Numbered from the stretch's first letter, positions 1 through 64,000 are shown. The stretch: DNA of 64,000 nucleotides from Marsupella aquatica (GCA_973895155.1 OZ316898.1:560751-624750), one strand, 5' to 3'. The notes: generated by a model from the sequence alone, not told the origin. Made by a program: numbers and translations.

Positions 1-3000
1 ATTCATTTTCCAAAATCAATAGTATCATTCTGTTCGTGTTGTTTTTATGACGAACGTGTCATAGCCGAAAGGTCAGGGACAGCCTGGAAGGAAATGTTGC
101 GACCAATGGACGATACGGACAAAGATGCTAGTGATTTCATGCTTTGCATTGACAGTTTGCATTCCAGGTAAATCGACACAAAGAGATACACTCCTCGGGA
201 CTCATGGACGACCTGGAAGGGCTGATCATCGGTCGGTGCGGCCAAGTCTGCACATGGATCTTTGAGCGATTGGTGCGCAGTGGATGATTGTGGTAATGCT
301 GTGGTACCACAGAGGACTTCGTTGCGATGATTTGCAAAGCTTTCTCACCGAATCCGATCTGAAAAGTCGTTTACGATACAGCACATTTCCAGGCGGTTTC
401 CAGGTCAATCTACACAAAGAAATTGCACGTATAGAGCACAGCTGAGTCGCCTCCCGTGCCTTGACGACGGGTGTGCTGTCTGTAGAGTTGTGGAGAGACA
501 GTCCTAGCCTGCAGGCCTTTAGACTAAGCACAAGCAATTATCGGGAGCAGTTTCCTTGTAGCTGTTCACAAGTTCAACCTTTCAATTGCCCTGAAAGATC
601 TTTTTTAATTCCATTCGCAAAGACAGCATAGCATATAAACAGGTGGTCCCAAAGGGTAACACCGGGGGTGGACCGAAGTTGAACCTGTGAATTGATCTGA
701 AGTGCCGATTGGCCTTGCCGGAAGTAGATTATGGACATCGTCTTTTCTTTTGTCGTTGTTCGGGCAAAAATGAGATTCATTCAAGCTTTATAAAGGTTCC
801 TGCAGAGCGGTGGCAGGAGCAGATCCGGCGGCGGCTGGTCGGCGAGGGAGCCATTCGAGCACGATATCCCTCGACTGCGTGGAGCGGGAACTGATTGTTG
901 CTTTGTTTCCCGCCGTTTGGATGGCAAGTGCAACTCGTTGATAGATGGACTGGATTTTACAGTAGTTGGGTCGTGTATTGCCTTCCTCACCACACCTGAA
1001 AGCAATGCAGACCACTCCTCGCGGCCGGAAGCACAATAGCACATGGATGGTAACGAGGACTTGCAGACGTAGGAAAGTGTCGACTCTCGCCGTCCAGCTG
1101 CTATAAGTTTTTAGTTCTGACATCGTTAGCGAGATGTCAAGTCACAGTGGCCTCTGGGGCACAAGGTACACTCCAGTTTTTGAGCTTACTTTTGCTTACA
1201 GACCTTGCAGACCAATTACCAGTCCACATCCGACGAACAGTGTTACTGGCCTCATGAATGCCATTTTTGCCACTGAACGCATCATACTTGAAAGTATAGT
1301 CCAGAGGAACCACAGTAGTTGCGTAATTTCCCTAACCGTGAACTTTTCATTCTTCACATTCATCAAATAACTTGCATGAAGTTGACAACAATGCGGACAT
1401 AGAATTCCTCCACATAGCTCAAAGCATTAAATAACCTGATTTCGATATTAAAGCGCGTATGATCTCACTCCCCTGGCCAACCTTTACCGTAGTTCATTAG
1501 CCGATCTCCTTGTGGACACGACACTTACAGAGCCTTTATCTTTCAAGGGGTCTATGCGAAGCTCTCGGCTGCTCTCAATTTGAGCTATTCCTAGTATTAT
1601 TATGAATCAGCAGAAAACCTGTGAAACTCAAGGCCAATGAATCTACTCATTCGAGTGTCGATGACAACAGCTTCGCGGTGAAGGCAGCAAAATTCGAGTA
1701 ACAGAAGTTCGTCAGATCCCATAACCAGCAAGATCAAATGGGATGCCCACTGTTCTATGTGAAATCAGCACCATCACGAATTGTTGAGGCTTTCGTCTCT
1801 TGTAAACAATGAATACAGAACAGAGATGTTGATGGATAGGTCCTTGGTTTGAACTTCATGTCCAATTCAAGTTCGTTCAATCGCGTCGCGAACAAGATGG
1901 AAATATGTACGTCATATGCGGCCCTGACCAGTCCAGCTTCACCCGTCGTGAGCAATGTGTGAACATAAGACGTCAAGGTTGCCACAAGAATCACTTATTG
2001 TGGTCCCTGTCGATGTACAGCTTCGACCGAAGTGCTTGGATGTGAGAAATAAGAAGCTAGCCTCGGCGTGTAGTCGACATATTAACTGTGATGGGTGATC
2101 GACGATATAACTCGGATTTAAAAATGCTGAATTTTGATGCAAATCGTCTCCCCCGTCTCAGTATCCATAGGCAGTTCTTTGGATGTGAAGATCGTAGACG
2201 CAGTGGTGAATGGAGCAAACTCTGCAAAGCTTCTCCGTTGAAGCAAAAATCAGGAGTCAATGCGCAAGGTACCTCCAATCATTGGCAAATTAATCAGTAT
2301 CATTGTGTCCTTTCGCTGCATATCTAAACTCATGCAGTGCTTGAAACAATTACTTTTAAATTCAGAGCGGTTTCCTCTTTGAAAAACGAAATTACTTTTA
2401 AATTCACCTTGTGCTGGGAGCGTTGTGCCTACCGCACTCTACGAGCTTGGCCTAGTCATTAGGTGCCAATTATTACCCAACGATGGCCTCGTCCTTGTGT
2501 CTGTCGCTGGTGCATTGGAGCTTTGACTCACATATCACCAGATTCACCGTAACAACTGCAGTAGTGATTGCGTGCCTTCATCACATACTGCAGATTATGT
2601 AAATCACCCGTGACATTGGTATGCGATAGGGGATGGCCGCGACGACAAGTAGTAAACATTTGAGCAACAATAAGTTGAATTGGAGAGCTAAATGCACGTG
2701 GTCTTTCGAGAGCTTCCGAGCTCAGGCATGACTGACTTCAACACTGCGTCGGACATTATTGCACGGGGGGGTCTCATTGAATTGTTGTGAGTCCCGATCT
2801 GCCATTTGCGCCAGAGCCTTCGGCGTGAAGTAATTCCTTTCTACGGTCAAAACCATTTGATGTGAGACACCTCTCAGTTCGTTCTTGATTACCCGTCTAC
2901 GTCTTATCGTTTATTTGAGTTCGAGTCACGGACTCCACCCACCGGCTTTGTGTGTAGACAGGACGACCGATCGGACAATCTAGTCAAGTAAATTTCCATA

Positions 3001-3635
3001 CAAATATATTCTGGAGCTAAACGAGGGTCTTGGAAGCCGCTCTGCTTTGTAGACAGATCACATTCGAATGAATTTCTATAGGAATGACTTTTGAGCTGAG
3101 CCAGAGTTGCTTGGAGGATCATTTTGGGACCATCTGCTTGAACACCCCCTAGAGGAGATCAACAGGGAGAAGGAAAGGGCGACCCGGTGTAAGGCTGGGC
3201 TATTAAAGGGGATAGACACCAAAAAGGAAACGGCACCCGGGAGTAAAGCCACACCTCAGAGAGAGGAGACTGTAGAAGGGGTAACCCGAGGAGTAAGAAC
3301 TTTCCAACCCTCTTCATATGGTAGACTAGCCGCGTGTGCGACATACACAGTCGCGCTTTACATCCATAAAATACGAAGCAGCATATGATTCAGGAGAGCC
3401 AGAGCCGGTTATCATCGGATAAGGAAGGTCCACGTCTCGTCATCACTGGTTCTCTCGCGTGACGGTGTCTACGGAGGAAGCAATTTTCAATGCTCTGTTC
3501 TCCAATGCGATATGGCACAGTATCGACCACCTCTTGAACCACCAAACAGAGTGTTCTGCACATGAGTGCTGAAGACTGTACTACTACTAGTGTAGTGCAC
3601 TCGAAAACTCTCGTTGGTGCGCTTCGCAGGCAGTC

Positions 3636-6600
3636 ATGCAAGCCATGGGGTCGCTGATCGTCCCGCGACATTATTATGTGCAATCCTCGGCGGTACGCTG
3701 TGGGTTGGCTGAACCGTCCGGTCGGCCCGCTCCTGTGGGCCAAAAGACTAAGTACAATGATTCGTTCTTTGACAAGGCTTTCATGAGAGTATTCACCACA
3801 AAGATGGAGGAGTTCACAGGTACATGTTCTTTCATTGTGCCGCAAATCGATTAAGCTCGATCTTATTTTCAGGAGACCAGATAGTCGTTCTCAGTGGGCT
3901 CTGAACAGAAATGAGCATCTTAGCAGAAAGCGAAATTAGAAGTGTTCTGACTACCTGTTTAATTGCACTAGATGGCAAATGAATCGAATCTAAGTTTCAA
4001 GCTATACCGAATTGTATAGCTTGGAAGTAGACTTAAGCTACCCTCGTGTAAAATGTTCTACTACCGCACATGAATCGACGATAGGATCTATCCGGACCAG
4101 CAGGGGAGCTTAAATTTACGAGCTCCCTAACTCAGGGGACGTGTTGTGCACTGTTTTCAGTCCAACGTAATCCTAGTCTAAATAGCATTTGTGTCAGTTG
4201 TAAAGTTTATTCGTAGTAAAGGCTGACTAGTTTAACAGAATTGCCCACGCAAAGTGTACGTTGTTCATTAGGGGTATCTCGTGAGTCGCCTACCCCGCTA
4301 TGTTTTGTTCGTGCCTACTCGCAGCCATCCTCAATTTGTGGAAGACAAAGTAGGAAACTAAAGCAGAATTTGGCTGTAATTGAGGATGATTCGGCTTTGC
4401 GATAGTTTTTACCTGGCCAATTACACCAGCGTCGCGACCGCCATGAACAATCAAAGCAGGTTTTCTTTTGAAGCACTCAATTTTTTAGCTGTGCAAACAG
4501 TACTCCGGTTGTTATACCAGGAGGAACCCTTGCGCAGATGCTGCTTCAGCTATTCAATGCAGCTAGACCACTGGAGGAAACATTGAGTACATATGTCGGA
4601 GGAGTATTTCTGAGATGTTGGAGGTCTATCTTGTGAAAAATTGCGTCGGCTCTTACCGTTTTGAAGTTACAAACATCACTTCTCTGCTCTATTATGATTT
4701 AAAAAGTGACAGGGGATGATTGAAATGTACTACACATACCACTCTCTTCTTGTAAGACGGCATTTAAGCTGCAATTTGGAATAAAGCAAGGCCATATGGT
4801 CGAGTTTTCTGGGTTTAGAGATCCCCCTCTTAAGTTTGATCTGTGTCCTAATTATTTTTTCCAAATGATTTCTTGTTGCAGGGACAGCCACCAGCTCCGA
4901 GGGATATGAAGGGCTCGTGGACATTTCGAGAAAAGTAATGCAGGGCAGAAACTCTCAAGAAATACGTGCAGCAGTCCGCCAAGTTTTATTGTCTACTCTA
5001 CCACCTGGGGCACCAGAGCGGGTACTTAATTTTATTGGCCAAACCAGAGCGTCTGACAGAACATGCCATGTCTAGACCAACCGAGAGCCGGAGAATATTT
5101 CGAAACCTTTCTTTCTAACACAATGAGGAGAATCCCCAAAAATGCTGGCCTATCAAATTTGGAATTTTGTATCAGATCGATATGTTTCCCAAGCCATCTG
5201 TTTAAAAAGGACCTATGAGTATGGCTCGTGTTGAACTAAAAAATTGGTATAGTAGATTTTGTATTGTTTTTTTTAAGTTGTCTTGAGACCTTTTGGACAT
5301 TATGGTTTCAATTTCACTTCCATGGTTTCGATTTCACTGCCATGTAGATTAGATATAGTCCTGTTTTCACTTAATCAACAATTTCTTACTTAGCTTTGGA
5401 AGCTAGTTCTTGAGACTGGTGACTTTCGTTTTGCAGTTTCGAAAGTGGTTCCCTCCTACCAAGTGGTCTTGCGAATTTAATGCCTTCATCACTGTCCCTG
5501 TTTTTCAATGGCTCGTGGGTCCATGTGAAGTGAGTACACTCCTCTTCGTCCCCTGCTATCCTGTGGGTTTCTTCAGAGAACTCTGTACTACTCAGACGTG
5601 GGTCCATGGTTTGACTGCTTCCGAGCTAAGGCTTTGGCCAAACCAGTTATTGACCCCTTGTTATCTTGAGTACCGCAGATAGTCGATGTTGAGTTGAATG
5701 GTGTCACGCAGAAGAGCCTTGTAAAGATCACCAAGTGCAGGTAAGCACTACCTCATAGTCGATATTTATAAATGACTTCTTTTGCTTTGCTTGCGTATAC
5801 AACTTTGGAGCTCCAGAAGTAAGAATGCATGCTTATGATCCATGGATTCTCCACAGAACTACAAAAGGACTCTGGACCTATGTCTTCCTGAAGTCTCTGT
5901 AAAATCGGTTGTCCTATGGAAGTCATGTACAGAGAATTCTCCCGTATTGTGGAAAGTAGGGCTTGACAATGAGTCGGCGTTCTAATCGACCTCAAATCAA
6001 AATATGACAGATATCTGGAGAACAGTGGCTGTGTTGGCATGTGTGTAAACATGTGCAAACTTCCCACACAAGATTTTTTCACCAAGGAATTCGGGCTTCC
6101 CCTGACCATGAATCCCAGTAGGTCACTAAACTCTAATGTATCTTCTGTTAGTATCTTTTTGAGACTTGGTTTCAATGTTTTCACCAAGGAATTCGGGCTT
6201 CCCCTGACCATGAATTCCAGTAGCTAAACTTTAGTGTATCTTTTGTTAGTATGTTTTTTGAGACTCGGTTTCAATGTTCTGAATGGACGTTCCTGCTGTG
6301 GCTAACTGAAATATCAAGATTAAGAACGTTCTGGAAGAGTACGTCCGTGACGCTTGTGACAAACAGGGTTTCGTTGAAGAGTACTCGTCGCATTCCTGTC
6401 GAGGAACGGTTAAGCAGGATGCAATATCGTGCACATTGTGTGCAGGATCAAAGTGGCAGATTGGAAGTCTGTGCTGTTAACACAGCGATTATGTATACAG
6501 ATTTTGAAGATATGAGCTGTGAAATGATTTATGGCCAAATGCCACCTCCTCTAGAGGAAGATCCAGCTTTCCAGCAACCTTGTTTCAAAGATATTTGTGA

Positions 6601-6830
6601 GTTCCATAGCATGATTAAAGTTCATAATTATTCTTGTCTATAGGTTAATCATTCCCTTTGTATGTCTGGTTACAACGCTGTGGCGATGGTCTCCAGTTAC
6701 TTTGTCACGTAGTATGCGGTTTGTTTGATACGTAGTTCACTACTTTCTGACTTTCACACATGCTATATCTGTGCTTCCAGGTACGATGGCAAATCCAAAC
6801 ACCCCAACATGTCCAAAACTTCAAAGCTGA
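3636..6830 (+). CDS. D27L1: Beta-carotene isomerase D27-like protein (DUF4033; D27-LIKE1 type), 7 coding exons: 3636-3819, 4882-5021, 5437-5529, 5679-5740, 6011-6117, 6501-6596, 6781-6830
   Basis: GT-AG spliced translation gives [30 protein letters not shown]...[16 protein letters not shown]...[43 protein letters not shown]...[54 protein letters not shown]...[23 protein letters not shown]. This closely matches plant D27-like proteins, and exon phases are consistent. The start codon is less certain. Confidence 0.93.
6076..6278 (+). repeat. 102-bp tandem duplication spanning the exon 5 / intron 5 boundary of the D27-like gene
   Basis: TTTTCACCAAGGAATTCGGGCTTCCCCTGACCATGAAT...GAGACT(T/C)GGTTTCAATGTT occurs at 6076 and again at 6178. 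Confidence 0.95.
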
Positions 6831-7989
6831 GCATGTTAAAGCAATTCGGCACCCATATTAGTAAGATGGTTCCTCTCACTGAGCTATTCTGAATTATATT
6901 ATTGCTCTTGTCAGTGTCACCAATGATCTACCATCATCTTCCTTCGTGCTGATGTCCTTAGCAGGCGCCAAGCATAGAGATTGTATACACTTCGATCAGT
7001 TGCAGAGTACAATTTTGTATATTAAAAACTCTGAAAATTATGATAAAATTCTTCTAATTTTATACCTGTAACATCAGGAACACTCTCAAAAGTGACCTGG
7101 CTCTCATCACATCGAGTTTCTGGACCCGTCATGGTTTACAAGTTGTCAGAATAATTCACTCATGCACAGCACTGTTTGCAACTACCTACCCCTTTTGCAC
7201 AGACCCTGACAAACTTCTTGCACTCTAACAAACCTCAAAGTGAGGTGCAGGACAGGTAGAATCCGGAATCTTTGATAGACACGCGGGCGGTCACAAATTC
7301 AATTTCCTGGCTGTATGGTGAATTTGAAGAAATTGCCGATTTTCCACATCTCCAAGAAATATGACATGTCACTTAGGCACACAGCCAGTCTAAGTGTACG
7401 ACATATGGTGAACACATTCCTTTAGGAGGATTGCTACACCAAGTACTGGTAATCTGTAACGGAAATGTACTGCGAAAGAACCTCTGATGGTCCAAAAAAC
7501 GCACTGTTCTGGTCACGAAGGACAGTCGAGTCCAGCGCTTTCAATGGCAACACAATCCAAAGTACACATTAAGCGCTCCAGTTTGTGGTCAGTTGAGTTT
7601 GCCGTTTCAGTGCTAAGCTTGGGATCACCTGTTATTTGCATACACAAATATAGCAAGTATCTTCGACATTTGGAAATGCTCAAGCCGAGGCTCGATCTGC
7701 ATCGAAACAGTAAAACATAAACAAGTGAGATGGCCCTCCCTCAAAAACACGCAAGCTTCTCTACTGAGCATCTCAACTTCCGTCATAAAACAAGAATCCC
7801 AATACTTCTCACCTGGAACTTTCATCCTTCAGTAAAATGACAACAAAACTCACATATGATTCGTAGATTACAGTATACTCAATTAGTATCTACCCAAGGT
7901 GAAATATAGGAGCCATTTCTGCGCTATGAATGAGACTGAATAAACAAAATAAAATCAGTGAAGTATTTTTGTAGCCTAGTCAGCACATC

Positions 7990-9421
7990 TTATAACTTGC
8001 CTTCCCCTTCCTCCTCTGCGTTGTCGCCTTCCTCATCCTCGGCGTCAGGCTCGTACTCCTCTTGATCATTCTCAGGGGTTGTCTTGCCAATGGGAATCAG
8101 ATTGGAGTTGGCTGTCCGGATTTCATTTAGCTGCACAGCAGAATTTTGCTCCACCTTAGCCTCAACGGTCAGAGTAGAGAAACACCGAGGAAAAAGAAAG
8201 AAGCCAGGGTAAGGACCGAGGTCAAACAGACACACAAAGCTACAGATATTTTGCTACAACTTCGTAAGCATAGAGGAACACTGCCCTATATTCTTGCTAC
8301 GAAATCCAATTCTCCAGGTTGAAAGGAACTTCTACTAGGCCATTCCTCTTCTAACTTTTCTTACTCGGCCATTCAACCGCGGAGAGTAGGCAGAATATCT
8401 TTTACAACATGAGTGGAATACTGAGCGTAAGTAGCGTTCAATAGCATGTAGCCCATAAAGCAAGCCCTACTGATAGTGTCGACTCAGTGACGTGGGGGTT
8501 GGTGGGTCCTTTCAGCTGAGGGATCCGGGAAAGGTGTGGTCGGAAGTGGGAGGGTCTCTTAGATTAGAATTAGTGTTGTCCTGATACAAGCACCATGGCA
8601 CAGTTCAAAAACTAAGAGCGTGGGGACAAGAAAGGCGGAGAAAACATGTAGTTTGGTTTTACAGTACAAGTTTCTGAGGTAATTCTCCCTTGGGTGAAAA
8701 AGGGTCTAGTTTCCATCTTTCTCCAACGCTCCCATGCCTGGGAAGGAAGGGCGAGAGAGAACTGTAAATCTAGCTTTAGAATCTAGTTTGAGGCCAGAGG
8801 AATCAAGAATGTTCAACCAAAATAAAAATTCCACTTCTGCAACAGCGGTCCCAATTTGGCACCCTGTTTTCAGCATGGCTTACCGACTGGGCTCTAGGTA
8901 TATACAGCTTTTAAGAAATCTTTACTCGTCGCAAGAAAAAACGAGCATCGTCATTTGGTGCAATTAACCTCGGCAGACATGAAGAAATACGTGATCGAAA
9001 TCCTCTCGACATATACTCAACTGCAAGTTCTGAACAATTTGAGACCTCCACAATCAAGAATGCGCATAAGCGCACTGATCCTTCTAGGCAAGGCTATTAG
9101 TTGTAGCCAAGTTCTGCTGAGTGTTAATGTGCTTTCACTCACTCAAAAAAAGAAAATAAGCGTGATCGGAGTGTTAAATTGTTAAATTTTCAGCCCAAAA
9201 TAAATGAATATATTCATCGCTAACAGTGATTTACGATGTAGCTAATTTCCGGCAAGCAAATGTAGCCAAAAAATCGCGGCAGCCCGCTCAGAGCACAAAT
9301 ATACCTTTTCTTCGTAGTCAGCCTCCTCCTGGGCAAGCACCGCTTCCTCATTGTAATGGCTGTGCAAGTCGGAATAGAAAACATCGAAAGAGGGAACAAC
9401 CAGAGACGGAAAATCAATCAT
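7990..9421 (-). CDS. APC15: Anaphase-promoting complex subunit 15; coding exons 9421-9305 and 8130-7990 (C-terminus may be spliced further at a GC donor)
   Basis: Spliced translation MIDFPSLVVPSFDVFYSDLHSHYNEEAVLAQEEADYEEK|LNEIRTANSNLIPIGKTTPENDQEEYEPDAEDEEGDNAEEEGEGKL. The FPSL start, helix, NLIPIGK motif and acidic tail are APC15 hallmarks. Donor AAG|GTATAT at 9304, acceptor TGCAG|CTA at 8131. Confidence 0.85.
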
Positions 9422-12400
9422 TGTTCTCTCCTCTGAATCGTTCGATATGGTCCAAGGTTTCTCAAAAAATCAGCAGCGTGCCACCTGCTTCGACCTCGTA
9501 TACGCGTCCCAACGGGTATCAATCAGTCGGTCGTTTTCAAAACTTCTATACAACCTCCCCAGTGAGATTCAAACGAAACAGCAATCTCAAGCCGCAGATT
9601 AAATACATACAGACACACAAATGTTGTGAAATATCTCTACACCGAAACGCAGGCATTGCGTACTTCTCTATCATTTTCTGTTTAGACGGACTTTGAGCCC
9701 AACAAACTAGAAACACAGACAAAAGGTGCAGCTTCATAAGCAGATCTCCACAGTTAGAACCCACCTCTATCTCTGCGAAAACTATGATACCTCTCCGTAT
9801 GTCTCTGAAATAAACAAAACAGATATTTAGAGGATCGTTAGGGAGCTGACGCATTACCTTGGATGAGAGACAACATCCTTCTATGCTAATAAGTAGACCA
9901 CAACAGCCTCATGCATGAAATATAACGCGTAGATAGATGTTTGCACAATTTTTCTAAGAAGTTCGAATCAAAAGACACTTCTCTACATACAGTGCTGTCC
10001 CTTTGTGCTGTCCAATAAAGAGTCGACCTTGCTCAATGCTACGTAAGGTAAACTATGAGCTCAAGAAGATGAGCCTTGCTCAATGTCATGCAAGGTTGTT
10101 CCACTTCCGGCCCAGGGACTTGCACTTTGAGGTTCACAGAGAAATTTTCAACCTGTGTGAATCTCAAAATCAAGTCCAAAGGCCAAACAAATGTACTACA
10201 AGCTAAGATTGAACCTGAGACCAAACCTCGCACAAGCAGCGTTGGCAAGATTTTCTCTAACGTCCACGTCCGTCTCTCGGGGATCATTCACCAATCTATC
10301 TGTCTCACATGGACCAAATGGCGTCCCCAACTGATTCTACACCATCACATCCAGCTAGTTTATTTACAGAAGAAAAATTGTGCCAGCCGGTAGACCTGAT
10401 TGCTCACCACGAATCCAGAAGTTGCTTTGGACTCCGATTACGATCCATCCTCTCCAAGCACCACTATCTTTGCACTCTAGGCTTACAATCGAATCCCTAG
10501 CTTGCAGGTTGAAGGTCGAGTAAGAAAGGTCCAACGATTATGGAGACAAAAGTCTCAATCTCACCACTTGCCCTCTTGCCTTTGGCGTCCGTGTCCACCT
10601 GATTGTAGAATGATTTCATGTTCATATAAAAGCTTGATTGCCATGATCCTTCTCAGTTAAACTCATAGGTGTAGTTGGACTTATGGGATCGGCACTGAAT
10701 TTTGTAAAGCCTTGATTGAATGTCCACCGATAGCCCAAGGACGAAATTAATACACTGACATCTCTTCTGAATACAAGAATCCATGCTAATTGTATTTTCT
10801 AAAGTGGTAGCCTCAATGAAATCTCTATATAATCACGTAACTGTGCTCGCTTCAATGTGGTCCACCGCCTCGACTTTCGAACCAACCACAAAGCAAGACT
10901 CGCATTCGAAGATGCCAAGGCGACCACGACTCACATTGATAGAGCAAAGCATTAAGAGCTGAATCATGAGAAAGAAAGTACTCGAAACATTTCTCGAATG
11001 CCCAACAGCCTCAACGACGTTAGCCAAGAATAAAAGGAACAAAATCTTAAGAGTAGCTGACCCAATGTCTCACCCTTCTCAGAGCTTAAGGCAAAAACTA
11101 TCAGACGTCGACAACATGGTCCCCAGAAAACTGCAAAGCAAAAGCGAATACAGCTTGGTCGAGTCGATTGCGTTGCAAGTCGCTATCACGAACTTGCAAT
11201 TCAAGATCCAAAGGTATAGAGAAACTGCGCAATTGAACAACCACGCCATGAGAAACGCACCTTCTTCAATGCGCCAAAACCGATAAATCACATTTACACG
11301 AGCATCCAGTCGAGAAAGCGGCTCCGGAGTTGGATTCAACGCTCCACAGGCTACAGTCCATTGGGATGCAATTCACAGCTGGAGGCGGCATAATTTCGCT
11401 CGATCTCTACTGGTTGCATTTCAATGTGCATTCAACGAAGGGGCTGGTCGTCCTACTTCCCAGCTTCCAATTGACACACCCCACAAATCAATGCAGAGGA
11501 GAGCCTCACCAATAGTCTCCTCGCAGTAAACAGATAAACCGGACCGTGAAAATCCACAGATCTCCCACGCTCTCTCACTCCATCGATCCAGAACACTCTT
11601 GGAGGCACCTGAATGAACTCTTGTCCCTCTTGGATGGAGCTCGCTCCCTGCCTCGTCCAGAATGCCCTCCGTGTTGCTCTCCCCTATACTCACGGACCGC
11701 ACCTTCGCTGCTGCATCATTCTCCTCTGCCTCCGATCCTTTCGAGCTTACAATCAGAGTCGATCAACCTCCCTGCCTCCGATCAAGCCACACCGGAAAGT
11801 CTCTGAGGAGAAGAATCAGAGGCCCTCCTTATCTTTAGGTCTGCTCTGCTACAAAATCTGAGCTCCACCGGGAGTCTTGGGTTTTATGGTTTAGAGCATT
11901 TATTTTCCTGGAAAACCATACAGCTTTGACGAGTGAATTATGCAATGACTCATTAGCTTACCTATCTACCTATCTAATCTTAATAAAACAAATCACACGC
12001 TACAGTAGGGAAAGGCTTATGGCCTAGACCGAAACCTCTACTGTGACTATGTGGCACATGTAGCGAAGCCTCTAGCCGGTGACTATAGGGCATGTAGAAT
12101 TGGGGGGAACTGAAAATGGGCAGACATTTATGAGCAAAAGCTTTGGCATTCAGGCTAGGTAACTTAATTATGCTCTGACCCATCAATGCATGTGTAACTC
12201 AAAGTAAAAAAGTTTACCTATAAAACATAAAGCAAACTCCCCCAACACACAATTTTGCCACCATATTTTTTTTTGGTTCTAAAGTAGAGCCAACTTCTTC
12301 TTCACACTTTATACATAGTTTTGCACTTTAATTTCAGGGATTTTTCATTGTTGGTTTCTTTTAAAACTCATCAAGGTTTTTCCTTAGTTAAATTTCTGGT

Positions 12401-15400
12401 TAATGGAATTGTGGGCCACAATGTCCCCTCAAACTTGGGCTTGAGCTCTTGTTTGTTGGGTGTTGTATCTTGCAATGTACTCTAACCAGGACTACCCATT
12501 TCAATTTTTTCTTTGCAATTCTTGGTGCTTTATGGAAACTAATGCACACTCCAGATTTGACTGCAGGCGTTATGTAACTTCTGGTCTAGTCTTACTGAAT
12601 ATAGTAAAAATAAAATCTCTTAGGCCTTCATGTGTATGAATGCCCTTTTATGAGGGCAAGATGGGCATAGAAGCCCCTCTAACTTGAGCTACGCCCTTTT
12701 GGGGGGCTGTTATGGCCCGCAATGTCCTGCTATACACACAGAATCCCTGCAAGATTTTTCTATTTGTGTATTTGTGTGCTTTATGAAAGAGAATCTCTGC
12801 TGGCAGCGCATGGACATTTTGAGATTTTCTGTACTTGTATCTTGTTGAAGAAAATAAAATCTAAACTTGCATAGAATTTGGGTTTGTCTTCAAGTGTGAA
12901 GGAAGGAGGAGCATAAAAAAATTTTAATAGCCAGGAAAAATCTTTCATGCATTAGAGTGTAATTCCTTGTTACCAGGGCTTAGGGAGAGAGATGTGCTGT
13001 TTACAGAGCAACTTGTGCTGTGATGCAACAACTTTAGATGAAGTTCTGGGGGCTATTATTGCCCATAATACAGTACAGTAGTACACTTAAAGGCCTAGTA
13101 GATTTTGTATATTGACTATTGTTAGTAAAAATAGACAAGGAATTTTATAGTGAGGCTATCCAAACCTTGACCGCACATTCTTCTCCAAGAATGCACCAAA
13201 AATTAAAATGAGTAAAAAACCATGAAACACAGCAAGGGCAATAACCTCAAAACTCAAGTTAAAGCACTTGTTTGTTCTGTGTCTTATGGATTGTTGGCAG
13301 GGTGCTATTTTGTGTACATAACAACCTACAAATATCCTTCCATAGGTAGTGTAGATATGGCAAGGTGTGGTTGCTTCCTCTCCAAAAGGTATGAAAGGTA
13401 GAACAACCCCAAAAGTATTTAGTAATGCCCAGTTGCATTGTGGGCTACAATGTCCCCCAAAAGGGCTTTGAACCCAAGTTTTTGAGAGGCTGTTGTAGTT
13501 CTCAATGTTTTGGTAACAAGGATCTTATGCACTTTCATTCCTACTATCTTAGGTTTTTTTCTTCTTTTATCACACATGAAGGCAAACTTGAATTGAGATT
13601 TTTACTTCTTCGATAAACAAACAAGTAGAGGACAAATCTCAGAATGCCCCTTGCATAGCCTCGGGTGGGCATACTATTTCATGAAGTACAAAAAAATACA
13701 AATATACAAACTTTGAAGGATTTCAGATTACACAAGACACTGGCCCCTTGCTCCCTTACGCCATAGTCAGGGCCTGAGATGGGCATCTTTCATAAACTAA
13801 AGCAAAATGCATAGAGAAAAATCTTGAAGAGATATAAGTGCTACACAACACGCTCGGCCCCGGCTTCATCACGCGCCCTCCTACAACGAACACCTTTGCG
13901 ATTACTAGTGTGGATAAGCTAGGGACCACTGAGTACAACAGCACGTGAGGAGTGGATAGGACTCCACAACAAAGATTTAGGAGCACTTTATAAGAAGAAA
14001 CGGTAGTTGTGCTACCATTTTCTCTTACCACTGGCCGCCCACGCCAAAACATCACAAGGAAATCAATGGTCAAGGATGGACTAAAATCAATGTCACAAGA
14101 TCAACAATCATCATTGTGTCAGCTAAACACTTGGAAGTGCTCTGGGTCTTTTTTGACCAGAGGACATAGTACATAAGCAGACAAATATCCTGGGGAGGCT
14201 GGGACCCACTTTGGTCCACCTTTGGATGGTACTGTCAGTGGTGTCCTCTTAGTTTGTACAGTGAACTTTAGCCAAAGAGCTAAATCTACTGTGGGGATTG
14301 AGAGGTGTGAGGAAAAAATGCAAACTGCTCCCTCCACTCGTTTTGTAAAGTGCCCCTTAATCACATCACCTAACGATTTCTGGTCAAGACCCACCTAGAA
14401 CAGTGAAAAAGACACCAAAATTAGACCTATATGCAAAGGTCATGACTGTTTTTGCAAAAAAGTCTAAAGAAACTTATCTGCAAACTTGCAAACCATGCAT
14501 GACGGGTGGCTCTTTTTGACAAAAAGTGGTATGGAATGAGGAGATGAAATAAACGGTTTGAGTGGGAAAAAATTTGGCAGCCAAAAAGATGTAAGAATAT
14601 TTCTTACAAACAAGCACCAACAAACCAAAAGCGATCCGTTTATAGATAGGTCTAAAGTATCAATTGTTTCATGTGGGAAACAACCAGGCCAAGAGCAAGG
14701 AACTTGAAGCCCCCATGGACCACAAGGTTAGTCTTTGAAGCTCCCATGGACCACATTTCACAAAATTGAGTTTAACTGTAATACATAATATTTATAAATT
14801 GAAACTTTTAGTAGGTTTGGGGACATGCTAGAGTTGTAGGTAATTACATGTCCATCAAACTGACACTAACTTTTTGGGCCATTTTGGTTGAGTTTTTCAT
14901 CATGGAATGTGGAGGGGAGAATTTCATTACATCCATTTTCATTTTGAGAATATGAAATATAATCTTAGGGTTTGCTTTTCAAGTATCCTCCTTCTCTAAT
15001 TGTCTTGCAAGTACAAAACTAAGAATGATTTTTTGGGCTCATAGTCATTAAGGTATGGGCCCCAAATTACTCATGGACCACCAAAATGTGGTCCACGAGA
15101 GCACTCTGCCCAACATGGTGGTCTATCGTGGCTTCAGTTTTCAAGAGCAAGTCTTCCTTTACTCGACGTACAAGTTTCTTAAAAACTAAAATCGAAGCCG
15201 AGGAACGCGGCAGTATGTTCCTCACGGCTAGAAAGGTAGATTGGCAGCTAACAAGTAGACAGCAAAGGTACCTCAAAAGCTACGAGTCAGTAGGCCCAAA
15301 CACGCTGTCTTGTCTGGGGTAATTGCCACAGCCTCATTATTGTCCGGTCAATACCTGGCAGTTGTACTTGACCTGGAACCCGAAAACCATCATTATCCTC

Positions 15401-17839
15401 ATTATGTTCAATTCCTCTTTACGAATTTCTTTCTTTTGTCTTCATTGTTATGACAAAATCACTAATAACATTAGAACTTCCCCAAAAATCAACAAAAGGC
15501 ACTTATTAGTACCTCTATGCTTTATCGACCCAGTACAGGTACCTGGGTGGCAGGACGGTTGGTATCCTCGTACTGCCTGTTGGTTCCTACAAGGAGTCCT
15601 ACTGCAGTCTGCAGTCTCCATACCATTTAGAGCAATTCACCCCAACAGGTTCCTGCCTTCAGGATAAGCTAATTTGGGGGACCAAATCTATCGGCGACAA
15701 AACATCCCAACGATGCTGATAGACCACGTTTGTCATTTTTCCTCTCATTTTGAGTCCACCTCATCGTTTTGGACTCACTTGGGAATTCTATAGTTGAACC
15801 CCCTATTCTATGTGGCGCAACCTTCCTGACCTGCTGCTCTGGAATTAATTTTCAGAGTTAATTATTTAGCTTTTAATTTTCTAAGGTGAGTATGTTCTTT
15901 GATTTTAGTGCCTTTTTATTATAGATAGAAACCCTTAAAAAAAATTATACTTCTGTTTTGTAGTATCCTTAAGTACTCATGAATAAACCTCACGTCAGAG
16001 TCCCAATCCCCAGGCACTGGCTGTTTGTAAAAATTTTATATATACTATGAGCCGGACTATGAATTTGGAACCCTGGGCCTTCCACCCCAATCACGCCCTT
16101 TATTTCCAATCCTTCAACCATTGTACTAAGCACTTCAGCTCACACTCAAAACTCACTAAGAGTATTTTATTATTAAATTGCAAACAAAGTTAGAGCTGAG
16201 GTCTAGGATTCTAGACTGAAACCTCTAGACCATCACCCCTAAGGCCCCACCAAAATTATGTCTCTGAAAAAAATGATAATATGTTATGTATGTCAAAATG
16301 ACTAGCATGTATGATGATTTCTGCCATCATTTTTAACCATATTCAAAAAATAGGCATTCCCGTTACTTTTACATTTCCAGCTTCTTGAAGCCATGCCTAT
16401 TCTGGTCAGCTCAAAACAAAATGAATTGTAGTAGAACGGGCCAGCTATGCTCATAATCCTGCCCACCAATCAATTCGTCTCCCTCTTTTCTGTTGGAATG
16501 GAAGAGGGAAACCCGTCCATCCAGCCTGACCATGCAACTGGCCTGGAAAGTGGGAAAGCCCTCAATGCTCTGACAAAAGAAAGAGTCTTAGGCTTTGTGG
16601 GCAAAACACTCTTGGCACCAAAAAAAGGGCACAGGGTCAGCCAAAACAACCACGGTCAAATTCCCAGAGGCACAGACAAACCATCATAGAACGGAGAATA
16701 TAAGTGAAGAGTAACTGGAGTCAACAAATTCAGTGATAATCAAGAGAATCACCGTTAATGTGGTCTTATCTTAAACATAACAAAGTAATTGACACGGAGA
16801 ACAAAAAATGGGCATGGGATCCAGCAGAATCTGCTTGCTTGGATACAGATCAAACTAACTAAGCTTTGCTTGATGTTCAAAACACCAGAGACACGGTGAG
16901 AAAGCTTGAACAAATTGCGTCATTTTATGCCCATTGTTAGTCTACGGTTCTGAGAGTCAATTCCTTTAAGCCACATAATTGGCATCCTGAAGGGCAGCAT
17001 CATTATCTTCTTCCTACAATTACCTTAGAACATCTACACTATGGTTGCCTGAAAGCTCAAATTTCAGATTAAACAGAAAAAATGATATGGAAGATTAAAA
17101 TTCAGGGAAACAAGGAAAGACCAAGGGGGGGGGATGTGTGAGTTTCATTTCTTCAATTTATTCTAATGTCATCAGTGGCTCCTTGCTTTGCAGTGTAATG
17201 ATTTCCCTATAACTCTATACCGTTTCATACAACTCAATAGTTCCAAACAAGATAGAATGGACCTTGGTTCTGGCTTGGGGTCTAATAAAAATCGATACTT
17301 GTGCCATGGAGATCTCGATGGTAAATTTCACACCTACTTGATGGAAAAAATTAGAGTGAAATAGAAGAGCCGTGCGGGGAGCTGTGACTAGAAGAACCTA
17401 TGATAGTAAAGATTGTCCATGATGCAAATGGACTGATCAGATAGGGATTATTCTAATATACCACTCATTGATAGTAAGGAAATGCTTACTACAAACAATC
17501 TGGCACATTTTGAGATATGTCAAATTTAAGAGCAAGAATTTGCTGCAAAACATTTTGTAATGATAAGTGTACAGCTGTGTAAGGCACATTTTTAAAGTAA
17601 AGTGGTCCTCAACAAACTGCATAGTCTTTGTTTCACTTACAGATAGGTAGCACATCAGAAACCCCAATCAAAAATCAAAACAATAATAAAGCAAAAAAAC
17701 TAATTTGTCTTGTAAGAAAACTTAGGATTTGCTAAATAGGAACTCAACGTTCAGAAATACTGATGGTGGAGATTGAAACGCTGTTCATGATTACACTGTT
17801 TGCAGTGCTCCTGCCGGTGTGCTGAGTTTATGCTACAAG

Positions 17840-19690
17840 AACTAGGTGGAGAATGTTTGCATGAGATATCCACAGCAAATTAGGACTATGTGACAGTCAC
17901 TAGTGGGTCCAATGCCACCATTTGACCTTAAATCATCACTGGCCATATAAAAGGAGAGGTGTCCAAGATTTCTCTTTTTCACATTCTTCTCCTCTACCAC
18001 TGTTTTTGTCATGGCTAGTGGCTCTTTAAACAAAATCAAGTGTAGATGTGTCCATCTGATAAAGGGAATAATGTGCCTAATAGACCCCCAAAGAGCAGTT
18101 TCTTGCTTGATCAATCACCAAAGTCCACTTGTTACCCAATCTATCCGTGCTGACAGTTTCTTAAAGATAGTTCTTGTGAGGAGCACTATAGGGAGACTGA
18201 CCACCGCGAACTCTAATTTTCTATCATATGAGCCCATGGTCTTGCCTGTGGTAATACGCCACAGTTGTGTCGAGATAGAGTCCGTCCGCAATCCAAGAGT
18301 GATGAAAATGACACTGGGCGCAATTGTGGGTACTTTTGTGTTTGAACACAAAACTAGTATTAATGGTCTTCAGTCATTTAGGGATTAGTCTTCAGTCCTC
18401 TAAAGTTTAGAGGTAGTATAACTGGGTTGCTATCTCCATAATGTTCATCGTTGCTTTGTTGAGAATCTTTATCATTGCATACAAATCTACTTTTGGATCT
18501 CCCCTATTCAGGGACAAATGCTTTGCTAGATCTCTTTGACACAGATTTACTAAATCTGCATACTTGGTGTTCAAAAATTATTAAATGTTCTTGAAATGTT
18601 TTCAATCTTGTACCGCAAGACCATTATCACAGCCAAGAATTCAAACACTTGTCAAATTCTCTAAAATCCTTGAAATGTTTGCTCTTTTGAATTTGAGTTG
18701 TCTTTGCTTCCACTGCGCACAATTGACCCAAGACAGTTTTTGCATTATGTCTCGCATTATGCATTCTCAACAAAGTGTAGTTAGGAGAATAAACAATAAC
18801 ATAGCAACAAGGATTGATGACAACATTAAATTCTTGCACACCTTCTTATGGGCTTTCTCATCAAGTATCCTGGCTACATCCTAAATCCAGGTTGTTGGAA
18901 AACGTCAGCTCAGACTAGGCAACAATGCGGAACATAAGAATGCACACAATCTCATACTACACCTACAAGACACCAATGATAGAGGAACTCTTGAAGAATC
19001 CATAGCTCATGAGAAAGAACATGTGAAGAATGAGGGAGTGAGTGCTTTCCCTCCAACCTATACCCCCCAAGGGGGACTAAGATGTGTGGCCCTAAATAAG
19101 TGGATCTTATCCTAAATTAACCAAGGGTCAACTAACCCTAGTAAGGCCAAACTAACTAAAGTCGGGAACTCGAGTCAATTCCTGACACATGTGCAATTGC
19201 GTCTTGTTTTTGGGCATGCTCTATCTTGTGGTGGTAATCTGTCACATTTAGGAATGTCCACTTCAGACAAATTCCCTCTATGCCAAAGATCCGACCAAAG
19301 ATGCACAATAACATCAAAATCTCCAACATCTGATGTCCCTAAGTGTACCTCACACCACTACAATGCCGTCTAGATTGCATGCAAACTCTAATGGAAAGAC
19401 ATTGAGCCTCCCAATAACCTCTGGTACAATAGAATCCCCCAAACCTTATGATCGACATAAGTAGTCGTGACAAATGTGAAACAATGAACATTTGGATTAC
19501 GTTCTGTGAGGACAATTCAACAATGAACATCTGAAGACATTACACATTGTTTTCACATCATTTTTGAAATCCTTGGTAGTTGCCATCGTGGTGCGGCCAA
19601 CCCTAAACCAAACATTTGACAGTTTGGTCAAGTAGCTTGCATCCATGGACAGGTTCAGGGAGACTGCAATTGCAATACTCACTTATGCCA
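17840..19690 (-). pseudogene. Decayed coding relic of unknown, probably TE, origin, interrupted by a solo LTR
   Basis: Broken minus-strand frames (e.g. TRTIFKKLSARIDWVTSGLW*LIKQETALWGSIRHI) with a diverged inverted copy at about 19730-19850 that conserves the same peptide. No family recognised; boundaries approximate. Confidence 0.35.
18893..19187. mobile_element. Solo LTR (295 bp)
   Basis: Begins TGTTGG and ends TGACA; flanked by a near-identical 5-bp TSD CAGGT / CATGT; no internal coding sequence. Confidence 0.7.
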
Positions 19691-19890
19691 TAAACTAGGC
19701 TCACGTTCTCATATACCATAGTACACAAATAATGCCCTATACAAGAACATTTCACCAAAAACTATCAACAGGGGTAGATTGGGTAACAAATGGATTCTTG
19801 GGGTTAATCAAGCAAGAAACAGTTGTTTGGGGGTCTGTTAAGCATATACCTCTTGACAAAGGGCTTGTGTATCATCAAGTTGCCTTGTAA

Positions 19891-20279
19891 GAGCATCTCC
19901 AAATTTTTACAGGTGAATGCTAAATCCATTATTTAGCCCATCAATCTGGGGCCTGGAAATTAGAAAAGCACCCATCCAAGATTCACTACCCAATTCTCTC
20001 ACCAACCATTCCCCTCCTTTGAACTCTATACTCTCCAAACTGTTGATATGTTATTATACTTAGATTCAAAATCTCAAGCATATGCAAGATCTTATTACAC
20101 ATGGTGGGACCTTTGATGTAGACGAGGATAGAGGGCTGAGATAGAGGGCTGAGATAGAGGTATCTTGCCTTGCTGCCATTTATTTAGGGACCTGGGCCAC
20201 CTTGGCAAACCATCCCTCCAAAATAAGCCCCTATACTCTCTTTTCTGCCACACATTTGAACCAACTGTTGGAGATACTC
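19891..20279. mobile_element. Tourist-like (PIF/Harbinger) MITE, 389 bp
   Basis: TIRs GAGCATCTCCAA (19891) and TTGGAGATACTC (20268-20279; 11/12 match); TAA on both flanks. Contains a short GATAGAGGGCTGA tandem repeat at 20127-20160. Confidence 0.8.
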
Positions 20280-20444
20280 TAAGTGAAGGCCAGATAAAGT
20301 TGACTTCTTAGTTATGGTACCTCTAAATTTGGCAGGAGCACCCTCTCGTTTTCCTACCAAGATCCACCCCGCCCAGCAGTTTACTAATACTGGAATAGGA
20401 AAACTCAACCGGTACCTGTCCAACCTAATAAACTTGGGAGAGCC

Positions 20445-20506
20445 AATCTCAATTTCTACTTCCATTTTGGGGGTAGAAATCTCAATTTCTGCTTCCATTT
20501 TGGGGG
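20445..20506. repeat. 33-bp tandem repeat, about 2 copies
   Basis: AATCTCAATTTCT(A/G)CTTCCATTTTGGGGG at 20445 and 20478. Confidence 0.85.
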
Positions 20507-21890
20507 CCTCACACACAAAACATAAATGATCACGCTTCTGTGTGCAACAGCAATTGGGAAAGACTACTGTAGACTTTCTGCCACTTCTTTTTGCTGGTTG
20601 TGGAAAACTTGTGTAGAAATTATTTTATTTATTGTTTTGGAAGGAATTCTTTCTGGATGCTTAAGCAAGCTGTGACCTTTCACGTCCTCGGAGTGCTGGA
20701 TTGATTATTCCTTTCCCATTGGGAGATCTAAGGCAAAGCGCAAGGCGGAGCTGACCAATGAGCTCCTTCAAATTCCCATCTTGGAGAGATGATTGCAAAA
20801 TACAAACAGGTCACAGCAGGAGACTGCACCAGACTAACCAGTAAAGGCAAAATTGAGACCACACCTCCGTGTAAAGTGGATGTCAAGACTATACCTCAAT
20901 GTAAAGGCGAAATCGAGACTCCAAAATGTCTCCAAAATGTTAAAATTTAAGGGGAAATACAGGACCAAAATGAACTTTCACAGCATAGTGAAAGTACCGC
21001 CTGCCGTCCCGGCCATTGCCGTAAATCAACGCTTCAGATGAGACAAATAATTTGAGACTCGGTCTTATTTTATTGACCCAATTCGTGCCACTAACAATAA
21101 TAACAGATATCAAGATGCAAAGTGTGACAACGTATGGGTGCCCAAAAGTCTGACCGTACGACTCCCAGGTGTAGTACAGTACTGGAAAGCATTCGGGAGC
21201 GAGTCCGAGATGCCCAACGCTGATAAATTCAGACTTGGGAATTTATGTGTCTGATCGCGTGTGAACTTATTTGTCACTAGAATGAAACCTCTACAGTAGA
21301 TGGACTCTAGGAGCATCGCTGAAGTTTGGAGTGAAGTTTGGAGTGCTGAAAATGGACATTGGAGGCAAAGTGAGTCTCTGAGAGTGATCTACTGTAGTAT
21401 CATTGTGAACGAAACCAATGAAATGGGGAATCGGTGGATGGACCAAAGGCTTGCATGTCGGCACTTATATTTAATTAATCAGGCGAGGATTTATAATCGG
21501 TGCGCGTGGGACCTACGGACGGAAATGAAACAGTGCCAAATATACGGTAGAGCGGGCCGGTCGAGAGCAAAGCGCAAGGAAAAAGTACAGTCGAGACGCG
21601 TTTGACGTGAATCTGCTTAAGCGGCAGTAAGTTAGAATTAGCGTGCATTGAGAGAACTTTCAAATTTGTCGTTACGGGCGTCGACATCATCCGCACGTGG
21701 CGAAGGGATGTTGGCGCTCGCCGCTGTTTGAGGGTCCCTCAATATAGAGCCACAGTTGGGGCTGCCCTCACCACCCCACTAGGGTGGACGAGGGACAACC
21801 ACCGGATGACGGGAGTAAAGCTCAGTTGGACTACTCTTCTGTCCGTCTTCCAGCCTTCTTCGTCTTCGTCGTCATCGTCAGAAAGATAGC

Positions 21891-21914
21891 GAGGAGGAGG
21901 AGGAGGAGGAGGAG
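21891..21914 (+). repeat. (GAG)8 microsatellite in the probable 5' leader of the Tubby-like gene
   Basis: Direct reading of the sequence. Confidence 0.9.
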
Positions 21915-22296
21915 ACAGGCTACTACTGCTCTGCTACTACGATTACGAGGGGTGGGGTGGGGTGCAGTGGGGCAGCGAACGAGGAGAACGGATTATGCTC
22001 GAGGGAAAGGCCTTCGAGAAGGCTAGGAAGGCTGGTGGTGGTGGTGGTGGATCCGCGAAAGGCGAGACGAGCAGGCGTTGGGGATCGAGGAGGAGGAGAC
22101 GGGAGCGAGACCGGTAGGCATCGTGGAGGAACGAAGAAGATCGACCGAGCGCTGCTGGCTGTGTGTGTTAATTTTGTTTATTGTGTGGATCGGAAGGAGG
22201 TTAGAGAGGTATAGCAGGTTCAGTCGGTGGTTTCGTTCGTCGTCTTCAGCGTACTCTTCTATAGGTGAAGTGGGAGGGGTCGACAATTTGGCCCTG

Positions 22297-24609
22297 ATGC
22301 CCCTCAAAAGCATCATGAAGGAGGTGAAGGGGGGCATCGGAAGTATGTCCAGGCGGAGCTTCGATGCAACAAGGTTCGCGCACCACATCAGGGCGCGGTC
22401 TAGCAGTGTTGTGTTGGATGAGACTCATTTGAAGCTTGATGGAAGTATAATCCAGCAGAGCTGTTGGGCCAGCATGCCGCCAGAGTTGTTGCGAGATGTT
22501 ATACAGCGAGTGGAATCGAGCGAGGGCGTGTGGCCTTGCCGTCGGCATGTTGTCGCTTGTGCTTCTGTTTGCAGCAGCTGGAGGGAGATAACCAAAGAGC
22601 TTGTGAAGACACCTGAGCAGTCGGGAAAGCTGACTTTTCCAATATCTCTCAAACAGGTGAGAAGGCACCTGTGGTCTCCCGTTGACAAACTCTCTCATCT
22701 CAGTGTCCTATCTCCACGAAAGCTTGATCTCGTTCTGTTAGTTACTCTATGTTTGCCGGTTTAATTTTCGAGGATGAAGCGCTTTTGCATGCCTTGGTTT
22801 CATTCCGCTTTAGGTCAGGGTCGCACTTATCTCGACTTGTCCTAGAAAGTTGGAAACAGCCGCGTGATAGTAGTTCGAAGTGTTTCTGAACAGTGTTTCC
22901 ATCGTTTGCATCCGTTCTAGGAGTCGGATCTGTACTATGCTCTCAAGGACAGCAAACAATGTAGTTGTAAAGCCTCCAGTAGGTTCCGCACGCATATCGC
23001 CGTTCTCATGAGTGAAAACTTCCGTATGTTGATTGTTGTGTCGTGCCTCCTGCCGGTCCCGTTAACTGTCGAGTTGTCCTCCTTATCAATCCTGTGTCTT
23101 GTCTTCCCTTTGTCACCGTAGGTATTTCTTGTCAAGCTCGTGATCTTTCTTTTCCCTATCACTTTTACCTGTTTCCGTCCTCGTCGAGCTCACTTCTTCC
23201 CGTTGGTCAGTTACAGCTTCATACCATGTCTATCCGGCACACTTCTAGAGTTGTGTGTGAGTACTTCTGTTGAGGTCGGCATCGGGTACTCTTTTGGAGT
23301 GGTGCCACCTTGCCCGAGTATGAAAGAAGATACCCTTCTGATAATGTTTTTGATTGTACGATCTTTTGCAGCCTGGTCCTCGAGACAATACGGTACAATG
23401 TTTTATTAAGCGAGATAGGACGACGTCCACATACCAGCTATGGCTATGTCTCGGGCCTCCTCCAGGTTGGTTTCAGGTCCCTCTTATCTTATCGTGATCC
23501 CTCTTTAGCTACACGTTTAGTTTTTGAAGTTTGGTTGTGGAGTGTTGTGGCCAAGTTTTCTATATCGGGCTAGGAGACTGCGATTTCATATTATGATGGG
23601 CCTAAACCGTCGGTCGGTTCATTATTGAAGATGCATGACAAGACATCTTAGGAATCTTATGCCATTGAATCGTGCAGCAGTGATGGAGGAGGGGAAGTTT
23701 CTCCTGGCCGCTCGGAAATTCCGACGTGCGACGAGCACTGACTACATTATCTCTTTGAATGCGGACGACATGTCTAGGGGAAGCAGCACTTACGTCGGGA
23801 AGTTGCGGTGTGTTCTCTTGTACATTGATCTGCACCATGGTTTGGCTTTCCATAAGTTGCCTGGTTGGGGCGTGGGACGTGTTCTTGACATTATTTACTC
23901 CTTTTTTTGTGTCAGGTCCAACTTTTTGGGCACGAAGTTCACGATCTACGACAGTCAACCGCCGCACAATGGTTCGGTGCCGAACGCCGCCCGCACTTCT
24001 GGAAGGCGTATGAGCAATAAAGTTTCTCCAAGAGTACCTGCAGGTAGCTATAATGTCGCTCATATAGCTTATGAGCTTAATGTTTTAGGAACCAGAGGTC
24101 CAAGGCGCATGCAATGCACTCTGCATACCATCCCGGCCTCTGCCATGGATCCGAATGGATCGGCACCGACTCCTACGGAATTTTCTGCGAGTACTTTCAA
24201 CGTCGAGGATGCCATCTCTTTCTCTGGATTGCTACCTTCTCCGAAATCAAAGTCAGCGGTTGCAGATTGCAGTGCGGCAGACTTCGAGTCAATGACCAGT
24301 GGACTTCTGAGCAAGGACGGGCCTTTGGTTTTGAAAAACAAGGCCCCTCGGTGGCATGACCAACTTCAGTGTTGGTGTTTAAATTTCCGTGGTCGTGTAA
24401 CTGTCGCGTCTGTCAAGAATTTCCAACTCGTTGCTGCCACAGAGCCCAATCAAACTTCTGGACAAACGAGCGACCACGACAAAGTTCTTCTACAGTTCGG
24501 AAAGATTGGCAAGGACATGTTTACTATGGACTATCGTTATCCACTTTCAGCCTTCCAGGCATTTGCCATTTGTCTAAGCAGCTTTGATACTAAGTTAGCA
24601 TGCGAATAA
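22297..24609 (+). CDS. TLP: Tubby-like F-box protein; exons 22297-22656, 23372-23465, 23678(or 23681)-23807, 23916-24609
   Basis: F-box [17 protein letters not shown]...[17 protein letters not shown]; LTFPISLKQ|PGPRD..QCFIKR; Tubby domain [108 protein letters not shown]. Confidence 0.96.
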
Positions 24610-27600
24610 TTGTTTAGGACTGCTTCCCGAATGGGTTTGCGTAGTTGGGAGTGCAATCTCGGCCTGTTGGCATGTTTCCAACCATAGGATTGCGATCCTG
24701 ATTGGATTGTCAGGAAACGCTGGGCAGGTATCGATGTAGCTATCCCATACCGGTCAGATAAGGTGGATGACCAGGATATGGTTCAATCTCGACTGCAGCT
24801 AGAAGACTACGTGGGGTACATGGCACGATGGACGACAGGGCCTACTGCTTGAATGCTTGGCTAGTACTTGCGAAACGGTGAGCTACGCAAAAGTGTATAT
24901 ATAAAATTCTTGTGTTGGATACCGCGAGATTCTAGCAGTGTATGCATGTCAGCGATTTTGTCTTGGATTCAACGAGATTTGGAAAACTGGAGTTTTGCGG
25001 TGCCGAAATGGTGGGATAGTTCTCAAATGACCGTATCAGAGCATGAGCCTGATTGCTCACATTACTGCTACTCTATACTGTCACCCATGCAAATCAAATC
25101 ACTCGGCACCTCTCGGTCCCCTGTACATTTTGTGGCAAAGGGATTTGGTAGCCGCTGCGGATGGTGAAGGATTTGCACTTTTAGCTCAGAAGAGTGATCC
25201 TAAGGTGTATAGAGGCTAACGTAGTCCGCGAGTTTGTTAGCGAGCTCACGACGATGTAGATCTAATGGTTAAATTGGGGAATATGAAAATTTTACAGGTG
25301 TACAAGAGACTCGGCCATCTCGGCTGCAGCTCAACTTCAGCAAGGGTGATCCTAGTCGTGTTCTAAGCTGTTCTGAGGACTTATTATTCATATGCAGCTG
25401 TCTTGCTTCCTGCTTTAGAAGGGTGACTGTTGTGTCTTTAGGTCACACTTTGCAGATTACTTCCGCGTGGCTGAAAATACCTTGTCTCCGGGATTCTCTT
25501 GACCATTGGAGTTACATGTACCTTCTTACGATTCTTATCTGGTTACTGGTCGAGACTAGGTGTTCCGGTAGTCTGCCTATTTGCTCGCATTACTGTCGGT
25601 GACTTGTTCAGATGTTGACTTACTCAGAAGTTAGGAAACTATTCGTGAGGTCTGCCTGTCGATTCGCACTTACTCTTTTCCTCTTGACGATTTCTCGTGA
25701 GATAGTACGGAACGGGATGAGACGGTCCTGTGACGAAGTACGTTGGAATCAATTGGTTGGTACCAACTAATTCTCGATTTGCCCGGAGATGTAACGGGAC
25801 AAGCGTTGAGAATTACAGTAGTATTGTCTTGTTTTTTGGCGCTCCCCAAGCATCGGAGTTGTGGGCCACCGCGAAGAGCGCGTTGCTATCCTTCGAAAGT
25901 ACAGTGTCCACCCTCATGCTTCATGTTTGTACGTGCTCTTGTCTGGCCAAATAGTTTGAGATCGGCTGTCTTACCTTAGAATGGGTAAACGTATGGATTC
26001 GCATAAGCCTAAGATCTGTTAGCTCGCATTTTGTCATTACCGAAGGCACTTCTAGATTTTCAGCGCATGGTGGGATGGAGTTTCTTTCTGCTCTTGGGTC
26101 TCGTGGCTTGTTGGAGTTGGCTGTGGATACACTTGGTTGAAAGATCGTGACGTGCTTTGCGAATGGTGCCGGTAGCAAGTGTCTTGAGGTGGTGATTTGA
26201 TGTCGGGTGATTAGATCGCCTCTGACGGAACCGCAGGGGTGTGTGGCTATGTGCCCATGGCAGTCACACAACTGGATTTCAATACTGGAAAGTTGCGGTA
26301 ATTGCACAGGGAGATTGTTTTGTGAGATGGTTGTCAACCACCCTATGTTTTCTCACTGTTTTGGAACTTACGTACTGAGATGCCTGCAGCCTGCCGACAA
26401 TGGGGATAGAAGAGCTGCATGGGAATCCATCCGTGTAATTCTAGTGCAGAGCCCGCTCCCTCCTTCGGAATGTCAATCTACCTATGGTACGAAGATAGGC
26501 AGTTACCACTTCGATGTAGTTGGTGTGAAAATCCCATAAGGTCGGTATCCAAATTCGACGTGGGGTTATGGATGAGCCCATACAGGACGTTAAGTCTCTG
26601 TTCAACAAGGAGTTGATTCAATGCTATCGTGAAATATCCTGGTACGCTATAGGAAGCCATGGCTCACTATACGAGGAGAGCCGTAACCAAGCTCTGCAAG
26701 GCACCAAAGAGTCACCAGATTCTGGCAAGAGTAAGCGAATCCTATGTGGAGGGTGTCATTCGTACAGTCCGTATACTTATTGTAACCTCTCGCACCAGTC
26801 TGTCGTCACAGCTGGTAGTCACTTGCTAGAGTGCGACCTAGTGGGCTAGGACTGTAGATGGCTTTGGCACCGGGCTTGTGAGAAAGCTTGTCTTCCCTCA
26901 CACCCGGGGTGCATCGTTGGTGCCGACCACTAATGAGTCGTACCCATCAGGAAATGTCCTGGTAGATACATCAATTGAGATGATAATTGTCCCAGGAAAC
27001 GGTGGACGTCTTGGTTTATGTAGTTGGGACGGGTGTCCCCATGACTTTCGGAATCGAGAGAAGCTTTGCCGGGCCCAATGATGATGCGCATCTCAGCTTG
27101 CAGAGGACCAGCGTCGCTGTCGGGACTTCTGACACACCAAGCTCACCGTTCCCAAGTGCGTGGGTTGGAGTTGGGGGGCACTGCATGATGTGCCGAAAGA
27201 TTGATTTTGGAGAGGGACTCTTTCGACAATCAGACGAAGAACAATCTTTAGAATGTGTAAAACCATGGGACTGATTGTCAGAGAACCCACCTCTAGACAA
27301 TCTTAACTTGTAAAGGCTTTCCTAATATTGATGAACTTCTGAGAACGCCGGGAAGAGGAGCGTGGAAAATTAAGTCTGAACTCTTCGTTCTGGTGACTCG
27401 GGTGATACTCCGAACAGGGGGTGGTGCTTCAGGGCTGATGAGGTAAGGGGTAATTCTGCGATTTCGTTCGTACACCCATTCTTTAACCTAGTGAGCAAGG
27501 AAATCCAACTCCAAAATCCTTGTGCTTCTACGAATGGTCCAGTGTGGAATTTTATCGTCCTACCACCTTCGAGTTCTGGACTCGTAGTATATATATCCCC

Positions 27601-28462
27601 CCACCCTATAGAACGTAATAGTTAATGAGAATCTTTGCAGCGCTCGGCGCTTCGGCGGGTTCTTAAAAAAATACTCGCCGGATTTCAAGAGAAAAAAGGG
27701 CTTACACTGATTACAACTTGTAAGAGCTGTAGACAATAGAATTGCGGAAGAACGGCAGGCTCACGGCGAGAGAAAGTGACCGCATGTCTTCATAGAATGA
27801 CCACCTGTGGAGAACCCATCCTCCAATGTTCCTTCTGCACCTATAAAACACTTTTCAGAAGGCACCGGAGTAAAGAATGGATAAAGCTGCCTAAGCGAAA
27901 CGCTCTACACGCTTCTTCTTCTCTCTCCTTTTTGCTCGTTCGCAGAACCTTATTGCACAGGTTGATCTGACAGGCTGAAAACTCCGGCAGACAATGCCCA
28001 CTCTCCTCGTCCTTCGGGTTCGGCGAACTGTGAGACACTGTGGGCCCGCAGCAGTCGAGCATGCCAAGGAGGGAGTTGGGCATGAAGACTGTCCGGCGTC
28101 CTGCTGAGCACAAAGTGGGGCAGGCAGGAGATGTCCGGCGGGCAGGGTTGGGTCTGGCAGTCACGCAGCAGCAGGACGTATGGAGAGCAGGCACGCGAGA
28201 ATCAGGGCAGCCAGGTTAGAGTAGAAAAGAGGGGGCAATTGGCCATTTCAGCAGCCAGCGCATCAGCCTGTCGAGCCCAGCAACACGCTTTCTACACGCA
28301 ACATCTCGGGTCCATCATGTCCAATTTATTAGACTATAAAATTTCCGGATCAATCATGGCCGATGTAAAGTACAGTACAATCGTGCCGGGCAAGTAATTT
28401 TTAAGTGAAACTACAAATTTCCTGGGAAGATCCGCCCCCCCCACAACTTCTCGGAATCTACA

Positions 28463-28582
28463 ACATACATTGCTAATAAGCATAGCCCCATTTTAAAAAA
28501 GAGTATTTTGGCAACTCTTTGGCAACATATATTGCTAAGCATAGCCCCATTTCAAACAATGTATTCTGGCAACTCTTTGGCA
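28463..28582. repeat. About 60-bp tandem duplication
   Basis: ACATA(C/T)ATTGCTAA..GCATAGCCCCATTT...GTATT(T/C)TGGCAACTCTTTGGCA occurs twice. Confidence 0.85.
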
Positions 28583-29271
28583 TTAAACCACTCTTTTTGT
28601 CCTGGGGTAGGGTCTTTAGACTTATAGCCCACAGTATGGAAGTGGAAAACAGGAAGAAGCTGACTATTAATTCAGTCTAACAATTCCTCTTAAAATTGTT
28701 GAATGAATCCATTCCATACACTGTTAACTGGGGAAATATAGCTTGCGGTTTAGAGGTCCTATTTTCATCATGTCGAATATATCTATGAATTTTTTGTTTG
28801 GGGCCCTAATTGATACACTGACCCTAGGCTCTAGTTTCTTTTGGAATTAGGAAAGCAATTTGTTACAAACCACCAGGTGAACAGGAGGGGAAAAAGTTCA
28901 TTGGGTGATCGGTGCAGTTAATGAAGTTAGGACCCTTTGAAAGTGAGATGATAATTTTACACCCTTCCAATGAATGGCACCAGCTGCACGCATTCTTGGT
29001 CAGCTATGCCACCTGTGTATGTGGGTTTGCCCCTCCATGTCACTCTCCATTACTGCAGCTACTTTCTAGTTATTTGACTGAAGAGTTCTATAATCACGGC
29101 CTTGATTCTCAAAAAACAATTCTAGCTAAAATTTCATCTTGATGATGACATCGCTCTTACTTTTTGCATTATTTGACCCAAGAGTTTTATAATCTCAGTT
29201 GTTGTCTAGCTAAAGATTCATCTCCATGATGACATTGCTATAATGGCCAAGCCACATTACCTGCTCTGGAT

Positions 29272-29608
29272 TGTTAGATATTGCTCTAGTCTTGTGACTC
29301 TTGTGCTAACCACAGTTAGGCTAACTCGGGTTAGGACCTAGCTAAGGTTAGCGGTAGTGCTGTTGTGCATATAGCCAGGGCTGATGTCAGACCCTTGTGG
29401 AACAAAGGCTCATTGTTACGGAGCTAGTTGAGAGATAGGGAGAGCTTGTGCTGTGGATGCTTGGTATGGCCCTAGAGTGCAGTAAAGCTCTTGTGTGTTC
29501 CCGTGGACGTAGCCTCATGTGGAGGTGAACCATGTATCTCTCTGTGTCGACTATTGTGCATTGGATGATTCATGGGCTTGCCGTTGCGAATGTCGTCTAT
29601 GCTCAACA
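29272..29608 (+). repeat. 5' LTR (337 bp)
   Basis: TGTTAGATA...GCTCAACA; by eye it differs from the 3' LTR by 7 substitutions and one 7-bp indel. Confidence 0.97.
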
Positions 29609-29610
29609 AG

Positions 29611-29622
29611 TGGTATCAGAGC
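29611..29622 (+). promoter_or_regulatory. Primer binding site (initiator tRNA-Met)
   Basis: TGGTATCAGAGC, 2 nt after the 5' LTR; the canonical plant copia PBS. Confidence 0.95.
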
Positions 29623-31369
29623 ATGCCTGGGAGGTGACGAGGTTTTTTCGTGACAGGTTTTTTCCAGCGTTCATTGTCGATGGTACATTCGGAGTTTCGT
29701 CGCATGAAACTCCAATGTGTGTGGCTGTGCGGATAGGTTAGTGAGAGGGCTTTCTAACGGTGGTTAGAACTCGCTGATCGGTATCCATGGTGCGGAGGAA
29801 TCAAAGTTTGCGTCGTTCAGGTTTTATTCGTGTTCGACGGTTTTTCGGGGGAGAGATCAGAGTTTGTGTTTTCAATGGTGTGAGCTGTGCGGTGCGGGAG
29901 GTGTTGCATGTTGTAGCTCAAGTTGAAGGTTGAAGCGAGCTGGTCGTTTTGGTAGCTGATTTGCTGTCGAGTTGTTACCGAGTGAGACGTGACGAGTGAA
30001 GGAGGCGTTCAGGTTTTTTCACAAGCTATGGAGCTTGTTCTCATCTGAACCGGGTTTCTCTTCGTGACGTCCGACTCGGTGGAAGAATCGCGAAGTGCTA
30101 CGGCTCAACGGTTTGATCGCGGCGAAGCGGTCGTTTTGAGTCCGGGATTGGCACTTGACGCGGAGTGAGTGTGACGCAGTGGAAATTTTTTTCTCTGCTG
30201 GAGCTGCAGACTGTGCTGGTGCAATTCGGCAACATTTCCTGTCGGCGACGTTCACTTTACTCGTGAGAAGCAGCGGCGTTCAAGGTGTGTAAACGGCTTT
30301 TTTGTTTTAAAGTCAAATCTTGGCTTAGGTTAGGGCCACTTTTGGTGTGTATACACACCCTCCCGGCCCTTGGTCCCCCATCGTTTCCCCTTGTACGCCC
30401 GACCCCCCCCCGCACCTTGTTTTCCCCTCATCCTTCAGCCGCGGCGACGAGCTGCGCAACACCGGCCGGCGCTTTTCGCGCGCTCGTACGCCCTCCGCCA
30501 TACTGTGTCGGTCGCTACCGCGGCACCGCCCTGTCATCGTATGCCCAGCCCTTTGCGGCTCTACGCCTCTTGTACGCGGCTGTACCCTTGTCCCGCCCCG
30601 ACGCCGGCCATATGCCCTTCGTACCCCCGGCCCTTTACGGGGTATTTTAGGCTTTAAGGGGCTTAAGCACCCCCTTTAGTGCCCATTTTTAGCCTTTTTT
30701 CCCTCTCATTAGTTTGTCCCATGTGCCGGGACCTGCCGCCCTCCGTTCTAATCGCTTGGACAGGGGGAACGGCCCCCTGTGAGACCTGCTGTACTGTGCG
30801 GGAATATTCCCAAAAAACAGAGAGCTGTTTTTCGGACGTCCGACAAAGATTCCGTCCGCCGAACGATAACTTTTTTGGTTCTTTTTCGGTGAGGATGTTG
30901 CCACTGGAGTTAGCAATGCGGCGCACCGATCACATCGCGATTCCGACGACGGGTTGTACTGGGTATTTCGGTTATTCTCCGAGGTGGTCAAAACGGGGGA
31001 GTTTCCCAAGGTTTTACCCACCCCGACCGAAATTTGAATAAATTTTCCGTCGAATTTTGATTTTGATTTTGGCTTTCAGTATTGGAGTCCTAGCTTCGTG
31101 GGCTACGCGGCGGTGTTGAGTTTTGAGTTTTATGAGAAGTTTCAAAAAAAGATGTCCTTTCGTGACTGTTTCATATGAGTGACTCGGAGGATATTGGAAG
31201 AATTGGCGTCGGTGGAGCTTCAGGATCGCGACGGTCAGACGGTGAGTCTGAGGAGGAGTTGCTACCGTTTAAGGAAGAACTAGTGACACCGGTATGATCA
31301 CCGGTGCGGCGTGCAGTGGAGGAAGCTGTGTTACTACCAGAGCTGTCGGTAGTAGGGAAGAAGAGGGAG

Positions 31370-34300
31370 ATGGCTAGATTTGGAGGAGTAAAGTTTGAGG
31401 TGGAGAAGTACGATGGTCGTACTGATTACTTGCTCTGGGAGAAGCAAGTGAAGGGTGTTCTACGGGCCATGGGCTTAGCTCATCTGCTTTCATCGCGAGA
31501 GCAGTATGATGGAGAGGAGGAGATTTCAGTGAGGCAATGGAGACAGGAGCAGGTGATTGCTGTCAATGCAGTGATGCTATATCTCAAGCCGCACATCATC
31601 AAGCAGCTGGATGATTATGCGGATTGCGCGTCACTGTTCAAGGCTCTTAGAGAGAAGTACTACCGGGAAGATGCGTCAGACCGGCTGTACAAGAAGTCTC
31701 TCTTGATGAGCCTCAGGCTCAAGGAAGGGAGCAAGATGCAGGATCACCTGGATGAATTTGACAGTCTAGCGGTGGATCTGTCAAACCTGGGAAAAGGAGT
31801 TGAAGATGAGGATATGGCCTTGCTTCTGCTAAGCTCCTTACCGCCGTCTTATCAGGACTTGAAACAGGTGCTCTTGTACAGAGATTTGAAGTCCATTTCG
31901 TATAATGAGGTGATGAGCTCATTACTGTCTGATGATGCTCAGAAGAAGCTGGGTCAATCACAGACAACATCTTCTTCTGGCACTGCGCTGAATGTGAACA
32001 GGGGAAGAGCAGCGCAGCGCACGAATGGGCAAAACAGGTTTAGATCTACATCACGAGGGAAATCTAAATCCAGAGGGAAATCGCAAGAGAGGAAGCCTCT
32101 TGCATGTTGGAATTGTGGCAAGCCTGGCCACATGAAAAGGGATTGTCAAGTAAAGGTCCCTACTGCCTCTGCTAATACGGCATCGAGCTTGCATGAGGTA
32201 TATTTACTCAATGATGATGACATATTGTGATGTCAAAGTTATGCTCTCAACGTAGTGTCAAATGGTAAAGATGATTGGATTCTAGATAGTGCATGTACTT
32301 TTCACATTTGCTCTAGAAGAGATTGTTTCAGTTCTTACACGGTTTCCAACGGGTCAGTGTTGATGGGAAATGGAATCCCATGTCAAGTTGTTGGACTTGG
32401 ATCTGTAAGATTTCAGATGTTTGATGGTGTTGTGAGAACGTTGAGGAAAGTGAGACATATTCCCAGCATGATGAAAAATCTCATTTCACTTGGAGTTTTA
32501 GAAGCAAATGGCCATCAGTGGAGCTCTGCTAATGGTGTCCTTCAGGTTTCAACTGGTACTAAAGTTGTATTGAAGGGAAAGAGACATTGCAATCTATACG
32601 TTTTGGAGGGCAGTGTAGTCTGTGATGAAGCCAATGTAACCTTATCTCATGAGGAGACGGCCCGGCTGTGGCACTTCCGTTTGGGCCACATGAGTGAAAA
32701 AGGTTTGGTTATTCTTCAGAAGAAAGGATTACTTTCTAATTTGCAATCTTGTAAGTTGGAATTTTGTGAGCACTGTGTGCTAGGGATTCAGCACAGGAAA
32801 CCCTTCGGAGTTGGAACTCACACCAGCAAGGAGGTACTTGAGTATGTACATAGTGATGTGTGGGGTCCAGCCCCTACTCCCTCACATTCTGGACGGTTAT
32901 ACTATATGTCACGTTCATAGACGATTACTCAAGGTATGTGTGGATATACTTTCTACACAATAAATCTGATGTTTTTGCCACTTTTAAGGAGTGGAAAGCC
33001 CAAGTTGAGAATCAGACTGGTAATAAGGTGAGATATCTTCGATCGGATAACGGTGGTGAATACAGTTCCGGTGAATTTGGAACGTATTGTAAGGAGCAGG
33101 GGATCACCCGCCATCTCACAACAAGTTATACTCCTCAGCAGAATGGTGTTTCTGAGAGACTCAACCGAACACTATTGGACCACTCGAGGAGTATGTTGAG
33201 TCAATCATGCTTACCACATGAGTTTTGGGCTGAAGCTGTCAACACTGCAGCTTATTTGGTAAATTTTTCTCCATCCAGTTCTATTGGATTCAAGACGTCA
33301 TTTGAAATGAGGTACGGGCGTCTAGCAGATTACTCACATCTGAGGATTTTTGGATGTGATGCTTATGTGCTTACACCTTCCCAGCTTCGATCCAAGCTGG
33401 AGTCCAAGTCGAAGAAGTGCATTTTCCTTGGCTATCATAAAGGTGTGAAGGGTTATAGGTTATGGGATCCAGTAACCTATAAACTAATTGTCAGTAACGA
33501 TGTGTCCTTTAATGAATCCAGATCATCAAAGGAGGGGGAGAGTTCTCAGGACTCCCATATTGACAAGGGGAAATCTCCCATCCCGGACCGGGTTGAGGGG
33601 GAGATTAGTCATGATGCAGTTCATGACAGGAGAGATGGAGAAGCTCCGGGCTTGGAGCTGGTTCCTGTGATGGAACAAGAGGAGCAGATTGTTGCTAGGG
33701 TACCTCAAATTCAACCAGCAGCAGCAACAGATCAACCTGAGTCATCTACTAGAAGAACTTCCAATCGTTCTACTAGAGCTCCTACCAGGTATGGTCAATG
33801 GGCAGACTCATCTAAGCTAGATGATATTGACATTGCACCTGATGAAGATGACATGGCTTTGATCTTGGAAGAAGGAGAGCCTTCTTCGTATAGTGAGGCT
33901 TGTGCTTCAAAGCAGAAGCATGAGTGGAATGCTGCAATGCAGAGGGAGTTGCAATCTTTGAGTGACAACAAGACATGGGAGCTGGTGGAGCTTCCAAGAG
34001 GTCAACAAGTGGTGGACAGCAAGTGGATTTACAAGTTGAAGGATAGTCCTTCAGAGGGTGGAGACAAGATCTACAAGGCAAGGCTTGTTGCCAAGGGGTT
34101 CACTCAGGAGAAATGAGTGGACTACAATGAGGTCTTTTCACCGGTGGCTAAGTATTCCACAATTCGGATCTTGTGTCAGCTTGTATTTTTTGGTCTGGTG
34201 ATGGATCAGATGGATGTTGTTACAGATTTTCTCTATGGCAACTTGGAAGAGATGATCTTCATGAGACAACCACTAGGCTTTATGAAGAAGGGCCAAGAGA

Positions 34301-35444
34301 ACTTAGTTCGCAGATTGCTCAAGTCCTTGTATGGATTGAAGCAGTCTCCCAGACAGTGGAACAAGCGGTTTGATGATTTCATGCTTGCTCAAGGTTTTAC
34401 AAGGATGGTGTATGATCCTTGTGTGTATACAAAATCAGTCAAGAATGATGTATTCGGTTTCATCATTCTGGTGATCTATGTGGATGACATGCTGATTGTG
34501 GCTAAAGATCAATCTGAGGTTGACAGTCTCAAGGCGAAATTGAGTGTTGAATTCAGGATGAAGGATCTTGGTAAGGCCAAGAGGATCTTAGGGATGGAGA
34601 TTTTTAGGAACTCTGAGACTGGACAGTTGTGCTTGAGTCAAGGCCAGTATGCGAGGAAAGTACTTGCACGATTCAACATGGAGAACTGTAAGCCAGTGAG
34701 TATTCCTTTAGCTTCACATTTCAAGTTATCATCGGCTTTCTCTCCTACGGATGCTGTGGAGAAAGGTCTGATGGCTAAGATTCCTTATGAGAAGGCAATA
34801 GGCAGTCTGATGTATTTGATGACTTGTACTAGGCCTGACTTGGCCCTAGCGATGGGCAAGGTTAGCAGATTCATGTCAAATCCAGGGAAGGTACACTGGG
34901 AAGCTGTGAAATGGATTCTCAGGTATGTGAAGGGAACACAGGACTATGGATTACTATTTGATAACAGATCAGATAGAACGTTGGTTGGCTATGTAGATTC
35001 TGACTATGGAGGCTGTCTGGATACAAGGAGGTCTACAACTGGGTTTGTTTACACTCTTGGAGGAGGATGTATCAGTTGGAAATCTACCTTGCAGAAGTGC
35101 ATATCTCAGTTACTACAGAAGCAGAGTATGTTGCAGCAGCAGAAGCAACAAATGAAGCAATTTGGTTGGATAAGTTGATCGCGGAGATGGGTTTAGAGCA
35201 TGGAAAAATGACTCTAAACTGTGATAGTCAGAGTGCTCTTCACTTGGCTGCTAACCAGGTGATGGATAGCATGGTGAAGCACATTGATATCAGGTACCAT
35301 TTTATCAGGCAAGCAGTGTTTGATAAAACTTTTGAGCTAGTCAAGATTGATGGAAAGCTCAATCCCGCTGATGCCTTTACCAAAGTGATTCCTTTGGAGA
35401 GTTTCTCAAGACACCGTGCTACTTTGCAGGTTTTGCAGTTGTAG
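31370..35444 (+). pseudogene. Copia gag-pol polyprotein with lesions
   Basis: Gag MARFGGVKFEVEKYDG..; zinc knuckle CWNCGKPGHMKRDC; protease WILDSACTFH; GAG-pre-integrase LWHFRLGHMSEKG; integrase VHSDVWGP/FIDDYSR/LRSDNGGEY/PQQNGVSER; RT YKARLVAKG/LYGLKQSPRQW/YVDDML; RNase H STTEAEY-like/KHIDIRYHFIR. In-frame TGA at 32228 and 34114; frameshifts near 32905 and 35110. Confidence 0.95.
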
Positions 35445-35640
35445 TGCAAGTAGAGTTATTTAGCAATGTGTGACTATTTGTTTATGGATTACTCATTCCT
35501 GTTAGGCTACGGCTTAGTTCTAGTTAACCCTTAGTTAACCCTTGTGGTTTTTAGGGGGAGACCTGGTTTGGTGATTGTCTAGAACTTCTTGCTTAGGATT
35601 CCATATGGTAGCATTTAGTCCAGTCCCCAAGACAAGAGTC

Positions 35641-35651
35641 AAGGGGGAGTT
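35641..35651 (+). other. Polypurine tract
   Basis: AAGGGGGAGTT immediately before the 3' LTR. Confidence 0.9.
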
Positions 35652-35995
35652 TGTTAGATATTGCTCTAGTCTTGTGACTCTTGTGCTAACCACAGTTAGG
35701 TTAACTCGGGTTAGGACCTAGCTAAGGTTAGTGGTAGTGCTGTTGTGCATATAGCCAGGGCTGATGCCAGACCCTGGTGGAACAAAGGCTCATTGTTACG
35801 GAGCTAGTTGAGAGATAGGGAGAGCTTGTGCTGTGGATGCTTGGTATGGCCGGTCGGCCTAGAGTGTAGTAAAGCTCTTGTGTGTTCCCGTGGACGTAGC
35901 CTCATGTGGAGGTGAACCACGTATCTCTCTGTGTCGACTATTGTGCGTTGGATGATTCATGGGCTTGCCGTTGCGAATGTCGTCTATGCTCAACA
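35652..35995 (+). repeat. 3' LTR (344 bp)
   Basis: Near-identical to 29272-29608; followed by TSD TGGAT. Confidence 0.97.
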
Positions 35996-37789
35996 TGGAT
36001 GAGCATCTTTCAGTTTCTTTAATTGTGTTTTGAGTTATTCTATAGGAAGTATGTCGATCATGGGAATATGTATGCTGAACTTCATTATCATTTTATAATC
36101 TATGAGCCCATTGCCCATGGGTTGCACAATTGTCATTCATTGTTGCTGTAATTTAATCTTTGCAAAGAATTTATTGTTGTGACCATTTTATGCCTGCAGC
36201 CCTTGTGTCATTGATCAATGACGTTGTCGCAAAAAAAGAGTTTAGTATTTAGGGTCAATGCCATTTGAGAAAATTCCTTATAGTGAAAGAATAGAACAGT
36301 AAGAATTTTGTTCTCCTCACAATAGATTTTAAAATATTTTTCATTTCTTTTATAATTTCTTTCAACTCAAAACTGTAATGTGTGCATGTTCTCTCTTTCT
36401 ATCATTTTCTTTTAAGTGAATAGGGCATCATTCATGTGTCCAAACGTTTTTAAATGTAATGTGGGCCTACCTAGATTTGCATTTTACACCCACCTACCCA
36501 TAATAGCCACATCTCAACTCAGTCAACTTCAAATGACCTTGAGATTGGAATCTTTTTATGGATGTGCATAGGTCTAGGTGTGGGTTGAGGCGCATCTACG
36601 CCCCCAGCTAGAATTTGCTCTTTATTATGCTTTTGGCCAGATGGCTAAGAAGATTTAAGGTTTAAATCCAATGGTCATAATGAATTTCCTCCAAAAGTGC
36701 ATTTCATTGGCAGATAATAAGGAAAAAAAGGTAGGATTGTATACTATAGTATTTTGAATTTTTTATTGTGGTTTCAACTTATCCCCTCAAATGTTTTTCA
36801 AAATGTTTTTCTTTCAAATCCATCTTATTGTTAGTTTGAACACAAATGGACACAAGAAGAGCCTGGAAATTCCCCTCAATTAAAGGTACAATGACAACTT
36901 ACGGTTGAGAGTTTTGAGCTCTCCACAACCAGTGAATATGCACACCTTATGCACACCTTTGTGATACTGAATGATTTATGATCAACTCATAACACTAAGA
37001 TACTGTTAACCACATAATATTCCTCAACTGTTTGACATTATGATTTGATCTTAATCGTTAATTGTTTTAACTTCAATTACAACTTTAACTGCTAGTGCGC
37101 AGGAGGGTGCTTCAGGCCATTTCTCATCTGCGGATTCATGGCTGGACGGGTCCCACCGGACTCCCACTATCTCTTTTGACCATGCACTTTTGTCATTACA
37201 GCGTACTCAAGCTAGGGACATCTATTGTTAATCTCTCACAGTGGGTGCTAGTGTGCCTCTGCAGGGTTTGCTAGTGTGCCTCTAGGACATTCCCATGCCA
37301 CTTGCCAATTTACTTTCGAAACTTGGTATGGTTAGCTTTTGCCACATTTGCTAGGTTTGATGAGGCATTAGTTTTGTTTCCTATTTCTTGGTTTTAGGAG
37401 TTTCCCTTTGTTCACTTCTTTTGAGTTTAGTTTTTGTCCGCTTTGGACTTCGGGTTGTTTGTTCTTTTGTACTCTGTTTGGCCCTTTTCTTTTTGTAAAT
37501 GGTTTGTATACTTTCTCTAAGGATATAACTTGCAATTGAAATATTAGCTTTATAAAAAAGAAATTGCACAAACTCCAAGAAAACTCCATAAATAAAAATT
37601 ATTGAATAACTTACTGTTGGATGACTTAGACATATATGTCAACTGAATTCGATTCTAGCATTGAGCTTTATTGGCACACTTTAGCCAAACATTGCAAAAT
37701 CTTGCCCTCCTAGGTCAAGATTACTCGAGACCAAAGACGGCTTTCTTTGGCTTAGGGTAGAGCTAAATTAGGTAGGAGAGCACTTATTG

Positions 37790-38250
37790 AACCTGGCTTC
37801 AACAACTGTAGATTGCCACCTGTTTTGCCTACATATCACAACTGGCCAAGGTTTTTAGTTTATTTAATATGATGTCACCTCTTGTCAGCCTCCGGTTTAG
37901 TTAAGCAGCCTGGGTTAATAGCAGTTAATCCATGTCACATCCAAGGGGGAGGATGTGACATGGATGCAAATCGGGTGGCACAACTCACCCTCAATTCCAA
38001 CCTGCGTTGCCCCTCACCAAGGCAGCCCCTACCCCTTAGGCAGCCGCTACCTCCCTTCCTTGGCTCCCTCCGTGGAGCTCTGAGGGAGCACAACATTTGA
38101 GTCTCCAGTTTCCACCATTAAGTGGCCCGCTGTTAACTGGGTGGTTAACTAAACTGGGGGCTGGAAAAAAGAAGCAGCGTAGTAACAAAACTAAAACCAT
38201 GGCACTTTGCGATATTCAGACAAAAAGGTGACTATATAGTAAGAGCCAGC
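37790..38250. mobile_element. Non-autonomous inverted-repeat (foldback / long-TIR MITE-like) element
   Basis: CAGCCTCCGGTTTAGTTAAGCAGCCTGGGTTAA (37886) pairs with TTAACTGGGTGGTTAACTAAACTGGGGGCTG (ends 38163). The outer arm CCACCTGTTTTGCCTACATATCACAACTGGCCAAGGTTTTTAGTTT pairs with AAACTAAAACCATGGCACTTTGCGATATTCAGACAAAAAGGTG. No TSD resolved; ends approximate. Confidence 0.6.
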
Positions 38251-39133
38251 TCTGTTAAAGAATAAACAGATACCCCTAACAGCATTCCATACACACAATA
38301 CTAGTGACCTTATTCACCCCCTGAATAACTATAACTTCAACAGGGGCAATTAATTGATGCTGGTTTGAGTGGCAAAGCGAGGGGAGTACTAATACTAATA
38401 CTTTAGTTCAGCTCATTCAAATAAAATAGTAGTCATTTTAGTTTTGCGTTTAGGGTATAATCAGCGTTGGTAGGAGCTCGGAGTGTAGTACACAACTGCA
38501 ATAGAGAATCGGCAGACGATGCACGGAAGCACATTTTGTCAACAAAATTCATTCAGATGTTGCTCCCCAAAATGTTGAAGAACATTTCTGGGTACTAAAA
38601 CAGACACCTACCCAAGAGAACTCTGGGAACTGTATTAAATTCTTCACAAGCACCCAGATTCTTCACTGGCTTTCAAGAACAAGAACTGTCAAATGCTTTG
38701 CAGGCAATCGCCAATAAATACGACAGATCAAAGCCAAACTCAAACTCGTAATCAATGAAATGTTGACAATTGAGTCCAACACAAGACCAACGTATGAATA
38801 CTCACTAAACGAGCTCATAACTATAAATGAGACAATAATCTCACTCAGGCATAGAATATACATGTAAGCATAAGGGAATTTTCCCGCTCTCGGTCAGTTG
38901 GCTGATCACCCGTCCAAAACTCAGGATACTCCAGTCTGTCCAAGTGCATACCTCGTAGCCAGGCAATTGCCCCAACCCAGTCTTCAATCATCACGGAGAT
39001 GATTCTATACTGAAGTAGGCAGCTAGCGCTAACGGCTGCGAGGGAAATCCAATCTGAGAAGCACCATTCGGCCAACATCCTCCTCATCACTTTGATATTC
39101 CAAGTCCAATCGCCGGTCTGTCTACTCGGGATA

Positions 39134-42100
39134 TTACACACTGGAAAATCCAATCTGTTCCAGTAGCTGTGCTACAAGGTTTCCTGTTTCATACCCTGCA
39201 ACGGCTGCCAGGAAACCCGTGACAATAAGGGTGGATATGACTCTAGCAGCTGACTTGGACTTTACACGGGCCTTCGCGGCCCCCAACAGTACAATGGAGA
39301 CCAATGCAACCACACAAGTGGCAGCAAATTTGTAGTTCCTACTTTTTACACTTCTGAATGAGAACCCATATGTTATCGGAGAAAGAGCCCCAAAGAATAA
39401 AAAGGAGATTACGGAAAGACATCCTTGGGTAACACCCTGTCCAACCTCTTGCTGAAATTGTGTCCGGTTGTTGTAATACAGGGACATCATCTGAACATCC
39501 CAAACAGATTAAAATATGTAGTTCAGAAAAGTACGTCTGTTGAGGTGTGACAAAGCCAAAGCTGTGCGACTATGCTTAAAAGACACGAAAGTAAAACGAT
39601 GTAGGGATTCCCCCGCAACAACAATCATTGATGAAGGTTGCTACTCACGGTGCTCAAGTGTGTGAGAAGTCCAAACACCAGATTGGCCAGGCCAATTGCA
39701 ATCACTGTGACTGCGCACAGATGAACAGAATAACAAGATGAGACAAAAGACAAATTCCGTGTCTTGTGAAGAATCGCGGCCGTGCAAATGTGGCAGGTCA
39801 TCTGGGAAACAAAGAATTCCTTTATGCAAAGCTGAAAACGGGGAACCTTCACCATTTCGTATATGGAGCAGCCACATCGTGGTAGGATTAGAACTGTGTT
39901 AAGCACAATTCAAATTTACATTGGATATCTTGCTCAGGACTGATATTGATTGCTGGATATTGTGACGATCATTGGATGCATGCTTCTAATACATGCAAGA
40001 GACAAGATCCTGCTAAACGAAGGTAGGAAATGAGCAGTTTACTCACTTGTCTTGGCGTCACCTCCAGATCCTGAGGCCACGACCCCCAGACTGACAAGGG
40101 TCACATCAAGACCTCCATGAACAATACTCTTTAAGTATTCTGAAGGGGCTAGGTCACCTTCGCTTGAGCTTTGACCCTTTGCAATAGCAATTGCTTCTGC
40201 AGTGGTGCCACCCTCTACTGCAACAGTGGTTGCAGTACTCTCAATTTCGACAACTGTGTGTGGCTTGAGTGGAGCTCCGCCGAGCAGTGGGGTTGTAATG
40301 TCATTACCTTCTGTCCCTGGCAACAGTGGCTCTGCGGACGAAATGGTAGACAGAGTCAAAACCCTCTCATTGCAATTAATAAAAATTTGTCAGAAGTTTG
40401 AACGCAATGATGTTGGCCACTCACCAGGGATGAAAACTATTTAGAAGGAGATCTTATGTAGCGTGCGGAAGACATGTTCTAGAGGTCATAGTTCAGAAAG
40501 ACAGCTAACATGAGAAGGTCCCACTATTGCTAATTGACAGTACCCACAGCAGTGGCTAATTATGCAATGCCTCTCGTAAGCATTTGATCAAGTAGCCTAT
40601 GCGAGAGATGGAGAGAAAATGGCCAAGGTACATGAAAGAAGTGAATAAGCCTTATCGCGTGACTGGTCTATGTGTACATTAAAAGCGACAACAGAATCTT
40701 TACAAACAGCTAGGTCAGTATCCAACAGGGTAATATACCTGCAGGGACGTGATGATCTCTGAGCACATCGTACAAGGAAAACTTGGGGAATGACGGTAGG
40801 CAATTGCATCTTTCCCTTGTTCCGTCCAGTGATGGACGGCCCCTGGGCAGTTCGACTTCGGGAGACACATCTACCCCATTGCCCCCATCTTGCAGATGTC
40901 CCTCAAGCCCTTCTGTCACGCCACCAATGTCATTCATTAATCATATGAAGGGACTAATTAGAGGTTAGCGGTAGCAATGAGGTCTTCCAGGTTTGCTATG
41001 AAATAGGATGTCTACCAAAGCTATTCTCAACCGAAATCCGCAGAAACGACAAGCTGGCAATAATGATAAGAAGAGCACACCAAACTCACCGCCAACCGGA
41101 CTGTCTATCGACGGCCCCCACCAACTTAAGATCGGAAAATACGTTGGGAAACAATTGCACGACAGGTGCTCATTCTTTGGCTGGTCTTCTACGATTCCTA
41201 TGGTATTCTCTACTGGTTGGGACACTGCGTTAGGTGAAGCAGCCACATCTTCGTGGACTAGGTGGTTTGCAATTGCTTGTGCATAGTGTTGAAATTCATC
41301 GAGATCCCCTTCTATAACCGGACTGTATTCTACAGGTGCTCGTTCTGGCTCATCACTAGACCCGGCAGACAAATAGGAGGGAGTGGATGAGACTGTGTCA
41401 CCGTTGGCGATGTTCAACGGCGGCGATTCAGGTTTTAGCTTCTCAACAGTACTGGTGAAGTGCCCATCCTCGATATCAGCCTCGAAGTGATAATTGGACT
41501 GATGAATAGTTGCAGAATTGATAACGTCAGCTGGTTTTCCACTGGGTTTTTCAGTAGTAATTGTCTGACCGGAAACGATGCCTTCGACGTGGATATTTTC
41601 GGACACTGTGATTTCAGTCGTCCCGCCGCCGTTTGTTACTGCAATCGAGGCAAAGTTCAATATCACAGCACTCACACAAAAGTATCTGTCAAAGCCGTAA
41701 GAGCCGCAATCATGGTAGCCAACAACGGTATGCTACTCTTTCGCATAAATCACAAGCTGAATAGCCAATAAAGCAACTATGATTCAAAGTCAAGAAACTG
41801 AAGATACATTCATTGATAATGACGAACAATAGGACAAGATATTTCTGTCACATCGATAAGATTGCAATATGAGATATGAGAAGAGCAAAAGGCGCATTCA
41901 ATTTGAATCACGTCAGTATGTAGTCATATGAAGGACCTGGTCTAGCAGGTACAAAGTCCAATCCTTCCGATCCTTCAACGGCAGGGTCTGGTATTCCTGA
42001 AACAAATTTAAGCCCGGAAATCCAGTTCAACCTTGGTGGGCAAATGAGGCACCTTCACGAGAAGATTTGTTCAATGCTAAATACGAGAACGTAAGTATGA

Positions 42101-45100
42101 TAAATGTCAGAGACAATGCTGCGCTGTCTTGTCATTGCATGGAGATGAGCTGAGCACACACCAGTTGTCTCCATTATTGGATCAGTTGAGGCCTCGTCCA
42201 GCGGAACTGGCCCGGCCGCAGGTGGGTCTTGGTTGAGAGGTTCTTGAAGCCCTGCAACAAATTCCCCAAAATCCGATTACATCCTCCAATGATCAGACGT
42301 ACATCAACTTCTACTCCGTATGTATCAACAGCAGGCATGGTCCAGACATGACACACGTTAGGTGATACTCTTGTTGCTGCAACGATAATGCACTTGGAGC
42401 CATGACAAGTCCCGCCAACAAAGTGTAAATTAAGAATCAATATCATGAACTTGTAAGGAATTCTTGCTTCTCAACAGATCGGTCCTGACCATTTTCGTAT
42501 GTTGTCATGGTATGTCCCCAGCGAAATGCGGGGAACAAAAGCGGTAAACATGCGCAGGTTGCCGACTCTTTGGCCTCTGCTTTCAGATGAGAAGATTGTA
42601 AATCCTCGTCGCCATCGACAGTAACCTCGTCAGTACAGCCTGGGGTGGCCTGGGGTGATGACTGGATTTGGGTATGATCTGGGATTGATCGCCATGAAAA
42701 GGTAGATAGCCCGGGTAGGCAATTACAACTTCTGTTCTCTCCACTATCCTCAGGGACTTGACGCTCTCGGGTCCCTGAAGCACTAGGAATACCTGCAGAA
42801 GCTTCCTCGTATTGTTCCTCTCCTGAAAACTCGTAAGTATCCGGGGGAGGATGAGTATACACTGGGATTCGTCCCCATGTAAAGGAAGGCAGCTCTGTTA
42901 GGCAATTGAAAGTTCCTTTCTCGTCAGCAACCCCCAGGGGTCGAGGCTCTTGTGTCACTGAAGCAATAGGACTAACTGCCGTGCGTTCCTCGTCTTGTTC
43001 CATTTGTGCTGATTCAACCGTATCCAGGGGAGGATGAGTATACACTGGGATTGGTCCCCAGGAAAAAGCTGATAGTACCTCTGGTAGACAATTGCAACTT
43101 CTTTTCTCACTTCCGTCCTCCAGGACTTGATGCTCTTGCGTCAACAATGTAGAGGTTTCCTCAGGACTGTCAGTGATCTCCGGGTGAGATGACAAGTCTC
43201 CTGGTGAAGGAGACAAATCATATTTGGAAGGTGTTCCCCATGGAAAAGCTGGCACTGACGCAGGCAACGACTCTGAAGTTCCTCCCTTGTTAGGGTCCTC
43301 TACAGGATGGAATTCTCTTGGGGGCCTACGTGTATCTGCGACAGTGTTCGCTGGAAAAGAACTCTCAGATCGGAATGAGAAAAATGGGAGACATTCGCAG
43401 TTTTCCTTTTCTACTGTCTCTCTTTGCTGCGAAACCCCAATTCCGTCAGGAAGTTGGATAACGGACTCGTGATCCTTATCTGGGAGTTCACCATGCTCCC
43501 CGACCCCTTCAGCTTGGTGAGGGTTTGATGCTTCATCCTCTATCTCTGCTTGAAAATTTGATACTGATGATTCTTCAGTTGCCTCCTCCTTCACAGGAGT
43601 CTCCGGTTTGGGGCGTTGCAAATAGCTGAAGCAGCTGACCCGTTCATCCTCATCTGAAGGAACCTCCTGACCGTGTACGTTACTGACTGGCATTGGCTTT
43701 CCAATCGCTGAATTGTCTTCTTCCTTGGAAGTACCTGTAAGTAAGGGTTCATGTACGTCAGCGCAAACCCAACGAGCCCGATTAGAAACTTTCATGCTTT
43801 AAACTGAACTCCATTTGGATAGAGAGAATGCACGTGTAAATTGAAGAGCTCAAAAGTGACAAAAAATTCCAGGCCCGTTTATTCGAATGTACCTGAGCTC
43901 TTCGACCGTTGTAAATAACTAAAGCAGCTGACTTTGTCATCGTCATCCAAGGACACCTCATGAACAGACCCAGTATTCACCGGTCGTGGTTCTGGGACCT
44001 CCCCAACGACTTCTTCCCTTGCAGTATCTCCAGGAAGGGGTACTTTCAATTCTGCAGAACAAACAACTCATACTCATAAAATGCCGCAATCTACACAATG
44101 GAGTCCTCTCGGAATTGCAATTAGAGAATGAATACGTGAACGGATGAGGAGAAAAGTGTCGACGTTTTGGCCTCTTTGGCTGAGAGAAGAATAACCGTAC
44201 ATCAACAAGGTAGAAGGCACTTGTCACTTAGCCATTGTCTAATGGAATTCAACTTCCTTTCAATATTCGGGGACAATAATAATAATTGCTCAAGATAACA
44301 CAGCCTCTGAGGCTCAGTTAATTACAATTGGTAATCACTCAACGAGCTATGGAAAAGCCTTCAAGCATAGCCACAATCCAATAAGAGATGCGGTTTATTG
44401 CCTGAATTTTGCGAATAACGTAGAAAGGGATTGTCTGAAGTTTCCAAAACACGGCATTCTAGCAGGATTCCTGTACCTGGCTTTGACGTCCCTTGTTCCC
44501 AGCGGAAAAGCGTTGGAAGACATCGAACTCTCTCCTGGTCTGTCTCCACCGGCTCGCCAGAAGTTGATGGAGTTTGCTCCTCTGCCCCAGGGACAGAAGA
44601 TTGGGACACACGCCCTTCTCCAACGCCTGAGACACAAGACGAGAAGATGAGCTCATACGATGGATCGTGACCTGGTCCTCTAATTTCAAGCCCCGAGGAT
44701 GTGATGTTGCAGAACAACTTCCGGCTGAGGAGGCACACCCCAAATACATAGATATCAAATAATTGAACATGTAGCACAGGATGCAAGATGAGTTCCATAC
44801 CGAAAGTTGAGTCTGGCAATACTCCAGTGAAAAACCTAAGAATCATCCTATGAAAAACATTCACCTCTGCGTATGAAGAAAGAAAGGCAAGCGAAACACC
44901 CCCAAGTTTCATCGTCACTTTCATCAACTTGGGGAGTTTGATCCTCAACACCTCCTGGTCGGCTCATTATCTCCTTGGATTCCCTCCCATGGCCCTCCTG
45001 GCCGTGAGTTCTCTTTCTCTTCCTTAGTATAATCCTCTTGGTGACATCTGATCCACATGCTGGACAGATTAAGTAATGAGTCTTCTGCTCATGTACCACC

Positions 45101-48100
45101 TTCTCCAAGTCGTAGTCCACATGGGCACTAGATGAACTACTTCCATGATGGTGGATGACTGCCAAACTTGGGACGGCCCACTCTTCGGTTTTGTCGTCCG
45201 CAGTGCTACGATAGTCGAGGGAAACTAGAGACGGTGAGCTCTGGACCTCGCCATCTGCAGATTTACTAAGTGAAAAAGGTGAAGGTGATCTTCTGCCTTC
45301 CCCATTCTTGAAGGAAGGGAATCCAATATTATCGCAACTACCAAACGATGGTGATCTCTTTCCTTCTACAAGCAAGTACTCGCTTCCTGTCCTACCTGCC
45401 CAGTATTTCTGCATAGAAGTAAAGGTGTCTCCTTCGTCCTGAGAGGTGATCACCCCACTATTCATCCATTTTGGCGCTTCTTCAAGAGGACTAGGAGGTG
45501 CAACTCTGCCCCCATTTTCTGTTCTGATGCCATTCTCCTGGGAAGGTAACTCTCGGGTCGAATTCCCTTCCACACTCTCACTCGCTGACACTTTCTGTTC
45601 ACCGCTGTAATCTGAAACAAAGCCATTGGTCTTTGGATCCTTTTCTGTCTCCAGACTGCTATTTTGAGAAGCTTCACACAATTTTGGTATCACTTTGTCC
45701 ACATTTGTCACGTCACGAGTTACTGCTTTCAATGCTTTCACATTTCTCTTTTCAATTTCTGTGTCTTCGCTCTGAAGGTCAGCTGTAGAAAGGGTTGGCT
45801 CCATCACGTCCGGCTCTCGCACTACTCTTGCCAAAGCTATCGGTCGTCCCTTATGTGTGATAACTCTGGGTTCCGACTCAATTGTTTTGGCATCTACTGC
45901 ATCCTTGCTGAATTCATCATCACAAGGTGTCGTGGTGTCCAAGTCATCCTTGTTCCTCACAACATGAATGGCCTGTCCATCCCCTACTCCAGCATCACTT
46001 GTAGGGGCTGATTGCTCACTATGGACTTCCGGGACCTCCGTAAGCCCAACATCATCAGGATGGTTCAGATCGTCATTAACATCTTGATTGGCATTCTCGC
46101 CTTCCTTAAAGCCTGCACTATTGTCGACATGAACTAAATCGTGTACATTTGAATCTACCACAGCAAAGCTCCGTCTATCATTGCCGTTCACAGGCTCCAC
46201 TTGTCCAACTCCTCCCTCATTTTCCATTTCCTCCTGCGACTTCTGGTTTAACTGTCTCTCATGAGCTTCGACCTCACTGCCAAACACCTGAGTTATTTCC
46301 TCTTGGTTAGCCTCAACTTCAGGGGTTATGAACGAAGGCGAATCATCCAATTGACTGGCTTCCTCAATGCCGTTATGAGCAGTTGACCCAATGGACAGAT
46401 CTTCCGACTTGCTGTGCTCCTTGACTTCATGATGATCAGATGACACATCTGACGGCATCTCATCTGCACTGCTGTGATCTTTCGTTCCATTATCAAACGG
46501 TGGCCACTCGAGCACTCTATTCAACTTTTGGTCCTCAATCCCGTGAGGATTCGCAGCTCCAATGGGACTTCTTCCACCACTGCCCTCATCCCCACCTGCA
46601 TCATGATCTGGAGAACCATTAGGCTCGATATCGTCGAGTCTGCCCTCATCCACAGATCCATGATGATCAGCTGACCTATCAGACACACCCTCGTTATCGT
46701 CTTTTCTGTCAAACTTTCCCATTGAATGCTCATCGGCTGTGCTCAATATGTCATGTAGGCCAGATCCCTCCCACACTTCTGAATCCTCTACTAATTTCAC
46801 AGCCCCTGCACACAAGACAATGGTCCAGGAATGAATTTGCCATCCGAAGTCTTAGAATCAGAAGCCTGCTACACAACCAATGTAATTTTGAACTGCTTTA
46901 AACTGATCTAAGCTGACATCTTACGGTTGAAAAGAATCTCCCAAACTTGTGAGCCGCCATACAAACGACGCATGAGGACGAGATGGGACCGCAACTTAGT
47001 TGTCGATCCAAGATTTGCAAGGAGCAAATAACTACGCAGCAAGCTCTAAGAATCCCGGCGGGCAGAGTGCGAAAGTGTGCATGCTCTGAACAAATGGATG
47101 GTAGCTCGTACTGACAGCAAGAAGCTTGAATAAGCCTATTCCCACATCATGTTACTACTCACGTTCCTCTGGTGCATCCCTGATGTCTTGTTCACCCAGC
47201 CAGCGCTGCACATTGCTGATTTCTCCACAGTGCTGCTTATGCTGTCGTCGATTGCGCAAACTGGGATTCGGATTAGGATAAATCCAACCACAACTTCCGC
47301 ACCTCCACACCCCTGCAAGAAACAACGGCTCACTAAAGTAAGGACCAGAATGTGCATCTTGAAGCGCTGAATACGAATATGTAAGCGCGTGTCCAATCAG
47401 ATGACTGATGACAAAGAGAATTGCATCCTGGACACAATCCTGTCCGTGCTTATGAATGTCTACCATTCCCGGTATAACAAATTATAGATCTACGGGGCTG
47501 GAATAGGTGCATTGAGCTCAAAGAGGTATTTCATCTGTTTGTCCCCACTATAAGCAATTAAGGTAATACTAAGAAAACTGATGGCCTACCTTGTTCCTCA
47601 TCATGATGAACAATTGGCAATCCGTTCGGTTTTAAGGAGGGGGTCGTCTTGGATGGGGAAGCTGTCATGTCCTCCGACTTTACGCCGAGCACGTCGTGGT
47701 CAAGACTGCTAGACCTTGGAGGAGAGGCATGGGATATTTCTGAGAGTTGGCTGGGATGCTTCCCCCGTTCCCCTACACTCAAGGAATGGACTAGAGCCAC
47801 AGGAGAAGAATCCCCACCGCGGTAGCTGATATTCAAGTTATGGGCTAGATTCGCAGGAGAGTTGGGCGCACTAGCATGTGTCCAAAGCCTTCCGTAGTCG
47901 CTGTCAGCAGGAGTTGAGAATCTAGGATTACTTTGAGGAGAAGTAGGAGGAGTTTCCTCGAGAGGTGGAAGTCCGAAGAATTCTTTACGTTCTTGCTGCA
48001 GATGGAATTGCAATTTCTTTTCACTAGAATTTGATCGACCCTTTTTCTTCTTCGTCTCCTCCAAGGAATCTGGGCTTAAATCCGATTTCTTCTTCTTTTC

Positions 48101-48466
48101 CAGTTTAGACGGAGATTCCTCGTCAGTGTCCGAGGAACTACTGGAGCCCGAAGATTTTTTAATCACTCCGCTTCTGGCAGGAGGAGAAGAGGTTTCCCTT
48201 CCGTCTATGTCCGAGCCCGAGTCTGAACCAGTAGTGGAGGAGACGACCTCAGCTTCCCCAGCTTTGAGCTGATGATCGGAAAGAAACTTCTTGAACCTGC
48301 CTTTCAGTGAAAGAAGACGCTTCCGAGATGAAAATCTCCGAGACAGTCTCCTCCCCGTTTCCTTGTAGTTCTCCAATTTCTTCTCCATCTGTCGTTTCAA
48401 CTTATTAAATTTAGTTAACCGAGTTCTCAAATTATCTACATCTTCGGACACTATACTCTTGAACAT
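39134..48466 (-). CDS. MEBL: VIT1/CCC1-family 'membrane protein of ER body-like' protein, about 1982 aa; predicted exons 48466-47590, 46805-44865, 44626-44477, 44051-43893, 43734-42490, 42251-42162, 41996-41937, 41638-41090, 40912-40739, 40331-40047, 39710-39649, 39490-39134
   Basis: MEB-family motifs DYDLEKVVHEQKTHYLICPACGSDVTKRIILRKRKR and GCFACLSFFI; C-terminal VIT1 TM region YLKSIVHGGL..SLGVVASG..VIAIGLANLVFGL..SFLFFGALSPITYGFSFR..LLGAAKARV. All proposed junctions are GT-AG and the exon total (5949 nt) is divisible by 3. The first exon and the small middle exons are less certain. Confidence 0.85.
42690..43140 (-). repeat. About 180-nt (about 60 aa) internal tandem repeat in MEBL, about 3 units
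   Basis: SCNCLPEVLSAFSWGPIPVYTHPPLDT / TFNCLTELPSFTWGRIPVYTHPPPDT / SCNCLPGLSTFSWRSIPDHT; DNA GGGGAGGATGAGTATACACTGGGATT repeated at about 42843 and 43026. Confidence 0.9.
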
Positions 48467-50510
48467 CCCAAGATACTGCGCCTCTCGTTTACTCTCAGCA
48501 ATTAGCAAGTCTACCAGAATCACAACCAACGAAAATCTATGCAAATCGAAAGCCACAATTGAACAAGTAGTACTTATCATAGCTGCAGTGATGCATCCAG
48601 ATACCACAAGTGATGGATAACGCGGCCAAATCTACGTCCCGCGGGTGACACTACTCGCAATCTCTACAGTTTGAGTCAGATGCAATTCTGTTGTTCAGTG
48701 GGACTGGCTGGGCCAGTTTAGAATTGGCCGATCCCTCAAAGCCCCTCTAGGGCAATACATCGTTAAATTCTAGAGAAAACACTAATTATCGACTCCACGC
48801 CGAACATCCGCCTACTTTACGGGGGATAGGAAAGATATCCACGCACTGCATGGGCCAACAATCCGTCAAACAACCATGGCCCCACATTGAGTAGCGGCAG
48901 TAGGCGCCTACTCACAAACGAGACGGCTGCATCACGAGCTTCCCGATACCCATCTCATGCCTCCCGCTCTCTGTATGGCTATCCAAGTGAGCGAGACGAA
49001 CTAGTTCAAACCTGTCGGTAATCGTTCAGAACGAGTCCGGGCCAACGTGAGACCTGACCACAGAAGACAGGTCCAATGTAGTGCCGCGAGAATCGCCACA
49101 CAGTACGAGAAGTTTACAAATCAGCAGAGTGCCAACTTATGTCCTCTGAGCCAGTTGAGGTGCCGTTCAATCTGTAGGGAGTAATAGCTTATACGCAGAA
49201 CCAGTGCACGTAAGCAATTGAACACGGCAAGTGGAGTGAACTGGTCTGGTATTGGGAGGGAGCTCTTCTAAAAAATTACAGAAGTTGATCAACCAACAAG
49301 GACTCGACGGCACCGCCGTAGAGTGTGACCCGTCTCCTCCTGTATTCTCGACAACGAAGGAGACACGAGGCCGGTGGGAATAAAGAGGAAGGAGACGGAT
49401 GCGAAAACCATTCCAACGCGAGAGCCACACCCACGAAGAATTCTTCGGGCTCGGCGATGTGTGAAAAGGCAAGGAGACGTCAAGCTCATAATGTATGTCA
49501 GTGCGACGACGAAACGATGCCAGGAAGAATCTCGAGAGAGAAATAATTGCTAAAGTCCTTGGCAAATCCTCCAGCGGATAAGTGGAGCTAGAGAACACCA
49601 AACATAGTACGAGTATGACGGGGGAAGTCCCAAGAGCTCGGAGTGACAAGAATGCTCAGTACGATCCATGAAAAACTCACAATAGTTGAGTAAAGACAGA
49701 CCTGTCTCTAATGAAGAAGCGGCTGTCTGGAGCAGGAATCAAGGAACTGGAGATAGAAAGGAATTGATCTTGATCCTAACTCTCTCTCGATTCGTCTCGA
49801 TCTGTTCAAGACTCGCTAACTTCAGTATCAAAGTACACTGAAAAGTCTCGCAATCCAACAGAAAATGCAAACATTCAGTCATATGCTACACTCCCTCTAC
49901 CCAAAGAGCGGACGACGATCCAGCAATCCGGCACCCACTAGCCTCCCCTGCAGAGCATCATGCTCCCAAGGGCACAGCCACTCAACAATCGTTTGAAAGT
50001 TTGAAAGGTCGAGTAGGAGACGCGAGACGGTCTACTAGTCAAACGGCACGAAACGAACTCATCTCAGTAGCAATATGTAAGCTGTCTGTACGTACATCCT
50101 CATGTGCTAGACGGGCAACTGCTGGTCGATGATGACGACGGCTTTTCTCTCTCAGTGGACCGAATCGAGGTGAAGCCTGCAAATCTCCCTCTGTCAAAGT
50201 CCGTAGCTCTGAAGGTCAGCACCGACGACATTCTCGTCCTCCCTACAGCTCCCAGTCCAGCCGTTCTCACTCATGTTTCAACAAACCATGGATGATCGAC
50301 TGCTCACACATTCCGGCTCAAACTTTTTCTGTGGTCCTGCCCCAATACCCACCCAATTCTCCAGAAATTGGGGAGTCCTCCGATGAGCCGATGAGCGAAA
50401 CCCAGCAGCTGAGCTGCTTCCTACGCCATCATCAATGCACCTCTCTCGACTGCTGCTGGCGTCGGCTTGCCTAGTTTGCATTAAATTCGCTAGTTGAACT
50501 GTACTTGCAG

Positions 50511-50518
50511 TATTTATA
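50511..50518 (-). promoter_or_regulatory. Candidate TATA box for the MEBL gene
   Basis: CTATAAATA on the minus strand, at the transition from TE-like DNA to a CpG-richer, leader-like region running toward the MEBL ATG. Confidence 0.4.
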
Positions 50519-50810
50519 GAAGGTTTTTTTAGACTCCATCGTGCTTGGCCTCTCCTGCATTTTAAAATCATCTTTTGTGTGGAGAATATGAGAGGTCAAC
50601 CATGGTTGCCGACCTCTGGCATTTTGTCCGGTTGGCTTCAAAGTGTACAGTACTGTATATCCAATATGTTTGTGTCAAAATAATGTTTACTATGCCGTAG
50701 ACATGACTCAAGAGTAGACAAGCACCGTGCACCCTGCTGCCAGTATAATTCTCCACATCATTCAAATGAGCAGTGTCAATACCATGTAGCTATACATCAC
50801 ATTCGAAAAG

Positions 50811-51010
50811 AAAATGGAGGATCCCAAAGCCAAGAGACCCATTTAGAGGGGAAAAGAAGGGAGAAACACAGGAGAGCCAAATAGGCAGAGAGTCCCCAAT
50901 AAAGGCAAAGAAACTAAAATGGAGGGTCCCAAAGCCACGAGACCCCATTTAGAAGGGAAAACAAGGGAGAACCACAGGAGAGCCAAATAGGCAATAAAGG
51001 CAAAGAAACT
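50811..51010. repeat. 105-bp tandem duplication (plus partial third copy)
   Basis: AAAATGGAGG.TCCCAAAGCCA.GAGACCC..TTTAGA.GGGAAAA.AAGGGAGAA.CACAGGAGAGCCAAATAGGCA...AAAGGCAAAGAAACT at 50811 and 50916. Confidence 0.88.
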
Positions 51011-52124
51011 GAAGCCTACAAAACAGGCAAGGAGAAAAGCCCGAGAGTCCCCATGAAGGCAAAGAAAGTAAAGCTGTACAAAGCATTAACCCAAAAGCCT
51101 GGCTTTTATGTTGATTGTGTGTATTTTTTGAAAGTGCTTACTCTGGAGCTCTACTAGGCATTTCTTTTTTGCTTTGAAAAAATCAATTGAAATTCATTCA
51201 AAAGCCTCTCTACTAGGCATTTCAGTTTGATGCTCAACAGGGCTTTTGTTCTTTGGCCATGGGTGGGGACTTGCTGGCTTTTAGGCTCTTGGGCTTTTCT
51301 GCTCTTTGGTCTTCTTGTGTTTTGTCTTTATCTTCTTCCCTTGATGACATCTCTAGCCTTTGATCCTGTCTCCAGGTTTGGCACTTTTGTACTTTTGCAG
51401 CCTGATATATAGTTGTAAGACTAACATCACAGGTTATCCTACACTGTTGCATGCACAAAATATGTTTGTCTTTTGATCGGCTGGTCCTCTTTCAATTAAA
51501 AGAAAACATGTAAGGAAGAAAGTTTATTCTTATTTTACTTTTTCTTGGGGGGAAACCTCCCTGACAACAGCCCAGGAGAGTTTTAGTTTGATGGAAGGAC
51601 TTTGTGCCAAAGAAGGAGAAGAAAAAGATATAATGATCACAAACCCTTTTTTAACATTGACCTCACGGTTGCCAGCACAATCATACGTAATATGTACCAT
51701 CCATGAAAGATAAGCAACTTTTTTGACTCCTTCTAGTGGAGAAGGGTCTTTTCCAGGTTGTGGGCGTGTCATACTCATGTTGGTTTTTTCCTTCTTTTTC
51801 CTGGTTGTTGGACGGCTATGCGCACAAGGTACTTGTTTCTGTTTTGCTGTTTAGAATGCATGCTTCATGAAAAAGAAGCCTGGATAGATTGGCACGTTAG
51901 TCTGTGAAGCCTAGATGGATTGAGCAGAAGTGGATGGACTGAAGCCAAACACACAAATTTGGTTGGATACTGTTATTTACTATCTTATCAAAAAATTAAT
52001 TCTGTAAGTGCATAAATCTCCAATGACTGCAAGTTTTATTCATTCTCCCACTAATCTTCTTCAAGGAGCATATTACTCCATCCCACCTTTTTAGGGTGCA
52101 ATAAGAAGTAGTGATAAAGTTTAA

Positions 52125-52930
52125 GAGCATCTGCACCAGTGTTTGCCAAAAGGCATCAGGCTTGCAAAAGCATGCTCTTTCCCGGTTGCAGTCATTTTCC
52201 CTATTGCACCCATCATTGCTACCGCTAAACATTTTTCAGGCCACAGGCTATCCTTGTTTGCCGACCACTATATCGGCCTCCTTTGACAGTCTGAAAACCA
52301 CTTTTGGCAGTCCTTGGAAAATCCATCTATGATCTGAAACCTGCCGCTTGTTTGCATCCTACGTGCAAGCAAACCTTCCCGCGTGAATAAGAATTCTGGT
52401 GTGCATACCTACAGGCAGCAGTAGAGCGTGTCGATGCACACATTTTTCCTGTAGCTTTGACAGAGCTTGTGGTCCCATTGGGAGGTCGTGACCAGTACCA
52501 TCAAGAGCTCTGCACTCCGCTCGTGTGTAGGAATGGCCCAATGGACAAGAACTTCAGTCCAGCTGACTTAAAGCAGCTTTGCTACTCCTACTTGGAGATA
52601 TCCCAAGACCCTTAAGTCAGCAATGGGCAAAAGGGAGAGAATTTCTAGGAGAGAGTTTCTGAGCACTACAATGGAAATAGACCCACGGGCCTTGAGTTAA
52701 GATCAGCAAAATCACTTGAGGCCAAATGGGGTGATGTTTGGAAAGCTACCACTTGATTCATTGGTTGCTATCAATAGGTAGAAGACCTGGATATTTCAGG
52801 CACAAATAGTAACAACACCTTCATCAAGGCCAAGAACTCTACAAAACACTACATTCAAATGGGAATGAATTCTTGTTCTCAGTTTGTTACCAAATTCTCA
52901 AGGACTACCCAAGGTGGATGATGCTAGAGG
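52125..52930 (+). mobile_element. Degenerate PIF/Harbinger element: left TIR-like end plus decayed Myb/SANT (NAM-associated) ORF at about 52549-52925
   Basis: TAA|GAGCATCTGCA at 52125 resembles the MITE TIR at 19891. Broken frames NFSPADLKQLCYSYLEISQDP..GQKGENF*ERVSEHYN..RSAKSLEAKWGDVWKATT*FIGCY..SGTN..FSVCYQILKDYPRWM match plant Harbinger Myb/SANT proteins. Right end not found. Confidence 0.75.
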
Positions 52931-54140
52931 ACCAAATGGCAAAGGGGAAGGGAAAACAAAGGTCAGCTGAAGGAGCACCAAGTGGGACTTTGCTGGGGTC
53001 ACAGAGAATTCAGGGTTTAGGGTTCTTAATCCCAATGCAGCATTTATGTCACCTTCTGATTTATTGGGCCCATTTTGCCAGAATTTGGAAGTTGACAATT
53101 GTTAACAATACAATAGAATTTGATTGTATTGGTTGCTTTGTGTTCTGGTTCTGGTTCTTTGGGTTTGTCTTTGTCTTTGTGCCCTGCTGGTCTGTGCCAC
53201 AGGGATCTTTGGAATACATCAGGTTAAGCATCGCCTTAATTTTAAAAGTTAAAATCATAAAAATTAAATGCAATTTGTTTCTGTTGGAGCACACATATAA
53301 GAAAGGAGGTACTCATTAAACAAATATGTAATCCAAGATCAGCGATGTACACAAAGACAAAGGGACCTTGACGAGGTGAACTTCTCACCCCAATCAATGT
53401 TTTGTAACGTGGTAAAAGGTGGGTAGTTGTGTCTTGTGGAGAATCAATGTGGACCCACCAGTAGAATCAACGTCCCTCTACCCCGCTACAAGACAAAACA
53501 ACTAAGATATCTGGTCATCTGGTGGATGATTGTTCAGGAAAGTCCTGCCAAATCCTGTTTCATGGGGACCCTTTGCCAATGATGGAAACACAAACGGATC
53601 AGGAGATGTGAAAAACATGTCAAAATGACAAAAGGAGTTTGATCTCTTGACCGCTTTGACAGGCGACTTCCCTGGCATTTTTGAAAATTGAAACGCAATG
53701 ACCAGCTGACATCCCTGAAACGACAAGAGGTGGGAAACGACGAAAGGAACACTCAATTAAAACAATCATCGAGAAGATGAGTCTTTCATGGCCTACCTCA
53801 AGTCTCACTTGTCCTAGGCAACAAGAGTACTATAGTGGGCCCTACAGATTTACTCACTCAGGTAGTCAGGTACCCACGATCACTGACGATAATAAAGATG
53901 TCTGTATCATATTTTATAATAAATATTGGGCCCATACTGCAGCACAGCAGCAAGGGTACTCATCAGTTTGAATTCATAAATGCTGAAACGACTGAGACCA
54001 ATTGTCCTTCGAGTCAGTACAAACTTACTGTACCCAAATATATGGCGCCAAATCTGGGTACCGTCATGTTGCCGGTCCTCTAGCAAAATGCGCTACATTG
54101 GCATTCCCACGTGACCTTCGGGTCCTCATAAACAGTCAGG

Positions 54141-54299
54141 CAGGTATATTTTGTTCTTTCGATCAATGAATGCAGCCACAGTTTGATGTGTGATTACCAA
54201 CAGGACAGGTATATCATATACTTTTTTCTTTCAATCAATGAATACAGCCACAGTTTGATGTGTGATTACCATTACCAACAGGACAGGTATATCATACAC
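54141..54299. repeat. About 70-bp tandem duplication
   Basis: TCAATGAAT(G/A)CAGCCACAGTTTGATGTGTGATTACCA..ACAGGACAGGTATATCATA occurs twice. Confidence 0.88.
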
Positions 54300-57029
54300 T
54301 TACTCTCTCTAAGTGCACACTCTAGGGGAAAGAAATCCGGTGTGTACTAAATGGGGCTGGGTTTGTACTATATATGTGATAAGTGCAAGCCCATAAACTA
54401 CTGCACTTATTGATAAAAGTGCACCCACTGTTAGTGCAGAGTCTCGTGATTGGCCACCCAAATTGTATATCCTTACCCTGAATTCGGTACCCTATTTGAT
54501 AAGTGCTTTTACTACACTAAAAAAGTACATGCACTTATTAGTAAATGCAATTTGATGGGAGCTTGTGCCACATGTATACTTATCAAGGTTTTGTACTTAT
54601 AATAATGTCCTTTAGCGTGCCTCGTATCCTAAACAATATACTTAGTTTAACCCCTTGAATTTTGGTTTGGAGTGTTGTGATTGATTCTGGAAGGCGCAAA
54701 GCTTCAATTTTTACAATATGACCAATCCACCTTTCAGTGTTTTGTTTTACTAAGAATATTTGTCATATGTTTTTACTTGAATGGGCCATAGGTTGCATCA
54801 CTTGGATTCGTTTAGATTTTAAATTATTTTAGCACCCCTCTATCTTCCTATCCTAGAGCTCTTCTTCCCCTTACATTTAGTTTTCAAAAGAGTGTATTCA
54901 CCCCCTTTAGTAAATTTTATGGAATTTCTGGCAATTCTAGTGAATGAGAGGCATGTGCACTCCTCAAACTTTTATTTGCTAAGCTCATGGTTTTTATTTT
55001 CTTAACCTAAGGCAAAGGAGTATCTTCTGTACCTTATGGGCACAGTTTTTGATTGATCTGAGTGTCATTAAAACAATTGATAATCTGTACCTTATGTGCA
55101 CAATTTCTCCAGACTTGTTTACTTGTACTTTTACTGGTCATTATGTAACATATAAGTTTGTTTGGCGTGTGTGTTAATTTTTCTCACTCAATCTTATCAA
55201 ATATTATATAATACTTATTTCGCATAATTAAAAAATGAAGCATGTTCCAAGATGAACATGCTATTAATTGTGAATGACCCTGGATAAGGTAAGGCACAAA
55301 GCTAAAATTTTCAATTATGGAGGGGGACTTTCCCACTCCGAGTGGCAGTCAGGTTCATCGCAGACCTGGTCTCTTGGGTGAGGATTCTTATGTGTCAATT
55401 TGGGGGAATTGCTGTGGTCTAGGGATTAAGCCACATACTACATAACATTATTGGTAACATTATGGATAAGTGCAATTCCAAACTCTTTTACTACTTATTG
55501 TGGCACATATTGATAGATGCAATGTAGGGGTATATGTTGCACTTATAGAGCTACTGCACTTTATATATTTGTCTTTTAGTGGGTATGCTTTTGCTCATTG
55601 CATTGACAAGACTGATACCCATCCCGTGACATGAAGAGAGGAGACAGAAAACCTCGTAGAAAAAAGTATTCCCCCTTAGTTTTTGCATCTTTGCCCCCAT
55701 CCCTGTTTCACTCTAGAGAGTGTGCCCAGGAAGTAGCTTTTGATGGCGCACTAATAGTTAGGTTTACTACTATATTACTTATAAAAGTGCTATATGGTGA
55801 ATCCATCTTTCAGATTTTGTCTTATTTAGAGTTCTGGTGTCATATATTTTCATTTCAATGTGCCTTATCAAGGGGCAGCCTGTGTATCATATATATTTTA
55901 ATTAATTTATGGACCCCTTTAATTTACATTTTTGTTTAATTTATGTACCCCTTTAATTTTTAGGATTCTAAAGTATTTTGAACTTATTTTGGCAGCCCCC
56001 TTATAAATTTTAATGTTTGTGATTTATTAGAGATGAAATGAATGGTTCCACCACAACATTCTCATGAATGAGAGAGATGATTCTGATTGTGTCTTAAGTT
56101 CCCCTCATGTATTTCTTTCCTAAGTTTATGGTTTTTATTGAAATGGGTGTCAACATTGAATTAAGTGCACACATAGTAGCATCCTAGATTGTACTTTTGA
56201 TTGGTCATTGTGCACCAATCCTTCTAGCTATGTTCCCTTCTAGCTATGTTCTCATATTTTATTTACTTTCAAATCACTACAAGACAAAAACTCAAGCATG
56301 TTCCATGATGAGCATGCTATAAACCATTTTCATGGAAGAAAGTTGGTCTATTTTCTAGGTTGCCATGCTAAATGTCATTTTTCCATAGGTATGTATGGCC
56401 CTATCATGTCTGGTCATGTGGCACTCATGATGACATGCATGTACTTTTTGTAGGCGTATGCATGTGGTCTCAGGAATTTATCTTTCTTGGTAGGGCCTAT
56501 GTTGGGGTTTTAGGGCTTCCAGAAATTACTTGAACCTCCTATGCGGCTAACTCCAACTTTTACCGGGCTTTTTAGTTTGTTTACTCAATCGGCTTTAGTT
56601 CGTTTTGACATTGTTGTTGAGGACTTTTGGACATTTTGGTCTTTCTTGGTTATTTCCTGCTTTTCTCCCTTTATTGGGTCTCCAGTCTTTGAGGTTCAAT
56701 GTCCCCGGCTAGGCATAAGTGCATTGGCTGCGTGATATATATGCATGCATTGTGTGAAATATTGTATAGGTGTATATGGTTTGGAGATTTGAATTACCAT
56801 ACAAGGAGGATTTATCAAACTATAGACCTAAACAGTTCATATATATCTCAAAGTTTGATTTTGTGTCAGCCGATACTATAAGTATATCATCTACATAAAG
56901 AGTTAGTAAAATAAAATCAAAAATTTCATCATTCACTCTCTTCATATATAGATAGTAGTCATGTGCACTTTGAATAAATCCAAGTGACAACATAAAATCT
57001 TTGAATCTCTTGTTCCACTATTTTGGAAT

Positions 57030-58105
57030 CTATTCCAATCTATACAAGGATTTTAACAGCTTACACTTCATATGCTCTTTGCCTCTTTGACATACCCTTT
57101 AGGTTGACTCATGAAGATCACCTCTTCCAACAAACCATATAGGAAAGTTGTGACAACATCCATTGTTTCAGGCAGAGATAAAAATAACGACAAGTGCCAT
57201 GCATAAGCGAAGGGTAGCTTGTGTGATCAGAGGAGATAAGACATCACTGTAGTCCACACCTTTGCATTGTGTGAAACCCTTGGCAGCCAACCTTGCCTTG
57301 TAAATCTTCTTCTCGTGATCACTGCCTCCTTATTTCACCTTCTAGGTGCCAAGTTTTGTTGTCATAGAGTGACTTCATTTTCTTATTCATGGCAGCAATC
57401 CATTCTAGCTTCTCAAGGGAAGCTATGGCCTCTAAATAAGTGGATGGTTCTCCATCCTTCTCAATGATCAACATATTCTTAGAATTGTCAGTATCTTCAT
57501 CATCAATATCCATGTGATCAAATGAAAATCAAGTTTCAAACTGTGTAGGCTCCTTGTGAGGTCTTGATGAAGATCTCCTTGACGATTCTGGTACTTCAAC
57601 AGTTGGTTCTGATGCTTCTGGTATTGATGTTGGCAGTGACACTGGTGCATGAGCATATTCATGCTCAATCTCCCCCTCAATCCTATCAACATTTGGAGTT
57701 TTCATCATTTTCTCTCCTTCTTTCAAAGAGAAAACCTCATTGAACGAGACATCAATGTTGACTTCCAACTTTTGCGCCAAAGGGTCCTGTAGGCGATACC
57801 CTTTTATTCCTTTTTGATAACAAAAAAAATGCACTGCACAAACTTTGGATCAAGTTTAGTGCATGGGATATTTGAGGCAAGAGAGCATAATTATGCCTCA
57901 CAACCAATCAGCAAGTCTTTGGTGCCACATCTCAAAAGGAGTCTTACAACCAATGTTGCTAATTGGAGACAAAATTAGCAAATAAGTTGTCATATTAACA
58001 ACTTCAGCCCAGAAGATATGTGAAAGACTTGCTTGACTTAACATACTCCGCAAACGCTCCAACAAGGTTTTGTTGAACCGTTCTGCAACACCACTTTGCT
58101 ATGGA
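57030..58105 (-). mobile_element. Old, truncated Ty1/copia fragment (integrase C-terminus to RT start)
   Basis: Broken frames GVAERFNKTLLER, YQKGIKGYRLQDP, DVSFNE, DRIEGEIEHE, GEPSTYLEA, YKARLAAKGFTQCKGVDYSDV, with many stops and frameshifts. Confidence 0.85.
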
Positions 58106-59130
58106 GTATAATGGTGGATCTTGCCACCCAGCGCCCTCACCAATCCCCAGCGCCCTCACCAATCCCAGCACCCACGCCTAAGTGCCCTTACTGACCAAAC
58201 GCCTCCACAATACTCCTCGAGCAAGCAACTTGGTGCCCTCAACACCACCTACGACCCCTCCCATACAAAGCCGCACTCATTCCCTAGTGTGACCGTCGCT
58301 CAACGGTCATCATTGTCTGCACAAGGAACCAAACACTCCGGTAAGTAACCCATAAGGATCTAGATCTCTCTAAGTCTAGCGTCCTAACTCAAGCTCGACT
58401 GACATCACTTGGTAAGTAGGTCAGTGATAGGTCCTCCCAATGTCATAAGCCACAACCAAAATTGACACCCACTAATTGTCTAGAACAACTCCTTCCTTGG
58501 GTGCAGCCCGGGTTCCCCCTTGTACCAATCCATCACCAATTGACCGCCCTACACCAGGACATGCTCATGGCCCAATTAGCGTAGCTTGTCCTAATGCTTC
58601 GGAACCAAAATGGCCCCGACTCTAGCGACCAACTCCTGGTTCTCGCCCCGATGATGGTCTAGGAGCTAAGAGCCCTTGGAACTCAACCTCCATGCCTACT
58701 TGGCCTTGCCTCCCCAACGCAAGTTCCCTTGATCGGGGGACTGAAAGCGACTTGGCTGTTGCCCTGGGCCCCCTGTGAACGGACCCCCCCTTGGTACCCC
58801 TTGTTATTATTTTTGAATATTAAAAAATTACCTTGTTATTTAGAAAAACACACATTTTCACAATAATTAATATCCTTTGGATAATTATAAAATTTAGATT
58901 TGAATATTTTTTTATAGCCTTCATTAGTTACATTTTCTTTGTTCAAAGATAATGATTCACAAAAATGAGAACCAAGATAGTTAATGCGATGAAGTATGCA
59001 CTTTATTGAGAACACTATTACTAGAAATAGAAATTACTGGTATATGCCTATTTGACAACATGAGAGAAATAATAAAACACTATTTTTCTAGAACTGAGGA
59101 AATGTAAACTTCTCCAGTTCTCCTACTAAT

Positions 59131-62100
59131 CTAATCACTAGGCTTTTCCTCACTAGACTTCTCCATTTCAGCTACATGCTCACCAGCATGCTCACTTAAG
59201 TAGGTCAATTGTAACGGCCACTCTGCACGCCAAAATATGTGCTTGTAAAAATGAGTCGGCACAGCTGCACGGACTTCTGCAAATTCCGTGACAGGAATAA
59301 CTTCCAATATTCCCTTCACACCCACCTTGGCAGGAAAAATAAAATCGGAAGTCTCTTCACATGAATTACATAGGTCATTATCAACACCACAAACATAACT
59401 TTGGATAACATCATCCCTCATCCTTTTTGACTTTCTGCTCCGCTCTAAATTATTATTGACATTTTGCACACGAAGATCAACCCCAATCTTGGCAGCTTGT
59501 CTCTGTTTTGAAATAGCTCTGCTCTTGTGACCCTTCATCATGCCACTTTTGAGCATATATCTATTCAGTCCTGAATTGACCTGATTCAACACAGCTCAAA
59601 AGGGAGTATCATCAATAGCGATTGTTGTTCTCTAATTACAAGTTGCATTATATATAAATTTTGAGTATATATGAATGAAATGAATGAAACAAGAGAAGTA
59701 GTCGGGGAAGTAGTAGGTTCAAGATGTACCTTCTCTACACAACCTGATTACACAATGTTGTTCCTGACAAAATTGTCCAGAGTAATCACATCATCTGGAT
59801 TTAACAGGAACACAGAAGGATACAGAGAGTCAATTGTAAAATTGACAGTTGATATCACGCAGTCTAAGTCAATGATTTGAGGATCACACACGTTGTAGTA
59901 GAATTTGTGCCTACCAACCCCAATAGGAGTGAACCAATTGAAAACAACTTGACACGCTGCTTCAGAACCAGGCCTATGAAGTAAATCCAAGGCTTCTCTA
60001 GATCTGGCAACACTATTTCCATACTTCCGATGGATGCTTTGCACTCTGCCAATCCACCAAACATATTTTGGCCCAGAAATAGAACATGCTTTAACTGGTT
60101 GACCTCTTGGCCTCTTTGGATTGCTGATAGGATCTTTTGATTTCCCTGCTCGCTTTTTCCCCTTTGCTGTTGTTTGCACAACACTTGTGCTGCGGGTAGT
60201 CCTAACCTGTAGTGTTTCATCAAGAAAAAACACACCACAGTCACTACCAACTGTCATGAACATAGTTGGAACACCTTCCTGATGGTTGGGTTTATCAACT
60301 AAATTGTTGAAGTATATACTCTGCTTCACCCGAGTCAAACGGTCCTTACTCAGATGTGGGTTCCCAGTCAATTGGCTAACTAAAGTACTCTTGTAGATCT
60401 GTCGGTCCTTAAAAGTAACAGTTGGTTTGACATCTACTATTGGCGCACCATACAACAAGTCTGAGTGCATTATGTTCAGTGTGGCCTCAAGTTCAGAGGC
60501 AGCTACCTCTATATCAGGGTCTACCATTCTCTCTATGGAAACTTCAGCTTTAGCAGATGAGGTAGGTGCCTCTCTATCTAGGTTTTGCAAAACTGGTCCA
60601 TCTAATATGGAGACTTCCTCGGACTATGAGATTGGAGCAGATGCAGCTGCTGCAGATTGACCTACAGTAGGACGGGGCCCTACTTCGCCATCCAAAGTAT
60701 CCTGGACATCTACTAGTGAATCCAAATTGATATCACACCAACCACCATACTTCACCCCTTTGGCCTCCACCTTCCAAGGAGATTTCCACCAGGTGATGTC
60801 CCTACAAGAGGTTGAAGGATTCATTTGCAACTCAGTTGCTGTAGTTTGTGCCAACTTTAACCCTTCTTGCAGAACAGTGACAACCTGTGCATCATTCTCA
60901 ATCCTTGTATAGTCTGTTTGGTCTGCCTCACGTTCAGCACCATCCCCCATAGGGTGAAGTTTCATCCAAATGTTACAATGCTTCTTATGGCTCTTCCCCG
61001 CACCCATCATTCCCTCAGCCACATCCATTACAGCCAATCTGTTAAGATTAGTAGCACACTCCACTAATTCTGCCACATCATAGCTCCGCTCATTACCACG
61101 CATACCCCCTACTTTTGAAAAGAATTGCTCACAAGCATCGGATCCCGTTAAAAACAAAGGCACTGGCAAATGCCTAAAATTGTCCCTAAACTGAATTATG
61201 AGAAGGACTACAAAGTGAACAGACATTTGAATGTCTAGAAATGTTTGCATGGGAATGCAATTTCGAGTAAAACTAATAGGCTGTGTGTTGCCCCCCATTG
61301 CATGGTTACCATGAAAGCACCACAGGCACCACAGCCTGAAGAAAAAACCCACTTTTGCACAGAGTAAAATCCTCTCTCGCAATGTGAATTTGGTGTTCAT
61401 GAATATGTCTAAATAATCTGCACATATTCAAAAATACACCTCAGTTCCATGTGAGAGCTCCACCCTTACATCATGCCACAAACGCAACTCTCTTAAGGTG
61501 TCAATGACCTTGCGGTTACAGAATCTCTGTGCACTAGTCCAGTTTTGCCTATCATTCCGGCTTACATCCTCACAGTTCAAGCCATGATCTTCGGGATCAT
61601 ACAAGTCAGACAGATGTTTGATGTGACTATAGTTAGCCACGGCTGCCCCTAATTTCAAAATCCGTGCAGTAGAATCAAGGGGATTCACAAGCTTCTTGCC
61701 GTTGTGAATATAATCTTGATCATGTAGCCCATAGGCATGGATCAATACACCATTGCTGGTCATTGAGTGGGTCAGTTTCCAACCTTCCCATCTCAGGCCA
61801 GCCCGTGGCCCTGCCTCCCCTCTGCCTGTGTAATCTTCCAACATAAGCTTTCTCCTTCGTGCATCCCCATCACTTGCATGGCCTAATATAGGCCCCACAC
61901 TTGCCAGGCAATGAGTAGTCCATAGTGAATTAAGGAAATTCCACTGACTCCTAACCCAAGGAGATTTAAACTTATTACAAGTGGGAATTGCCATTGCACA
62001 TAATCGAGGAAACCCTTCACAAAGAGGGTTCACCACTACACACCTTGCTTGGTGCCCTACCACGGAATTATCAAAAGCATCAATAATATTGTTGAACCCA

Positions 62101-64000
62101 ACTTCTCCTTCACCCACAAAAATCTCCCCACCAACTTCACAGATATGGTCGTTTTTCCGTCCACAAAACCCAAGGAGGGTATCATGTTTGCAAGCCATCT
62201 GCAAACACATGGCAGATGAGCCAAGTGTAAGGCCATGATGTCTATGTAACTCTTTAGCATAGACATGAAAGTGAGTACAAGATGCAGTTTTACAAGTCAT
62301 GGCACTAGTAGTACCTGACTGTTCGCTTGACACAAGTCTCATCCTCTGCTAAATAGCACGGAATAGGCCCTGATATGTTAAGACGAGTTTTGATTTGCGA
62401 GTAAACCTCTGCAATAAACACAAATTGCTCTGCATGGATCCCTGCTCTGAACACTTGCATTCCTCTCCTGTCTCGTTGAAGGGTGTTTAAACTCGGCCCA
62501 ATTATGTTGCTTGCCAAACAATCAACAACTCGCCTGCCCCCATGTAGGAACAATGTTTGACAAAGAAGCTTTGTTCCTGCCTTATACCTGTATCCCTCTT
62601 TTGTAGTATTGAGGTTTGAAGCTATATCCGACAGCATATCCCAAAGAGCACCTCTCCCACCAAACGCTCTTGTTCTGTGAGCCAAAACTATGGATTGGCA
62701 TAGCTTAACCACCGACACCTTGTTTGGTCCGGGCTCATAGTCCAAGCAAACCTCTTTGATGCTTGGGACTCGGGACTTCAACATTAGGAGTTTATGACTT
62801 AAATATCTGGTCAGCCGACGCTCTCTGATAATGGAATTTCTGTAAATTTTGGCCTGCCTCTGAATCTCTGGACAAGTCAGGTAATCTAAGCGCCTACCAT
62901 TGCCAGTGGTCCTTTCCCCTCTTTTCTCAAGGGCCCTATCTTCTCTGAGTACCCTCAACCGAAAGTCATCTAGTGTTTTTATGGAAAAACACTTGGAACA
63001 TGTCAAGTCTTCAAACCCTCCCCCTAGTTCGGACACTCTCCTACATTCCCTATGTCTAAATAGACCAGCGATGTAATAGGTTTGTTCACAAGTTAAAGAC
63101 CAAACCTCTTCCCTGACCAGGGGCTCTGCATACCAGACACCACCCATTTTAAGCTGGTCGCTTAAGACTCCCTTGATAGGCCTGGATTCTGAACCATACT
63201 GTACCTCATCCCGCCAAAGACCCCAACACAACAACGACAAGTTATCAAATGTACCTCTCTCATTATCGGCTGTGGACACCCGAGATGAACTAGTGGAAGC
63301 ACCTCCAGCCGATTTCTTAGTCAAGAACCCTTGGATTGTCCTCTGTTTGACATCCCTCCCATCCACACTACGGGGTCGTCCTGGGCCCCCAGTCCTGACA
63401 GGCTCATTGCGAGCCGGTCTCTGAGATCTGGCCACATAATCAAGGTGGATGAGGCCAGTACAATGGGCTATCAGGTTGGCTTCAAGGTTCCATTGTTTTG
63501 GAATCAATGTTAAGTGGTGCAGACAGAAATTGCAGAAGAGTTTAAGTGTGTGTAGCTCCACTGGCTCCTTATGCACATCACCCTTAACTACAAATGTGGT
63601 ACGACCAACAGTCTGTGATTCGTTGACCTTTTCTACAATCCGCATATGTAGCTCTAGTATGCCTCTATCACTTAGGGTATTAGCTGAAGCCCTCCTCGCA
63701 ATCTCTTGGGCCTCAACTCTCTCACCCCTATTTGATGCCACACGACCTGCATGCTTCAGAGAACGCAGGTGCAAGTTTTTGAAATTGGTGAATGTATTAT
63801 TGATAGATGATCGATCCATCAATACACCTTTGGCTACTGCTTCAAAATGCCTATCACACTTGCAACACTCAATATGCCCCCATGGCAAATTATCCTTGTC
63901 CCAGGTCTTCACTCTCCACTTGTGGTCCCCATATTTAAAGTCCTCCATGTGAATCTTCAACTTATCAACAGACTGGGACCACACTCTCTTTAGATCATTG
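59131..64000 (-). pseudogene. P-element/THAP9-like DDE transposase gene, intron-containing and decayed; 5' end beyond the window
   Basis: Motifs in order: GPSLNTLQR; LAEDET (D1, about 62340); HASDGD (D2, about 61870); DQDYIHNGKKLVNPL; DRQNWTSAQRF; GSDACEQFFSKVGG (E, about 61130). Predicted introns 62314-62199 and 59729-59632; one frameshift near 62188; in-frame stops at 61428, 60624, 59748, 59596. Confidence 0.7.

Follow-up and report, generated by a model that had tools for sequence, protein, structure and literature searches.

The P element transposase and THAP9 (6P5A/6PE2; Pfam families PF12017, PF21787, PF21788 and PF21789) share an architecture in which an N-terminal zinc domain, the THAP, is followed by a dimerising coiled-coil helix, a helix-turn-helix (HTH) region, an RNase H-like DDE core split between β5 and α4 by a large α-helical insertion domain, and a C-terminal region that in P is a small α-helical domain. 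The catalytic triad of P is formed by D230, D303 and E531 (PMC7776569), and the contact residues of its GTP-binding domain include K400, V401, S409, F443, D444 and N447. An RNase H-like DDE core with an α-helical insertion domain is also found in RAG1/Transib and in hAT transposases such as Hermes. A locus in Marsupella aquatica can now be compared with these systems. In the window, as we call the whole stretch of 64,000 nucleotides that was analysed, positions 58762-64000 (minus strand, as all the features described here) hold the 3′ 5.2 kb of a DNA transposon of 9-13 kb with terminal inverted repeats (TIRs). It is probably the decayed copy of an autonomous cut-and-paste element, whose transposase is a relative of P transposase lacking the THAP. 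The whole family is best read as a lineage without THAP that either belongs to the P superfamily or is its sister. This family is without Pfam annotation and falls outside the standard classes of plant transposons.

A preliminary description of this DNA had joined five ORFs into one frame of more than 1400 aa, assuming two GT-AG introns, a 1-bp frameshift and four internal stops. All five ORFs are where they had been placed and the joined frame stands, with ~1375 aa in the window once the fifth ORF is excluded; the frameshift was confirmed, but the gene has a single intron instead of two and two internal stops instead of four. Exon 1 (62315-64000), whose 5′ part is cut by the window edge and whose frame is open up to it, codes for both zinc modules, the AT-hook, the Cys cluster, the coiled coil, the HTH and the first putative catalytic Asp, and is 70% identical to residues 153-715 of the relative P0001. 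Exon 2 (59751-62198, 2.4 kb, translated) codes for the rest of the N-terminal RNase H part with the second Asp, the insertion domain, the C-terminal RNase H part with the Glu, an acidic linker and a C-terminal β-barrel, and is 64.7% identical to P0011 over 476 aa. On the DNA level, the window is 69% identical to the intact relative L001 across 4.3 kb. The predicted intron between both exons (62199-62314; 116 nt, GT..AG, donor AG/GTACTA, acceptor TTTGCAG/A) occupies the same position in L001, and the Calypogeia fissa homologue P0208, which has no introns, continues across the site without interruption (...AEDETYVKKTVRWLPKYDTLLGFCG). The full protein is predicted to have ~1530-1560 aa, with the first ~150 aa outside the window.

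The frameshift corresponds to an A lost from the A-run at 62187-62189, directly after the intron acceptor, where the sequence of L001 is tgg ttg cct aaa cat and that of the window tgg ctt gc- aaa cat; other copies in the public runs X1, X3 and X5 have one additional base behind 62186. The first of the two stops (61428-61430, VYF-stop-ICADY) is a sense codon in L001 and P0208. At the second (60624-60626, APIS-stop-SEEV), contigs in runs X1 and X3 have a sense codon instead, owing to a G at 60626. The natural stop codon (59748-59750) is found in the same position in L001 (...NFVKTNHV-stop), and P0208 ends there as well, so that the fifth ORF (59131-59592, 153 aa), located downstream, is not part of the transposase. 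This ORF is 28% identical over 88 aa to ORF 8375-9001 of L001 (pairwise E 3e-12), has no counterpart in the copies L002 or L003 by tblastx and no significant Pfam match, and is possibly a small second gene or a conserved 3′ region.

In the N-terminal arm, all the motifs that had been quoted were found in their proposed order. Zinc module 1 (CCKC ... HLRSLKH, 63751-63867) keeps a C-x(1-2)-C ... H-x4-H pattern in most N-terminal homologues, and its counterpart in the L001 model has a pLDDT of 80-90; in module 2 (CNFC ... HCTGLIH, 63445-63534) a C-x2-C ... NLExNL..H-x5-H pattern is conserved. An AT-hook-like PGRPR follows (63370-63384), with SG..GRP conserved across homologues. Then comes a family-wide Cys/His cluster (LLCWGLW ... 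FRHREC ... LTCSKC ... DFRLRV, 62989-63234; the CWGL..HREC..CSKC of the preliminary description), with C/W/G columns nearly invariant in A2, which precedes the coiled coil at the place where P transposase has its THAP. A similar C..C..C..FR..R pattern occurs in the N-termini of the animal clade (consensus of A1 and A3). The cluster is modelled with low confidence, and a very divergent zinc fold may be present there. As for the THAP itself (PF05485), no match was obtained at E≤0.1-1 in five relatives with complete N-termini (P0001, P0002, P0004, P0005 and P0208), and no THAP fold is among the matches listed for a model of the N-terminal 510 aa, where the fold search detected a ubiquitin-like fold together with the zinc modules. 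The arm was thus rightly described as non-THAP, as judged by Pfam in these five relatives and by the fold matches listed for the model. In comparison with P, a ubiquitin-like domain, two C2H2-like modules, an AT-hook and the family-specific cluster stand in place of the THAP, although a zinc domain in the N-terminal part, with a dimerising helix after it, is common to both.

The quoted core motifs are likewise all present and in order. The HTH region (62383-62748, approximate limits transferred by offset from the P0017 model, P0017 being a relative) includes GPSLNTLQR in the window translation (62473-62499). In the member P0155, the P-element HTH family PF12017 matches residues 135-188 with 23.7 bits (gathering cutoff 23), ~45-100 aa upstream of its first Asp, and the alignment of the P0017 model to 6p5a begins before the RNase H domain, at chain residue 135. 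The first putative catalytic Asp (62341-62343) lies in the conserved motif AEDET, a DE(T/M) context shared with P, where conservation of D268, E269 and T270 is at least 90% in A1 and complete in A3; P0004 and P0018 give weak PF21787 matches over this strand. The second lies in the motif ASDGD (61863-61877), also conserved in the family, with S387 and G389 invariant and D388 and D390 at least 90% conserved (A1). The distance between both residues is ~120 aa, in contrast with 73 in P, and ~50 extra residues here carry a Cys/His motif. The putative catalytic Glu motif SDACEQFF (61119-61142) is conserved as GSDxCE..FS, with E614 invariant in A3, and agrees with the D-x2-E-x-FF of P; its spacing from the second Asp is ~240 aa in at least 20 long members. 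The three motifs are nearly invariant, keep their spacing and are intact in the window, and their correspondence with the triad of P is compatible only at the level of domains, given the aligned ranges (model 166-664, chain 135-566).

Between the second Asp and the Glu sits the α-helical insertion domain (61143-61721, limits approximate). It opens, in the window translation, with DQDYIHNGKKLVN (61683-61721), a D-x2-H-x2-K-x3-N signature also seen where the insertion domain of P begins, in which D441, H444, K447 and K448 are nearly invariant (A1), and it contains DRQNWTSAQRF (61521-61553, window translation). The only Pfam match of P0208 at E≤1, a weak one to PF21788 (TNP-like_GBD, E 0.13), sits at the expected position and covers the D-x2-H-x2-K motif. 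The P0017 model is helical across 442-620 and superposes on 6p5a with the insertion domain included, which places an all-α insertion within the aligned span in this relative. At the other end of the protein, the C-terminal β-barrel (59766-60068) was located by hhalign and the P0017 model: the C-terminus of the window clade (A5) aligns to A1 with 96% probability (E 4.9e-9), onto residues 906-1012 of P0017, and residues 889-991 of that model match BAH domains with Z 8.1-7.1 and Tudor domains with Z ~6.5. This suggests a BAH/Tudor-like barrel, unlike the small α-helical domain of P. The whole protein, of ~1550 aa, has about double the length of P (751).

The evidence for a P-like fold comes not from the window protein but from P0017 (1061 aa), 36-46% identical in the core and aligned by sequence to exon 2 with E 1e-72. 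Its AlphaFold2 model (pLDDT 81 overall, >90 in the core) retrieved 6p5a and 6pe2 as the top Foldseek matches (E 1.5e-11, target TM 0.67), followed after P transposase by RAG1 (E 1.9e-4). Re-ranking by VIA-align, together with a search through all of 48,161 PDB representatives, gave Z 25.7 for 6p5a_A (rmsd 4.8, 409 of 442 residues aligned), whereas the next-best values were 12.1 and 10.0 (RAG1, Transib), and the much weaker matches to these proteins and to Hermes fall in the range of Z 8-12 (Hermes itself, 7.6-8.3). The match to 6P5A spans the HTH, split RNase H and insertion domains (chain residues 135-566). The closest structure is therefore the P element transposase and not a hAT, MULE, Kolobok or CMC one, a statement that concerns solved structures and not the closest of all transposases, because those of Kolobok, MuDR, Dada and Novosib are without one.

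Sequence similarity to P falls under the Pfam thresholds in nearly all members of the family, a further difference. The P-family models gave no match at E≤1 on five pieces of the window, nor in most members, including most of the long relatives; the only recurrent families in 39 members were PF12017 (three members) and PF21787 (two), in weak matches at E≤1. P transposase was not significantly found with the family profile, and with a subclade profile 6p5a_A is the first match beyond acidic low-complexity ones (E 0.45). In the ESM Atlas, PF21787 and PF21788 occur in neighbours of the window piece. No sequence signal of RAG1 or Transib was found in the family.

Complete relatives measure 9-13 kb, a size that also sets the family apart from P. 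L001, L002 and L003 all end in an identical 15-nt TIR, CCCTGGGCCCTCACT, which starts CCCTGGG, as opposed to the 31 nt starting CATGATG of P; short TIRs, a 3′-terminal G on the transferred strand and an 8-bp target site duplication (TSD) are features in common. A TSD of 7-8 bp had been anticipated, and 8 bp were found on both sides of the two complete copies examined, TCCTCAAT in L002 and TGTACAAG in L003, both from C. fissa, a length that rests on n=2 in one species. L003 combines its TIRs and TSD with an uninterrupted ORF of 1529 aa. In the window, the end of the element is the same terminal sequence as in these relatives, as seen by alignment to L001, L002 and L003: a 3′ TIR remnant (58762-58770, CCCTGGGCC on the plus strand) keeps the first 9 nt, joined straight to the conserved subterminal CCCTGTGAACGG, with ~26 nt deleted in comparison with L001, L002 and L003 alike, and the 3′ subterminal non-coding region (58771-59130) aligns with the 3′ ends of all three. 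Contigs of other copies (run X1) run past 58769 with TIR-like sequence. A copia-type integrase remnant adjoins the element.

The window copy is dead and cannot function, because of the 1-bp deletion, the two nonsense codons and the ~26-nt deletion inside the 3′ TIR. These inactivating lesions are not carried by other copies in the public runs, single ones of which yield ~100-150 contig pieces at ≥90% identity to the element. A 304-aa piece of the window found 705 cluster representatives at E≤1e-3. Clustered at 50% identity, the family comprises 705 or more groups, present in liverworts and in marine invertebrates (cnidarians, a mollusc and an echinoderm). With 100% support, the window falls in a cluster with C. 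fissa that is separate from the named animal sequences, and several gene models of the family lie on different large contigs of Riccia fluitans. Different members carry Tudor, SAP or C1 domains.

Could the family belong to another DDE superfamily, such as Kolobok, hAT, MuDR/MULE, Dada, Zisupton/KDZ or Novosib? We consider it unlikely. TSDs of hAT elements are also 8 bp, but Hermes does not exceed Z 7.6-8.3, where P reaches 25.7, and no hAT (PF05699 included) or MULE family is among the Pfam matches listed for 39 members. hAT was discarded on the basis of the fold scores and of these listings and the individual scans, in which its C-terminal dimerisation domain PF05699 does not appear. Zisupton/KDZ was set aside as well, with no KDZ-type Pfam family among the matches listed for the 39 members or in individual scans. 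Novosib is presumably listed with 8-bp TSDs, and we take it to occur in cnidarians, echinoderms and green algae. Kolobok elements duplicate TTAA, which led to their rejection, the TSDs here being of 8 bp. In the PMC9587614 supplement, Kolobok shares with this family SDGD at the second Asp and the D-x2-H-x2-K signature, but in two passages of it the first-Asp and Glu contexts of Kolobok (DCAW; NFNEAxN, within a (S/T)xxNE..N motif) differ from the DET and DxCExFF found here. The extra Cys/His motif after the first Asp also recalls the CCHC finger that some Kolobok lineages have in that place. In nearly all Kolobok transposases a zinc finger separates C/DxxH from E (PMC9587614), and no Cys/His cluster appears between DxxH and E in the family consensus (A1, A3). 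Novosib is absent from the list of C/DxxH superfamilies (PMC9587614), and the presence of an RNase H domain in it is regarded as uncertain (PMC5751038).

It is far less probable that we are dealing with a domesticated, immobile host gene of the THAP9 kind, or its pseudogene. The ORF is long and conserved, and chromatin-reader-like and ubiquitin-like domains such as it carries are frequent in domesticated transposases, but two complete copies are flanked by conserved TIRs and 8-bp TSDs, the window element shares its terminal sequence with them, genomes hold many diverged copies, R. fluitans has several gene models on different large contigs, and the lesions of the window copy are missing from the others. 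Even more remote is an ORF chain produced by chance, artefact or animal contamination. The 705 cluster representatives and the DNA identity to L001 place the chain far beyond chance; the named non-plant relatives are indeed marine invertebrates, and one match is labelled as a Planctomycetota MAG, but the window groups with C. fissa away from the named animal sequences, homologues sit on liverwort contigs of 3-57 Mb, and the element has a copia-type integrase remnant as its neighbour in the window.

The reading as a P-like family thus holds by the fold match of a relative, the 8-bp TSDs and the TIRs, either within the P superfamily or as a sister lineage. The transposase would be organised as a ubiquitin-like domain (beyond the window), two zinc modules with an AT-hook, the Cys/His cluster, a coiled coil, the HTH, the RNase H-like DDE core interrupted by the insertion domain, an acidic linker and a BAH/Tudor-like β-barrel, the α-helical insertion domain being probably homologous to the GTP-binding one of P. 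In such a protein, the N-terminal modules and the HTH would anchor a dimer at the ends of the transposon, and the triad formed by the Asp of AEDET, the Asp of ASDGD and the Glu of SDACEQFF would cut the DNA and join it again, the target being opened with a stagger of 8 bp. As in P, GTP may be bound by the insertion domain, since the D-x2-H-x2-K motif and an Asp three residues before the catalytic Glu are kept, and the C-terminal barrel may read chromatin. We tentatively advance, as a possibility somewhat short of even, that we have here a deep branch of P devoid of THAP, or a sister superfamily, living in liverworts and marine invertebrates, which kept the insertion domain, replaced the tethering head and gained tails of the chromatin-reader type. 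If true, land plants would have in it their first P-type cut-and-paste family whose copies can be intact, as in L003, and possibly active, and a dependence on GTP may have been retained alongside the insertion domain unique to P.

The five minus-strand ORFs from which the preliminary description had assembled a transposase are real, and the frame of the first one runs open to the edge of the window. Comparison with relatives fixed the gene model. A 9332-bp contig from Logan (L001), in which frames of 744 and 842 aa run without interruption, aligns with window positions 64000-59749 at 69% DNA identity, and places on the minus strand an exon 1 ending at 62315 (…KRTV AG/GTACTA), a GT-AG intron of 116 nt (62314 to 62199) and an exon 2 (62198 to 59751). 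The splice is confirmed by the homologue P0208 of Calypogeia fissa (1529 aa), which is intronless and reads …AEDETYVKKTVRWLPKYDTLLGFCG… through the junction; no contig from the public runs listed, none of which is recorded as RNA, skips the intron. The proposed 1-bp frameshift also stood, as the window is short of one A in the A-run 62187-62189, directly after the acceptor, and the extra base is present in L001 and in other copies (put in behind 62186 in the public sequencing runs X1, X3 and X5). The two introns and four stops initially counted, however, are reduced to this single intron and to two in-frame stops in exon 2, at 61428-61430 and 60624-60626, where contigs of X1 and X3 carry a G at 60626 that yields a sense codon. 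The natural end of the transposase is the stop at 59748-59750, found at the same position in L001 and at the end of P0208, so that the fifth ORF (59131-59592), formerly joined to the frame, lies outside; its reading as a third transposase exon was ruled out, since the stop before it is conserved. The window holds about 1375 aa of a transposase of about 1530-1560 aa, and its exons and pieces were used separately, unjoined, in searches and fold comparisons.

For the fold, the family member P0017 (1061 aa) stands in as a relative for the window protein, which it matches over exon 2 (E 1e-72, 36% identity, 463 columns) and over a 304-aa piece (46% identity by phmmer). Its AlphaFold2 model, built from a 39-sequence alignment, reached a mean pLDDT of 81, with a core above 90. 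Foldseek against the PDB returned the Drosophila P element transposase on top (6P5A/6PE2, E 1.5e-11, target TM 0.67), followed by RAG1 (1.9e-4) and Transib (8.5e-4), with Hermes (hAT) absent among the matches listed. Re-ranking with VIA-align gave a Z of 25.7 for 6p5a_A (rmsd 4.8, 409 of 442 aligned, model residues 166-664 on chain residues 135-566), compared to 12.1 for Transib, 10.8 for RAG1 and 8.3 for Hermes; over all 48,161 PDB cluster representatives, P kept its Z of 25.7, the next best reached 10.0 and Hermes 7.6. Both methods place the P transposase first for this model, and not another DDE superfamily. Moreover, two positions linked to GTP contacts in P appear to be kept in the family by motif alignment: the Lys of D-x2-H-x2-K, presumably K385 of P, and the Asp three residues ahead of the catalytic Glu (D528 in P).

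At the sequence level, support for the relationship with P is weak but specific. The family is large, since phmmer matches the 304-aa piece to 705 of 1.84 billion cluster representatives at E<=1e-3, of which 50 reach E<=1e-30, and the spacing of the catalytic motifs is conserved, with about 120 aa from DE[TS] (first D) to SDGD (second D) and about 240 aa from there to CExxF (catalytic E). When the five window pieces were scanned directly with Pfam, no relevant family was matched, and no P match came from the PDB sequences either by phmmer of the 304-aa piece or by hmmsearch of the family profile; with the profile of a subclade, 6p5a_A was the first match in these sequences other than acidic low-complexity ones (E 0.45). 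When 39 members were scanned singly, the only Pfam families matched by more than one of them were PF12017, the P-element HTH (three members), and PF21787, the TNP-like RNase H N (two). The PF12017 match of the homologue P0155 scores 23.7 against a gathering score of 23 and is placed upstream of the first D, as expected, and the sole match of P0208, an intact liverwort protein, is to PF21788, the TNP-like GBD (E 0.13), over the DQDYIHNGKKL region. PF21787 and PF21788 are also carried by the ESM Atlas neighbours of a window piece. The motif correspondences with P transposase drawn in the preliminary description are consistent with the fold searches, these Pfam signals and the profile ranking.

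The best match among solved structures need not belong to the closest family, because Kolobok, MuDR, Dada and Novosib have no solved structures, and for this reason we call the family either a lineage within the P superfamily that lacks THAP or a sister to that superfamily. A hAT origin fits poorly with the structural match of Hermes to the P0017 model, and hAT, MULE and KDZ families are absent from the Pfam match lists of the 39 members. Kolobok elements have TTAA as target duplication, whereas the two complete copies of the family have TSDs of 8 bp (TCCTCAAT, TGTACAAG). In part of the supplement to PMC9587614, Kolobok has SDGD and D-x2-H-x2-K in common with the family, but the residues around its first D and around its E are unlike those of the family, and a further difference is the zinc finger that Kolobok almost always carries between DxxH and E (PMC9587614). 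The D-x2-H signature is itself the mark of a hAT/P/MuDR/Kolobok/Dada group (PMC9587614), in which its presence puts the family. In the case of Novosib the RNase H domain itself is uncertain (PMC5751038), and the family of the window element is not described in the literature searched on Novosib and Zisupton, nor in one liverwort genome paper. Altogether, we hold with good confidence that the element is a P-like transposon in the broad reading, while its strict membership in the P superfamily stands at roughly even odds.

The lack of a THAP domain, originally noted within the window, would extend beyond it, to judge from relatives: no full-length N-terminus scanned had a THAP match in Pfam, and no THAP structure was among the fold matches listed for the N-terminal model of L001, where the Cys cluster was modelled at low confidence. 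Relatives with complete N-termini have about 150 residues beyond the portion in the window. For the L001 protein, residues 1-510 were modelled with a pLDDT of 62 overall, 70-90 at residues 1-78 and 143-345 and <55 at the Cys cluster. Residues 1-82 (L001:3573-3820, aa 1-82 of P0001, beyond the window) have a predicted ubiquitin-like (beta-grasp) fold, with Z up to 8.5 (USP7 UBL, Rad23 UBL, ubiquitin), and residues 142-240 an alpha/beta zinc-containing module with a Z of about 7.5 that is not diagnostic. As modelled, the transposases of the window clade would begin with a ubiquitin-like domain, which is unusual among transposases. Of the features previously pointed out, both C2H2-like modules are conserved throughout this clade, as are the AT-hook (GRP) and the Cys/His cluster. 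The animal-clade N-termini show a similar Cys cluster and then a long helix, in the place that THAP and a leucine zipper hold in P transposase.

At the other end, the C-terminal 160 aa had no usable neighbour in the ESM Atlas. In the P0017 model, residues 889-991 match BAH domains (AIPP3, Z 8.1; Rsc2, 8.0; EBS, ZMET2 and ORC1) and, with a Z of about 6.5, Tudor domains, and the C-terminus of the window clade is homologous to this region (hhalign 96%, E 4.9e-9). As the Z values are middling, a BAH/Tudor-like beta-barrel is a suggestion at the level of the predicted fold. Other members (P0030, P0057, P0154, P0264, P0272) carry extra domains, namely PTM/DIR17 Tudor, SAP and C1_2, which sit C-terminally, and an Ulp1-type peptidase C48, assigned from a precomputed Pfam column. 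These differing domains suggest that modules related to chromatin or SUMO were captured repeatedly.

An inverted 15-mer, CCCTGGGCCCTCACT, bounds L001 (from position 35 to the contig end at 9332) and also two complete elements of the C. fissa assembly GCA_965154635.1. One of them (L002, 3136-15995, about 12.9 kb) has TCCTCAAT on both flanks and a tandemly duplicated right junction, and the other (L003, 5750-15856, about 10.1 kb) has TGTACAAG on both flanks and a right TIR matching 13 of 15 positions. The expected TIRs and 7-8-bp TSDs are therefore a 15-nt TIR and, in two of two complete copies, both from C. fissa, a TSD of 8 bp. The duplicated unit of L002 (15950-16082) is 66 bp long and comprises about 36 nt of element end, the 8-bp TSD and 22 nt of flank. 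With an uninterrupted and intronless ORF of 1529 aa, recognisable TIRs and an intact TSD, L003 may be a currently active element. In the window, positions 58762-58770 (+ strand) read CCCTGGGCC and are directly followed by the subterminal sequence common to the 3' ends of L001, L002 and L003; about 26 nt of the 3' TIR and its neighbourhood are missing compared to the relatives, and in run X1, the contigs of other copies depart from the window immediately before 58769, where they carry TIR-like sequence. Judged from its sequence, the window copy is dead. From single runs, about 100-150 contig pieces aligned to it at >=90% identity, so that the family is multicopy in at least two organisms.

Some TIR-like matches at 58127-58159 (tandem, two mismatches) were dropped as the element end, as the subterminal sequence aligns at 58762. 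A 19-nt unit, CCCAGCGCCCTCACCAATC, is tandemly duplicated there (58127-58164, +), and its likeness to the TIR motif (12 of 14 positions) is probably coincidental. Short copia-type integrase-like ORFs (…CKTPFEMWHQR…; 57898-58171, minus strand) lie about 600 bp past the 3' end of the element, and thus a second TE remnant adjoins the insertion site. No conserved cargo genes were found in the interval from the 5' TIR to the start of the transposase in L001, L002 or L003, which have only the transposase in common. Past the transposase stop, the small Cys-containing ORF at 59131-59592 (minus strand) has a counterpart at L001:8375-9001, with 28% identity overall and a well conserved C-terminal motif A(V/L)P(T/S)HFY..(I/M)FW..WP. 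By tblastx, no such counterpart was found in the C. fissa elements L002 and L003, and the ORF could be a second gene of the element that is restricted to one lineage.

P-type transposases are known chiefly from animals, plus a few protists and fungi. The named homologues of this family come from liverworts (Calypogeia fissa, Riccia fluitans with several loci, and Riccia sorocarpa) and marine invertebrates (Amphiura, Mytilus, Clytia and Desmophyllum); none of the names is that of a moss or vascular plant, most matches carrying no name, and two EukProt entries also match. The homologue P0100 (375 aa, on a contig of 1.1 kb) bears the label of a Planctomycetota MAG protein; the contig is most likely eukaryotic and mis-binned. 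A quick maximum-likelihood tree, with an arbitrary root, was computed from 102 core sequences, the window being represented by its exon-1 tail and exon 2, with an X for the splice/frameshift junction between them and for each of the two stops. In this tree the window groups with C. fissa at 100% support, within a 14-row clade sharing the long N-terminal arm, and the named animal sequences fall in the other major clade. These data are compatible with vertical retention as well as with horizontal acquisition.

In 2025, a survey that screened 1007 plant genomes for 17 TIR superfamilies, P included, reported active elements of seven only, P not among them (PMC12973397). Its screen relied on Pfam (PMC12973397), which misses the family of the window element. 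In this regard, the family marks a class of large elements left unclassified by the standard annotation of plant TEs, and offers a plant, THAP-less comparison point for how P-type enzymes locate their ends. To our knowledge, P-type transposases are the only ones that require GTP, and the family bears on whether their GTP-binding insertion domain is ancestral, as well as on how transposases gain chromatin-reading modules. Moreover, the apparently intact C. fissa copy would be a candidate for a new plant-derived transposon tool.
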